From the NCBI RefSeq assembly GCF_024700885.2, contig NZ_CP117016.1: a stretch of 64,000 nt of DNA; one strand, 5' to 3'. The translations under genes and the position numbers were made by a program. Position 1 is the stretch's first letter, and each line of letters begins with the position of its first letter. This document shows, piece by piece, positions 1 through 64,000 of this stretch. The notes under the pieces are model-generated. The model was not told the DNA's origin and did no database searches. It saw nothing but the letters and a program-made list of their open reading frames with translations. This DNA comes from Escherichia coli (GTDB lineage Bacteria > Pseudomonadota > Gammaproteobacteria > Enterobacterales > Enterobacteriaceae).

Positions 1-1662
1 ATGATACCTGTATGGAGCACAGCCTGCCCGGACTGGGCAGAGCGCCTGAAAAAGGGGCTGTCGATTATTCCGGATCCGATTTATCCGGACGAGGCCGCAC
101 ATGCCCTGGCGATTTTTAAACAACTGCGGATTGTGGATGCACCTGGTAGCCCTACGTTCGGGGAGTCCTGTGCACCGTGGGTGTTTGACCTGGTGGCGGC
201 CCTGTTTGGCTCCTACGATGCGCAGACCGGTGTACGCCATATCAAGGAAGTTTTTATCCTTATCCCCAAGAAAAACTCGAAGTCCACGCTGGCCGCGGGG
301 ATCATGATGACTGCACTGTTACTGAACTGGCGGCAGGCGGCGGGTTACACGATTCTGGCCCCGACTGTGGAGGTGGCGGCCAACGCCTTCAACCCTGCCC
401 GGGATATGGTACGACGTGACGATGATCTGGATGATCTCTGCCAGGTACAGACCCATATCCGGACCATCACCCACCGGGTGACAGACACCACCCTGAAGGT
501 GGTGGCAGCCGATCCGAATACGGTGTCCGGTATCAAGTCCGTGGGTACGCTGATTGATGAGTTGTGGCTGTTTGGCAAGCAGTGCAAGGCGGAGGACATG
601 TTACGTGAAGCCATAGGCGGCCTTGCCTCCCGCCCGGAAGGGTTTGTGGTGTATACGACCACCCAGTCGAATGAACCGCCCGCCGGGGTGTTCAGACAGA
701 AACTGCAGTACGCCCGGGATGTGCGCGACGGCAAAATTCATGATCCGCACTTTCTGCCGGTGATATTTGAACACCCTCCTGAAATGGTGGAAAGCGGGGC
801 TCACCTGCTGATGGAAAACCTCGCCATGGTCAATCCTAATCTCGGCTATTCAGTGGATGAGGCCTTTCTGTACCGGGAGTACCGTAAAGCCCGGGAAGCC
901 GGTGAAGAGACATTCCGGGGGTTCATGTCAAAACACGCCAATGTGGAAATTGGTCTTGCCCTGCGCTCTGACCGCTGGGCGGGGGCTGATTTCTGGGAAG
1001 AGCAGGGCCGTTGTATCAGCCTGGACGATATCCTGCGTCGTGCTGATGTGGTGACGGTGGGGATTGACGGCGGAGGGCTGGATGATCTGCTGGGGATGTA
1101 TGTGATTGGGCGTGACCGGGAGACCCGCGAATGGCTGGGCTGGGGCCATGCCTGGGCGCATGAAACCGCGGTGGTCCGACGGAAGAGCGAGGCGTCCCGG
1201 TTTCAGGATCTTGTTGCCTGTGGAGATATGACCATTGTCCGGCGTGTCGGGGATGACACGGCGGAAGTGGCGGAATATGTGCGTCGCATTCATGAGGCTG
1301 AGTTACTGGACCATATCGGTATTGACCCGTCAGGGGTGGGGCAGATTCTGGATTCACTGGCGGAAGCCGGGATCCCCGACGGAATTGTGGTGGGGATAAG
1401 CCAGGGCTGGAAACTGGGCGGGGCCATTAAAACCACCGAGCGCAAACTGGCTGAAGGGGTGCTGGTGCATGGTGACCAGCCCCTGATGGCCTGGTGTGTC
1501 GGCAATGCCCGGGTGGAGCCTAAAGGTAACGCCATTCTTATCACCAAACAGGCCAGTGGACGGGGAAAAATTGACCCGCTGATGGCGCTGTTCAATGCGG
1601 TCTCCCTGATGTCCCTTAACCCGGAACCGAAAAAGAAAGAATATGCGGTTTTTTTCATATAA
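1..1662 (+). CDS. Phage terminase large subunit (may be 5'-truncated by the window edge)
   Basis: 553-aa ORF in frame from position 1; sequence resembles HK97-family large terminases; sits directly upstream of the head genes. Confidence 0.8.
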   Translation: MIPVWSTACPDWAERLKKGLSIIPDPIYPDEAAHALAIFKQLRIVDAPGSPTFGESCAPWVFDLVAALFGSYDAQTGVRHIKEVFILIPKKNSKSTLAAGIMMTALLLNWRQAAGYTILAPTVEVAANAFNPARDMVRRDDDLDDLCQVQTHIRTITHRVTDTTLKVVAADPNTVSGIKSVGTLIDELWLFGKQCKAEDMLREAIGGLASRPEGFVVYTTTQSNEPPAGVFRQKLQYARDVRDGKIHDPHFLPVIFEHPPEMVESGAHLLMENLAMVNPNLGYSVDEAFLYREYRKAREAGEETFRGFMSKHANVEIGLALRSDRWAGADFWEEQGRCISLDDILRRADVVTVGIDGGGLDDLLGMYVIGRDRETREWLGWGHAWAHETAVVRRKSEASRFQDLVACGDMTIVRRVGDDTAEVAEYVRRIHEAELLDHIGIDPSGVGQILDSLAEAGIPDGIVVGISQGWKLGGAIKTTERKLAEGVLVHGDQPLMAWCVGNARVEPKGNAILITKQASGRGKIDPLMALFNAVSLMSLNPEPKKKEYAVFFI

Positions 1663-1688
1663 CCCTGTTCACACTGTAACCATCACGA

Positions 1689-1710
1689 ACCGCTCCGGCG
1701 GTTTTTTTAT
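1689..1710 (+). terminator. Short hairpin plus T7 tract between terminase and capsid genes (attenuator-like)
   Basis: accgc-tccg-gcggt stem-loop followed by ttttttt; the RBS aggagg and GTG start of the next gene follow. Confidence 0.35.
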
Positions 1711-1725
1711 TTTCAGGAGGCTGAT

Positions 1726-3663
1726 GTGACTCTTAAACGGGCCTGTTCCCTGCTGACGGTGAAATCCTTCAGTGAGGATGAACGAGTGATCACCGGGATT
1801 GCGTCAACGCCTTCTCCGGATCGGGATGGTGACATCCTGGAGCCGGAGGGCGCGGAGTTTGGCAGTGCGATCCCGTTTCTCTGGCAGCATGACCATTCCC
1901 GCCCGGTGGGGCAGTGTACGGTGCGCCGGGTCAGCGAAGGGCTGGAAATCACGGCAACACTGGTGAAGCCCGTACCGGATATGCCGTCGCAACTGGCTGC
2001 CCGGCTGGATGAGGTCTGGGCGGCCATTAAGACCGGGCTGGTCAGGGGGCTGTCCGTGGGCTTCCGTCCCCATGAATACACCTTTCTGGACGGAGGCGGA
2101 CTGCATTTTCTGCGCTGGGAACTGATGGAGGTGTCTGCCGTCACCGTGCCCGCGAATGCGGAATGCACCATCCGGACCATTAAATCTTACGACCGCCCGT
2201 TTTCTGCCGCGTCCGGCAACCGGAAACCGGTGGTGAAAATCGCATCTTCTGCCGGCGCTGCGGCACAGTCAACAACCGTTTTTCATAAGGAAAAGACCAT
2301 AATGAATATTGGCGAACAGATTAAAAGTTTTGAAAACAAGCGTGCAGCGCTGGCAGCCTCCCTTGAGGAGGTCATGACCAAAGCCGCAGAGGAAGGGCGC
2401 ACGCTGGATGTGGAGGAGGAAGAGCATTACGACAACACCGCAGCGGAAATCCGTCAGGTGGATGCGCACCTGAAGCGCCTGCGTGAACTGGAAGCCGGTA
2501 AGGCCGCCACGGCGCAGCCGGTGAAACAGGCCGGTAACGGGAATGTGGCCGCGGTGGCTTCTGCGCCGGTGATCCGTGTGGAGCAGAAACTGGATAAGGG
2601 GATTGGCTTCGCCCGCTTTGCCAAATCGCTGGCTGCGGCTAAAGGCGTCCGATCTGAAGCCCTGGAAGTGGCCCGTCGTCAGTATCCGGATGACAGTCGT
2701 CTGCATCATGTCCTGAAATCGGCAGTGGGCGCGGGGACCACCACGGATCCGCAGTGGGCAGGCAGCCTGTCTGAATATCAGGAATACGCACAGGACTTTA
2801 TTGATTACCTGCGTCCGCAGACCATTATCGGGCGATTTGGTCAGGGCGGGATCCCTGCACTTCGTCAGGTGCCGTTCAATATCCGTGTGCACGCCCAGGT
2901 GTCCGGCGGTGCTGCCGGCTGGGTGGGTGAGGGTAAGGCAAAACCCCTGACGAAGTTTGATTTTGAATCCATCACCTTCAGTCATGCGAAGGTGTCGGCC
3001 ATTGCGGTACTGACGGAAGAATTGATCCGTTTTTCCAGTCCGGCTGCTGATGCACTGGTCCGTAATGCGCTGGCGGAAGCGGTGGTGGCGCGTCTGGATA
3101 CAGACTTTGTGGACCCGAAAAAAGCCGCAGTGGCAGATGTCTCCCCGGCGTCCATCACCCATGATGTGAAGGGCACGGCATCAACCGGTAACCCGGATGC
3201 GGATGCAGAGGCTGCGTTTGGACAGTTTGTGGCAGCAAACCTGCAGCCCACCGGTGCGGTCTGGCTGATGTCCAGCACCAATGCCCTGGCACTGTCCATG
3301 CGTAAAAATGCGCTGGGTCAGAAGGAATACCCGGACATGACCCTGCTGGGTGGCTCCTTCCAGGGGCTGCCGGTGATTGTCTCCCAGTACGTGGGTGACC
3401 AGCTGGTGCTGGTGAATGCCCCGGATATTTATCTGGCGGATGACGGCGGCGTGGCAGTGGATATGTCCCGCGAGGCATCACTGGAAATGCAGTCTGAGCC
3501 GGGCGGCGACAGTACCACGCCGTCCCCGGTGGAGCTGGTTTCCATGTTCCAGACAGGCAGCGTGGCCATCCGTGCGGAGCGCTGGATCAACTGGCGTCGT
3601 CGCCGTACCGCGGCGGTGGCGGTGATCACCGGAGTGAACTACGGCAGTGCGTCCGGCGGCTGA
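1726..3663 (+). CDS. Prohead protease - scaffold - major capsid protein fusion (HK97 family)
   Basis: N-terminal part resembles HK97-type prohead proteases (DRDGDILEP, LWQHD, SVGF, VSAVTVPANAE); after an internal MNIGEQIK and a charged coiled-coil stretch, the C-terminal part resembles HK97-fold capsid proteins. GTG start 6 nt after aggagg. Confidence 0.85.
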   Translation: MTLKRACSLLTVKSFSEDERVITGIASTPSPDRDGDILEPEGAEFGSAIPFLWQHDHSRPVGQCTVRRVSEGLEITATLVKPVPDMPSQLAARLDEVWAAIKTGLVRGLSVGFRPHEYTFLDGGGLHFLRWELMEVSAVTVPANAECTIRTIKSYDRPFSAASGNRKPVVKIASSAGAAAQSTTVFHKEKTIMNIGEQIKSFENKRAALAASLEEVMTKAAEEGRTLDVEEEEHYDNTAAEIRQVDAHLKRLRELEAGKAATAQPVKQAGNGNVAAVASAPVIRVEQKLDKGIGFARFAKSLAAAKGVRSEALEVARRQYPDDSRLHHVLKSAVGAGTTTDPQWAGSLSEYQEYAQDFIDYLRPQTIIGRFGQGGIPALRQVPFNIRVHAQVSGGAAGWVGEGKAKPLTKFDFESITFSHAKVSAIAVLTEELIRFSSPAADALVRNALAEAVVARLDTDFVDPKKAAVADVSPASITHDVKGTASTGNPDADAEAAFGQFVAANLQPTGAVWLMSSTNALALSMRKNALGQKEYPDMTLLGGSFQGLPVIVSQYVGDQLVLVNAPDIYLADDGGVAVDMSREASLEMQSEPGGDSTTPSPVELVSMFQTGSVAIRAERWINWRRRRTAAVAVITGVNYGSASGG

Positions 3664-3707
3664 GTCTGATAAGGAGGACGGGAGGCGTGCGCCTCCCGTA
3701 ACAGGTT

Positions 3708-3929
3708 ATGGCAAAGATCCGATATCTGCAGGGCACGCATGATGCCCGGGCCGGGGATATCCGTGATGTGGCACAGCCGTGTGCGGAGGTGCTGGTTCGC
3801 CTGGGAAAGGCGGAGTACATCACGGTGCGACGTCCGGCAGGTCAGAAAAAGAAACGTGATGCGGAGCATGGCGAATGTGGAACCTTTTACGGCGAACCCG
3901 AAAAAACCAGAAATCAGGACGTGACGTAA
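3708..3929 (+). CDS. Hypothetical small protein (73 aa) between capsid and portal; overlaps the annotated portal start
   Basis: ORF only; follows the cgggaggc-gtgc-gcctcccg hairpin after the capsid gene; no recognisable family; weak RBS. Confidence 0.2.
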   Translation: MAKIRYLQGTHDARAGDIRDVAQPCAEVLVRLGKAEYITVRRPAGQKKKRDAEHGECGTFYGEPEKTRNQDVT

Positions 3930-6460
3930 GAGAGGCGGGCTGGACCAGCCTGTTTCAGGCGGTGGCTGAGCCCTTTTCCGGCGCCTGGCAGCAGGGCGTG
4001 AAAGCCGATCCTGAAGCCGTCCTCTCCTTTCATGCGGTGTTTGCATGTATTTCGCTGATATCCCAGGATATCGCCAAAATGCGGCTGCGTCTTATGCAGA
4101 CGGATGCGCATGGGATACGCAGGGAAACGCGCCGGGGGGATATTGCCCGCCTCTGTCGTCGTCCCAACGCCCAGCAGAACCGCATCCAGTTTTTTGAACT
4201 GTGGCTGAACGCCAAACTGCGTCACGGCAATACGGTGGTGCTGAAAATCCGTAATGCCCGGGGGCAGATCAAAGAACTGCGTATTCTGGACTGGAGCCGG
4301 GTTGAACCTCTGGTGGCGGATGACGGCGAGGTGTTCTACCGCATCACGCCGGACCGGAACTGCGGGATCACGGAGGCGGTGACGGTGCCTGCCCGGGAAG
4401 TGATCCACGACCGGTTTAACTGTTTTTTTCATCCGCTTATAGGATTGCCGCCGGTGTATGCCGCCGGGCTGGCGGCCACGCAGGGGCATCATATTCAGGA
4501 AAATTCGACGTCTTTTTTCAGAAATGGTGGCAGGCCGTCCGGGGTGATTGAGATCCCCGGCAGTATTACGGAAGAAAATGCGAAAAAACTGAAGAGCAAC
4601 TGGGACAGCGGGTATACAGGCGAAAATGCGGGGAAAACGGCCATTCTGAGCAACGGGGCAAAATACAACCCCACGACGTTTTCACCTGTGGATGCGCAGA
4701 CGGTGGAACAACTGAAGATGACCGCTGAAATTGTCTGTTCGGTGTTCCGTGTCCCGGCCTACAAGATTGGCGTGGGACAACCGCCTTCCAGTGACAACGT
4801 GGAGGCGCTGGAGCAGCAGTATTATTCCCAGTGCCTGCAGACGCTGATTGAGTCCATTGAACTGTTACTGGATGAGGCGCTGGAAACGGGGGAAAACGAG
4901 AGTACAGAATTTGATGTCACCACGCTGCTGAGAATGGACAGTGAGCGGCGCATGAAAACGCTGGGGGATGCGGTGAAAAATACGCTTCTCACGCCCAATG
5001 AGGCCCGTAAACGGGAGAACCTGCCGCCCCTGGCCGGCGGTGATGCACTGTATCTTCAGCAGCAGAACTACAGTCTGGAGGCGCTGTCCCGTCGTGATGC
5101 CCGTGAGGATCCGTTCTCGTCTGCCGGGAAAACAGTTTCATCACAGCTGCCTGACGGCGCATCTGACGGTAATAAGGCAATCAGTGAAACAGAGCATGAT
5201 GCGGTGAAAGCGATGTTCAGGGGGGATACTGAGAAAATGACGGAACGGGAACTGTCCATTATTCGTGCACTGGGAGAAGAATTCTCCACAGTGCTGGCGG
5301 ATTTACAGCGCACATTTGAGGGGAAGATGGCCTCGCAGGCACAAGCGTTTGAAGAGAAACTGACTTCCCTGTCGGCGGTATTACAGAAGCATGTGACGGT
5401 GGATGAGGTGCGTCCGGTTCTGCAGGCGATGGTGGATGACGCTGTGGGGGCCATTCCGGTACCGCGTGATGGTCGTGATTATGATCCGGATGTACTGCAG
5501 CAGGCGGTGAATGATGCGGTCGCAAATATTCCGCAGCCGGCGGACGGTAAAAGTCTCACCCCGGATGATGTGCGTCCGATGCTTGAACAGATGGTGAAGG
5601 AGGCTGTAAGCCATATCCCTGTTCCGCGTGATGGTCGTGACTACGATCCGGAAGTACTGCAGAAGGCGGTGAATGATGCGGTCGCAAATATTCCGCAGCC
5701 GGCGGACGGTAAAAGTCTCACCCCGGATGATGTGCGTCCGATGCTTGAACAGATGGTGAAGGAGGCTGTAAGCCATATCCCTGTTCCGCGCGACGGTCGT
5801 GACTATGATCCCGATGTTCTGCAGAAGGCGGTGAATGATGCGGTCGCAAATATTCCGCAGCCGGCAGACGGTAAAAGTCTCACCCCGGATGATGTGCGTC
5901 CGATGCTTGAACAGATGGTGAAGGAGGCGGTAAGCCATATTCATGTTCCGCGTGATGGTCGTGACTACGATCCGGATGTTCTGCAGAAGGCGGTTCTGGA
6001 TGCGGTGAGTGCCCTGCCGGCTCCGCAGGACGGGCGTGATGCCACGGCTCTGGAAATACTCCCCGCCATTGACGATCAAAAATCCTTTCCCCGGGGCACG
6101 TATGCCACACACCAGGGCGGACTCTGGCGGGCGTATGAAAAAACGCACGGGATGCGGGGATGGGAATGCCTGGTTGACGGGGTGGCGGATATTGACGTCA
6201 GCATGACGGGTGAGCGGTTGTTCTCTGTGGTGGTCCGGCAGAGCAGTGGCCAGCGTACGGAAAAAACATTTTCCCTGCCGGTGATGCTCTACCGCGGTGT
6301 GTTCAGAGCCGGTGAAACCTACCACCCCGGCGATACGGTGACGTGGGGGGGCTCGCTGTGGCACTGCAACAGTATGACCGAAGATAAACCCGGAGAAGCT
6401 CATTCATCAGCCTGGACCCTGGCTGCAAAACGTGGGCGGGATGCAGGAGGCGGAAAATGA
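3875..6460 (+). CDS. Portal protein (HK97 family) with about 465-aa C-terminal extension containing tandem repeats
   Basis: Residues about 40-400 align to HK97-type portal motifs (FHAVFACISLISQDIA, RRPNAQQNRIQFFELWLNAKLRHGNTVVL, FFRNGGRPSGVIEIPGSITEENAKKLKSNWDSGYTGENAGKTAILSNGAKYNP, NEARKRENLPPLAGGDALYLQ); the ORF continues uninterrupted for another about 465 codons. Start codon uncertain. Confidence 0.8.
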   Translation: MWNLLRRTRKNQKSGRDVREAGWTSLFQAVAEPFSGAWQQGVKADPEAVLSFHAVFACISLISQDIAKMRLRLMQTDAHGIRRETRRGDIARLCRRPNAQQNRIQFFELWLNAKLRHGNTVVLKIRNARGQIKELRILDWSRVEPLVADDGEVFYRITPDRNCGITEAVTVPAREVIHDRFNCFFHPLIGLPPVYAAGLAATQGHHIQENSTSFFRNGGRPSGVIEIPGSITEENAKKLKSNWDSGYTGENAGKTAILSNGAKYNPTTFSPVDAQTVEQLKMTAEIVCSVFRVPAYKIGVGQPPSSDNVEALEQQYYSQCLQTLIESIELLLDEALETGENESTEFDVTTLLRMDSERRMKTLGDAVKNTLLTPNEARKRENLPPLAGGDALYLQQQNYSLEALSRRDAREDPFSSAGKTVSSQLPDGASDGNKAISETEHDAVKAMFRGDTEKMTERELSIIRALGEEFSTVLADLQRTFEGKMASQAQAFEEKLTSLSAVLQKHVTVDEVRPVLQAMVDDAVGAIPVPRDGRDYDPDVLQQAVNDAVANIPQPADGKSLTPDDVRPMLEQMVKEAVSHIPVPRDGRDYDPEVLQKAVNDAVANIPQPADGKSLTPDDVRPMLEQMVKEAVSHIPVPRDGRDYDPDVLQKAVNDAVANIPQPADGKSLTPDDVRPMLEQMVKEAVSHIHVPRDGRDYDPDVLQKAVLDAVSALPAPQDGRDATALEILPAIDDQKSFPRGTYATHQGGLWRAYEKTHGMRGWECLVDGVADIDVSMTGERLFSVVVRQSSGQRTEKTFSLPVMLYRGVFRAGETYHPGDTVTWGGSLWHCNSMTEDKPGEAHSSAWTLAAKRGRDAGGGK
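5399..6046 (+). repeat. In-frame tandem repeat array, period 162 bp (54 aa), about 4 copies, inside the portal gene 3' extension
   Basis: Unit ccggatgatgtgcgtccgatgcttgaacagatggtgaaggaggc... recurs at 5561, 5723 and 5885 with near-identity; a diverged copy precedes and a partial copy follows. Confidence 0.9.
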
Positions 6461-6783
6461 CGGCATTACTGACACTGGAAGAGATCAAGGCACATCTGCG
6501 TGTCGACCATGACGCGGATGATGACATGCTGATGGACAAGGTTTGTCAGGCTACCGCCGTGCTGCTGGCCTACATTCAGGGCAGCCGGGATAAAGTGATC
6601 CGTGAGGACGGTGAACTGATCCCGGGCGAGGCATTAACCCGGATGAAGGGGGCTGCCATGCGACTGACCGGGATGCTGTACCGGAATCCGGATCTTGCGG
6701 AGCGGGAAGAACTGCTTCAGGGGGAGCTGCCGTTTTCTGTTTCCGTGCTGATTTACGATTTGCGTTGTCCGACGGTGTTATGA
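6457..6783 (+). CDS. Head-tail connector protein (gp6-like)
   Basis: 108-aa ORF, ATG overlapping the portal stop (ATGA); N-terminus TLEEIKAHLRVDHDADDDML typical of gp6-like connector proteins. Confidence 0.65.
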   Translation: MTALLTLEEIKAHLRVDHDADDDMLMDKVCQATAVLLAYIQGSRDKVIREDGELIPGEALTRMKGAAMRLTGMLYRNPDLAEREELLQGELPFSVSVLIYDLRCPTVL

Positions 6784-6792
6784 GGAGGGGGA

Positions 6793-7143
6793 ATGGCAAT
6801 ATCTGCAGGTCGTCTGACACAGATGATAAGTGTTCTGAATCCGGTGTTAACCCGTAACGCTGCCGGAGAAATGACGGAAGAATGGGTGTCATGCGGGAAA
6901 ATTCATGCGGATATCCGTGGCAGGAGCAGCCGGGAGCGGATGCAGTCCGGTGCGGAAATGGCGCAGGCGGAAATCCGCATCTGGGTGCGCGGTCAGTCCG
7001 GTCGGGAAATCACGGCAGCGTCACGACTTCATGTGCTGAGTGGTCCATGGCGTGACCGGATCCTGAACGTTGTCGGGCTGCCCGTGCCGGATGCGACCGG
7101 CGGGCGTCTGGAAATTCTCTGTCGGCTGGGAGGGGAAAAATGA
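6793..7143 (+). CDS. Head closure / head-tail adaptor protein
   Basis: 116-aa ORF with RBS gaggagg; position and size fit a head-tail joining protein. Confidence 0.55.
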   Translation: MAISAGRLTQMISVLNPVLTRNAAGEMTEEWVSCGKIHADIRGRSSRERMQSGAEMAQAEIRIWVRGQSGREITAASRLHVLSGPWRDRILNVVGLPVPDATGGRLEILCRLGGEK

Positions 7144-7586
7144 TCGAAACCCTGCTGGATTTTTCGGGGCTGGAGGACATCAGCCGCGATTTGCAGCTTC
7201 TGAGTGGTGCGGAAAATAACCGGGTGCTGCGTGAGGCAACCCGTGCGGGTGCGAATGTGCTGAAAGAAGAAGTGGTGTCACGGGCACCGGTACGCAGGGG
7301 AAAACTGCGCCGCAATGTGGTGATCCTTTCCCGGCGCTCCCGCGATGGCGGGATGGAATCCGGTGTCCATATCCGTGGTGTTAATCCGGACACCGGTAAC
7401 AGCGATAACACTATGAAGGCGGATAACCCGCGCAATGCTTTCTACTGGCGGTTTGTGGAAATGGGGACTGTGAATATGCCACCGCACCCGTTTGTGCGCC
7501 CGGCGTTTGATGTGCGCAGTGAACAGGCAGCTCAGGTGGCGATTGCGCGGATGAACCGGGCCATTGATGAGGTACTGAGACGATGA
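7140..7586 (+). CDS. Tail component protein (HK97 gp10-like)
   Basis: 148-aa ORF translationally coupled (ATGA overlap); position in the morphogenesis module. Confidence 0.55.
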   Translation: MIETLLDFSGLEDISRDLQLLSGAENNRVLREATRAGANVLKEEVVSRAPVRRGKLRRNVVILSRRSRDGGMESGVHIRGVNPDTGNSDNTMKADNPRNAFYWRFVEMGTVNMPPHPFVRPAFDVRSEQAAQVAIARMNRAIDEVLRR

Positions 7587-7927
7587 CGGAGGCGGATTTG
7601 TATCCTCATCTGGCGCATCTTGCCGGCGGGCAGGTGTACCCGTATGTGGTCCCCCTGCTGGATGGCAGGCCGTCGGTGGCGCTTCCGTGGGTGGTTTTCA
7701 GCCTGATTTCATCGGTGTCAGCGGACGTGATGGGCGGGCAGGCGGAGTCCTCAGTGTCGGTGCAGATAGACGTTTATGCCGGGACTGTGACGCAGGCGCG
7801 TCAGATACGTCAGGACGCCCGTGAAGCCATAATGCTGCTGGCCCCGGGATCCGTCAGTGAAATGCAGGACTATATTCCGGAAAACCGCTGTTACCGTGCA
7901 ACCCTGGAGTTTCAGGTCACGGTGTGA
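7583..7927 (+). CDS. Tail completion / tail terminator-like protein
   Basis: 114-aa ORF coupled to the upstream gene, immediately before the major tail gene. Confidence 0.5.
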   Translation: MTEADLYPHLAHLAGGQVYPYVVPLLDGRPSVALPWVVFSLISSVSADVMGGQAESSVSVQIDVYAGTVTQARQIRQDAREAIMLLAPGSVSEMQDYIPENRCYRATLEFQVTV

Positions 7928-7953
7928 CTTTTTCTTTTTTCTACAAAACCATA

Positions 7954-7976
7954 CCCCGCCGCGTGCGGGTTTTTTA
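7954..7976 (+). terminator. Hairpin plus T tract upstream of the major tail gene
   Basis: cccgc-cgcgt-gcggg followed by tttttt; caggagg RBS and ATG 7992 follow. Confidence 0.35.
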
Positions 7977-7991
7977 TTATCAGGAGGCAGA

Positions 7992-8708
7992 ATGTCTGCT
8001 TTGTATGAACGCTCACAGCTGACGCAGGTGATGATTTCATCTGCCCCGGCGACTGCTGAAACTATGGATAAGGCGGAATATCTGCGCCTGGATTGCACCA
8101 TCAAGGAAGTCCAGTTCACCGCCGGTCAGAAACAGGATATTGATGTGACCACGCTCTGCTCCACCGAGCAGGAGAACATCAACGGTCTGGGGGCGTCGTC
8201 TGAGATTTCCATGTCGGGTAATTTTTATCTGAATCAGGCCCAGAACGCCCTGCGTGATGCCTATGACAATGACGCGTTGTATGCGTTTAAGGTGCTGTTT
8301 CCGTCCGGTAAGGGCTTTAAGTTCCTGGCGGAAGTGCGTCAGCACACCTGGTCATCCGGTACCAACGGCGTGGTGGCAGCAACGTTTTCACTGCGTATGA
8401 AAGGCAAACCGGTGTCCTTTGTGGTACCGCTGGCGTTTGTGAAAAATCTGGATAAAACACTTACCGTGAATACAGGTGCGCTGCTGACAATGTCAGTCAG
8501 TGCCAACGGGGGAACGCCGCCGTATAAATACGCCTGGAAGAAGGATGGTCAGCCGGTTGACGGGCAGACGACAGACACCTTCAGTAAGCCAGGTGCGCAG
8601 TCCGCTGATGCGGGGAAATATACCTGCGTGGTGACCGATTCGGCAGAGAAAGCACAGAGTGTGACGTCTGTTGAATGCACCGTGACAGTGAGCGCAGCCG
8701 CCGGATAA
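7992..8708 (+). CDS. Major tail protein (lambda gpV-like) with C-terminal Ig-like domain
   Basis: ATG 7992 preceded by aggagg; C-terminal about 80 aa look like a bacterial Ig-like domain (TVNTGALLTMSVSANGGTPPYKYAWKKDGQPV...GKYTCVVTD), as in lambda gpV. Confidence 0.8.
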   Translation: MSALYERSQLTQVMISSAPATAETMDKAEYLRLDCTIKEVQFTAGQKQDIDVTTLCSTEQENINGLGASSEISMSGNFYLNQAQNALRDAYDNDALYAFKVLFPSGKGFKFLAEVRQHTWSSGTNGVVAATFSLRMKGKPVSFVVPLAFVKNLDKTLTVNTGALLTMSVSANGGTPPYKYAWKKDGQPVDGQTTDTFSKPGAQSADAGKYTCVVTDSAEKAQSVTSVECTVTVSAAAG

Positions 8709-8722
8709 GGGGATGGGTCATC

Positions 8723-9097
8723 ATGAAAAAGGATCTGAAAACGCTGGCGCTGGCCAGACTGTCAGGGTTTCGTCATAAAACGGTGAAGGTGCCGGAATGG
8801 GGTAATGTCAGCGTGGTGCTGCGGGAGCCTTCGGCAGAGGCCTGGTATCTGTGGCAGGAAGTGCTCAATGGTGATGGAGAGGATGACGATACCCTGTCGG
8901 TGGTGGCGAAAACCCGCCGTAACCTGGAAGCGGATGTGACGCTGTTCTGCGATGTCCTGTGTGATACGGATCTGCAGCGGGTGTTCGCTCCGGACGACCG
9001 TGAGCAGGTGCTGGCCGTCTATGGTCCGGTACATGCCCGGTTGCTGCGTCAGGCACTGGAACTGATCGCTGATGCAGAGTCGGCCAGAAAAAAGTAG
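8723..9097 (+). CDS. Tail assembly chaperone (lambda gpG-like)
   Basis: 124-aa acidic ORF immediately before the tape-measure gene; ends at TAG 9095-9097 just after the slippery heptamer. Confidence 0.8.
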   Translation: MKKDLKTLALARLSGFRHKTVKVPEWGNVSVVLREPSAEAWYLWQEVLNGDGEDDDTLSVVAKTRRNLEADVTLFCDVLCDTDLQRVFAPDDREQVLAVYGPVHARLLRQALELIADAESARKK

Positions 9098-9402
9098 CCC
9101 GCCCGGAAATTCGCTTTCTGATGCGACTTGCGCTCCGTCTGGGGCGCACCTTATCCGAACTGCGGCACAGCCTGAGTGTGAGCGAGGCGATGATGTGGAT
9201 GGAGTTCGACAGGGTATCCCCGCTGGGTGATGAGCGCGGGGATATCCGTAATGCACAGATCGTGAAAGCGGTTTTTGGGGCACAGGGGATGAATGTTGCA
9301 CTGAAGGACGCCATGCTCTGCTGGGGCGAGGATGAGGATAAGCCGGAGGTGGATCCGTTTGCGGCGCTGGAAGACGCGCTGAGCTTTGCAGCACAGTCAT
9401 GA
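8723..9402 (+). CDS. Tail assembly chaperone G-T fusion (made by -1 frameshift at 9088-9094)
   Basis: G-frame ORF plus contiguous -1 frame ORF; conserved G/GT arrangement upstream of tape-measure genes in long-tailed phages. Confidence 0.7.
9088..9094 (+). promoter_or_regulatory. Programmed -1 ribosomal frameshift site (A AAA AAG) generating the G-T fusion
   Basis: Heptamer A_AAA_AAG in the G zero frame 1 nt before the G stop; the -1 frame is open from 9094 to the TGA at 9400-9402 (ORF-track ORF 9121..9402). Confidence 0.75.
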
Positions 9403-9410
9403 ATGATGAG

Positions 9411-9431
9411 AACCGCTGAGGCGGTTTTTTT
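9411..9431 (+). terminator. Hairpin plus T tract between GT and the tape-measure gene
   Basis: aaccgc-tgag-gcggtt followed by ttttttt. Confidence 0.35.
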
Positions 9432-9449
9432 ACGCCCGGAGAAAGGTGA

Positions 9450-19690: not shown

Positions 19691-22516
19691 ATGACAGTAA
19701 AAATTTCTGGCGTGCTTAAAGATGGCACAGGAAAACCAGTACAGAACTGCACCATTGTGCTGAAGGCCAGACGAACCAGCAGCACGGTGGTGGTGAACAC
19801 GGTGGCCTCTGAAAATCCGGATGAAGCCGGACGTTACAGCATGGATGTTGAGCATGGTCAGTACAGCGTCACCCTGCTGGTTGAAGGTTTTCCGCCTTCA
19901 CATGCCGGGACCATTACCGTCTATGAAGGTTCCAGACCAGGTACGCTGAATGATTTTCTCGGTGCCATGACGGAGGATGATGTCCGACCGGAGGCACTGC
20001 GCCGCTTTGAGCAGATGGTGGAAGAGGTGTCACGTAACGCCTCCGCGGTTGCACAGAATACGGCAGCCGCGAAAAAATCAGCCAGCGATGCCAGTGCATC
20101 AGCCAGCGAGGCGGCAACTCATGCAACCGATGCTGCAGCCTCAGCACGTGCCGCCAGCACGTCAGCCGGACAGGCCGCGTCGTCGGCTCAGTCAGCGTCT
20201 TCCAGCGCAGGAACGGCATCGACAAAGGCCCGTGAAGCAGCAAAAAGTGCTGCTGCTGCAGAGTCATCAAAAAGCGCGGCAGCTACCAGCGCCAGTGCCG
20301 CGAAAACGTCAGAAACGAATGCCGCAGCATCACAAAAATCGGCAGCCACTTCTGCATCCACAGCGACCACGAAGGCGTCAGAAGCTGCCACCTCGGCACG
20401 GGGTGCGGCGGCCTCAAAAGAGGCAGCGAAATCATCAGAAACGAACGCATCATCAAGCGCCAGTAGTGCCGCTTCCTCGGCAACGGCGGCAGGCAATTCC
20501 GCGAAGGCGGCAAAGACGTCTGAGACAAACGCCAGGTCTTCTGAAACGGCAGCGGGACAGAGCGCCTCGGCTGCGGCAGGCTCAAAAACAGCGGCTGCGT
20601 CGTCTGCCAGTGCCGCGTCAACAAGTGCCGGGCAGGCCTCAGCCAGTGCCACCGCCGCCGGAAAATCGGCAGAAAGCGCCGCATCATCCGCTTCAACAGC
20701 CACAACGAAGGCTGGCAAAGCCACTGAGCAAGCCACTGCAGCAGCGAGGTCTGCTTCTGCAGCAAAAACCTCTGAAACAAATGCAAAGACTTCAGCAGAC
20801 AATGCTGCTTCCTCTAAGGCGGCAGCCGCATCGTCAGCCAGTTCAGCGGCGTCATCGGCATCATCTGCGTCTGCTTCAAAAGATGAGGCGACCAGACAAG
20901 CGTCAGCAGCGAAAGGTAGTGCCACGACAGCAACAATGAAAGCATCAGAGGCAGCTGGTAGTGTGACGGCGGCAGCTCAGAGCAAAAGTACGGCGGAATC
21001 CGCGGCAACGCGCGCCGAGACAGCAGCAAAACGGGCAGAGGATATTGCATCCGCCGTGGCGCTGGAGGATGCGAGCACGACGAAAAAGGGGATAGTACAG
21101 CTCAGCAGTGCGACCAACAGCACTTCCGAGTCACTGGCGGCAACGCCAAAAGCGGTTAAGGCGGTAATGGGTGAAACGAACAAGAAAGCGCCCTTAAATA
21201 GTCCTGCACTGACCGGAACGCCAACAACACCAACTGCGCGACAGGGAACGAATAATACCCAAATCGCAAGCACGGCTTATGTTATGGCTGCGATCGCTGC
21301 CCTCGTGGACTCGTCGCCTGACGCACTGAATACGCTGAACGAGCTGGCTGCGGCGTTGGGCAACGACCCGAATTTTGCGACCACCATGACTAACGCGCTT
21401 GCGGGTAAGCAACCGAAAGATGCCACCCTGACGGCGCTGGCCGGGCTTGCTACTGCGGCAGACAGGTTTCCGTATTTTACGGGGAATGATGTTGCCAGTC
21501 TGGCAACCCTGACAAAAGTTGGGCGGGATATTCTTGCGAAATCGACCGTTGCCGCCGTTATCGAATACCTCGGTTTACGAGAACTCGGCACAAGCGGGGA
21601 GAAAATACCGTTACTCAGTACAGCGAATACCTGGACTAATCGACAAACATTCAGCGGTGGCCTTTCTGGTGAACTATCCGGCAATGCTTCTACAGCTGCA
21701 AAATTAAAAACTGCCAGGAAAATAAGCAATGTGGCTTTTGATGGTTCCTCCGATATCACATTAAAAGCAAGTCATGTTGGTGCGTTTGCCTTAGGGAAAA
21801 CAGGAAGCACCGTTGCGAATGATAAAGCAGTTGGATGGAACTGGAGTAGCGGAGCCTATAACGCAACTATTAGTGGTGCATCAACGTTAATTATTCATTT
21901 TTATATGGGAGAAGGAAGTTGTCCTGCAGCTCAGTTTCGGATTAATTATAAAAATGGCGGTGTTTTTTATCGTTCAGCCCGTGATGGTTATGGTTTTGAA
22001 GCCGACTGGTCCGAATTTTACACCACCACCAGAAAACCTTCAGCAGGAGATGTTGGTGCACTGCCGTTATCTGGTGGTCAACTGAATGGTACACTGGGTA
22101 TCGGAACATCCAGTGCTCTTGGCGGTAATTCGATTGTATTGGGTGATAATGACACGGGCTTTAAACAAAATGGCGATGGTAATCTGGATGTTTATGCTAA
22201 TAACGTCCATGTTATGCGCTTTGTCTCCGGAAGCATTCAAAGTAATAAAACCATAAATATTACAGGGCGTGTTAACCCCTCGGATTACGGTAACTTTGAT
22301 TCCCGTTATGTGAAAGATGTTCGACTTGGTTCACAGCAATATTATGGAGTGAACAACTGGCAAACATGGTATTTCCGGTGCCCTTCAGGTCATGTATTGT
22401 CTGGTATTAATGTTCAGGATACAGGGTCTAACTCTGCCGATAATATAGCGGGCGTTTATTACAGACCCGTTCAGAAGTATATAAATGGCACCTGGTATAA
22501 TGTAGCGAGCGTTTAA
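19691..22516 (+). CDS. stf: Side tail fibre protein Stf (constant N-terminal part plus current variable C-terminal part)
   Basis: N-terminus [28 protein letters not shown]...[20 protein letters not shown] closely resembles lambda Stf; long Ala/Ser/Thr-rich region; the left crossover site lies inside the gene. Confidence 0.9.
21558..21583 (+). promoter_or_regulatory. Left recombination crossover site (gix/pix-like 26-mer) for a Gin/Pin-family invertase
   Basis: TTATCGAATACCTCGGTTTACGAGAA; 22 of 26 positions match the reverse complement of the right site; the inverted-repeat similarity extends to about 40 bp. Confidence 0.7.
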
Positions 22517-22517
22517 T

Positions 22518-23051
22518 ATGATGCACTTAAAGAACATAAAAGCGGGTAATGCTAAAACACTGGAACAGTATGAGTTAACAAAGAAACACGGAGTTATCTG
22601 GCTTTACTCTGAGGACGAAAAAAACTGGTATGAGGAAGTGAAAAACTTTCAGCCAGACACCATAAAGATTGTTTACGATGAAAATAATATTATTGTTGCC
22701 ATAACCAAAGATGCCTCCACACTTAACCCTGAAGGTTATAGCGTCGTTGAGATTCCTGATATTACCGCCAACCGGCGTGCTGACGACTCAGGTAAATGGA
22801 TGTTTAAAGATGGCGCAGTCATTAAACGTGTATATACCGAAGAAGAGTTGCGCCTACAGACGGAAAACCAGAAAAAAATATTATTACAGCAGGCCAGAGA
22901 AAAAACGCAGTTCTGGCAAACACAGCTTACTTTGGGGATTATCACTGATTCAGACAGACAGCAACTGATGAACTGGATGCGATACGTGCAAAAGGTTGAG
23001 ACAACTGATACCTCGGTTCTTCCTGTAACATTCCCGGAACCACCAGAATAA
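22518..23051 (+). CDS. tfa: Tail fibre assembly protein Tfa (current orientation)
   Basis: 177-aa ORF starting 1 nt after the stf stop; Tfa-like sequence. Confidence 0.85.
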
Positions 23052-23081
23052 GAAAAGGCCCGTACGGGCCTTAATTTGTTG

Positions 23082-23609
23082 TTATTCTGGTTTCTGTGGC
23101 CATTCAGGCTTTGCAGTATCCACACGGCTGACCATAACGCTGTAGCGTTCCCATGATTCCAGTCGTGTGCGTTCCTCATCAGTTGCCATATTCAGTCTGA
23201 CAGCACGTTCCAGCGGTTGAATCACAGACTCCGCTTCGGAAAGCAAAGCGGCTTTTTGTAACTCTGCCTGCTGTTGCAGTTCCTGTTTTGTATATTCCCG
23301 CTTTACTACTTTACCATCCAGAAACTTCCAGTTTCCCGAGATATCGGCGCGACGGTTGGCTGTTATATTCGGTAACTCAACAACACTTAACCCGTCAGGG
23401 TTAAGTGTTGATACGTCTTTCTCAATACAACGAATAATCCCCTTCTGGTCATAAGCTATTTTTAAAGTATCATCCTGAAAGTTTTTTAATTCGTCATACC
23501 AGTTTTTACCGTCTTCTGTATATAGCCAGATAACGCCAGCTTTTTTCGTAAGCTGATACTGCTCAATGGTTTTGGGGTTTCCGGCGGTAATATTTTTCAG
23601 ATGTTGCAT
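23082..23609 (-). CDS. Alternative tail fibre assembly protein (Tfa') in the invertible segment
   Basis: 175-aa ORF convergent with tfa and paralogous to it ([30 protein letters not shown] vs [30 protein letters not shown]); a shared hairpin aaggcccgtacgggcctt lies between them. Confidence 0.8.
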
Positions 23610-23624
23610 ATATTCTCCTGATGG

Positions 23625-24593
23625 CTATGCCTGTTCAACGTTATACCAGTTACCAGAAATGTATTTTTGTAGTGGTCGTGACACCATCCAGTCATCTCCA
23701 TCAACCTCACCAATAATTTGCAATCCTGTTGTCACATGACCATTACCTGGTTCGCAAAGTCCTCCGCGATATAATGTGTCAGAACGTCTGCCTCCCAGAC
23801 GCACATTTCTGATAAAAGAACTATTCAGGTAATCATTTAAGTTTGAACCCCAGCACCCACCAAATATATTTCCATCGGTGTTATAACGGACGCCACCCGC
23901 AATAAGAGCACCCGGTGAAATAAAGGATTTATCGTTCGGGTTAAACTGCCATAAAGCATCATTACCGCCATCGCCACGCATATGAATACATGGAACCGGA
24001 AATCCATACTGTTCTGTCAGTAAATACCCAAAGCTGACCGCGCCGGGATAGCCCTGTCCATTGCGAATGGACAAGCCCTTAACTATCGGCACGTAATGAC
24101 CACCAGGAGTGGGATTCCAGGCAAACTGCGTCTGAACAAAAGGCGCGGTGGCATTATTCAACTGGTCTGCAAATGCGCCACTTCCATCAGGAATTATTCC
24201 CTGATGAATATATGCAACCCGCTTATAAAAATCAGCAGATGCGGGTTGAAGTCCAAATGCCAGTTGTCCATTTGAATAGAATAAAAGGACACCGTCGCCG
24301 CCCTGTTTAATACCAGTGTCGTTATCTCCGAGAGTAATGGAATTACCGCCCAGTGCGTTATCTGTACCAAGCGCCAGCCCACCATCAATTTTGGCCCCGT
24401 GGCTGACAGATATAGCACCTGTTCTCAGATTTATAGCGAATGGCCTTAATGGGCCTATATCACCGTTTTCGCCTTGTCCTTCAGCCGTCGGAATGAAATG
24501 AAGAAAATCTTCTGAACGACGGAAAATAAGACCGAAGGCATCATTGAAAATTCGCAGCGCATTCACCGTGCCAATTTTCAGTTCTCCGGTCAT
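23625..24593 (-). CDS. Alternative Stf C-terminal (receptor-binding) cassette, silent in this orientation
   Basis: 322-aa minus-strand ORF whose C-terminus (LQKYISGNWYNVEQA) parallels the current Stf C-terminus ([15 protein letters not shown]); reads in frame into the right crossover site. Confidence 0.75.
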   Translation of the reverse strand: MTGELKIGTVNALRIFNDAFGLIFRRSEDFLHFIPTAEGQGENGDIGPLRPFAINLRTGAISVSHGAKIDGGLALGTDNALGGNSITLGDNDTGIKQGGDGVLLFYSNGQLAFGLQPASADFYKRVAYIHQGIIPDGSGAFADQLNNATAPFVQTQFAWNPTPGGHYVPIVKGLSIRNGQGYPGAVSFGYLLTEQYGFPVPCIHMRGDGGNDALWQFNPNDKSFISPGALIAGGVRYNTDGNIFGGCWGSNLNDYLNSSFIRNVRLGGRRSDTLYRGGLCEPGNGHVTTGLQIIGEVDGDDWMVSRPLQKYISGNWYNVEQA

Positions 24594-24638
24594 TTTATCG
24601 CCGGAACGCTGAACGGCGTTACCAGCCTTGTTTACCGT

Positions 24639-24664
24639 TTCCTGTAAACCGAGGTTTTAGATAA
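24639..24664 (+). promoter_or_regulatory. Right recombination crossover site (gix/pix-like)
   Basis: TTCCTGTAAACCGAGGTTTTAGATAA, one base off the Gin/Pin/Cin crossover-site consensus as I remember it; the invertase remnant lies immediately downstream. Confidence 0.8.
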
Positions 24665-24718
24665 TGGCGGTTTCTGGCCTGTATGGCATGATTTGTGCTT
24701 TTGGACGGGAGATTCAGC

Positions 24719-24901
24719 GTGCTGATTGGCTATGTAAGGGTATCAACAAATGACCAGAATACAGATCTGCAACGAAACGCTCTTGTTTGTGCAGGATATG
24801 AACAAATATTTGAAGATAAATTAAGCGGAACAAGGACAGGCCGACCTGGATTAAAACGTGCTTTAAAGCGCCTTCAAAAAGGTGACGCACTGGTTGTCTG
24901 A
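24719..24901 (+). pseudogene. Truncated serine DNA invertase (Pin/Gin/Hin family), N-terminal about 60 codons only
   Basis: GTG-LIGYVRVSTNDQNTDLQRNALVCAGYEQIFEDKLSGTRTGRPGLKRALKRLQKGDALVV then TGA where family members continue WKLDRLGR; a second in-frame stop follows and similarity is then lost. Confidence 0.85.
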
Positions 24902-24951
24902 AAACTGGACTGACTGGTTCACTGTATGCGGCATCTTGTCGTGCTGGTGGT

Positions 24952-25094
24952 GGAAGCCTGGAAAAAGTATCGGGTGTTGCTGAACCGTGTTGATACATCA
25001 ACTGCACCTGATATTGAGTGGCCTACGAACCCTGTCAGGGAGTAATCATTGGGATTATGCCGCAGCACGTCTTAAGCAAGAACGTGCTGCGGTT
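24952..25094 (+). repeat. Direct repeat copy A: 3' end of a tfa-like gene plus terminator hairpin
   Basis: About 143 bp, roughly 88% identical by eye to 26001..26144; encodes ...[28 protein letters not shown] followed by hairpin ccgcagcacgt...acgtgctgcgg. Confidence 0.85.
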
Positions 25095-25099
25095 GGATG

Positions 25100-25768
25100 C
25101 TATTTTTTCCCTGAAGCGGAAAACATTACTACAGTACCTTGAACCTTGGTTTTAACATTCTCGAAATGCTCTGAGAGTATATGTGTTAAGCCTTCTTCGG
25201 AATCTTTTGTGTTTGAAAAGATGCCTTTCTGATTGTAAATGCGCATCAGTTTTTGACCGAAGCTATTGTGCACAACTCCATCGCCAAGAATTGTGGCTCC
25301 GTATAGAGTTCCATCGTCAGTTAAGGCCTGCGCCGCATTGCGTATTACACAGCTTTTTGTAGATATATTTCCAGGCAGGCAGTGAAGAAGGTAAAACATG
25401 GAAATGGAATCAAATTGACCATGTAACGCCGCGGGATAAGGTTCAAAAACATCATGGCTAATTTTATGTTTAATTTTTGATTCCCCAGCCCTTGTAGATG
25501 CCGCGTTCAGGCTAGCTTCGTTCAAATCCATTAAAGATATCAGACTACTCTCAGGTACGTGAGTAAGGTAAAACCCAGTTCCAACACCAATATCCAGATG
25601 GTTGTTACCTACATGTTCCAGAAAGTGTGGAAGAAGGTGTTCCTTTGTAGGACATCCCCATGCAAGCCGATTTGATACTCCCAAAACCCACCAGTCATAA
25701 AGCTTTAGGGTAAGTGGTGTGTAAATTTTAGCCCCATCATCTGTGTTTTTTTTCATTGATTTCACCAT
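25100..25768 (-). CDS. Class I SAM-dependent methyltransferase (substrate unknown); prophage cargo gene
   Basis: 222-aa ORF with Rossmann SAM-binding motif LDIGVGTGFYL; no DPPY/NPPY or PC-type DNA-methyltransferase motifs seen; appears AT-richer than its surroundings; flanked by the direct repeats. Confidence 0.7.
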   Translation of the reverse strand: MVKSMKKNTDDGAKIYTPLTLKLYDWWVLGVSNRLAWGCPTKEHLLPHFLEHVGNNHLDIGVGTGFYLTHVPESSLISLMDLNEASLNAASTRAGESKIKHKISHDVFEPYPAALHGQFDSISMFYLLHCLPGNISTKSCVIRNAAQALTDDGTLYGATILGDGVVHNSFGQKLMRIYNQKGIFSNTKDSEEGLTHILSEHFENVKTKVQGTVVMFSASGKK

Positions 25769-25824
25769 GTTATAGTTTTATTTGTGAATTAAATCAATTA
25801 TGGCGATGAATTACAAGGGGTTAA

Positions 25825-26094
25825 ATGCTGCCGCAGCATAGCGATATTGAAATAGCCTGGTATGCTTCGATACAGCAGGAGCCGAATGGCTGGAAGACCG
25901 TCACCACACAGTTCTACATCCAGGAATTCAGTGAGTATATTGCGCCACTGCAGGATGCTGTAGATCTGGAAATCGCAACGGAGGAAGAAAGATCGTTGCT
26001 GGAGGCATGGAATAAATATCGGGTATTGTTGAATCGTGTTGTTACATCAACTGCACCTGATATTGAGTGGCCTGCAAATCCTGTCAGGGAGTAA
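25825..26094 (+). CDS. Tfa C-terminal-domain-like small protein (89 aa); likely remnant
   Basis: C-terminus [50 protein letters not shown] is the Tfa C-terminal signature; the N-terminus is unrelated. Confidence 0.5.
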
Positions 26095-26144
26095 TCATTG
26101 GGATTATGCCGCAGACACGTCGTATGCAGGAACGTGCTGCGGTT
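26001..26144 (+). repeat. Direct repeat copy B (see 24952..25094)
   Basis: Same tfa 3' end plus hairpin, diverged. Confidence 0.85.
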
Positions 26145-26208
26145 AGTTTGTGAGCTTTCGATAGTGGTTGTTATTTTTGCCCTTATTTGTTCCGGAGGCC
26201 ATGGTTCA

Positions 26209-26379
26209 ATGGTCCGTCTGCCCCCTGTGGTGATGTCAGCAAAATCAGCCACTGCGCGAACCACAATAGCCCGGGAAGATGCTGAAGATCACCAGGTAAA
26301 GCTATCAGCGCAGAAACTGGAAGAACTGCTCGCATCAATGGTTAAGGATGAGGTTGATCGCAATGATGGGATTTATTGA
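26209..26379 (+). CDS. Hypothetical small protein; may be a decayed gene fragment
   Basis: ORF only (MVRLPPVVMSAKSATARTTIAREDAEDHQVKLSAQKLEELLASMVKDEVDRNDGIY); coiled-coil-like reading continues in another frame after the stop. Confidence 0.15.
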   Translation: MVRLPPVVMSAKSATARTTIAREDAEDHQVKLSAQKLEELLASMVKDEVDRNDGIY

Positions 26380-26691
26380 CGTCAGCGAGAGCAGAAGGAA
26401 GAACTGAATAACCTGAATGATTTACGCTCAATCAGAGCGATGATGATTGGCAGTAATTAGCGGTCAATTTCGGTTTTGTTGGCTGTGCGCTCCCCGCCCA
26501 GCATTGCGCGTCAATTAGCCCCAAAAAAACGAAAAAGTTACAATCAAGTAAAAAATTCCTTCTGCAAAACTAAAAAAGATTTCAATAAAATCAGACAGTT
26601 AAAAACATAAAAAAAAGGTACAAAAAAACATCTCAAAGTCTTGTTTTTTGCTTCAAATACAATTGGTTATTGTGTTTTTTGAAACCTACCA

Positions 26692-26808
26692 GTGTGGTAC
26701 ATGGATATCGATACCACCGCCAATTATAAACTGGGCGGTGCACAGCAACACGATAGCGTACGCCTCGATCCGTGGGTGTTTATGTTCTCAGCAGGATATC
26801 GTTTTTAA
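26692..26808 (+). pseudogene. ompW: 3' remnant of ompW (last about 38 codons) at the prophage-chromosome junction
   Basis: Translates to VWYMDIDTTANYKLGGAQQHDSVRLDPWVFMFSAGYRF*, which I recognise as the OmpW C-terminus; no upstream ompW coding sequence precedes it; in K-12 ompW is the intact neighbour of yciE. Confidence 0.8.
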
Positions 26809-26867
26809 TTCCGCACAAAAACGACCCCGTAATATACGGGGTCAATAAGGACATGGCATAAAGGGTA

Positions 26868-27374
26868 TTATTTCTTCGCTTCTACGCCATCAGTTTCAGA
26901 GCGAATTAAAAATTTCTCAGTTGTTTGCGGAATATGCTGAATCAGCCAGTCGGCCATTTCTTTTTCCTCATTTAAAATCGCTTCGATGGTTGGAATTGAA
27001 GCTGTATCACCGGCATTTTTTGCTGCTGCTAATAGTGAGGTGTAACAGGCGATTTCAAATTGCTCGAAGACATATCCGCTAATAGAGCCTTTGACTATTT
27101 CATCAGAAGGGAATATACCACCGATTGACTGCCCAAGCGCAGCCATTTTACTCATGGAATCTTTAATGACTGAACGTGAAATGTCATTACGATCAAGAAT
27201 AGTTTCCAGTTGAACAATCTGGTTTTTGGTTTCACTAAGATGTTGTTCAATACGAGCGCGTAGTTCAGGATAATTATCTATACGACTAGCCATGGATTCA
27301 AGCATAGATTCGGCTTGCTTTTCCATTGCGTGGGCGTCACGTAACCAGTCATGATAATGTTCAATACGATTCAT
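26868..27374 (-). CDS. yciE: YciE, ferritin-like stress protein
   Basis: 168-aa ORF starting MNRIEHYHDWLRDAHAMEKQAE; matches K-12 YciE; synteny with yciF and yciG. Confidence 0.93.
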   Translation of the reverse strand: MNRIEHYHDWLRDAHAMEKQAESMLESMASRIDNYPELRARIEQHLSETKNQIVQLETILDRNDISRSVIKDSMSKMAALGQSIGGIFPSDEIVKGSISGYVFEQFEIACYTSLLAAAKNAGDTASIPTIEAILNEEKEMADWLIQHIPQTTEKFLIRSETDGVEAKK

Positions 27375-27419
27375 GAAAATGTCCTCTTTATAAAATGACT
27401 AAAAGTTAAAGTTCATATT

Positions 27420-27920
27420 TCAGGCTTTATTTTCGGCTTTCTTATTTACGTTATTAAGTGCCAGATCAGTCAGTTTGATGTCGGTGGCCTTTTCTTCTTC
27501 AAGAGTTTCTTTCAGAAGTTTCGCTGCTTTACGGTAACCTAATTGTTCAGCCAGCGTCGCTAAGATCCCGTAACTGGCGATCTCATAGTGCTCGACTTTC
27601 TGTGCAGCGGCAATCAGTGCGGCATCACGTACTTCGTTTTTCAAGGTACTTTCGATGACCTCATTAGCTTCTTCAATGAGACCTTCCATTGCCACACATT
27701 TCATGCGCTTAATTTTCAGATTCGATTCAGATTCCACAACTTGATCAATACGTTCAATCTGTCCATGTGTTTCCTCGAGGTGCGCATGAAAAGCCTGACT
27801 TAATTTTTCGTTTGATGTTGCTCTTGCGAGTTTTGCCAGTGCCCGGGTTAATTGTTTTTCTGCGCTGTAGGTATCTGAAAGCAGGTGAATAAAGACATCT
27901 TCAATGGTCTTCATATTCAT
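27420..27920 (-). CDS. yciF: YciF, ferritin-like stress protein
   Basis: Starts MNMKTIEDVFIHLLSDTYSAEKQL, 166 aa; the longer ORF-track start is rejected. Confidence 0.93.
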   Translation of the reverse strand: MNMKTIEDVFIHLLSDTYSAEKQLTRALAKLARATSNEKLSQAFHAHLEETHGQIERIDQVVESESNLKIKRMKCVAMEGLIEEANEVIESTLKNEVRDAALIAAAQKVEHYEIASYGILATLAEQLGYRKAAKLLKETLEEEKATDIKLTDLALNNVNKKAENKA

Positions 27921-28005
27921 ATTTTTCTCCAGTGAAATCACTGCGAGCCATACGGCCCGCAGATGCAATTATCTTTATCAACTGATATTAATAATTAACG
28001 GTGAA

Positions 28006-28185
28006 TCAGGATTTTCCTGATTTATTACCACCGCTTTGTTGACCGCCTTTTTTACCCGCTTCAGATGCGCGTTGCGGATCATTTTTAAAATTACCGCCGC
28101 TATGCTGACCGCCTTTACGGCCAGCGTCGGATGCCTTTTCACGGTCTTCGGCGAAATTTCCTGAACCACCACGATGTTCGGCCAT
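28006..28185 (-). CDS. yciG: YciG, small Gly-rich stress protein
   Basis: MAEHRGGSGNFAEDREKASDAGRKGGQHSGG... 59 aa. Confidence 0.9.
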   Translation of the reverse strand: MAEHRGGSGNFAEDREKASDAGRKGGQHSGGNFKNDPQRASEAGKKGGQQSGGNKSGKS

Positions 28186-28565
28186 GTTATTTCTCCCGTT
28201 GCGTTGCATTGTTTCATTAATATGAGTGTTGTGTGTCGACACTCATTAAAATTAGTCGCTAATGAAAATTAGTCAAATTAAGCGCAACGAGAAGAAAGAG
28301 GGAAAATATATTATGAGGAACATTCTGGATATATTAACAATTGCCTGAGGAATAAGTGACTTAGAGAAAATTATTGATTTTACTGGTGTTATGTTGCGGG
28401 ATTAATTTGTTTGATTATATTACTGTTGGGCGGAAAAAAGACGTAAGTTGACTTTCGACAGGGGTAAGCGAAACGGTAAAAAGATAAATAATAAATGAAT
28501 TTAGGATTTTTCCAGCTTCGTTAAAGAAAGTTAAAATGCCGCCAGCGGAACTGGCGGCTGTGGGA

Positions 28566-29372
28566 TTAACTGCGCGTCGCCGCTTTCATCGGTTGTACAA
28601 AAGCTTTCAGTGCCGCCAGCATTTTCTCTGGCTCATTAATATGTTGCTCGATGATTTTAACGATGGCCGAACCAGAAATCGCGCCCGCAGCTCCTGCATC
28701 AATCGCTGCTTTTACCTGATCCGGGGCGGAAATACCAAAGCCCTGCAATGGAGGCGCAGCATTGTATTCTTTCAGCTTCGTGACCAGATGATTGAGGGGT
28801 AACGCGGCGCGGTTTTCTGCGCCGGTCACGCCCGCACGTGACAATAAATAGGTGTATCCACGACCGTAGGAGGCTATCTGGCGCAGCAAATCATCGTCGG
28901 CATTCGGCGGGCAAATAAAGATAGGTGCGACATTATGACGCAACGCGGCCTGGCGGAAGGGAGCGGACTCTTCCACTGGCACATCGGCAACCAGCACCGA
29001 ATCGACGCCGACTTTCTCGCACTGGGCATAAAACTCATCAATGCCTTTGTTAAACACCAGGTTGGCATACATCAAAAGGCCGATGGGAATGGTCGGGTGC
29101 TTCTGGCGAATCAGTGCCAGCATCTCAAAGCACTGTGCCGGGGTCACACCTGCCGCAAAGGCACGCAGTGTGGCGTTTTGAATCGTCGGGCCATCCGCCA
29201 GTGGGTCGGAGAAGGGGATACCTAACTCCAGCGCGTCAGCACCGGCTTCAATTAGCGTGTCGATAATTTTCAGCGACTGCTCAATGCCCGGATCACCGAG
29301 CGTGACGAAAGGAACGAATGCGCCTTCTTTGCGCTCCTTCAACTGGGCAAACAGAGATTCGTAGCGTTCCAT
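28566..29372 (-). CDS. trpA: Tryptophan synthase alpha subunit
   Basis: 268 aa, [28 protein letters not shown]; start overlaps the trpB stop. Confidence 0.97.
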
Positions 29373-30565
29373 CAGATTTCCCCTCGTGCTTTCAAAATAT
29401 CGTGAACGGTGAAGATGTCTTTATCGCCGCGACCGGAAAGGTTAACCACCAGTAGCTGCTCTTTTTCCGGGTTTTCGCGCATCATTTTCAGCGCATGGGC
29501 CAGGGCGTGGGAGGATTCTAGCGCCGGGATGATCCCTTCGTGCAGGCACAGCGTTTTGAAGGCTTCCAGTGCTTCATCATCGGTAATTGACACGTAATCA
29601 GCGCGTCCAGTGCTGTTAAGATACGCGTGTTGTGGGCCGACAGACGGGAAATCCAGTCCGGCGGAGATGGAGTAAGATTCTTCAATCTGTCCATCTTCGG
29701 TTTGCATCATCGGCGCTTTCATACCGAAATAGATGCCCACGCGACCGTGTTTTAACGGTGCGCCGTGCTCGCCAGTTTCGATACCGTGACCGCCTGGTTC
29801 GACACCAATCAGGCCGACGTCGGTTTCGTTGATAAAATCAGCAAACATGCCGATGGCATTCGAACCGCCGCCAACACAGGCGATAACCGCATCCGGCAGG
29901 CGACCTTCTCTTTCCAGAATCTGCGCTTTCGTTTCTTCGCCAATCATTCGCTGAAACTCACGCACAATGGTCGGGTAAGGATGCGGGCCAGCCGCGGTGC
30001 CCAGCATATAGTGAGCGGTTTCATAACTGCCGGACCAGTCGCGTAGCGCCTCATTACAGGCATCTTTCAGCGTCGCGGAACCGCTATGCACCGGGATCAC
30101 TTCCGCACCCATTAAGCGCATACGAAAAACGTTAGGCGACTGGCGCTCGACGTCTTTGGCACCCATATAAATGCGACATTTCAGGCCGAGCAGGGCGCTG
30201 GCAAGGGCCGACGCCACGCCATGCTGACCGGCACCGGTTTCGGCGATGATTTCGGTTTTACCCATCCGCTTCGCCAGTAAAGCCTGACCGAGCACCTGGT
30301 TAGTTTTATGCGCGCCGCCGTGCAGCAAATCTTCGCGCTTGAGATACAGCGTGGTGTTAGTGCCAGCCGTGATGTTCTGGCATTTGGTGAGTGCGGTTGG
30401 ACGCCCGGCATAGTTTTTCAGCAGGTCGTTGAACTGGGCCTGAAATTCAGGATCTTTTTGCGCGCTGACAAAAGCTTCTTCCAGCTGGCGCAGAGCAGGC
30501 ATCAGGATTTGTGGCACGTACATGCCGCCAAACTCACCAAAATACGGGTTAAGTAATGTTGTCAT
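29372..30565 (-). CDS. trpB: Tryptophan synthase beta subunit
   Basis: 397 aa, [21 protein letters not shown]...; PLP-enzyme motifs. Confidence 0.97.
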
Positions 30566-30576
30566 TGTTCCTTTCC

Positions 30577-31938
30577 TTAATATGCGCGCAGCGTCTGGAA
30601 AACCGAGGCCAAAAGACGTGCGTCTTTGATGCCCGGTTGCGACTCTACAGCAGAATTAAAATCAAGTCCGGCGCAGCCGGTTTGTGCCGCTTCCACGCAG
30701 TTATCTGCGCCTAAGCCCCCCGCCAGCAGAACGTTGCCAAGCGATTGGCCGTTTAACAGTGACCAGTCGAAACGTTGACCGCTTCCACCCTGGCCGTTGT
30801 CTAAAACATATTTATCAACGTGCTGAAGCTCGCGGGCGGGCAGGGTTTCACCGACGCTTAATGCTTTCCAGATGGCAACGTGTGCTGGCAGAGCTTCACG
30901 CAGCGTATCGATATACAGCTGATCTTCATTACCATGCAGTTGCACTGCCGCCAGCGATAACACCTTAGCTTTGTCCACCACATCGGCAATATCGTGATTG
31001 CGGAACACGCCAACATACTGCAACGGTGCCGCAGCCATCACTTCCTGCGCCTGTTCAACGTTGACGCAACGCGGTGATGTCGCAACAAAAATCAACCCAC
31101 CGTAAATCGCGCCCGCGTCATAAGCTGCTTTAGCATCTTGCCCACGCGTCAGGCCACATACTTTATTCTCACCCAGCAACACCCGGCGCACGGCGGCGTT
31201 CAAATCGTCATGGGCCATCAACGCCGAACCAATCAGAAAACCGTTAGCGAAGTGGCTTAACTCGCGCACCTGAGCGTAAGTATTGATGCCGGATTCGCTG
31301 ATTACCGTCACGTTGTGCCCCAGTTTCGGCGCAAGCTCGCGGGTACGGTTGAGATCAATCGACAAATCGCGCAGGTCGCGGTTGTTAATGCCAACGACCT
31401 TTGCCCCCAATGCAATGGCGCGCTCCAGTTCCTCTTCATTACTGACTTCGGTCAGCACACCCATCTCCAGACTGTGGGCGACGGCGGCAAGCTGGCGATA
31501 TTGTTCATCGTCCAGCACCGACAGCATTAATAAGCAGGCATCGGCCTGGTAATAGCGCGCCAGATAGATCTGGTAAGGGTCGATAATAAAGTCTTTACAT
31601 AAAATCGGCTGGGGGGCGATTTGGCTGACGATGGGGAGGAAATCAAAGCTCCCCTGGAAATATTTCTCATCGGTCAGCACCGAAATTGCCGAAGCATAAT
31701 TTCTGTAAACGGTTGCAATGCGTGCCGGATCAAAATCATCGCGGATCACGCCTTTTGACGGTGACGCTTTTTTACACTCCAGAATAAACGCCGTGCGTGC
31801 ACCCTGTAGCGCATCATAAAAATGTCGCGTGCTCGGCTGAACCTCATTCTGAAAACTGGCCAGCGGTTGCTGCTGTTTGCGGGCTTCTACCCAAATCGCC
31901 TTGTCTGCGACGATTTTCGCTAAAACGGTTTGCATCAT
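30577..31938 (-). CDS. trpC: Bifunctional indole-3-glycerol-phosphate synthase / phosphoribosylanthranilate isomerase
   Basis: 453 aa, [26 protein letters not shown]. Confidence 0.97.
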
Positions 31939-33534
31939 TTACCCTCGTGCCGCCAGTGCGGTGACTCTGTCGTAAGCGGAACCACTACGCAGTACCTCAA
32001 GAACGGTTTGCGCATTGGCTTGCAGATCTTCATGGCCATGCAGGCGCATTAACATGGCGACGTTCGCCGCGACGGCTGCTTCATGGGCGGCGTCGCCTTT
32101 ACCTTGTAACAAGCGTGTTAAAATGTCACGGTTTTCTTCCGGTGTTCCGCCTGCCAGTTGCTCCTGGTGGTAGGGTGTCAGGCCAAAATCTTCAGCGGTC
32201 AATTGATAGCTCTTAATTTCGCCGTCATGCAGTTCGGCAACGATTGTCGGCGCGTGTAATGAAACTTCATCCATCCCGCCGCTGTGCACCACCGCCGCGC
32301 GTTGATACCCCAGCACGCGCAAAGTTTCGGCAATCGGCAGCACCAGTTCCGGGCTGTAGACACCAATTAATGCCAGTGGCGGATGTGCCGGGTTAATCAA
32401 TGGCCCCAACACGTTGAACAGGGTGCGGGTTTTCAGTTGCTGGCGAACCGGCATCGCGTGGCGGAATCCGGTGTGATATTTCGGCGCAAAGAGGAAACAG
32501 ACGCCTAACTCATCCAGCGCCTGGCGCGATTTATCGGCGTTCATATCAAGATTAATACCGAATGCCGCCAGCAGATCCGACGAACCGGATTTACTGGAGA
32601 CGCTACGGTTGCCGTGTTTCGCCACTTTCAGCCCACAGGCCGCGGCGACAAACGCACTGGCGGTAGAAATATTGATACTGTTACTGCCGTCACCACCGGT
32701 ACCGACGATATCGGCAAACAGATAATCAGGGCGCGGGAACGGCGCAGCATTTTCCAGAAGGGCAGTTGCTGCCCCGGCGATTTCGTTCGGGTGCTCGCCA
32801 CGAATTTTCATGCTTACCAGAGCCGCCGCGAGCTGTTCTGGCTTCAGCTCGCCACGCACCACCGCTGAAAACAGCTGGTGGCTTTCTTGCTGGCTAAGCG
32901 TCTGCGCCTGATACAGTTTTTCCAGAATCGGTTGCAGCGTGTTAGTCGGTTCCAGTTTCTGCTGCGCCCAGGCCAATGTTTGTTCCAGCAGGCGAGCGCC
33001 CTGGGTAGTAAGAATGGATTCCGGATGGAACTGGAATCCACAAACGCGATCTGCATCGTGACGCACCGCCATCACCATGCCATTAAAATGGGCGTTGATG
33101 GTTAAACCGGCCGGAATGTTACTGCCAACCAGCGAGTGATAACGCGCCACTGGCAGCGGGTTTGTTAATCCGGCAAACATCGCCTGACCGTCATGTTCAA
33201 TGCTGGAGGCTTTACCGTGAAGAATTTCGCCCGCCTGACCGACATACCCCCCATAAGCTTCGACAATCGCCTGATGACCGAGGCAAATGCCAATAATTGG
33301 CAGCTTGCCGCGCAGGCGGGTGAGGAGTTCTGGCATACAACCGGCTTCGCTTGGCACACCGGGGCCAGGAGAAAGCATCAGCACCGGATTGCTCATTGTC
33401 GCCAGGCGTTCAATTAAGGTCTGCGCCGGAATATGGTTGCGGTAAATCACCACGTTATGCCCATTGCTGCGCAACTGATCTGCCAGGTTGTAAGTAAAAG
33501 AGTCGATATTATCGAGCAGCAGAATGTCAGCCAT
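31939..33534 (-). CDS. trpD: Anthranilate synthase component II / anthranilate phosphoribosyltransferase
   Basis: 531 aa, [21 protein letters not shown]; start overlaps the trpE stop (TGATG). Confidence 0.97.
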
Positions 33535-35096
33535 CAGAAAGTCTCCTGTGCATGATGCGCGGTGGCAATAGCGCGCAGTACAGCGCGGGCTTTATTACGG
33601 GTTTCGTCGGCTTCCGACTGCGGAACAGAATCAAGTACCACGCCAGCACCGGCTTGCACGGTGGCGATACCGTTTTCCACCAGTGCCGAGCGGATCACAA
33701 TGCAGGTGTCGAGATCGCCATGCGCGGTGAAATAACCTACCGCGCCGCCGTAGCTGCCGCGGCGACGACCTTCCGCCTCGGCAATTAACTGCATAGCGCG
33801 TACTTTCGGTGCACCGCTTAACGTCCCCATATTCATACAGGCGCGGTAAGCGTGCAGGGCGTCGAGATCGTGGCGCAGCTCACCGACCACGCGGGAGACC
33901 AGGTGCATCACGTAAGAGTAACGGTCAACTTTGGTGAGATCGGCGACGTAGCGGCTGCCGGGGGTGCAAATGCGTGCCAGATCATTACGGGCGAGATCCA
34001 CCAGCATCAGATGTTCAGAAAGCTCTTTATGATCGGTACGCATTTCCAGTTCGATGCGGCTGTCGAGGTCTCTGTCCAGTGAACCATCGGCACGACGACC
34101 GCGTGGACGTGTTCCGGCAATGGGGTAGATCTCAATCTGGCGGCTGGTGGCGTCATACTTGAGCGAACTTTCCGGCGACGCGCCAAACAGGGTGAAATCA
34201 TTATCCTGCATAAAAAACATGTACGGGCTGGGATTACTCTTTTTCAGCACGTAATAGGCCGCCAGCGGTGACGGGCAGGGCAGAGAGAAACGGCGAGATG
34301 GTACGACCTGGAAAATTTCTCCGGCGCGAATCGCTTTTTGCAACAAACGCACTACGCCACCGAACTCTTCATCGCTCTGGTTACATTCACAACGCATATG
34401 CGGCACGGAAACCACCGGCAGCGGTGGCGCGGTTTCAGTCAGTTGCTGGCGAAGATCGTTCAGGCGAGCAGTGAGACGTTGTTTTTCTTCTTCATTCGGA
34501 GCAAAAAGACTGGCCTGAATGCGGGTGCTTTTTTTCTGATGGTCAATCACCATCAGCGTTTCAGCGAGATAAAAACAGAAATCAGGACAGTTATTTTCCG
34601 CTGCCAGTTGTGGTAAATCTTCAAATCCCGCCACAAGGTCATAAGAGAACAGGCCGCCGAAGAACATTGCTTCTCGCTCTTCCCTCGGTACATTCAACAG
34701 ATTCTGCAATAAGCGGAAAGCGTCAAAAACCGAAAGGGAGCATAAGCGGGCGTCTTCATCCAGCAGTGGACTGACAGGGGGGAAGCGCAGCACACGGCAG
34801 TTTGGTGATTGTTCACTTTCCACACCCGCAGGCAGGGCGTTATCCAGTAGTGCCAGCAGGGCTTCGCCATTGCCGGAAAGTGCCTGAATTGTGACAGTGT
34901 CACCTAATGCTGTAATGCGCAGCGCACTGTCTATCAGCAGCAGACTTTTTAAATCATCTTTGCTGTCGATATCTGCGGATTCCAGCAGCAGCGTTGCTGG
35001 ACGATGCCCACACAACTGGTGAAAAAGCGCAGTCGGGTTGTCGCGATAAGCGCCTTCGCAGGTTAGCAGTTCGAGAGTCGGTTTTTGTGTTTGCAT
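33534..35096 (-). CDS. trpE: Anthranilate synthase component I
   Basis: 520 aa, [28 protein letters not shown]. Confidence 0.97.
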
Positions 35097-35116
35097 TGTT
35101 ATTCTCTAATTTTGTT

Positions 35117-35145
35117 CAAAAAAAAGCCCGCTCATTAGGCGGGCT
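35117..35145 (-). terminator. trp attenuator (3:4 terminator hairpin plus U tract)
   Basis: Minus strand reads agcccgc-ctaatga-gcgggct followed by tttttttt. Confidence 0.95.
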
Positions 35146-35187
35146 GGGTATCTGATTGCTTTACGCATGGTGAATACACTGCCCGTT

Positions 35188-35232
35188 TCAGGAAGTGCGC
35201 CACCAACCTTTCAGTACGAAAATTGCTTTCAT
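35188..35232 (-). CDS. trpL: trp operon leader peptide (14 aa, tandem Trp codons)
   Basis: Minus strand atgaaagcaattttcgtactgaaaggttggtggcgcacttcctga = [14 protein letters not shown]. Confidence 0.95.
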
Positions 35233-35258
35233 TGTCGATACCCTTTTTACGTGAACTT

Positions 35259-35296
35259 GCGTACTAGTTAACTAGTTCGATGATTAATTGTCAACA
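35259..35296 (-). promoter_or_regulatory. trp promoter (-35 TTGACA, -10 TTAACT) with overlapping TrpR operator palindrome
   Basis: Minus strand TTGACAATTAATCATCGAACTAGTTAACTAGTACGCAAG; -35 at 35294..35289, -10 at 35271..35266; operator palindrome about 35261..35280. Confidence 0.93.
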
Positions 35297-35369
35297 GCTC
35301 ATTTCAGAATATTTGCCAGAACCGTTATGATGTCGGCGCAAAAAACATTATCCAGAACGGGAGTGCGCC

Positions 35370-36251
35370 TTGAGCGACACGAATTACGCAGTGATTTACG
35401 ACCTGCACAGCCATACCACAGCTTCCGATGGCTGCCTGACGCCAGAAGCATTGGTGCACCGTGCAGTCGAGATGCGCGTCGGCACCCTGGCGATCACCGA
35501 CCATGACACCACAGCTGCAATCTCACCAGCAAGAGAGGAAATTTCACGTTCGGGACTGGCGCTGAATCTTATTCCCGGCGTGGAAATCTCCACGGTCTGG
35601 GAAAATCATGAAATTCATATTGTCGGGCTGAATATTGATATTACTCATCCGCTAATGTGTGAGTTCCTCGCGCAGCAGACAGAACGGCGCAATCAGCGGG
35701 CGCAGCTGATTGCCGAAAGACTTGAAAAAGCGCAAATACCTGGGGCACTGGAAGGCGCGCAACGACTGGCGCAGGGCGGTGCGGTGACGCGCGGTCATTT
35801 TGCGCGTTTCCTTGTGGAGTGCGGCAAAGCCAGTTCAATGGCGGATGTCTTTAAAAAATATCTGGCGCGCGGGAAAACCGGATACGTTCCGCCACAGTGG
35901 TGTACAATAGAACAAGCTATTGATGTCATTCATCATTCTGGCGGTAAGGCGGTGCTAGCTCATCCTGGGCGGTACAATCTTAGTGCTAAATGGCTGAAAA
36001 GATTGGTTGCGCATTTTGCCGAACACCACGGCGACGCGATGGAAGTCGCGCAGTGCCAGCAATCGCCCAATGAACGCACCCAGCTGGCGACACTTGCGCG
36101 TCAGCATCATTTATGGGCATCACAAGGATCTGATTTTCATCAGCCATGCCCGTGGATCGAACTGGGTCGTAAACTCTGGCTGCCCGCAGGCGTTGAAGGC
36201 GTCTGGCAGCTATGGGAACAGCCGCAGAACACCACAGAGAGGGAATTATGA
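35370..36251 (+). CDS. trpH: PHP-domain phosphoesterase TrpH (YciV)
   Basis: 293 aa with TTG start, MSDTNYAVIYDLHSHTTASDG (PHP motif). Confidence 0.92.
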   Translation: MSDTNYAVIYDLHSHTTASDGCLTPEALVHRAVEMRVGTLAITDHDTTAAISPAREEISRSGLALNLIPGVEISTVWENHEIHIVGLNIDITHPLMCEFLAQQTERRNQRAQLIAERLEKAQIPGALEGAQRLAQGGAVTRGHFARFLVECGKASSMADVFKKYLARGKTGYVPPQWCTIEQAIDVIHHSGGKAVLAHPGRYNLSAKWLKRLVAHFAEHHGDAMEVAQCQQSPNERTQLATLARQHHLWASQGSDFHQPCPWIELGRKLWLPAGVEGVWQLWEQPQNTTEREL

Positions 36252-36868
36252 GCCAGTTTTTTTATATTCATCCTGATAATCCGCAGCAACGTCTGATCAA
36301 CCAGGCGGTGGAGATCGTGCGTAAAGGCGGGGTGATTGTTTATCCAACCGATTCCGGCTATGCGCTCGGCTGTAAAATTGAAGATAAAAACGCCATGGAG
36401 CGTATTTGTCGAATTCGCCAGCTGCCGGACGGTCACAACTTTACCCTGATGTGTCGCGATCTTTCTGAACTCTCGACCTATTCATTTGTCGATAACGTTG
36501 CGTTTCGTTTAATGAAAAACAACACGCCGGGCAACTATACCTTCATCCTGAAGGGGACGAAGGAAGTGCCACGCCGTCTGTTGCAGGAAAAACGCAAAAC
36601 CATCGGTATGCGTGTGCCTTCTAACCCGATTGCGCAGGCGCTGCTTGAAGCATTGGGCGAACCGATGCTTTCCACATCACTGATGCTGCCAGGTAGCGAA
36701 TTTACCGAATCCGATCCGGAAGAAATTAAAGACCGTCTGGAAAAACAGGTGGACTTGATTATTCACGGCGGCTATCTCGGGCAGAAACCAACAACGGTTA
36801 TTGATCTTACTGATGATACGCCGGTCGTGGTGCGTGAAGGCGTAGGTGATGTGAAGCCTTTCTTATAA
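36248..36868 (+). CDS. yciO: YciO, Sua5/YrdC-family putative RNA-binding protein
   Basis: MSQFFYIHPDNPQQRLINQAVEIVRKGGVIVYPTDSGYALGC; ATG overlaps the trpH stop. Confidence 0.92.
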   Translation: MSQFFYIHPDNPQQRLINQAVEIVRKGGVIVYPTDSGYALGCKIEDKNAMERICRIRQLPDGHNFTLMCRDLSELSTYSFVDNVAFRLMKNNTPGNYTFILKGTKEVPRRLLQEKRKTIGMRVPSNPIAQALLEALGEPMLSTSLMLPGSEFTESDPEEIKDRLEKQVDLIIHGGYLGQKPTTVIDLTDDTPVVVREGVGDVKPFL

Positions 36869-36895
36869 CAAATTGCGTTCCACGGATGGAAGACT

Positions 36896-38791
36896 ATGGC
36901 AGGGAAGTTTCGCTGCATTTTGCTGTTGATAGCAGGGCTGTTTGTATCATCTCTAAGTTATGCAGAAAACACGGAGATCCCTTCTTATGAAGAAGGGATC
37001 TCGCTCTTTGATGTTGAAGCCACCCTGCAACTGGATGGGGTGCTCGACATCAAAGAGAACATTCATTTTCAGGCGCGAAATCAGCAGATTAAGCACGGAT
37101 TTTATCGTGATTTACCACGACTATGGATGCAGCCTGATGGTGACGCTGCACTGCTGAACTATCATATTGTTGGCGTCACCCGTGATGGTGTTCCTGAACC
37201 CTGGCATCTTGACTGGCATATCGGTTTAATGAGTATTGTCGTGGGCGATAAACAACGTTTCTTGCCTCAAGGTGACTATCATTATCAAATTCATTATCAG
37301 GTTAAAAATGCTTTCCTGCGTGAGGGAGATTCTGATCTGTTAATCTGGAACGTGACCGGTAACAAGTGGCCGTTTGAAATTTATAAGACCCGATTTTCTC
37401 TCCAGATCTCTAATATTGCGGGTAATCCATTTAGCGAAATTGATCTCTTTACCGGAGAAGAGGGCGACACATATCGAAATGGCCGCATCCTTGAGGACGG
37501 AAGAATTGAATCCCGCGATCCGTTTTATCGTGAAGACTTCACGGTCCTCTATCGCTGGCCTCACGCTTTACTTAGCAATGCCCCGGCTCTACAAACGACG
37601 AATATTTTCAGCCATCTTCTTTTACCCTCCACGTCATCGTTGTTAATTTGGTTTCCGTGTCTGCTCATGGTTTGTGGATGGTTATATCTCTGGAAGCGCA
37701 GGCCGCAATTTACGCCGGTAGATGTGATTGAAACCGATGTCATTCCGCCAGATTACACGCCCGGCATGTTACGTCTCGATGCGAAGCTGGTTTACGACGA
37801 TAAAGGTTTTTGTGCCGATATCGTAAATCTGATTGTGAAAGGCAAAATTCATCTGGAAGATCAGTATGACAAGAACCAGCAAATCCTGATTCGTGTTAAT
37901 GAAGGCGCGACCAGAAATAATGCGGTATTACTGCCCGCAGAGCAGTTATTACTGGAAGCGTTATTTCGTAAAGGCGATAAGGTCGTTCTTACGGGGAGAC
38001 GCAACAGAGTGTTACGCAGGGCATTTTTACGGATGCAGAAATTTTATCTGCCGCGTAAAAAGTCTTCGTTTTACCGACCTGATGCGTTTTTGCAATGGGG
38101 CGGAATGGCAATATTGGCGGTCATTCTCTACGGTAACCTGAGTCCCGTAGGCTGGGCAGGAATGAGTCTGGTGGGCGATATGTTTATTATGATCTGCTGG
38201 TTTCTTCCTTTTTTATTTTGTTCCCTTGAGCTTTTATTTGCCCGCGATGATGACAAGCCTTGCGTTAATCGTGTAATCATCACTTTGTTTTTACCGCTGA
38301 TTTGTTCAGGCGTGGCCTTTTATTCTCTCTATATCAATGTCGGAGATGTATTCTTTTACTGGTATATGCCAGCGGGTTATTTTAGCGCTGTTTTCCTGAC
38401 CGGTTATCTCACTGGCATGGGGTATATTTTTCTGCCAAAGTTTACCCAAACTGGGCAGCAACGTTATGCCCACGGTGAAGCTATCGTTAACTATCTTGCG
38501 CGTAAAGAGGCGGCAACACACAGTGGGCGGCGGCGGAAAGGGGAAACACGGAAACTGGATTACGCGTTGTTAGGTTGGGCGGTCTCGGCAAACCTTGGCA
38601 GAGAATGGGCAGCACGTATCACCCCATCACTCACAGCGGCTGTTAGCGCCCCGGAAATTGCCCGTAGTGGTGTTTTATTCTCATTGCAGACGCACCTGAG
38701 TTGCGGGGCCTATACCAGTTTGTTGGGGCGGAGCTATTCCGGTGGTGGTGCTGGCGGCGGTGCGGGTGGCGGAGGCGGTGGTGGTTGGTAA
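36896..38791 (+). CDS. yciQ: YciQ, predicted inner-membrane protein with Gly-rich C-terminal tail
   Basis: 631-aa ORF with N-terminal signal/TM segment, later TM helices and a C-terminal GGGAGGGAGGGGGGGW tail; position as in K-12. Confidence 0.88.
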   Translation: MAGKFRCILLLIAGLFVSSLSYAENTEIPSYEEGISLFDVEATLQLDGVLDIKENIHFQARNQQIKHGFYRDLPRLWMQPDGDAALLNYHIVGVTRDGVPEPWHLDWHIGLMSIVVGDKQRFLPQGDYHYQIHYQVKNAFLREGDSDLLIWNVTGNKWPFEIYKTRFSLQISNIAGNPFSEIDLFTGEEGDTYRNGRILEDGRIESRDPFYREDFTVLYRWPHALLSNAPALQTTNIFSHLLLPSTSSLLIWFPCLLMVCGWLYLWKRRPQFTPVDVIETDVIPPDYTPGMLRLDAKLVYDDKGFCADIVNLIVKGKIHLEDQYDKNQQILIRVNEGATRNNAVLLPAEQLLLEALFRKGDKVVLTGRRNRVLRRAFLRMQKFYLPRKKSSFYRPDAFLQWGGMAILAVILYGNLSPVGWAGMSLVGDMFIMICWFLPFLFCSLELLFARDDDKPCVNRVIITLFLPLICSGVAFYSLYINVGDVFFYWYMPAGYFSAVFLTGYLTGMGYIFLPKFTQTGQQRYAHGEAIVNYLARKEAATHSGRRRKGETRKLDYALLGWAVSANLGREWAARITPSLTAAVSAPEIARSGVLFSLQTHLSCGAYTSLLGRSYSGGGAGGGAGGGGGGGW

Positions 38792-39001
38792 CCAAATCGA
38801 CGTTAATCGAAACAAGCTTTAACCATAAAGATAGTGTAGTATGTTGCGCCTCAAAGCCAGGCCGATAAACGTCGAGTCGTTTACTTAAGGCCTGAAGAGT
38901 TCAAACAGACTTTACTATCAGTGAGTCAGATGTAAGTTCTGACTCACTGTTGCACAAAAGCATATCAGACGCCTGGGAAGGCGACACCAAAAGGAAGCTC
39001 T

Positions 39002-39877
39002 ATGAGCGAAAAGCTACAGAAAGTGCTGGCGCGTGCCGGCCACGGTTCTCGCCGTGAAATCGAATCTATTATTGAAGCCGGTCGTGTGAGTGTTGATGGC
39101 AAAATTGCTAAACTCGGCGATCGTGTTGAAATTACCCCTGGATTGAAAATCCGTATCGATGGTCACCTGATTTCGGTACGTGAGTCCGCTGAACAAATTT
39201 GTCGCGTTCTGGCCTATTACAAACCGGAAGGTGAGTTGTGTACCCGTAACGATCCGGAAGGACGTCCAACGGTGTTTGACCGTCTGCCAAAACTGCGTGG
39301 CGCACGCTGGATTGCCGTGGGTCGCCTGGACGTTAATACCTGTGGTCTGCTGCTGTTCACCACCGATGGTGAACTGGCAAACCGTTTAATGCACCCAAGC
39401 CGTGAAGTTGAACGTGAATATGCCGTGCGTGTATTTGGTCAGGTTGACGACGCGAAACTGCGTGATTTGAGTCGTGGCGTGCAGTTGGAAGATGGTCCGG
39501 CAGCCTTTAAAACCATCAAGTTCAGCGGCGGCGAAGGGATCAACCAGTGGTACAACGTTACTCTGACCGAAGGCCGTAACCGTGAAGTTCGTCGTCTTTG
39601 GGAAGCGGTTGGTGTGCAGGTAAGCCGCCTGATTCGTGTTCGTTACGGTGATATCCCACTGCCAAAAGGTCTGCCACGCGGTGGCTGGACGGAGCTGGAC
39701 CTCGCCCAGACTAACTATCTGCGCGAACTGGTGGAGCTACCGCCAGAAACCAGCTCTAAAGTTGCCGTAGAAAAAGACCGTCGTCGTATGAAGGCGAATC
39801 AGATTCGTCGTGCGGTGAAACGTCATAGCCAGGTGAGCGGTGGTCGCCGTTCTGGCGGACGTAATAATAACGGTTAA
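39002..39877 (+). CDS. rluB: 23S rRNA pseudouridine(2605) synthase
   Basis: 291 aa, S4 domain then RsuA-family catalytic motif, Arg/Gly-rich C-terminal tail. Confidence 0.95.
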
Positions 39878-39898
39878 TTTAAGATAAGTATAAAATAA

Positions 39899-39920
39899 AG
39901 GCCCTGCGGGGCCTTTTCTT
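39899..39920 (+). terminator. rluB rho-independent terminator
   Basis: aggccc-tgcg-gggcct followed by tttt. Confidence 0.7.
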
Positions 39921-40046
39921 CATTTGAAGCATGATAAATAGTCGCAGTATTTTAATTTAATTTCATACTTGCTTATGAATAATACCCAGAAATAGCCACG
40001 TTACTATTTAATTATCTGAGATAAACTCAACGTCAAGAGGTGGGTT

Positions 40047-41069
40047 ATGATTAGATATAGTGGAATATTTCTATCGCTGTTAATGCTTTCAGGTTGTGCA
40101 ACCGATGCATTGAAAAATGAACAAGCCGAAACTGTTATTACTGCGGGTAACAAGGCGGTGGCGGCGAATGCAAGTTTCTTTAAACAATACTATGCTTCTC
40201 GTGAAAACTTCCTTGTTAATTTTTATGCGACTAATCCGGAGTGTGCACCTCGACCAGATTATGAGGTAGTTATTGAAAACAGTACCAGTGATGAGTCATT
40301 ATGTCAGCAACCTGGAGATAAGCACAAAAAATCTCAAGAAGATCTTTTTACTACAAAGATAGTCGCTACTGAAAAAGAAAGATTGCTGGCTTCTATGGAA
40401 ATCATTAGCAGTATGAGTTCTTATGTCGAACTTTTGAATGAGGATTTAGATGTTAAAGACAGCAAACAGTTCATATTGCTTAAACAAGCTCTGGATCACG
40501 CGAATAATGCGGGGGCACTTCTGGGCATCAATGGTGGTGGAACATTAACAAAATCTGCAGCAGCGGTTAAAGATTTAGTGGTTTATTTCAATGGGTTGTA
40601 TAATACAAGGGTAAGCGCAGGGAATATAGGTAGTACGGTAAATAAACATTGGCAAAGAATAAAAAATGATCTAACTGATATACGAAACGATATCGCGACA
40701 AAAGGTAAACAAACTGGAAGAAATACCTTTGCGACGGTACATAATAATCTCGTTTATTACAATGCCTCCTTAAAAAAAGGAGGAGGTAATGAATTTAAGA
40801 CATTGAAGAGCAGACAAGAATTCCTGGCTGCGATTATCAGTATTAATGAAACACGTCTTCGTGCAGCAGATCCAGCTATTCCAGCAATACAAGCACTGAA
40901 CTCATTTCTTGACGAGGGAAATCACCTTAAGGATTTATACACTAATAAAATACGCACAGCGGCTGAACAAAAAAGATTAAATGAAATATTACGCGCACAG
41001 GTCATTAGTGGGTTAAAGGCGTCTGAGGGGCTGGCGAAATTACTTATTGCCAGCGGAATAATGTTATAG
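40047..41069 (+). CDS. Hypothetical lipoprotein (340 aa), islet-encoded
   Basis: Signal peptide with lipobox LLMLSGCAT (Cys17); RBS agaggtggg; AT-rich coding sequence; no family recognised; absent from this position in K-12. Confidence 0.6.
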   Translation: MIRYSGIFLSLLMLSGCATDALKNEQAETVITAGNKAVAANASFFKQYYASRENFLVNFYATNPECAPRPDYEVVIENSTSDESLCQQPGDKHKKSQEDLFTTKIVATEKERLLASMEIISSMSSYVELLNEDLDVKDSKQFILLKQALDHANNAGALLGINGGGTLTKSAAAVKDLVVYFNGLYNTRVSAGNIGSTVNKHWQRIKNDLTDIRNDIATKGKQTGRNTFATVHNNLVYYNASLKKGGGNEFKTLKSRQEFLAAIISINETRLRAADPAIPAIQALNSFLDEGNHLKDLYTNKIRTAAEQKRLNEILRAQVISGLKASEGLAKLLIASGIML

Positions 41070-41081
41070 GAGGGGCATTTT

Positions 41082-41390
41082 ATGAACGATGTACAAAACC
41101 GTAGAATACTGGCATTACTTGATATGCTGTATAATACTCTGGGCAACCAAACCACATGCAAGGTTTGTCATAAATATTTTATCCTTATCCTCACGGTGAT
41201 GAACAATCTGACGATTAACTACGGTACTGAAACTTCGCCAGAGTTAAGCGCAATCAGTTATGAAGATGCCAATGCGTTAATTACTGAACTGATATTATTT
41301 ATTGAAGATGTTGACGCTGAGAATCATGAAGCATATCCGGGACATTTGAATGAGATAAAACGGATTCTGAGTTTTGCTATTGCCGCTTGA
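41082..41390 (+). CDS. Hypothetical small protein (102 aa), cotranscribed with the upstream lipoprotein gene
   Basis: ATG 12 nt after the upstream stop, preceded by ggagggg; no signal peptide; acidic C-terminal half; no family recognised. Confidence 0.5.
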   Translation: MNDVQNRRILALLDMLYNTLGNQTTCKVCHKYFILILTVMNNLTINYGTETSPELSAISYEDANALITELILFIEDVDAENHEAYPGHLNEIKRILSFAIAA

Positions 41391-41404
41391 ATATAATTAT
41401 GATT

Positions 41405-41440
41405 AAAGCACCTCAAGAGGCGATCTTTTGAGGTGCTTTC
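41405..41440. terminator. Bidirectional hairpin terminator between the islet and btuR
   Basis: aaagcacctcaagag...cttttgaggtgcttt inverted repeat. Confidence 0.65.
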
Positions 41441-41442
41441 TC

Positions 41443-42033
41443 TTAATAATCAATCCCTATTTGCGCCTTAACACCGGCATCAAACGCATGTTTCACGGGG
41501 CGTAATTCACTCACCGTATCCGCCAATTCAAGAATATCCCGATGACAACCACGACCCGTGATAATCACCGTCTGTTGATGTGGACGTTCATTTAACGCCT
41601 GCACCACTTCTTCCAGTGGCAAATAGTCATACGCCACCATATAAGTTAGCTCATCGAGCAAAACCATATCCAGTGAAGGATCGGCCAGCATTCGTTTGGC
41701 ATGTTGCCAGACTTCACGGCAGGCCGCGGTATCAGATTCGCGATTTTGTGTATCCCAGGTAAAGCCCGTTGCCATCACCTGAAACTCAACGCCATGTGGC
41801 TCCAGTAGATTGCGCTCGCCATTAGGCCAGGTGCCTTTAATAAACTGCACGATACCCACATTTTTGCCATGGCCTACTGCACGAGTTGCCGTACCAAATG
41901 CCGCGGTGGTTTTGCCTTTTCCATTGCCGGTAAAGACGATGATAATACCGCGTTCATCCTGGGACTGAGCCACACGGGCATCTACTTTTTCTTTCACTCG
42001 CTGCTGACGCTGTTGGTAGCGTTCATCACTCAT
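41443..42033 (-). CDS. btuR: Cob(I)yrinic acid a,c-diamide / cobalamin adenosyltransferase
   Basis: 196 aa, P-loop GNGKGKTTAAFG; matches K-12 BtuR. Confidence 0.95.
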   Translation of the reverse strand: MSDERYQQRQQRVKEKVDARVAQSQDERGIIIVFTGNGKGKTTAAFGTATRAVGHGKNVGIVQFIKGTWPNGERNLLEPHGVEFQVMATGFTWDTQNRESDTAACREVWQHAKRMLADPSLDMVLLDELTYMVAYDYLPLEEVVQALNERPHQQTVIITGRGCHRDILELADTVSELRPVKHAFDAGVKAQIGIDY

Positions 42034-42788
42034 TGGGAAATTCCTGGTTTACGGCCCGGTTGGGCGTCAAAGGTCATGCCGGTTTTACGGCGGCTGTCAT
42101 CACCCATCAGCCAGAGGTAGAGCGGCATGATATCAGCGGGTGTTTTAAGTTTCTGTGGATCTTCGGTCGGGAAGGCGCTGGCACGCATTGCGGTGCGCGT
42201 ACCGCCTGGGTTAATGCAGTTGACGCGCAGGCGCTGCTGATATTCATCGGCCAGTACCTGCATCATCCCTTCGGTGGCAAATTTCGACGCTGCATATGCG
42301 CCCCAGTTTGCACGCCCCTGACGTCCAACGCTTGATGAAGTAAAGACCAGTGAACCCGCGTCCGATTTGAGTAATAAAGGAAGCAGTGCCTGGGTGAGCA
42401 TAAAGGTGGCATTAACGTTGACCTGCATGACGTCCTGCCAGACCTGCGGATTTTGTTCGCTCATTGGGCAAACATCGCCGAGCAATCCGGCATTATGCAA
42501 AACACCATCCAGGCGCGGATAATTAACGGCAATGCGCTGTGCCAGTTGTTGGCAATCTTCGGACGTGCAGGTCAGCAAATCGAGAATAAACCACTGTGGC
42601 TGACGCCCAGTTTCTTCGTTTATGTGGCTGGCTACCTGACGTAATTTTTCTTCATTACGGCCCAACAGAATCACTGTCGCACCATAGCGTGCATACGTCA
42701 TCGCGGCTTCACGACCAATACCATCGCTGGCTCCCGTCACCAGGATAATGCGATCATTGAGTAAATCTTGTTTTGGCTGGTAATGCAT
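42030..42788 (-). CDS. yciK: Short-chain dehydrogenase/reductase YciK
   Basis: 252 aa, TGASDGIG Rossmann motif; overlaps the btuR start. Confidence 0.93.
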   Translation of the reverse strand: MHYQPKQDLLNDRIILVTGASDGIGREAAMTYARYGATVILLGRNEEKLRQVASHINEETGRQPQWFILDLLTCTSEDCQQLAQRIAVNYPRLDGVLHNAGLLGDVCPMSEQNPQVWQDVMQVNVNATFMLTQALLPLLLKSDAGSLVFTSSSVGRQGRANWGAYAASKFATEGMMQVLADEYQQRLRVNCINPGGTRTAMRASAFPTEDPQKLKTPADIMPLYLWLMGDDSRRKTGMTFDAQPGRKPGISQ

Positions 42789-43007
42789 GGCTACTCCTCA
42801 ACGACGTTGTCTGTCGCGCTGCCAGTGTACTTTATGACTTTGGGGCTTTATGCCTGAAACAGAAGGGCATTTCAATCAGCCTGGGGCGATAACACCGCAA
42901 AATGGATACTTTGTCATACTTTCGCTGCAATAACATCTCTGCGAGACGGCTTAACATGCCTGTTGTAAACTGTGAGCCAAAGCGTTGTTTAACCAAGGTG
43001 GGGACTC

Positions 43008-44057
43008 GTGGAATTGTTGTCTGAATATGGTTTGTTTTTGGCGAAAATCGTTACCGTTGTGCTAGCGATTGCGGCGATTGCCGCCATTATTGTCAATGTT
43101 GCTCAACGTAATAAACGCCAGCGTGGCGAGTTACGGGTCAACAATCTCAGCGAACAGTATAAGGAGATGAAAGAAGAACTGGCCGCGGCGCTGATGGACT
43201 CACATCAGCAAAAACAGTGGCACAAAGCGCAGAAGAAAAAGCACAAGCAAGAAGCGAAAGCAGCAAAAGCGAAAGCCAAACTGGGCGAGGTGGCAACTGA
43301 CAGTAAACCTCGCGTCTGGGTGCTGGATTTTAAAGGCAGCATGGACGCCCATGAAGTGAACTCGCTACGTGAAGAGATAACGGCGGTACTCGCAGCATTT
43401 AAACCGCAGGATCAGGTTGTGCTACGTCTGGAAAGCCCTGGTGGCATGGTGCATGGTTACGGGTTGGCGGCTTCGCAGCTGCAGCGTCTGCGTGATAAAA
43501 ACATTCCTTTAACTGTTACGGTAGACAAAGTCGCTGCCAGCGGCGGTTACATGATGGCCTGTGTGGCGGACAAAATTGTTTCCGCACCGTTTGCTATTGT
43601 GGGTTCCATTGGCGTGGTGGCACAAATGCCCAACTTTAACCGCTTCCTGAAAAGCAAAGATATTGATATCGAACTGCACACCGCTGGGCAGTATAAGCGC
43701 ACGCTGACCTTGCTGGGTGAAAACACCGAAGAAGGGCGGGAGAAATTCCGCGAAGAGCTGAACGAAACGCATCAGTTATTTAAAGATTTTGTGAAGCGTA
43801 TGCGTCCGTCTCTGGATATTGAACAGGTGGCAACGGGTGAACACTGGTACGGACAACAGGCGGTAGAGAAAGGCCTGGTTGATGAAATCAACACCAGTGA
43901 TGAAGTTATTCTTAGCCTGATGGAAGGCCGTGAAGTGGTCAATGTACGCTATATGCAGCGTAAACGACTCATTGACCGATTCACCGGCAGCGCGGCAGAG
44001 AGCGCCGATCGATTGTTGCTACGCTGGTGGCAGCGGGGTCAAAAGCCATTGATGTAA
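43008..44057 (+). CDS. sohB: Inner-membrane S49-family peptidase SohB
   Basis: 349 aa, GTG start, N-terminal TM helix, ClpP/S49 fold motifs. Confidence 0.93.
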   Translation: MELLSEYGLFLAKIVTVVLAIAAIAAIIVNVAQRNKRQRGELRVNNLSEQYKEMKEELAAALMDSHQQKQWHKAQKKKHKQEAKAAKAKAKLGEVATDSKPRVWVLDFKGSMDAHEVNSLREEITAVLAAFKPQDQVVLRLESPGGMVHGYGLAASQLQRLRDKNIPLTVTVDKVAASGGYMMACVADKIVSAPFAIVGSIGVVAQMPNFNRFLKSKDIDIELHTAGQYKRTLTLLGENTEEGREKFREELNETHQLFKDFVKRMRPSLDIEQVATGEHWYGQQAVEKGLVDEINTSDEVILSLMEGREVVNVRYMQRKRLIDRFTGSAAESADRLLLRWWQRGQKPLM

Positions 44058-44092
44058 AAGACAAACGCGAGGCTAAGACCTCGCGTTTTGCT

Positions 44093-44344
44093 TTAATCAA
44101 CCAGGTGATATTTTTCTGAAAGCACATGGGCCAGGTGTTTGAACATATTAAACACCGCGGTGCTTTTGGCTGTTGGCAATCCTTGTTCATCTAAAAAGTA
44201 GTCGCCGGTAAATACCAGCACGCCATTACGCTGCGTGACGCCGGTGGCTTCAATCCCTGCGAGCGTATCCTCATGCTCACGAATGATTTTGTTGGCCTCT
44301 TTCAACAGCGTTTCGCGGTCGATGGGTTGTGTCTCTTTGTTCAT
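44093..44344 (-). CDS. yciN: YciN
   Basis: 83 aa, [36 protein letters not shown]. Confidence 0.9.
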
Positions 44345-44723
44345 TATTTACTCCTTAAACAAGGACATTAGTCTACGCCAGGCATGGCTTGCAGACAAAT
44401 ATACCACGCTGGTGGCAAGAGCGCCTTACTGGCAACTTTGGATTTTGCATGCTAATAAAGTTGCGTATCGGATTTTATCAGGTACAGTGTGACGCTTTCG
44501 TCAATCTGGCAATAGATTTGCTTGACATTCGACCAAAATTCCGTCGTGCTATAGCGCCTGTAGGCCAAGACCTGTTAACTCAGTCACCTGAATTTTCGTG
44601 AACAGAGTCACGACAAGGGGTTGATATCCGCAGAGAGCGAGTCCATATCGGTAACTCGTTGCCAGTGGAAGGTTTATCAACGTGCGACGCATTCCTGGAA
44701 GAATCAAATTAGGTAAGGTGAAT

Positions 44724-47321
44724 ATGGGTAAAGCTCTTGTCATCGTTGAGTCCCCGGCAAAAGCCAAAACGATCAACAAGTATCTGGGTAGTGACTACGT
44801 GGTGAAATCCAGCGTCGGTCACATCCGCGATTTGCCGACCAGTGGCTCAGCTGCCAAAAAGAGTGCCGACTCTACCTCCACCAAGACGGCTAAAAAGCCT
44901 AAAAAGGATGAACGTGGCGCTCTCGTCAACCGTATGGGGGTTGACCCGTGGCACAATTGGGAGGCGCACTATGAAGTGTTGCCTGGTAAAGAGAAGGTCG
45001 TCTCTGAACTGAAACAACTGGCTGAAAAAGCCGACCACATCTATCTCGCAACCGACCTTGACCGCGAAGGGGAAGCCATTGCATGGCACCTGCGGGAAGT
45101 GATTGGTGGTGATGATGCGCGCTATAGCCGAGTGGTGTTTAACGAAATTACTAAAAACGCGATCCGCCAGGCATTTAACAAACCAGGTGAGCTGAATATT
45201 GATCGTGTTAATGCCCAGCAGGCGCGTCGCTTTATGGACCGCGTGGTGGGGTATATGGTTTCGCCGCTGCTGTGGAAAAAGATCGCTCGTGGTCTGTCTG
45301 CCGGTCGTGTGCAGTCGGTGGCGGTCCGCCTGGTGGTCGAGCGTGAGCGTGAAATTAAAGCGTTCGTACCGGAAGAGTTCTGGGAAGTCGATGCCAGCAC
45401 GACCACGCCATCTGGTGAAGCGTTGGCGTTGCAGGTGACTCATCAGAACGACAAACCGTTCCGTCCGGTCAACAAAGAACAAACTCAGGCTGCGGTAAGT
45501 CTGCTGGAAAAAGCGCGCTACAGCGTGCTGGAACGTGAAGACAAACCGACAACCAGTAAACCTGGCGCTCCTTTTATTACCTCTACGCTGCAACAAGCTG
45601 CCAGCACCCGTCTTGGTTTTGGCGTGAAAAAAACCATGATGATGGCGCAGCGTTTGTATGAAGCTGGCTATATCACATACATGCGTACCGACTCCACCAA
45701 CCTGAGTCAGGACGCGGTAAATATGGTTCGCGGTTATATCAGCGATAATTTTGGTAAGAAATATCTGCCGGAAAGTCCGAATCAGTACGCCAGCAAAGAA
45801 AACTCACAGGAAGCACACGAAGCGATTCGTCCTTCTGACGTCAATGTGATGGCGGAATCGCTGAAGGATATGGAAGCAGATGCGCAGAAACTGTACCAGT
45901 TAATCTGGCGTCAGTTCGTTGCCTGCCAGATGACCCCAGCGAAATATGACTCCACGACGCTGACTGTTGGTGCGGGCGATTTCCGCCTGAAAGCACGCGG
46001 TCGTATTTTGCGCTTTGATGGCTGGACGAAAGTGATGCCTGCACTGCGTAAAGGCGATGAAGATCGTATCTTACCGGCAGTCGATAAAGGCGATGCTTTG
46101 ACACTCGTTGAACTGACACCAGCCCAGCACTTTACCAAGCCGCCAGCCCGTTTTAGTGAAGCATCGCTGGTTAAAGAGCTGGAAAAACGCGGTATCGGTC
46201 GTCCGTCTACCTATGCATCGATCATTTCGACCATTCAGGATCGTGGCTATGTGCGAGTAGAAAATCGTCGTTTCTACGCGGAAAAAATGGGTGAAATTGT
46301 CACCGATCGCCTGGAAGAAAATTTCCGTGAGTTAATGAACTACGACTTTACCGCGCAGATGGAAAACAGCCTCGACCAGGTGGCAAATCACGAAGCAGAG
46401 TGGAAAGCTGTACTGGATCACTTCTTCTCGGATTTCACCCAGCAGTTAGATAAAGCTGAAAAAGATCCGGAAGAGGGTGGTATGCGCCCGAACCAGATGG
46501 TTCTGACCAGCATTGACTGCCCGACTTGTGGTCGCAAAATGGGGATTCGCACAGCGAGCACCGGGGTATTCCTTGGCTGTTCTGGTTATGCGCTGCCGCC
46601 GAAAGAGCGTTGCAAAACCACCATTAACCTGGTGCCGGAAAACGAAGTGCTGAACGTGCTGGAAGGCGAAGACGCTGAAACCAACGCGCTGCGCGCAAAA
46701 CGTCGTTGCCCGAAATGCGGCACGGCGATGGACAGCTATCTCATCGATCCGAAACGTAAGTTGCATGTCTGTGGTAATAACCCAACCTGCGACGGTTACG
46801 AGATCGAAGAGGGCGAATTCCGCATTAAAGGTTATGACGGCCCGATCGTTGAGTGTGAAAAATGTGGCTCTGAAATGCACCTGAAAATGGGGCGTTTCGG
46901 TAAATACATGGCCTGCACTAACGAAGAGTGTAAAAACACACGTAAGATTTTACGTAACGGCGAAGTGGCACCACCGAAGGAAGATCCGGTGCCATTACCG
47001 GAGCTGCCGTGCGAAAAATCAGATGCCTATTTCGTGCTGCGTGACGGTGCTGCCGGTGTGTTCCTGGCGGCCAATACCTTCCCGAAATCGCGTGAAACAC
47101 GTGCGCCACTGGTGGAAGAGCTTTATCGCTTCCGCGACCGTCTGCCGGAAAAACTGCGTTATCTGGCCGATGCGCCACAGCAGGATCCGGAAGGTAATAA
47201 GACCATGGTTCGCTTTAGCCGTAAAACCAAACAGCAATATGTCTCTTCGGAAAAAGACGGAAAGGCGACTGGCTGGTCAGCATTTTATGTTGATGGCAAA
47301 TGGGTTGAAGGGAAAAAATAA
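44724..47321 (+). CDS. topA: DNA topoisomerase I
   Basis: 865 aa from [22 protein letters not shown]; Toprim and topoisomerase IA domains; C-terminal Zn-ribbon repeats. Confidence 0.97.
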
Positions 47322-47352
47322 CCTTTAATTCTGTCAGGTTTTTATAAACAAA

Positions 47353-47376
47353 GGGTCGCGAAAGCGGCCCTTTTTT
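47353..47376 (+). terminator. topA terminator
   Basis: gggtcgc-gaaa-gcggccc followed by ttttttatt. Confidence 0.7.
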
Positions 47377-47507
47377 ATTGCATATTATTTTTTCTTCACA
47401 CCTATACACTAAGGCTATAAATGATATAGTGGTTATAGTTAGCACCTTTTTTATTATTAAATCGTATTAGTCACGCCGCCTGGTGTGACGAAAAAACGAT
47501 GTTCTGA

Positions 47508-48506
<999 letters not shown>

Positions 48507-48836
48507 TTTCTTGCGTTATTTTCGGCACCTTTTATGTAGCGAAGGTGCCGGAATATATTCTCTTTTGTTGCTTATTTGTATACCGTGCACAATATTTTTA
48601 TCCCTCATATTTATAGGGTAAATCACCTGTAAAGTAGTGTCTAATTACCCGCCTCGCAAACTCGAGTTTTCAAATATCTATTTCAGGTCAAAAGATTGAA
48701 TTATTCACTGGAGACGATTCGTAAATTCGCTGGATTTTTGACTAAAGTTTCTTTAGGATTTGTCTCATCGTATGATTAATTACACCAATCGTTCAACGTC
48801 TTGCTGATAAATGATGGCGATTATATGAGGTTAGCA

Positions 48837-48965
48837 ATGCCTTCTGGAAATCAGGAACCCCGCCGGGACCCTGAATTAAAACGCAAAGCCTGGCTGGCGG
48901 TATTTCTTGGTTCTGCACTTTTCTGGGTGGTTGTCGCACTGCTGATTTGGAAAGTGTGGGGATAA
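48837..48965 (+). CDS. ymiA: Small membrane protein YmiA
   Basis: MPSGNQEPRRDPELKRKAWLAVFLGSALFWVVVALLIWKVWG* with one TM helix. Confidence 0.6.
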   Translation: MPSGNQEPRRDPELKRKAWLAVFLGSALFWVVVALLIWKVWG

Positions 48966-48967
48966 CT

Positions 48968-49135
48968 ATGGTCGGTCAGGAGCAACTGGAGTCGTCACCA
49001 TTATGTCAGCATAGTGACAATGAACCAGAAACGAAACGGGAATGTTCCGTCGTTATTCCAGACGACTGGCAACTAACAACGCAGCAGCAAGCCTTTATAG
49101 AACTGTTTGCTGAAGATGATCAGCCGAAACAATAA
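48968..49135 (+). CDS. yciX: Small protein YciX
   Basis: MVGQEQLESSPLCQHSDNEPETKRECSVVIPDDWQLTTQQQAFIELFAEDDQPKQ. Confidence 0.7.
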   Translation: MVGQEQLESSPLCQHSDNEPETKRECSVVIPDDWQLTTQQQAFIELFAEDDQPKQ

Positions 49136-49248
49136 TTATCATCATTCTTATTACCCATTTTTAATGAATTAAAGGGCTTTTAATACACCGCAGCAATAAC
49201 AGGTTGAGTTATCTCAACACAAAGTAATAACCGTTAAAGGTGTAGCCT

Positions 49249-49344
49249 ATGATCAACACAAATATGAAATATTGGTCCTGGATGGGCGCGTTTTCTCTGT
49301 CGATGTTCTTCTGGGCCGAATTCCTCTGTATCATTACTCACTGA
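49249..49344 (+). CDS. Candidate 31-aa small hydrophobic protein upstream of acnA
   Basis: ATG ORF MINTNMKYWSWMGAFSLSMFFWAEFLCIITH*; I half-recall a K-12 small protein (ymiC) here but am not certain. Confidence 0.35.
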   Translation: MINTNMKYWSWMGAFSLSMFFWAEFLCIITH

Positions 49345-49507
49345 TCCCTGACCCCGCTGCGGCGGGGTTTTCATTTGCTTTGCCACAAGGTTTCTCCTCT
49401 TTTATCAATTTGGGTTGTTATCAAATCGTTACGCGATGTTTGTGTTATCTTTAATATTCACCCTGAAGAGAATCAGGGCTTCGCAACCCTGTCATTAAGG
49501 AGGAGCT

Positions 49508-52183
49508 ATGTCGTCAACCCTACGAGAAGCCAGTAAGGACACGTTGCAGGCCAAAGATAAAACTTACCACTACTACAGCCTGCCGCTTGCTGCCAAATCA
49601 CTGGGCGATATCACCCGTCTGCCTAAGTCACTCAAAGTTTTGCTCGAAAACCTGCTGCGCTGGCAGGATGGTAACTCGGTTACCGAAGAGGATATCCACG
49701 CGCTGGCGGGATGGCTGAAAAATGCCCATGCTGACCGTGAAATTGCCTACCGCCCGGCAAGGGTGCTGATGCAGGACTTTACCGGCGTACCTGCCGTTGT
49801 TGATCTGGCGGCAATGCGCGAAGCGGTTAAACGCCTCGGCGGCGATACTGCAAAGGTTAACCCGCTCTCACCGGTCGACCTGGTCATTGACCACTCGGTG
49901 ACCGTCGATCGTTTTGGTGATGATGAGGCATTTGAAGAAAACGTACGCCTGGAAATGGAGCGCAACCACGAACGTTATGTGTTCCTGAAATGGGGAAAGC
50001 AAGCGTTCAGTCGGTTTAGCGTCGTGCCGCCAGGCACAGGCATTTGCCATCAGGTTAACCTCGAATATCTCGGCAAAGCAGTGTGGAGCGAATTGCAGGA
50101 CGGTGAATGGATTGCTTATCCGGATACACTCGTTGGTACTGACTCGCACACCACCATGATCAACGGCCTTGGCGTGCTGGGGTGGGGCGTTGGTGGGATC
50201 GAAGCCGAAGCCGCAATGTTAGGACAGCCGGTTTCCATGCTTATCCCGGACGTAGTGGGCTTTAAACTCACCGGAAAATTACGTGAAGGTATTACCGCCA
50301 CAGACCTGGTTCTCACCGTTACCCAAATGCTGCGCAAACATGGCGTGGTTGGGAAATTCGTCGAATTTTATGGTGATGGGCTGGATTCACTACCGCTGGC
50401 GGATCGCGCCACCATTGCCAATATGTCGCCAGAATATGGTGCCACCTGTGGCTTCTTCCCAATCGATGCTGTCACCCTCGATTACATGCGTTTAAGCGGG
50501 CGCAGCGAAGATCAGGTCGAGTTGGTCGAAAAATATGCCAAAGCGCAGGGCATGTGGCGTAACCCGGGCGATGAACCGATTTTTACCAGTACGTTAGAAC
50601 TGGATATGAATGACGTTGAAGCGAGCCTGGCAGGGCCAAAACGCCCACAGGATCGCGTTGCACTGCCCGATGTACCAAAAGCATTTGCCGCCAGTAACGA
50701 ACTGGAAGTGAATGCCACGCATAAAGATCGCCAGCCGGTCGATTATGTTATGAACGGACATCAGTATCAGTTACCTGATGGCGCGGTGGTCATTGCTGCG
50801 ATAACGTCGTGCACCAACACCTCTAACCCAAGTGTGCTGATGGCCGCAGGTTTGCTGGCGAAAAAAGCTGTAACTCTGGGCCTCAAGCGGCAACCGTGGG
50901 TCAAAGCGTCGCTGGCACCAGGCTCGAAAGTCGTTTCTGATTATCTGGCAAAAGCGAAACTGACACCGTATCTCGATGAACTGGGATTTAACCTTGTGGG
51001 ATACGGTTGTACCACCTGTATTGGTAACTCTGGTCCATTGCCCGATCCTATCGAAACGGCAATCAAAAAAGGCGATTTAACCGTCGGTGCGGTGCTGTCC
51101 GGCAACCGTAACTTTGAAGGCCGTATCCATCCGCTGGTTAAAACTAACTGGCTGGCCTCGCCGCCGCTGGTGGTTGCCTATGCGCTGGCGGGAAATATGA
51201 ATATTAACCTCGCTTCTGAGCCTATTGGTCACGATCGTAAAGGCGACCCGGTATATCTGAAAGATATCTGGCCCTCGGCACAAGAAATTGCCCGTGCGGT
51301 AGAACAAGTCTCCACAGAAATGTTCCGCAAAGAGTACGCAGAAGTTTTTGAAGGCACAGCAGAGTGGAAGGAAATTAACGTCGCACGATCCGATACCTAC
51401 GGTTGGCAGGAAGATTCAACCTATATTCGCTTATCGCCTTTCTTTGATGAAATGCAGGCAACACCAGCACCTGTGGAAGATATTCACGGTGCGCGGATCC
51501 TCGCAATGCTGGGGGACTCGGTTACCACTGACCACATTTCTCCGGCGGGCAGCATTAAGCCCGACAGCCCAGCGGGTCGATATCTACAAGGCCGGGGTGT
51601 TGAGCGAAAAGACTTTAACTCCTACGGTTCGCGGCGTGGTAACCATGAAGTGATGATGCGCGGCACCTTCGCCAATATTCGCATCCGTAATGAAATGGTG
51701 CCTGGTGTTGAAGGGGGGATGACGCGGCATTTACCTGACAGCGACGTAGTCTCTATTTATGATGCTGCGATGCGCTATAAGCAGGAGCAAACGCCGCTGG
51801 CGGTGATTGCCGGGAAAGAGTATGGATCAGGCTCCAGCCGTGACTGGGCGGCAAAAGGTCCGCGTCTGCTTGGAATTCGTGTGGTGATTGCCGAATCGTT
51901 TGAACGAATTCACCGTTCGAATTTAATTGGCATGGGCATCCTGCCGCTGGAATTTCCGCAAGGCGTAACGCGTAAAACGTTAGGGCTAACCGGGGAAGAG
52001 AAGATTGATATTGGCGATCTGCAAAATCTACAACCCGGCGCGACGGTTCCGGTGACGCTTACGCGCGCGGATGGTAGCCAGGAAGTCGTACTCTGCCGTT
52101 GTCGTATCGACACCGCGACGGAGTTGACCTACTACCAGAACGACGGCATTTTGCATTATGTCATTCGTAATATGTTGAAGTAA
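49508..52183 (+). CDS. acnA: Aconitate hydratase A
   Basis: 891 aa, [26 protein letters not shown]; aconitase family. Confidence 0.97.
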
Positions 52184-52190
52184 CGAGTAT

Positions 52191-52223
52191 TTGCTTGCCG
52201 GTTATTTTGCTTCCGGCAAGCAA
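52191..52223. terminator. Bidirectional terminator between convergent acnA and ribA
   Basis: Perfect 11-bp inverted repeat ttgcttgccgg ... ccggcaagcaa. Confidence 0.7.
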
Positions 52224-52246
52224 ATGAATTACACAATGCAAGAGGG

Positions 52247-52837
52247 TTATTTGTTCAGCAAATGACCCATTTTCTCGGCTTTGGTATCGAGATAATGTTC
52301 GTTATTGGGGTTACGACCTACAATCAACGGTACGCGTTCAACAATATTAATCCCTGCTTCGGTCAGAATTTCGACTTTTTTCGGGTTATTGGTTAACAAG
52401 CGGACTTCATTGACGCCAAGGAGTTTGAACATATCAGCGCAAAGAGTGAAGTCGCGCTCATCAGCGGCGAAGCCTAACTGGTGGTTAGCCTCTACAGTAT
52501 CGTAACCTTGATCCTGCAGTGCATAAGCGCGGATTTTATTCAGCAGACCAATGTTACGACCTTCCTGACGGTGATACAGCAAAATACCACGGCCTTCTTC
52601 GGCAATTTGCGTCAGTGCCGCTTCGAGCTGGAAGCCACAATCGCAGCGCAAGCTGAACAGGGCGTCACCGGTCAGACATTCGGAATGGACGCGCGCAAGT
52701 ACCGGGGTATGCCCGGAAATATCGCCATAGACTAGCGCGACATGATCGTGTCCGGTTGCCAGTTCTTCAAATCCCACCATCAGGAAATCGCCCCATGGGG
52801 TTGGCAGTTTGGCTTCTGCCACACGTTTAAGCTGCAT
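52247..52837 (-). CDS. ribA: GTP cyclohydrolase II
   Basis: 196 aa from [18 protein letters not shown]; Zn-binding CxxC motifs. Confidence 0.95.
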
Positions 52838-53006
52838 GAAATTCTCCAGATAATGCTGGTTCTGTATTGGCTTATTTTGCCATAACGAGAAGGGGTTCAC
52901 CTAATCACGACGCGTCGATCGTTCACGGAATGGCACAAATCTGTCAATTTTTCCTGGAACTGGCATTTTCAGTTATGATTGTGGGACTTATCAAAAAGGA
53001 GAGGCC

Positions 53007-53771
53007 ATGCGTTCGATTGCCAGACGTACCGCAGTGGGAGCTGCACTATTGCTTGTTATGCCAGTAGCCGTATGGATTTCTGGCTGGCGTTGGCAACCTG
53101 GAGAACAAAGTTGGCTACTAAAAGCGGCTTTTTGGGTTACTGAAACTGTCACCCAGCCCTGGGGCGTCATTACACATTTGATTTTATTCGGTTGGTTTCT
53201 CTGGTGTCTGCGTTTTCGCATTAAGGCTGCCATTATGTTATTTGCCATTCTGGCGGCGGCAATTCTTGTGGGACAAGGCGTTAAATCCTGGATCAAAGAC
53301 AAAGTCCAGGAACCACGACCTTTTGTTATCTGGCTGGAAAAAACACATCATATTCCGGTTGATGAGTTCTACACTTTAAAGCGAGCAGAACGCGGAAATC
53401 TAGTGAAAGAACAGTTGGCTGAAGAGAAAAATATCCCACAATATTTGCGTTCACACTGGCAGAAAGAGACGGGGTTTGCCTTTCCTTCCGGTCACACGAT
53501 GTTTGCTGCCAGTTGGGCGCTGCTGGCCGTTGGTTTGCTGTGGCCGCGTCGGCGAACGTTAACCATTGCTATCTTGTTGGTCTGGGCAACGGGAGTCATG
53601 GGAAGCCGCCTGCTGCTCGGGATGCATTGGCCACGCGATCTGGTGGTAGCTACGTTGATTTCGTGGGCGCTGGTGGCGGTGGCAACGTGGCTTGCGCAAC
53701 GAATTTGTGGGCCATTAACACCACCTGCGGAAGAAAATCGCGAAATTGCACAACGGGAACAAGAAAGTTAA
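53007..53771 (+). CDS. pgpB: Phosphatidylglycerophosphatase B
   Basis: 254 aa, multi-TM, PAP2 motifs (PSGHT, SRLLLGMHWPRD). Confidence 0.95.
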   Translation: MRSIARRTAVGAALLLVMPVAVWISGWRWQPGEQSWLLKAAFWVTETVTQPWGVITHLILFGWFLWCLRFRIKAAIMLFAILAAAILVGQGVKSWIKDKVQEPRPFVIWLEKTHHIPVDEFYTLKRAERGNLVKEQLAEEKNIPQYLRSHWQKETGFAFPSGHTMFAASWALLAVGLLWPRRRTLTIAILLVWATGVMGSRLLLGMHWPRDLVVATLISWALVAVATWLAQRICGPLTPPAEENREIAQREQES

Positions 53772-53919
53772 CGCTGGTTGATTTTCCGAATTTAGCCCTT
53801 AAATCATCAACAATGCGCGTGGATGCCATTTCGCAGACGGCGCGAAAATGGTACTTTAAAGGGCTATTGCGGTAAGTTGACCATAATTTATTCGCTCTAA
53901 CCACATAACGGGAAGTAAT

Positions 53920-54228
53920 GTGAAATATTTACTCATTTTCTTACTGGTGTTAGCGATCTTCGTGATTTCGGTCACGTTAGGTGCGCAGAACGATCAACAG
54001 GTGACGTTTAATTATCTGTTAGCGCAAGGGGAGTACCGTATTTCCACATTGCTGGCGGTATTGTTTGCTGCGGGGTTTGCTATCGGTTGGCTGATTTGCG
54101 GTCTGTTCTGGCTGCGAGTTCGTGTTTCCCTGGCGCGCGCTGAACGTAAAATAAAGCGACTGGAAAACCAGCTTTCACCCGCGACTGACGTGGCTGTAGC
54201 GCCGCATTCGTCAGCGGCGAAGGAATAA
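53920..54228 (+). CDS. lapA: LPS assembly protein LapA (YciS)
   Basis: 102 aa, GTG start, two TM helices; precedes lapB. Confidence 0.9.
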   Translation: MKYLLIFLLVLAIFVISVTLGAQNDQQVTFNYLLAQGEYRISTLLAVLFAAGFAIGWLICGLFWLRVRVSLARAERKIKRLENQLSPATDVAVAPHSSAAKE

Positions 54229-54234
54229 CTTTCT

Positions 54235-55404
54235 ATGCTGGAGTTGTTGTTTCTGCTTTTGCCTGTAGCCGCTGCCTATGGCTGGTATATGGGCCGCAGA
54301 AGTGCGCAACAAAACAAGCAAGATGAAGCCAACCGCTTGTCGCGTGATTACGTAGCGGGGGTTAATTTTCTGCTTAGTAATCAACAGGATAAAGCGGTAG
54401 ACCTGTTTCTCGATATGCTTAAAGAGGATACGGGTACTGTTGAAGCCCACCTTACGCTCGGAAACCTGTTCCGTTCGCGTGGCGAAGTTGATCGCGCTAT
54501 TCGCATCCATCAGACCCTAATGGAAAGCGCCTCGCTGACCTATGAACAGCGTCTGTTGGCGATTCAACAACTGGGGCGTGATTACATGGCCGCCGGGTTA
54601 TACGACCGCGCGGAAGACATGTTCAATCAACTGACCGATGAAACTGACTTCCGCATTGGCGCGCTGCAACAGTTGCTACAAATCTACCAGGCTACCAGCG
54701 AGTGGCAGAAAGCAATTGATGTTGCCGAACGCCTGGTGAAGCTGGGTAAAGATAAGCAGCGCGTCGAAATTGCTCATTTCTACTGCGAGTTAGCCCTACA
54801 GCATATGGCCAGCGACGATCTCGATCGTGCCATGGCCTTGTTAAAAAAAGGTGCGGCGGCAGATAAAAACAGCGCCCGCGTATCCATCATGATGGGACGC
54901 GTATTTATGGCGAAAGGAGAATACGCCAAAGCCGTCGAAAGTCTGCAACGCGTGATATCCCAGGACAGAGAACTGGTCAGCGAAACGCTGGAAATGCTGC
55001 AAACCTGCTACCAGCAGTTGGGTAAAACTGCCGAATGGGCAGAGTTCCTGCAGCGCGCGGTGGAAGAGAACACCGGTGCCGATGCTGAACTGATGCTTGC
55101 GGATATCATCGAAGCGCGCGATGGTAGTGAGGCCGCACAGGTCTATATTACGCGTCAACTTCAGCGTCATCCGACCATGCGTGTGTTCCATAAGCTAATG
55201 AATTACCACTTAAATGAAGCGGAAAAAGGGCGTGCCAAAGAGAGTCTGATGGTGCTGCGTGACATGGTTGGCGAGAAGGTGCGTAGTAAGCCTCGTTATC
55301 GCTGCCAGAAATGTGGTTTTACCGCATACACCCTCTACTGGCATTGTCCGTCTTGTCGGGCTTGGTCAACCATTAAACCGATTCGCGGTCTTGATGGCCT
55401 GTAA
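54235..55404 (+). CDS. lapB: LPS assembly protein LapB (YciM), TPR repeats plus rubredoxin-like Zn finger
   Basis: 389 aa; C-terminal CQKCGF...CPSC. Confidence 0.95.
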   Translation: MLELLFLLLPVAAAYGWYMGRRSAQQNKQDEANRLSRDYVAGVNFLLSNQQDKAVDLFLDMLKEDTGTVEAHLTLGNLFRSRGEVDRAIRIHQTLMESASLTYEQRLLAIQQLGRDYMAAGLYDRAEDMFNQLTDETDFRIGALQQLLQIYQATSEWQKAIDVAERLVKLGKDKQRVEIAHFYCELALQHMASDDLDRAMALLKKGAAADKNSARVSIMMGRVFMAKGEYAKAVESLQRVISQDRELVSETLEMLQTCYQQLGKTAEWAEFLQRAVEENTGADAELMLADIIEARDGSEAAQVYITRQLQRHPTMRVFHKLMNYHLNEAEKGRAKESLMVLRDMVGEKVRSKPRYRCQKCGFTAYTLYWHCPSCRAWSTIKPIRGLDGL

Positions 55405-55595
55405 TTTTTAAAAAAATCCGACTTTAGTTACAACATACTAATTATTGATGTTCCATCGTGCTCCGGTAACTCGGGCGCAGAAAAGCCTGCCAGGGGAGAA
55501 ATCGCAACTGTTAATTTTTTATTTCCACGGGTAGAATGCTCGCCGTTTACCTGTTTCGCGCCACTTCCGGTGCCCATCATCAAGAAGGTCTGGTC

Positions 55596-56333
55596 ATGAC
55601 GTTAACTGCTTCATCTTCTTCCCGCGCTGTTACGAATTCTCCTGTGGTTGTTGCCCTTGATTATCATAATCGTGATGCCGCGCTGGCCTTTGTCGACAAG
55701 ATCGACCCACGCGATTGTCGTCTGAAAGTCGGCAAAGAGATGTTTACGCTGTTTGGACCTCAATTTGTACGCGAACTTCAACAGCGTGGTTTTGATATCT
55801 TCCTCGACCTGAAATTTCACGATATTCCCAACACTGCAGCGCACGCTGTCGCTGCTGCAGCTGACTTAGGCGTGTGGATGGTGAATGTTCATGCCTCCGG
55901 AGGGGCGCGTATGATGACCGCAGCGCGTGAGGCACTGGTTCCGTTTGGCAAAGATGCACCGCTTTTGATTGCTGTGACAGTATTGACCAGCATGGAAGCC
56001 AGCGACCTGGCCGATCTTGGCATGACACTGTCACCTGCAGATTATGCAGAACGTCTGGCAGCACTGACGCAAAAATGTGGCCTTGATGGTGTGGTGTGTT
56101 CTGCTCAGGAAGCAGTGCGCTTTAAACAGGTATTTGGTCAGGAGTTCAAACTGGTTACACCGGGCATTCGTCCGCAGGGGAGTGAAGCTGGTGACCAGCG
56201 CCGCATTATGACGCCAGAACAGGCGTTGGCGGCTGGTGTTGATTATATGGTGATTGGTCGCCCGGTAACGCAATCGGTAGATCCAGCGCAAACGCTGAAA
56301 GCGATCAACGCCTCTTTACAGCGGAGTGCATGA
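55596..56333 (+). CDS. pyrF: Orotidine-5'-phosphate decarboxylase
   Basis: 245 aa from [23 protein letters not shown]. Confidence 0.95.
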
Positions 56334-56659
56334 TGAGTGATTCCAACAGCCGTCTGGTCTACTCAACGGAAACCGGACGTATTGATGAGCCAAAAGCGGC
56401 CCCTGTACGCCCTAAAGGCGACGGTGTGGTGCGTATTCAGCGTCAGACCAGTGGACGTAAAGGTAAGGGCGTTTGCTTGATTACCGGTGTCGATCTCGAT
56501 GATGCCGAACTGACAAAACTGGCAGCGGAACTGAAGAAAAAATGCGGCTGCGGTGGGGCAGTTAAAGATGGAATTATTGAAATCCAGGGTGATAAGCGCG
56601 ATTTATTAAAATCACTGCTTGAAGCGAAAGGGATGAAGGTAAAACTCGCCGGTGGTTAA
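56333..56659 (+). CDS. yciH: SUI1/eIF1-family translation initiation factor-like protein YciH
   Basis: [20 protein letters not shown]...; ATG overlaps the pyrF stop. Confidence 0.92.
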   Translation: MSDSNSRLVYSTETGRIDEPKAAPVRPKGDGVVRIQRQTSGRKGKGVCLITGVDLDDAELTKLAAELKKKCGCGGAVKDGIIEIQGDKRDLLKSLLEAKGMKVKLAGG

Positions 56660-56665
56660 CATAAA

Positions 56666-56691
56666 AAGCCACGGATATATCCGTGGCTTTA
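56666..56691 (+). terminator. yciH terminator
   Basis: Perfect palindrome agccacggatatatccgtggct followed by tt. Confidence 0.65.
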
Positions 56692-56784
56692 GAATATTTT
56701 ACTGTGTGTATTATTCACTTATTTCGTACTGAACAGAATCAAGCGTATTATAATTGCGAGTCGATAATCGACATTTATTTACGA

Positions 56785-57003
56785 TTATTTACCGACCTGG
56801 TGACCAATAACACCACCGACGGCTGCACCACCTAATGTACCCAGCGTACTGCCATCGGTCAGTACTGCACCGCCTAATGCACCTGCACCCGCGCCAATTG
56901 CGGTGTTACGGTCTCGTTTAGACCAGTTAGAACAGGCACTCAGAGACATTGCCAGGGTAATTGCCAGAACAGCCGCGGTCATTTTTTTGCTCGTTACAAA
57001 CAT
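56785..57003 (-). CDS. osmB: Osmotically inducible lipoprotein B
   Basis: 72 aa, lipobox LSAC, Gly-rich. Confidence 0.95.
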   Translation of the reverse strand: MFVTSKKMTAAVLAITLAMSLSACSNWSKRDRNTAIGAGAGALGGAVLTDGSTLGTLGGAAVGGVIGHQVGK

Positions 57004-57271
57004 AATACTCTCTCCTGAATTTATGATTCACGGAAGTACGCTCTCTATAACTATAATAGCTAAGAATAAGCCTGGTGAAATTATTCCGTGAAATCCGCTC
57101 GCGCGCAGGGTTATATCACGCAGGTGATAATGACTTCCTGTTATATCGCTGATAATAATTTTATATGTTGAGAGTGTTAATAACAGGTAAATAGTCTTAA
57201 TTATCAACCAGGAATCATCTTAGAGCGGATGATTTGCAAAACAGCAAATCATCCGTGGAGAAGGGAAATGG

Positions 57272-58021
57272 TTAAATGTCAACGACGTGAACGGTGAGTT
57301 TACTGTGCTCAAGATGCATCAGATCGCTGGCGCGTATTTTCGAATCGGTAATCACGCGATTGAATCGCTCAACGGGGCCGATGGAGTATGAATGTACAGC
57401 ACCAAATTTCGAGCTGTCAGTCAGGACTATCGCTTCGCACTCTTTTTCCAGCACGGCATTGACCACATCGGTACGCATCATATCGCGACCGGTAAACCCA
57501 GTTTCAGGTTGCCAGCCATCAATCCCAATAAATGCTTTGCTGAAATGCACCTGTTGGATGCACTGGCGTGTCAAAGGACCAACCATACTTTCGCTTTTTT
57601 TCTGGTACACGCCACCGAGCAAAATGACTTCACAAGGCGCGTCTTTCAGCAAATGCGCGATGTAGCTGCTGACCGTGATGATCGTGACATTTTTCTTCTG
57701 CTCGCCCAGAGTCCGGGCGAGCAGGGCATTGCTGCTGCCATTTTCGATAAAGATGGTTTCGCCCGGTTGAACCAGTGACGCGGCAAACTCGGCGAGTTCA
57801 CGCTTCAGCGTATAGTTGTTCATCATACGGGTTTCGACGTCATCACTATCAAGCGAAACTGCAAAACCATGTGCACGGCGGAGGTAACTCAGTTTTTCGA
57901 GGGTGTTGAGATCCTGGCGAATGGTAACTTCAGAAACTCCAGTGGCTTTTGCCAGATCGGTTACGCTAACCTGACCCTGGTCAATGACCATCTGTAGAAT
58001 AGTTTGTTGTCGGGAATTCAT
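57272..58021 (-). CDS. yciT: DeoR-family transcriptional regulator YciT
   Basis: 249 aa, N-terminal HTH, C-terminal sugar-phosphate-binding domain. Confidence 0.93.
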
Positions 58022-58110
58022 CGCTGTAATTCTTATAACGTTATAATACTAAATAAAAAAATACTGACGCGCCGGGCATCCTCAAATAGGAAAACCTGAA
58101 GGCACGATTG

Positions 58111-58284
58111 TTAAATCTCCCACGGTGCCTTCGGGATGTCTGGCGTAGATTCAGCAACCTGGCGCAAGAGTTCTGCTTTAAGTATCTCGAGATTATGGAT
58201 CGCAGAGTGGTAATCGCCTGCCACAAGGATATCTAACACAATATCAATACGTTCGGCAACGCGCTGGGCATCAAATTCAGACAT
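58111..58284 (-). CDS. yciZ: Small protein YciZ
   Basis: 57 aa from [40 protein letters not shown]. Confidence 0.85.
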
Positions 58285-58430
58285 CAAGGACATCCTTATA
58301 GCAAAAGGGGAAAATGAATAATGCAAAAATTGCCGCTAAAAGAGAAGTGTTTAACAGCAACGGCTAATTATCATCCGGGAATACGATATATAATGACGGA
58401 ATATAGCGCTAAGTATATATATTCATCTAC

Positions 58431-60416
58431 TTATGCGCGCTTCAGATAGCGTTTATACCAGCGTTCAAAGGCGACGGCGGGCATCGGTTTGGCAAACAAA
58501 AATCCTTGCCGCTCATTGATCCCGTTCTTGGTTAAAAAAGCATCTTCCTTTTTACTCTCCACTCCTTCAGCGATCACCTGAAGATTCAATGCCTGGGCCA
58601 CAGCGACGATCGCCCGGACCAGCGACTGTGAGACAGGTTGTTTGTGAATATCTCGAACAAAAACCTGGTCAAGTTTAATCGCATCGATCGGAAAGCGCGC
58701 CAGTTGCGAAAGTGAAGAGTAGCCGGTACCAAAATCGTCCAGATGCACTTGCGCACCTAGTTGGCTAAATTGTTGAATAACAGAAAGTGCCAGTTCATCA
58801 TTCTCAATCAGGCAGCTCTCCGTCAGTTCAACATCAATAGGGCAGTATTCAAAATTGAGTTCCTGGAGAACCTGTTTCAGGGCGGTGAAAATGGTTTGAT
58901 CGGCGAGCTGACGTGCAGAAATGTTTACCGCCACTCGCAGGTTAATACCTTTATCCCGCCACTTTGCCACCTGGCGTACGACATCGAGAATCACCCAACG
59001 GCCTAAAGGCACAATTAGCCCTGACTCTTCGGCGTAGGAAATGAAGTCCAACGGTGGAATCAACCCACGTTCAGGTGACTGCCAACGTACTAGTGCTTCC
59101 AGACTGCGCACTTCGCCACGCCAGGTGATTTTCGGTTGATAGTGAATAACCAACTGATCGTTTTCCAGTGCTTTACGCAAGTTGGTATCCAGCCAGAGAT
59201 ATTCAAATACCCGCTGATTCATTTCTGGAGTAAAAACGCAAAATTGTCCTCGTCCGCCTTCCTTCGCTGTGTACATTGCTGTGTCGGCGTGACGAATAAT
59301 AGCCGCGCTGTCCGAACCATGTTCGGGAGAGAGTGAAATACCCACTGAACAGCTGGTATAAACTTCAATTAAACCAATGCGGAAGGGGAGTCGTAAGCGA
59401 GTCAAAATTCGTGATGCCATTGCTTCCAGCGCGCTTTGTGAGGTATTGGATGCCAGTACCAGAAACTCATCGCCACCTGGACGCGCCAACACCTGATCAT
59501 GTTCGAGACAGCTTAAAATGGCCAATGACACGTCGCGTAATAGCTGGTCACCAAACAAATGCCCATAAGCGTCGTTGACCTTTTTAAAATTATCCAAATC
59601 AAGATACACAACCCCAACTTTATTGTTATCTGCCTGATTAATGGCGTGATCGATTAACTCCTGCATTGCGTTACGATTCGGCAGTCCGGTGATACTGTCG
59701 GTATTTGCCAGAATACGCAGTCGCTCCTGAGCGCGGCGCTCTTCGGTAATGTCGGTGCCGGAACAGATTAAAAAAATCTCGTTCTTGCCACTGCCGCTGT
59801 GGACAAATTTATTGCGAAACAGAAACAGCCGCTGGCCTTTACGTGTTGGTATCCACAGTTCGACTTCATATGCATTGCCGCTTCGAAAAAATACACGGTT
59901 ATTACGCCTGGATGCCGCAGCTTCACGACGGCTCATAAACAGTTTAAACACGCTTTGCCCAATTACGTCATGTTCTTTCAACCCTGTGTAATCTTCACAT
60001 AACCGATTGAAGCGTTGGATATTCCCCCGGCTGTCGAGAATCACTATTGCGGAATGTGCTTCAGAAACTACCTGCTCAGCAAAGGAAAGCCCGTGTGATA
60101 AATCACGAGCAACTGCTGGTGTGTCATGCCATGCAGACGCGTTGCCAGCCCATTCCCGTTTATTGATTTTTCGTCCTACCAGATGCACAGAAAGATCGCT
60201 TTCATCGACGGTCAGACTCATCATCAGGCTGGAGGTGATGACCGTCATTTCCCTGATGCGAGCAGCCTGTTCGGCAGATAACTGCAACGTACGTTCAGGT
60301 TCTGTGGTTTCGGTGGTAGAAAAGCGCAAAACATCGCTGCTTTCCGTTAACCGCCAGTATGGATTGTGCGATCCGAGAAAGTTGTACAACGTTGTGGACT
60401 CCCTAACGGTTTTCAT
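58431..60416 (-). CDS. pdeR: Cyclic-di-GMP phosphodiesterase PdeR (Gmr/YciR), PAS-GGDEF-EAL
   Basis: 661 aa; GGDEF-domain region and EAL region recognisable; K-12 synteny. Confidence 0.95.
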   Translation of the reverse strand: MKTVRESTTLYNFLGSHNPYWRLTESSDVLRFSTTETTEPERTLQLSAEQAARIREMTVITSSLMMSLTVDESDLSVHLVGRKINKREWAGNASAWHDTPAVARDLSHGLSFAEQVVSEAHSAIVILDSRGNIQRFNRLCEDYTGLKEHDVIGQSVFKLFMSRREAAASRRNNRVFFRSGNAYEVELWIPTRKGQRLFLFRNKFVHSGSGKNEIFLICSGTDITEERRAQERLRILANTDSITGLPNRNAMQELIDHAINQADNNKVGVVYLDLDNFKKVNDAYGHLFGDQLLRDVSLAILSCLEHDQVLARPGGDEFLVLASNTSQSALEAMASRILTRLRLPFRIGLIEVYTSCSVGISLSPEHGSDSAAIIRHADTAMYTAKEGGRGQFCVFTPEMNQRVFEYLWLDTNLRKALENDQLVIHYQPKITWRGEVRSLEALVRWQSPERGLIPPLDFISYAEESGLIVPLGRWVILDVVRQVAKWRDKGINLRVAVNISARQLADQTIFTALKQVLQELNFEYCPIDVELTESCLIENDELALSVIQQFSQLGAQVHLDDFGTGYSSLSQLARFPIDAIKLDQVFVRDIHKQPVSQSLVRAIVAVAQALNLQVIAEGVESKKEDAFLTKNGINERQGFLFAKPMPAVAFERWYKRYLKRA

Positions 60417-60649
60417 GATGCATATCCTCCGGTTAACAGCGGAGTCCGCGGTTAAATAAAAGGAACAACATGACTTACATGAAATTAACGGCGGCTAAAC
60501 GCATTGTTTTTTTATATATTTATTTGTAATCCAGTTTTGGAAAAACGCCAGTTTTCAAACGAAAGTCAGTTAAAAATCTGCCGGGATATGACGAAGGTGG
60601 AGCGGGGAAATAAACGGCCCATTCATGAGGAATGGGCCGTGAAAGGAGA

Positions 60650-62584
60650 TTACGCGACCGGGCGCGCAATAATGCTGCGGGTTTCCATGCGGACTTCGGC
60701 AATGGTGACGTCAATAACGTCAGTCACTTTGTAAGCCGTTTCACCTTTAATTTGTACAGTGCCGTTTTCCTGGCTGCAAACCAGTTCATCGCGCACAGCG
60801 TGTAAGAAAGGTGCCGGAATAAAGGCGATAGCGCCGTTATCAACCAAACGCACACGCATGCCGCCACGGCTGATATCGACAATTTCCGCCGCGAAACGGG
60901 TGTCGGTCCCGGCTTTGTCTTTCAGGAAGCGTGCGTATAACCAGTCGCCAACATCACGTTCTGCCATTCGGTTGAGACGGCGACGCTCGGCCATTTGGAC
61001 AGTGATTTCATCCTGCGGACGCGTCGCAGTTTCGCCTTTGATAACCGCTTTCAGCAGACGGTGGTTGATCATGTCGCCATATTTACGGATCGGCGAAGTC
61101 CAGGTGGCGTATGACTCCAGACCGAGGCCAAAGTGAGGACCGGGTTCAGTGCTAATTTCAGCAAATGACTGGAAGCGACGAATGCGGCTGTCGAGGAAAC
61201 CAGTTGGTTGCGCATCCAGTTCACGACGCAGTTTGCAGAAACCGTCCAGCGTGAGCACTTCTTCGGCATCGACATGCAGACCGTGGGTTTTCAGCAACGC
61301 TGCCAGCGCGTCGGCATTCGCCGGATCAAAGCCCATATGCACGTTATAGATGCCAAAACCGAGCTTATCGCGCAGTACGCGGGCCGCACAAATGTTAGCG
61401 GCAATCATCGCTTCTTCGACGATACGATTGGCAATGCGACGAGGCTCGGCGACGATATCCAGCACTTCACCTTTTTCACCGAGAATAAAGCGGTAATCCG
61501 GGCGATCTTTAAATACCAGTGCGTGGTTATGACGCCACTCACCGCGGCGTTGGCAAATTTGCGCTAACAAACGGACTTGTTCGGCAATTGCTTCACTTTC
61601 AGGCTGCCAGTCACCGGTATTTTCCAGCCAGTCAGAGACCTGGTCATACACCAGCTTCGCTTTGGATTCGATGGTGGCGGCAAAGAATTCGATATTATCT
61701 TCAATGGTGCCATCAGCGGAGAGCGTCATGCGGCATGCCAGTACCGGGCGGACTTCATTGGCGCGCAGTGAGCAGAGATCGTCCGAAAGCTCACGAGGCA
61801 GCATAGGGATGTTGAAGCCAGGCAGATAGTTGGTGAATGCGCGAATTTTCGCGGCTTTGTCCAGCTTGCTGCCTTCAGCAATCCACGCGGTTGGATCGGC
61901 AATCGCCACAATCAGCTGAAGTTTGTCATCCGGCAACGCCTTAGCGAAAAGGGCGTCATCCATATCTTCTGTGCTGGCACTGTCGATGGTGACAAAATCC
62001 AGCGCGGTCAGATCTTCACGAACCAGACCTTCATCGAGCATTTCGGTAGCGACGCCGTCTGGTGCTTCTTTTTCCAGATTATGGCGCGCAAGAGTAACCC
62101 ACCACGGTACAAAGTGGTCGTCACCAAAAGTGATGTATTGTGTCAGTTCAGCATAGAAAGAACGATCGCCTTTCAGCGGATGACGGCGCATTTCGGCAAC
62201 CGCCCAGTCGCCTTCTTTAAACTCGTGGTTCAGGCCACGGGCTGCGCGGCAAGGAATGGCGTCTTTTAAGAGTGGATGATCAGGAACGATGGCCAGACGG
62301 TCATTTTTGCCCTGAACTTTACCCACGAAACGAGTCAGGAACGGTTCAACCAGTTCTTCTGGCTCTGCGGATTCACGTTCTTTTTCACTGTGGATCACCG
62401 CGATAATTCGGTCGCCATGCATGACTTTTTTCATCTGCGGCGGCGGAATGAAATAACTTTTTTGCGCGTCGACTTCCAGGAAGCCAAAGCCTTTTTCTGT
62501 GGCTTTTACCACCCCTTCAGCGCGTGGCGTCTGGGAATGCAGTTGCTGTTTAAGCTGCGCTAGCAGCGGGTTGTCCTGAAACAT
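60650..62584 (-). CDS. rnb: Exoribonuclease II
   Basis: 644 aa, [41 protein letters not shown] catalytic and S1 domains. Confidence 0.97.
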
Positions 62585-62651
62585 AATTGTCTATTTTGGT
62601 GGCCATTAGAGCGGCTGACAGTTTTACGCGAATCTGTCTGACGCGGCAAGG

Positions 62652-63779
62652 TTAATATGTCTCACCCAACGCGATTTTTAAGCGATTTATCCAGCCACAC
62701 AGCCCGCTCCATACCAGCAGATTAATAATCTGCGTTGATGATTTTTCGTGTTCGAGTAATGGGCTGAACTGGGCGGCGCTAAAGCGATCGGGTGCTCGGG
62801 TCAGCCATTGTATCGCCTGAACGGTAGCGCGCTCAACAGAATGACGGTCAGCCCATTGGTTAATTTCATTTTCGCCCTTGCGCAGAAGGGGGCTGATTTT
62901 TTTATATTCATTCGATGAATTCATACAGGCGGCAAAACAAGCAGGACTGCCATTAATACGCGCGCATAACAACGCCGCAAGCAGGTTACCCGGCTGTGTT
63001 TTAACCCGAGTGCTGTTTAACAACATTTCGAGAAGGGAAAGTGAAATAGGGTGGAGAGAGAGTGTTTCGGTCAGTTGGCAAAGTTCTGCAGTCGAACTTT
63101 TTGTGTACTCTTCAGGAAGTTTTTCCACCTCATAGCTGCTTCGCCAGCGTATTGATTCATCAGCAAACAGTGACGCGTCGGCGTAGTTTTGTATCTCCAG
63201 ACCTGGTAACCAGCGTACCGGATGCCCGAGATAAGCCTGAAATGTCGCAATTGTCCGCGCCTGAAAGCCAATAAAACCAATGATTTGGTTAATGATTACA
63301 CAGTCCCAGGCAGTAAGACCGACGTCATTCAGATGTTGGCGCGATCGGTTGTCGATAATAGAAGGCGAGCTGGCCAGTTGGCGGGCATATTGCGTGATTT
63401 GTGCCAACCGATGATTACTTTCCCTGGAGGAATCAGGCCCGGGGAGCGGCGTAAGTCGCGCCGAATAGTAGTTACATAACCGCTGGACGCCGCAAACCTG
63501 AGCAACCGTCAGGGCCGTCGACAAGCGTTCATAAGCGTTGAAGGTCTGTGAACGGGTCACGGTAAGCTGGTCAGGGAATAACTCCGCTGCAAGAACACGC
63601 GCAGGGTCCAGCCATGAAAGGAAGGGGGCCAGCGTTTTTTCATCAAGGATCACGTCGAGCAGAAAGGGATCGCTAACCTTTGCGGCTTCCGGGACCAGAG
63701 GCAGAACGTCATTCTCCGCAGTACTGGATTGCGTTTCATGATACCAGTGGCTTTTGCCGGTGATGTGGCGTTGTTCCAT
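62652..63779 (-). CDS. yciW: YciW, predicted oxidoreductase
   Basis: 375 aa from [19 protein letters not shown]; the longer ORF-track start is rejected. Confidence 0.9.
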
Positions 63780-63922
63780 GGGCGCTCCTTGGTCGTAAAG
63801 GAAATCGTTATCCTGACGCAAGGCGGGAAGGGGAGAAAGACGGATCGGCGATAACAAATATCAGAAAGGTATAACAGAGATAACGGGCGGCAGAACGCCG
63901 CCCATCTTTACCAACAGAACGA

Positions 63923-64000
63923 TTATTTCAGTTCGAGTTCGTTCATTGCAGCAATGCTGAAACCGCCGTCAACGTGGACCACTTCACCGGAGATACCGGC
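63923..64000 (-). CDS. fabI: Enoyl-ACP reductase FabI, 3' end only (continues beyond the window)
   Basis: Minus strand encodes ...AGISGEVVHVDGGFSIAAMNELELK*. Confidence 0.9.
   Translation of the reverse strand, partial: AGISGEVVHVDGGFSIAAMNELELK

Follow-up and report, generated by a model that had tools for sequence, protein, structure and literature searches.

The open reading frame at positions 49249-49344 of the window, that is, of the whole analysed stretch of 64,000 nucleotides of Escherichia coli DNA, is almost certainly ymiC, which codes for the small membrane protein YmiC, a b4741-class small protein. The best overall explanation, and in our view a highly probable one, is that ymiC represents the translated last cistron of a PhoQ-PhoP-dependent operon, ymiA-yciX-ymiC, which is closed by an intrinsic terminator. 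Either the present analysis or the literature demonstrates that ymiC is coding, translated, membrane-located, PhoQP-dependent, part of an operon, followed by a terminator on its 3' side and conserved across the Enterobacteriaceae. The gene already has a name, entries in RefSeq, Pfam and NCBIfam and experimental validation, and the finding is therefore correct, but not new. Two aspects go beyond what is in print, namely the apparent paralogy of YmiA and YmiC, with one identical helix face, and a possible role of the ymiC terminator as a polymorphic switch.

The reading frame and its genomic setting

The frame starts with ATG and consists of 31 codons followed by TGA, as taken from the list of open reading frames and the sequence itself. 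The encoded peptide, MINTNMKYWSWMGAFSLSMFFWAEFLCIITH, contains 3 Trp, 4 Phe and 1 Tyr residues. It is located inside the spacer between yciX and acnA, which extends over 372 nt (49136-49507), as had been claimed in an earlier sequence-only reading and is confirmed by the list. The genes of this region and the putative ribosome binding site are arranged as follows.

48825-48965, + strand: ymiA, first cistron, coding for a small membrane protein of 46 aa (annotation, Pfam PF22868, NCBIfam NF000536)
48968-49135, + strand: yciX, second cistron, 55 aa (list of open reading frames; RefSeq annotation via the identical strain 1190)
49238-49242, + strand: Shine-Dalgarno-like AGGTG, 6 nt 5' of the ymiC ATG (read from the sequence)
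49249-49344, + strand: ymiC coding sequence (list of open reading frames, RefSeq WP_001605341.1, PF23694/NF041484, coding-type conservation, AlphaFold2)
49508-52183, + strand: acnA, coding for aconitate hydratase A, the downstream neighbour outside the ymiC unit (list of open reading frames, annotation)

The length of 31 codons is insignificant by itself, because the same spacer contains four further open reading frames of 41-60 codons, located at 49209-49334 (-), 49234-49386 (-), 49272-49454 (+) and 49375-49536 (+). It is conservation and family membership, not length, that raise the ymiC frame above chance. The product had been described as a hydrophobic single-helix peptide rich in Trp and Phe, which agrees with its three Trp and four Phe residues and with the AlphaFold2 model calculated from an alignment of 38 homologues, a single helix spanning residues 3-30 with a mean pLDDT of 82.9. 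No relative with a solved structure was found in the PDB.

Identity with ymiC and previous experimental evidence

A megablast search with the spacer returned matches in 5421 of 5426 complete E. coli genomes, 5415 of them over the full length, and the RefSeq label beneath the match reads "ymiC: small membrane protein YmiC". Strain 1190 is 100% identical to the window, and its ymiC product, WP_001605341.1, corresponds to exactly the same reading frame. The peptide matches the Pfam family PF23694 (YmiC-like) with 78.3 bits against a cut-off of 27, covering profile positions 1-31 of 31, and the NCBIfam equivalog model NF041484 with 55.3 bits against a cut-off of 42; all of the 38 YmiC orthologues collected here match PF23694 as well. 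The exact peptide of the window is found under the name YmiC on at least 1000 public contigs. Membership in the YmiC family is thus borne out by the profile score, the genomic position, the hydrophobic helix of about 30 residues and the coding-type evolution.

The experimental evidence comes from E. coli K-12. VanOrsdel et al. (2018) equipped the chromosomal ORF with an SPA tag, detected the protein and gave it the name YmiC; the same ORF was an unidentified positive of a tetracycline ribosome-profiling screen (PMC6001520). In a 2025 preprint, YmiC is one of 17 small proteins whose initiation reads in Ribo-RET (retapamulin) profiling were at least 3-fold more numerous at low Mg2+, and the fluorescence of a GFP-YmiC fusion was peripheral, indicating membrane localisation of the K-12 protein, whereas neither deletion nor overexpression of ymiC changed growth or morphology at low Mg2+ (PMC11429745). 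The genuine but under-annotated small membrane protein suspected by the sequence-only reading, together with an earlier report of one at this place in K-12, is accordingly YmiC, with RefSeq, Pfam and NCBIfam in agreement. Of the checks proposed in that reading, start-site mapping by ribosome profiling is positive in print for K-12 with both retapamulin (PMC11429745) and tetracycline (PMC6001520), detection of a tagged fusion is positive in print for K-12 by immunoblot of the chromosomal SPA fusion (PMC6001520), and conservation across the Enterobacteriaceae proved positive when analysed here on about 40 loci from 17 genera.

The window itself is not K-12: it is 100% identical to strain 1190, while its spacer shows 97.8% identity to that of the K-12 derivative MC4100. 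The YmiC variant of K-12 occupies the same position between yciX and acnA, has the same length and shares 28 of 31 residues with that of the window, including the invariant K7, Y8, W9, W11, G13, A14, F15, S18 and W22. The three exchanges relative to K-12, L20F, L25F and W27C, are departures from the family consensus at positions which are fairly conserved between genera. Note that the published detection and membrane localisation concern the K-12 allele, not the one with F20, F25 and C27 (PMC6001520, PMC11429745). Both alleles share the Shine-Dalgarno sequence and the terminator hairpin described below, with a T-rich tail that reads TTTTCATTT in the window and TTGTCATTT (interrupted) in K-12. 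The few differences among the three E. coli alleles compared here change the amino acid in most cases (3 of 3 between the window and K-12), which fits only moderate constraint on ymiC.

Some further variation was seen within the species. Spacers with at least 99% identity to that of the window occur in only 31 of the 5421 matching complete genomes, and intermediate ymiC alleles exist which carry only F20 or only C27. In strain EC931 (locus L004, 658-1447), a copy of IS1A interrupts the 3' end of ymiC, replacing the last residues of the peptide and parting the gene from acnA.

Conservation across genera and coding test

A search of representative proteins yielded 4 matches, all of them E. coli-like with at least 77% identity and including read-through and frameshift forms. 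Evidently, gene calling in public assemblies misses the divergent orthologues, and the comparison was therefore performed at the DNA level. One genome per species (100,044 species) was scanned with the back-translated motif K-Y-W-x-W-x-G-A-F; since this set is ascertained by the motif, it shows how ymiC evolves where it is present, not how frequently it is absent. The scan returned 61 loci, about 44 of which are from Enterobacteriaceae of 17 genera (Escherichia, Salmonella, Citrobacter, Enterobacter, Cedecea, Lelliottia, Leclercia, Kosakonia, Trabulsiella, Siccibacter, Franconibacter, Pluralibacter, Pseudenterobacter, Silvania, Huaxiibacter, Dryocola and Buttiauxella); the other 17 or so are unrelated chance matches, in about the number expected from the information content of the pattern. 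No locus from Klebsiella was recovered in this motif scan. Wherever an enterobacterial locus extends far enough, the gene order is ymiA-yciX-ymiC-acnA on one strand, with yciX remaining unmatched in 3 loci.

The comparison supports ymiC as a coding gene. The distance from Lys7 to the stop amounts to 25 codons in 41 of 42 loci, and the 16 codons which are unconstrained by the search pattern show entropies of 1.21, 0.47 and 1.44 at codon positions 1, 2 and 3, respectively. Ser18 and Trp22 never change, Phe21 and Leu20 hardly do, and either Gln or Glu is found at position 24; the third codon position of the invariant Ser18 varies freely. The pooled pN/pS value of the ymiC frame is 0.46, with pS saturated at 0.71, as compared to 0.76 and 1.84 for the shifted frames. 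Each of the five other frames is interrupted by stops in 25-37 of the 39 unique sequences, whereas the ymiC frame contains a lone stop in one sequence, upstream of Lys7, over a 93-nt core that includes the 6 codons before Lys7. Many of the orthologous loci contain a Shine-Dalgarno-like GGTG 5-8 nt ahead of the start codon, which is missing in a Cedecea/Dryocola-like group.

The second cistron behaves differently. The yciX products of other loci are 35-82% identical, and no tblastn match was obtained in three loci which have kept ymiA and ymiC, namely L063 (Salmonella enterica subsp. arizonae, 9239-9654), L040 and L045. yciX is far less constrained than the genes of its small membrane-protein neighbours, ymiA and ymiC.

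Operon control, terminator and promoters of acnA

In K-12, a reporter for the region 5' of ymiA was active in a PhoQ-dependent manner, while activity directly upstream of ymiC was negligible, which led to the placement of ymiC in a ymiA-yciX-ymiC operon (PMC11429745). The following elements of the window may be assigned to the start and end of this operon.

48746-48762, + strand: PhoP-box-like direct repeat AGTTTC-TTTAG-GATTTG, a putative control site of the operon (block conserved across genera)
49350-49379, + strand: intrinsic terminator with a G+C-rich stem of 8 bp, a loop of 4 nt and the tail TTTTCATTT (terminator scan)

The repeat deviates from (T/G)GTTTA-N5-(T/G)GTTTA at 3-4 positions, and a search allowing up to 3 mismatches gave 198 matches in the window. 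Because such weak matches are frequent, 48746-48762 is regarded as a candidate only, backed by its conservation across genera. The whole region 5' of ymiA (48700-48824) is strongly conserved across genera and contains, besides the repeat, a long leader ending with ...CGATTGTATGAGGTTAGCAATG; it is regarded as a candidate site of the PhoQ-dependent control described in print.

The hairpin of the terminator occupies 49350-49369, its stem beginning 5 nt after the ymiC stop, and a 61-nt stretch containing it folds at -19.2 kcal/mol. Of 42 orthologous loci, 34 have a hairpin followed by a T-run no more than 75 nt past the stop, with differing stem sequences, while the remaining 8 contain no terminator by this criterion. 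An RNA 3' end has been located less than 200 nt downstream of ymiC in K-12 (Adams et al., 2021; PMC7815308). In the tabulation of Cunningham 1997 given in PMC2760140, the start of the acnA promoter P2 is listed at -50 from the acnA start codon, corresponding to about 49458. Since P2 is thereby located downstream of the terminator, ymiC closes the upstream operon instead of leading acnA. A second acnA promoter, P1, was reportedly placed about 407 nt upstream, inside yciX, by Cunningham et al. in 1997; if it is real, its transcripts must cross ymiC and the terminator.

A natural variant of the terminator was encountered in strain SCU-123 (locus L002, 1020-1030), in which a deletion of 14 nt (CGGCGGGGTTTTCA, window positions 49360-49373) removes the 3' arm and the T-tract. 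It is present in 1138 of the 5426 complete E. coli genomes (21%), including Nissle 1917 and the type strain ATCC 11775, with the ORF being kept. The remnant left by the deletion does not form a fold (-4.7 kcal/mol, z = 0.14, as opposed to -19.2 kcal/mol for the window allele).

The spacer also harbours a longer TTG-initiated frame of 60 aa, which overlaps ymiC (49272-49454, +) and had been dismissed in the sequence-only reading. This frame contains stops in 28 of 39 orthologous sequences and has a pN/pS value of 1.8; it runs across the terminator and is shifted by the 14-nt deletion in 21% of the E. coli genomes. All of these observations back the dismissal.

Overlap with the RNA family STnc180 and elements of the spacer

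The region around ymiC is also covered by an RNA family, and the spacer upstream of the gene contains two further elements.

49176-49378, + strand: full-length match to Rfam RF02079, "Enterobacterial sRNA STnc180", comprising leader, ymiC ORF and terminator (covariance model)
49183-49199, + strand: conserved spacer motif ATACACCGCAGCAATAA, of which ACAC..CAGCAAT is kept across genera while the spacer is otherwise variable
49203-49218, + strand: hairpin GTTGAG-TTAT-CTCAAC in the yciX-ymiC spacer, part of the RF02079 consensus structure

The match to RF02079 scores 193.4 bits against a gathering score of 50 and covers model positions 1-208 of 208. Translation of the family consensus yields a YmiC-like ORF. 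Northern signals of STnc180 corresponded to 500-2000 nt and were called likely processed mRNA species by Sittka et al. (2008; PMC2515195). No discrete small non-coding transcript is apparent from these data, and the model is built around an ORF with coding-type conservation. We conclude that RF02079 represents the part of the operon mRNA which carries ymiC. STnc180 and this part are the same DNA, classified as an sRNA gene in Rfam, whereas the present and the published evidence identifies it as the 3' portion of an operon mRNA coding for protein.

By folding each sequence separately and anchoring the folds on the conserved motif, the spacer hairpin was found about 6-13 nt past the motif in all 36 loci with a recognisable motif, which another 6 loci lack. 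The stems of different genera show no relationship in sequence, and the mean z value against shuffled sequences is -2.3. RNAalifold gave no consensus structure for 19 leader sequences, because the stems are fully turned over and cannot be brought into register by MAFFT. The hairpin may serve in processing or stabilisation, or have some other role. In addition, the RF02079 model pairs ACACC with GGUGU of the Shine-Dalgarno region, a pairing for which the leader alignment gave no covariation support and which is absent from Cedecea-like loci.

Alternative explanations

The tight spacing between ymiC and its terminator might suggest that the gene serves as a uORF or leader, with translation near the terminator setting the amount of transcription that reaches acnA and the peptide being secondary, although such a role could coexist with a function of the peptide. 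With the stem positioned 5 nt past the stop, and judged from the generally known size of a ribosome footprint, a terminating ribosome would be close enough to cover the 5' arm. The two genes are adjacent and on the same strand at every locus that reaches acnA, transcripts from P1, the second acnA promoter reportedly mapped, would traverse both ymiC and the terminator, and ymiC-acnA belongs to a set of validated small ORFs, each followed by an RNA 3' end at a distance of less than 200 nt, which were proposed as candidate uORF regulators (PMC7815308). However, conservation is seen in the amino-acid sequence of the peptide, a transmembrane helix with invariant residues, and YmiC accumulates and localises to the membrane in K-12 (PMC6001520, PMC11429745). 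The tabulated P2 promoter (-50; PMC2760140) starts downstream of the terminator, 21% of the E. coli genomes have kept the ORF in spite of having lost the 3' arm and T-tract, and 8 of the 42 orthologous loci show no terminator by the criterion used. Of the features of an attenuator, a terminator right after the small ORF was found, but neither read-through dependence nor, in the folds, any alternative antiterminator pairing. We therefore consider a uORF as an unlikely explanation of ymiC; a role of this kind for acnA is possible as a secondary function, one that the architecture does not support.

Even less probable is the view that the stretch acts as the regulatory RNA STnc180, be it non-coding or dual-function, via base pairing or Hfq, with the ORF being incidental or an added layer. 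The full-length match of 193 bits, the seeding of the family from a cDNA obtained by Hfq co-immunoprecipitation in Salmonella (PMC2515195) and the conserved motif and position-conserved hairpin of the spacer speak for it, but the only transcripts reported are the likely processed mRNA species of 500-2000 nt (PMC2515195), the model centres on an ORF with codon-position periodicity and a motif at the amino-acid level, there is no known target, and promoter activity directly upstream of ymiC is negligible (PMC11429745). A type I toxin-like hydrophobic peptide would likewise be short and located in the membrane, and a preprint on the Shigella transcriptome lists ymiC among upregulated 'type I and II TA module components' (10.1101/2025.06.29.662172). 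This reading is contradicted by the published overexpression of ymiC, which had a negligible effect on growth, unlike that of DinQ in the same study (PMC11429745); moreover, the promoter scan revealed no antisense promoter overlapping the ORF, and ymiC belongs to a conserved chromosomal operon, not to a mobile or duplicated TA locus, which makes a toxin highly improbable. Finally, the four other frames of 41-60 codons overlapping the same 372-nt spacer could be taken to indicate that ymiC is just another open frame arisen by chance, but conservation, membership in PF23694/NF041484 and the K-12 literature are all contrary to this assumption and refute it, leaving it with a practically negligible probability. 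The reading of ymiC as the last cistron of the PhoQ-PhoP operon is therefore retained.

Relationship between YmiC and YmiA

As judged from profile comparisons, the products of ymiA and ymiC look like paralogues. An hhalign comparison of YmiC with YmiA alignments gave a probability of 91% and a score of 29.1 over 21 ungapped columns, in which the invariant residues of both proteins align as K-x3-W-x3-F-x2-S-x-L-F-W. Shuffling the columns of the YmiC profile 300 times resulted in scores of 10.0 ± 2.6 with a maximum of 20.7, none of the 300 reaching 29.1; when only the transmembrane part was shuffled, again 300 times, the highest score was 24.2. When YmiC members were compared with 24,736 Pfam models, YmiA-like (PF22868) was the sole other family below E = 0.1, with matches from 3 YmiC members and a best E value of 0.016. 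A possible paralogy is not mentioned in the preprint which studied both proteins (PMC11429745).

In addition to the common motif, both are small single-pass membrane proteins expressed from the same PhoQP-dependent promoter. YmiA differs from YmiC by its length of 46 aa, a charged N-terminal extension of 18 residues and a WKxWG tail, and it is the better conserved of the two, with a mean column identity of about 83% compared to 62% for YmiC. Overexpression of YmiA delayed growth and led to elongated cells, while that of YmiC had no effect (PMC11429745).

Proposed function of YmiC

When Mg2+ is scarce, PhoQ-PhoP switches on ymiA-yciX-ymiC, and YmiC is made as a single-pass inner-membrane protein of 31 residues. 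The terminator after the ymiC stop shuts the operon off from acnA, which is served by its own promoter further downstream. The helix of YmiC may then pack against a larger membrane protein, or against its putative paralogue YmiA, and this packing would tune the activity or stability of the partner during Mg2+ limitation. The conserved stripe K7-W11-F15-S18-(L20)F21W22-L25 may serve as the contact surface, and a membrane-embedded Glu/Gln24 would lie on a different side of the helix.

The invariant residues of YmiC show an i, i+4, i+7, i+11 spacing, and the same motif is invariant in YmiA. Moreover, the PhoP-controlled small membrane proteins MgrB, MgtS and PmrR work by binding larger membrane proteins, from which we infer a like mode of action for YmiC. 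These proteins resemble YmiC in having less than 50 aa, one transmembrane helix and an induction at low Mg2+ via PhoQ-PhoP (PMC11429745), but they share no sequence relationship with it, and YmiC differs from them in showing no phenotype upon deletion or overexpression. On balance, we see about even chances that YmiC modulates a partner through helix packing.

Implications

The impact on annotation is small. The value of the analysis is in showing that a true small gene was found, and a longer decoy ORF discarded, by a reader who had only the sequence at hand. The apparent paralogy of YmiA and YmiC, the terminator deletion and the misclassification in Rfam represent modest leads. The last of these illustrates that an "sRNA" family of Rfam can in fact be a segment of a small-protein mRNA, and the paralogy and the natural terminator-deletion alleles, as side leads, offer handles on the function of YmiC and on the coupling to acnA. 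It is conceivable, but rather doubtful at present, that the two putative paralogues act jointly and that the terminator polymorphism couples the operon to acnA in the deletion lineages. If this were true, a YmiA-YmiC hetero-oligomer or a shared membrane partner would explain the single deletions without phenotype, and the deletion lineages, which make up about one fifth of the E. coli genomes, would run PhoQP-driven transcription into acnA, tying the expression of aconitase A to Mg2+ starvation in these terminator-deletion lineages only.
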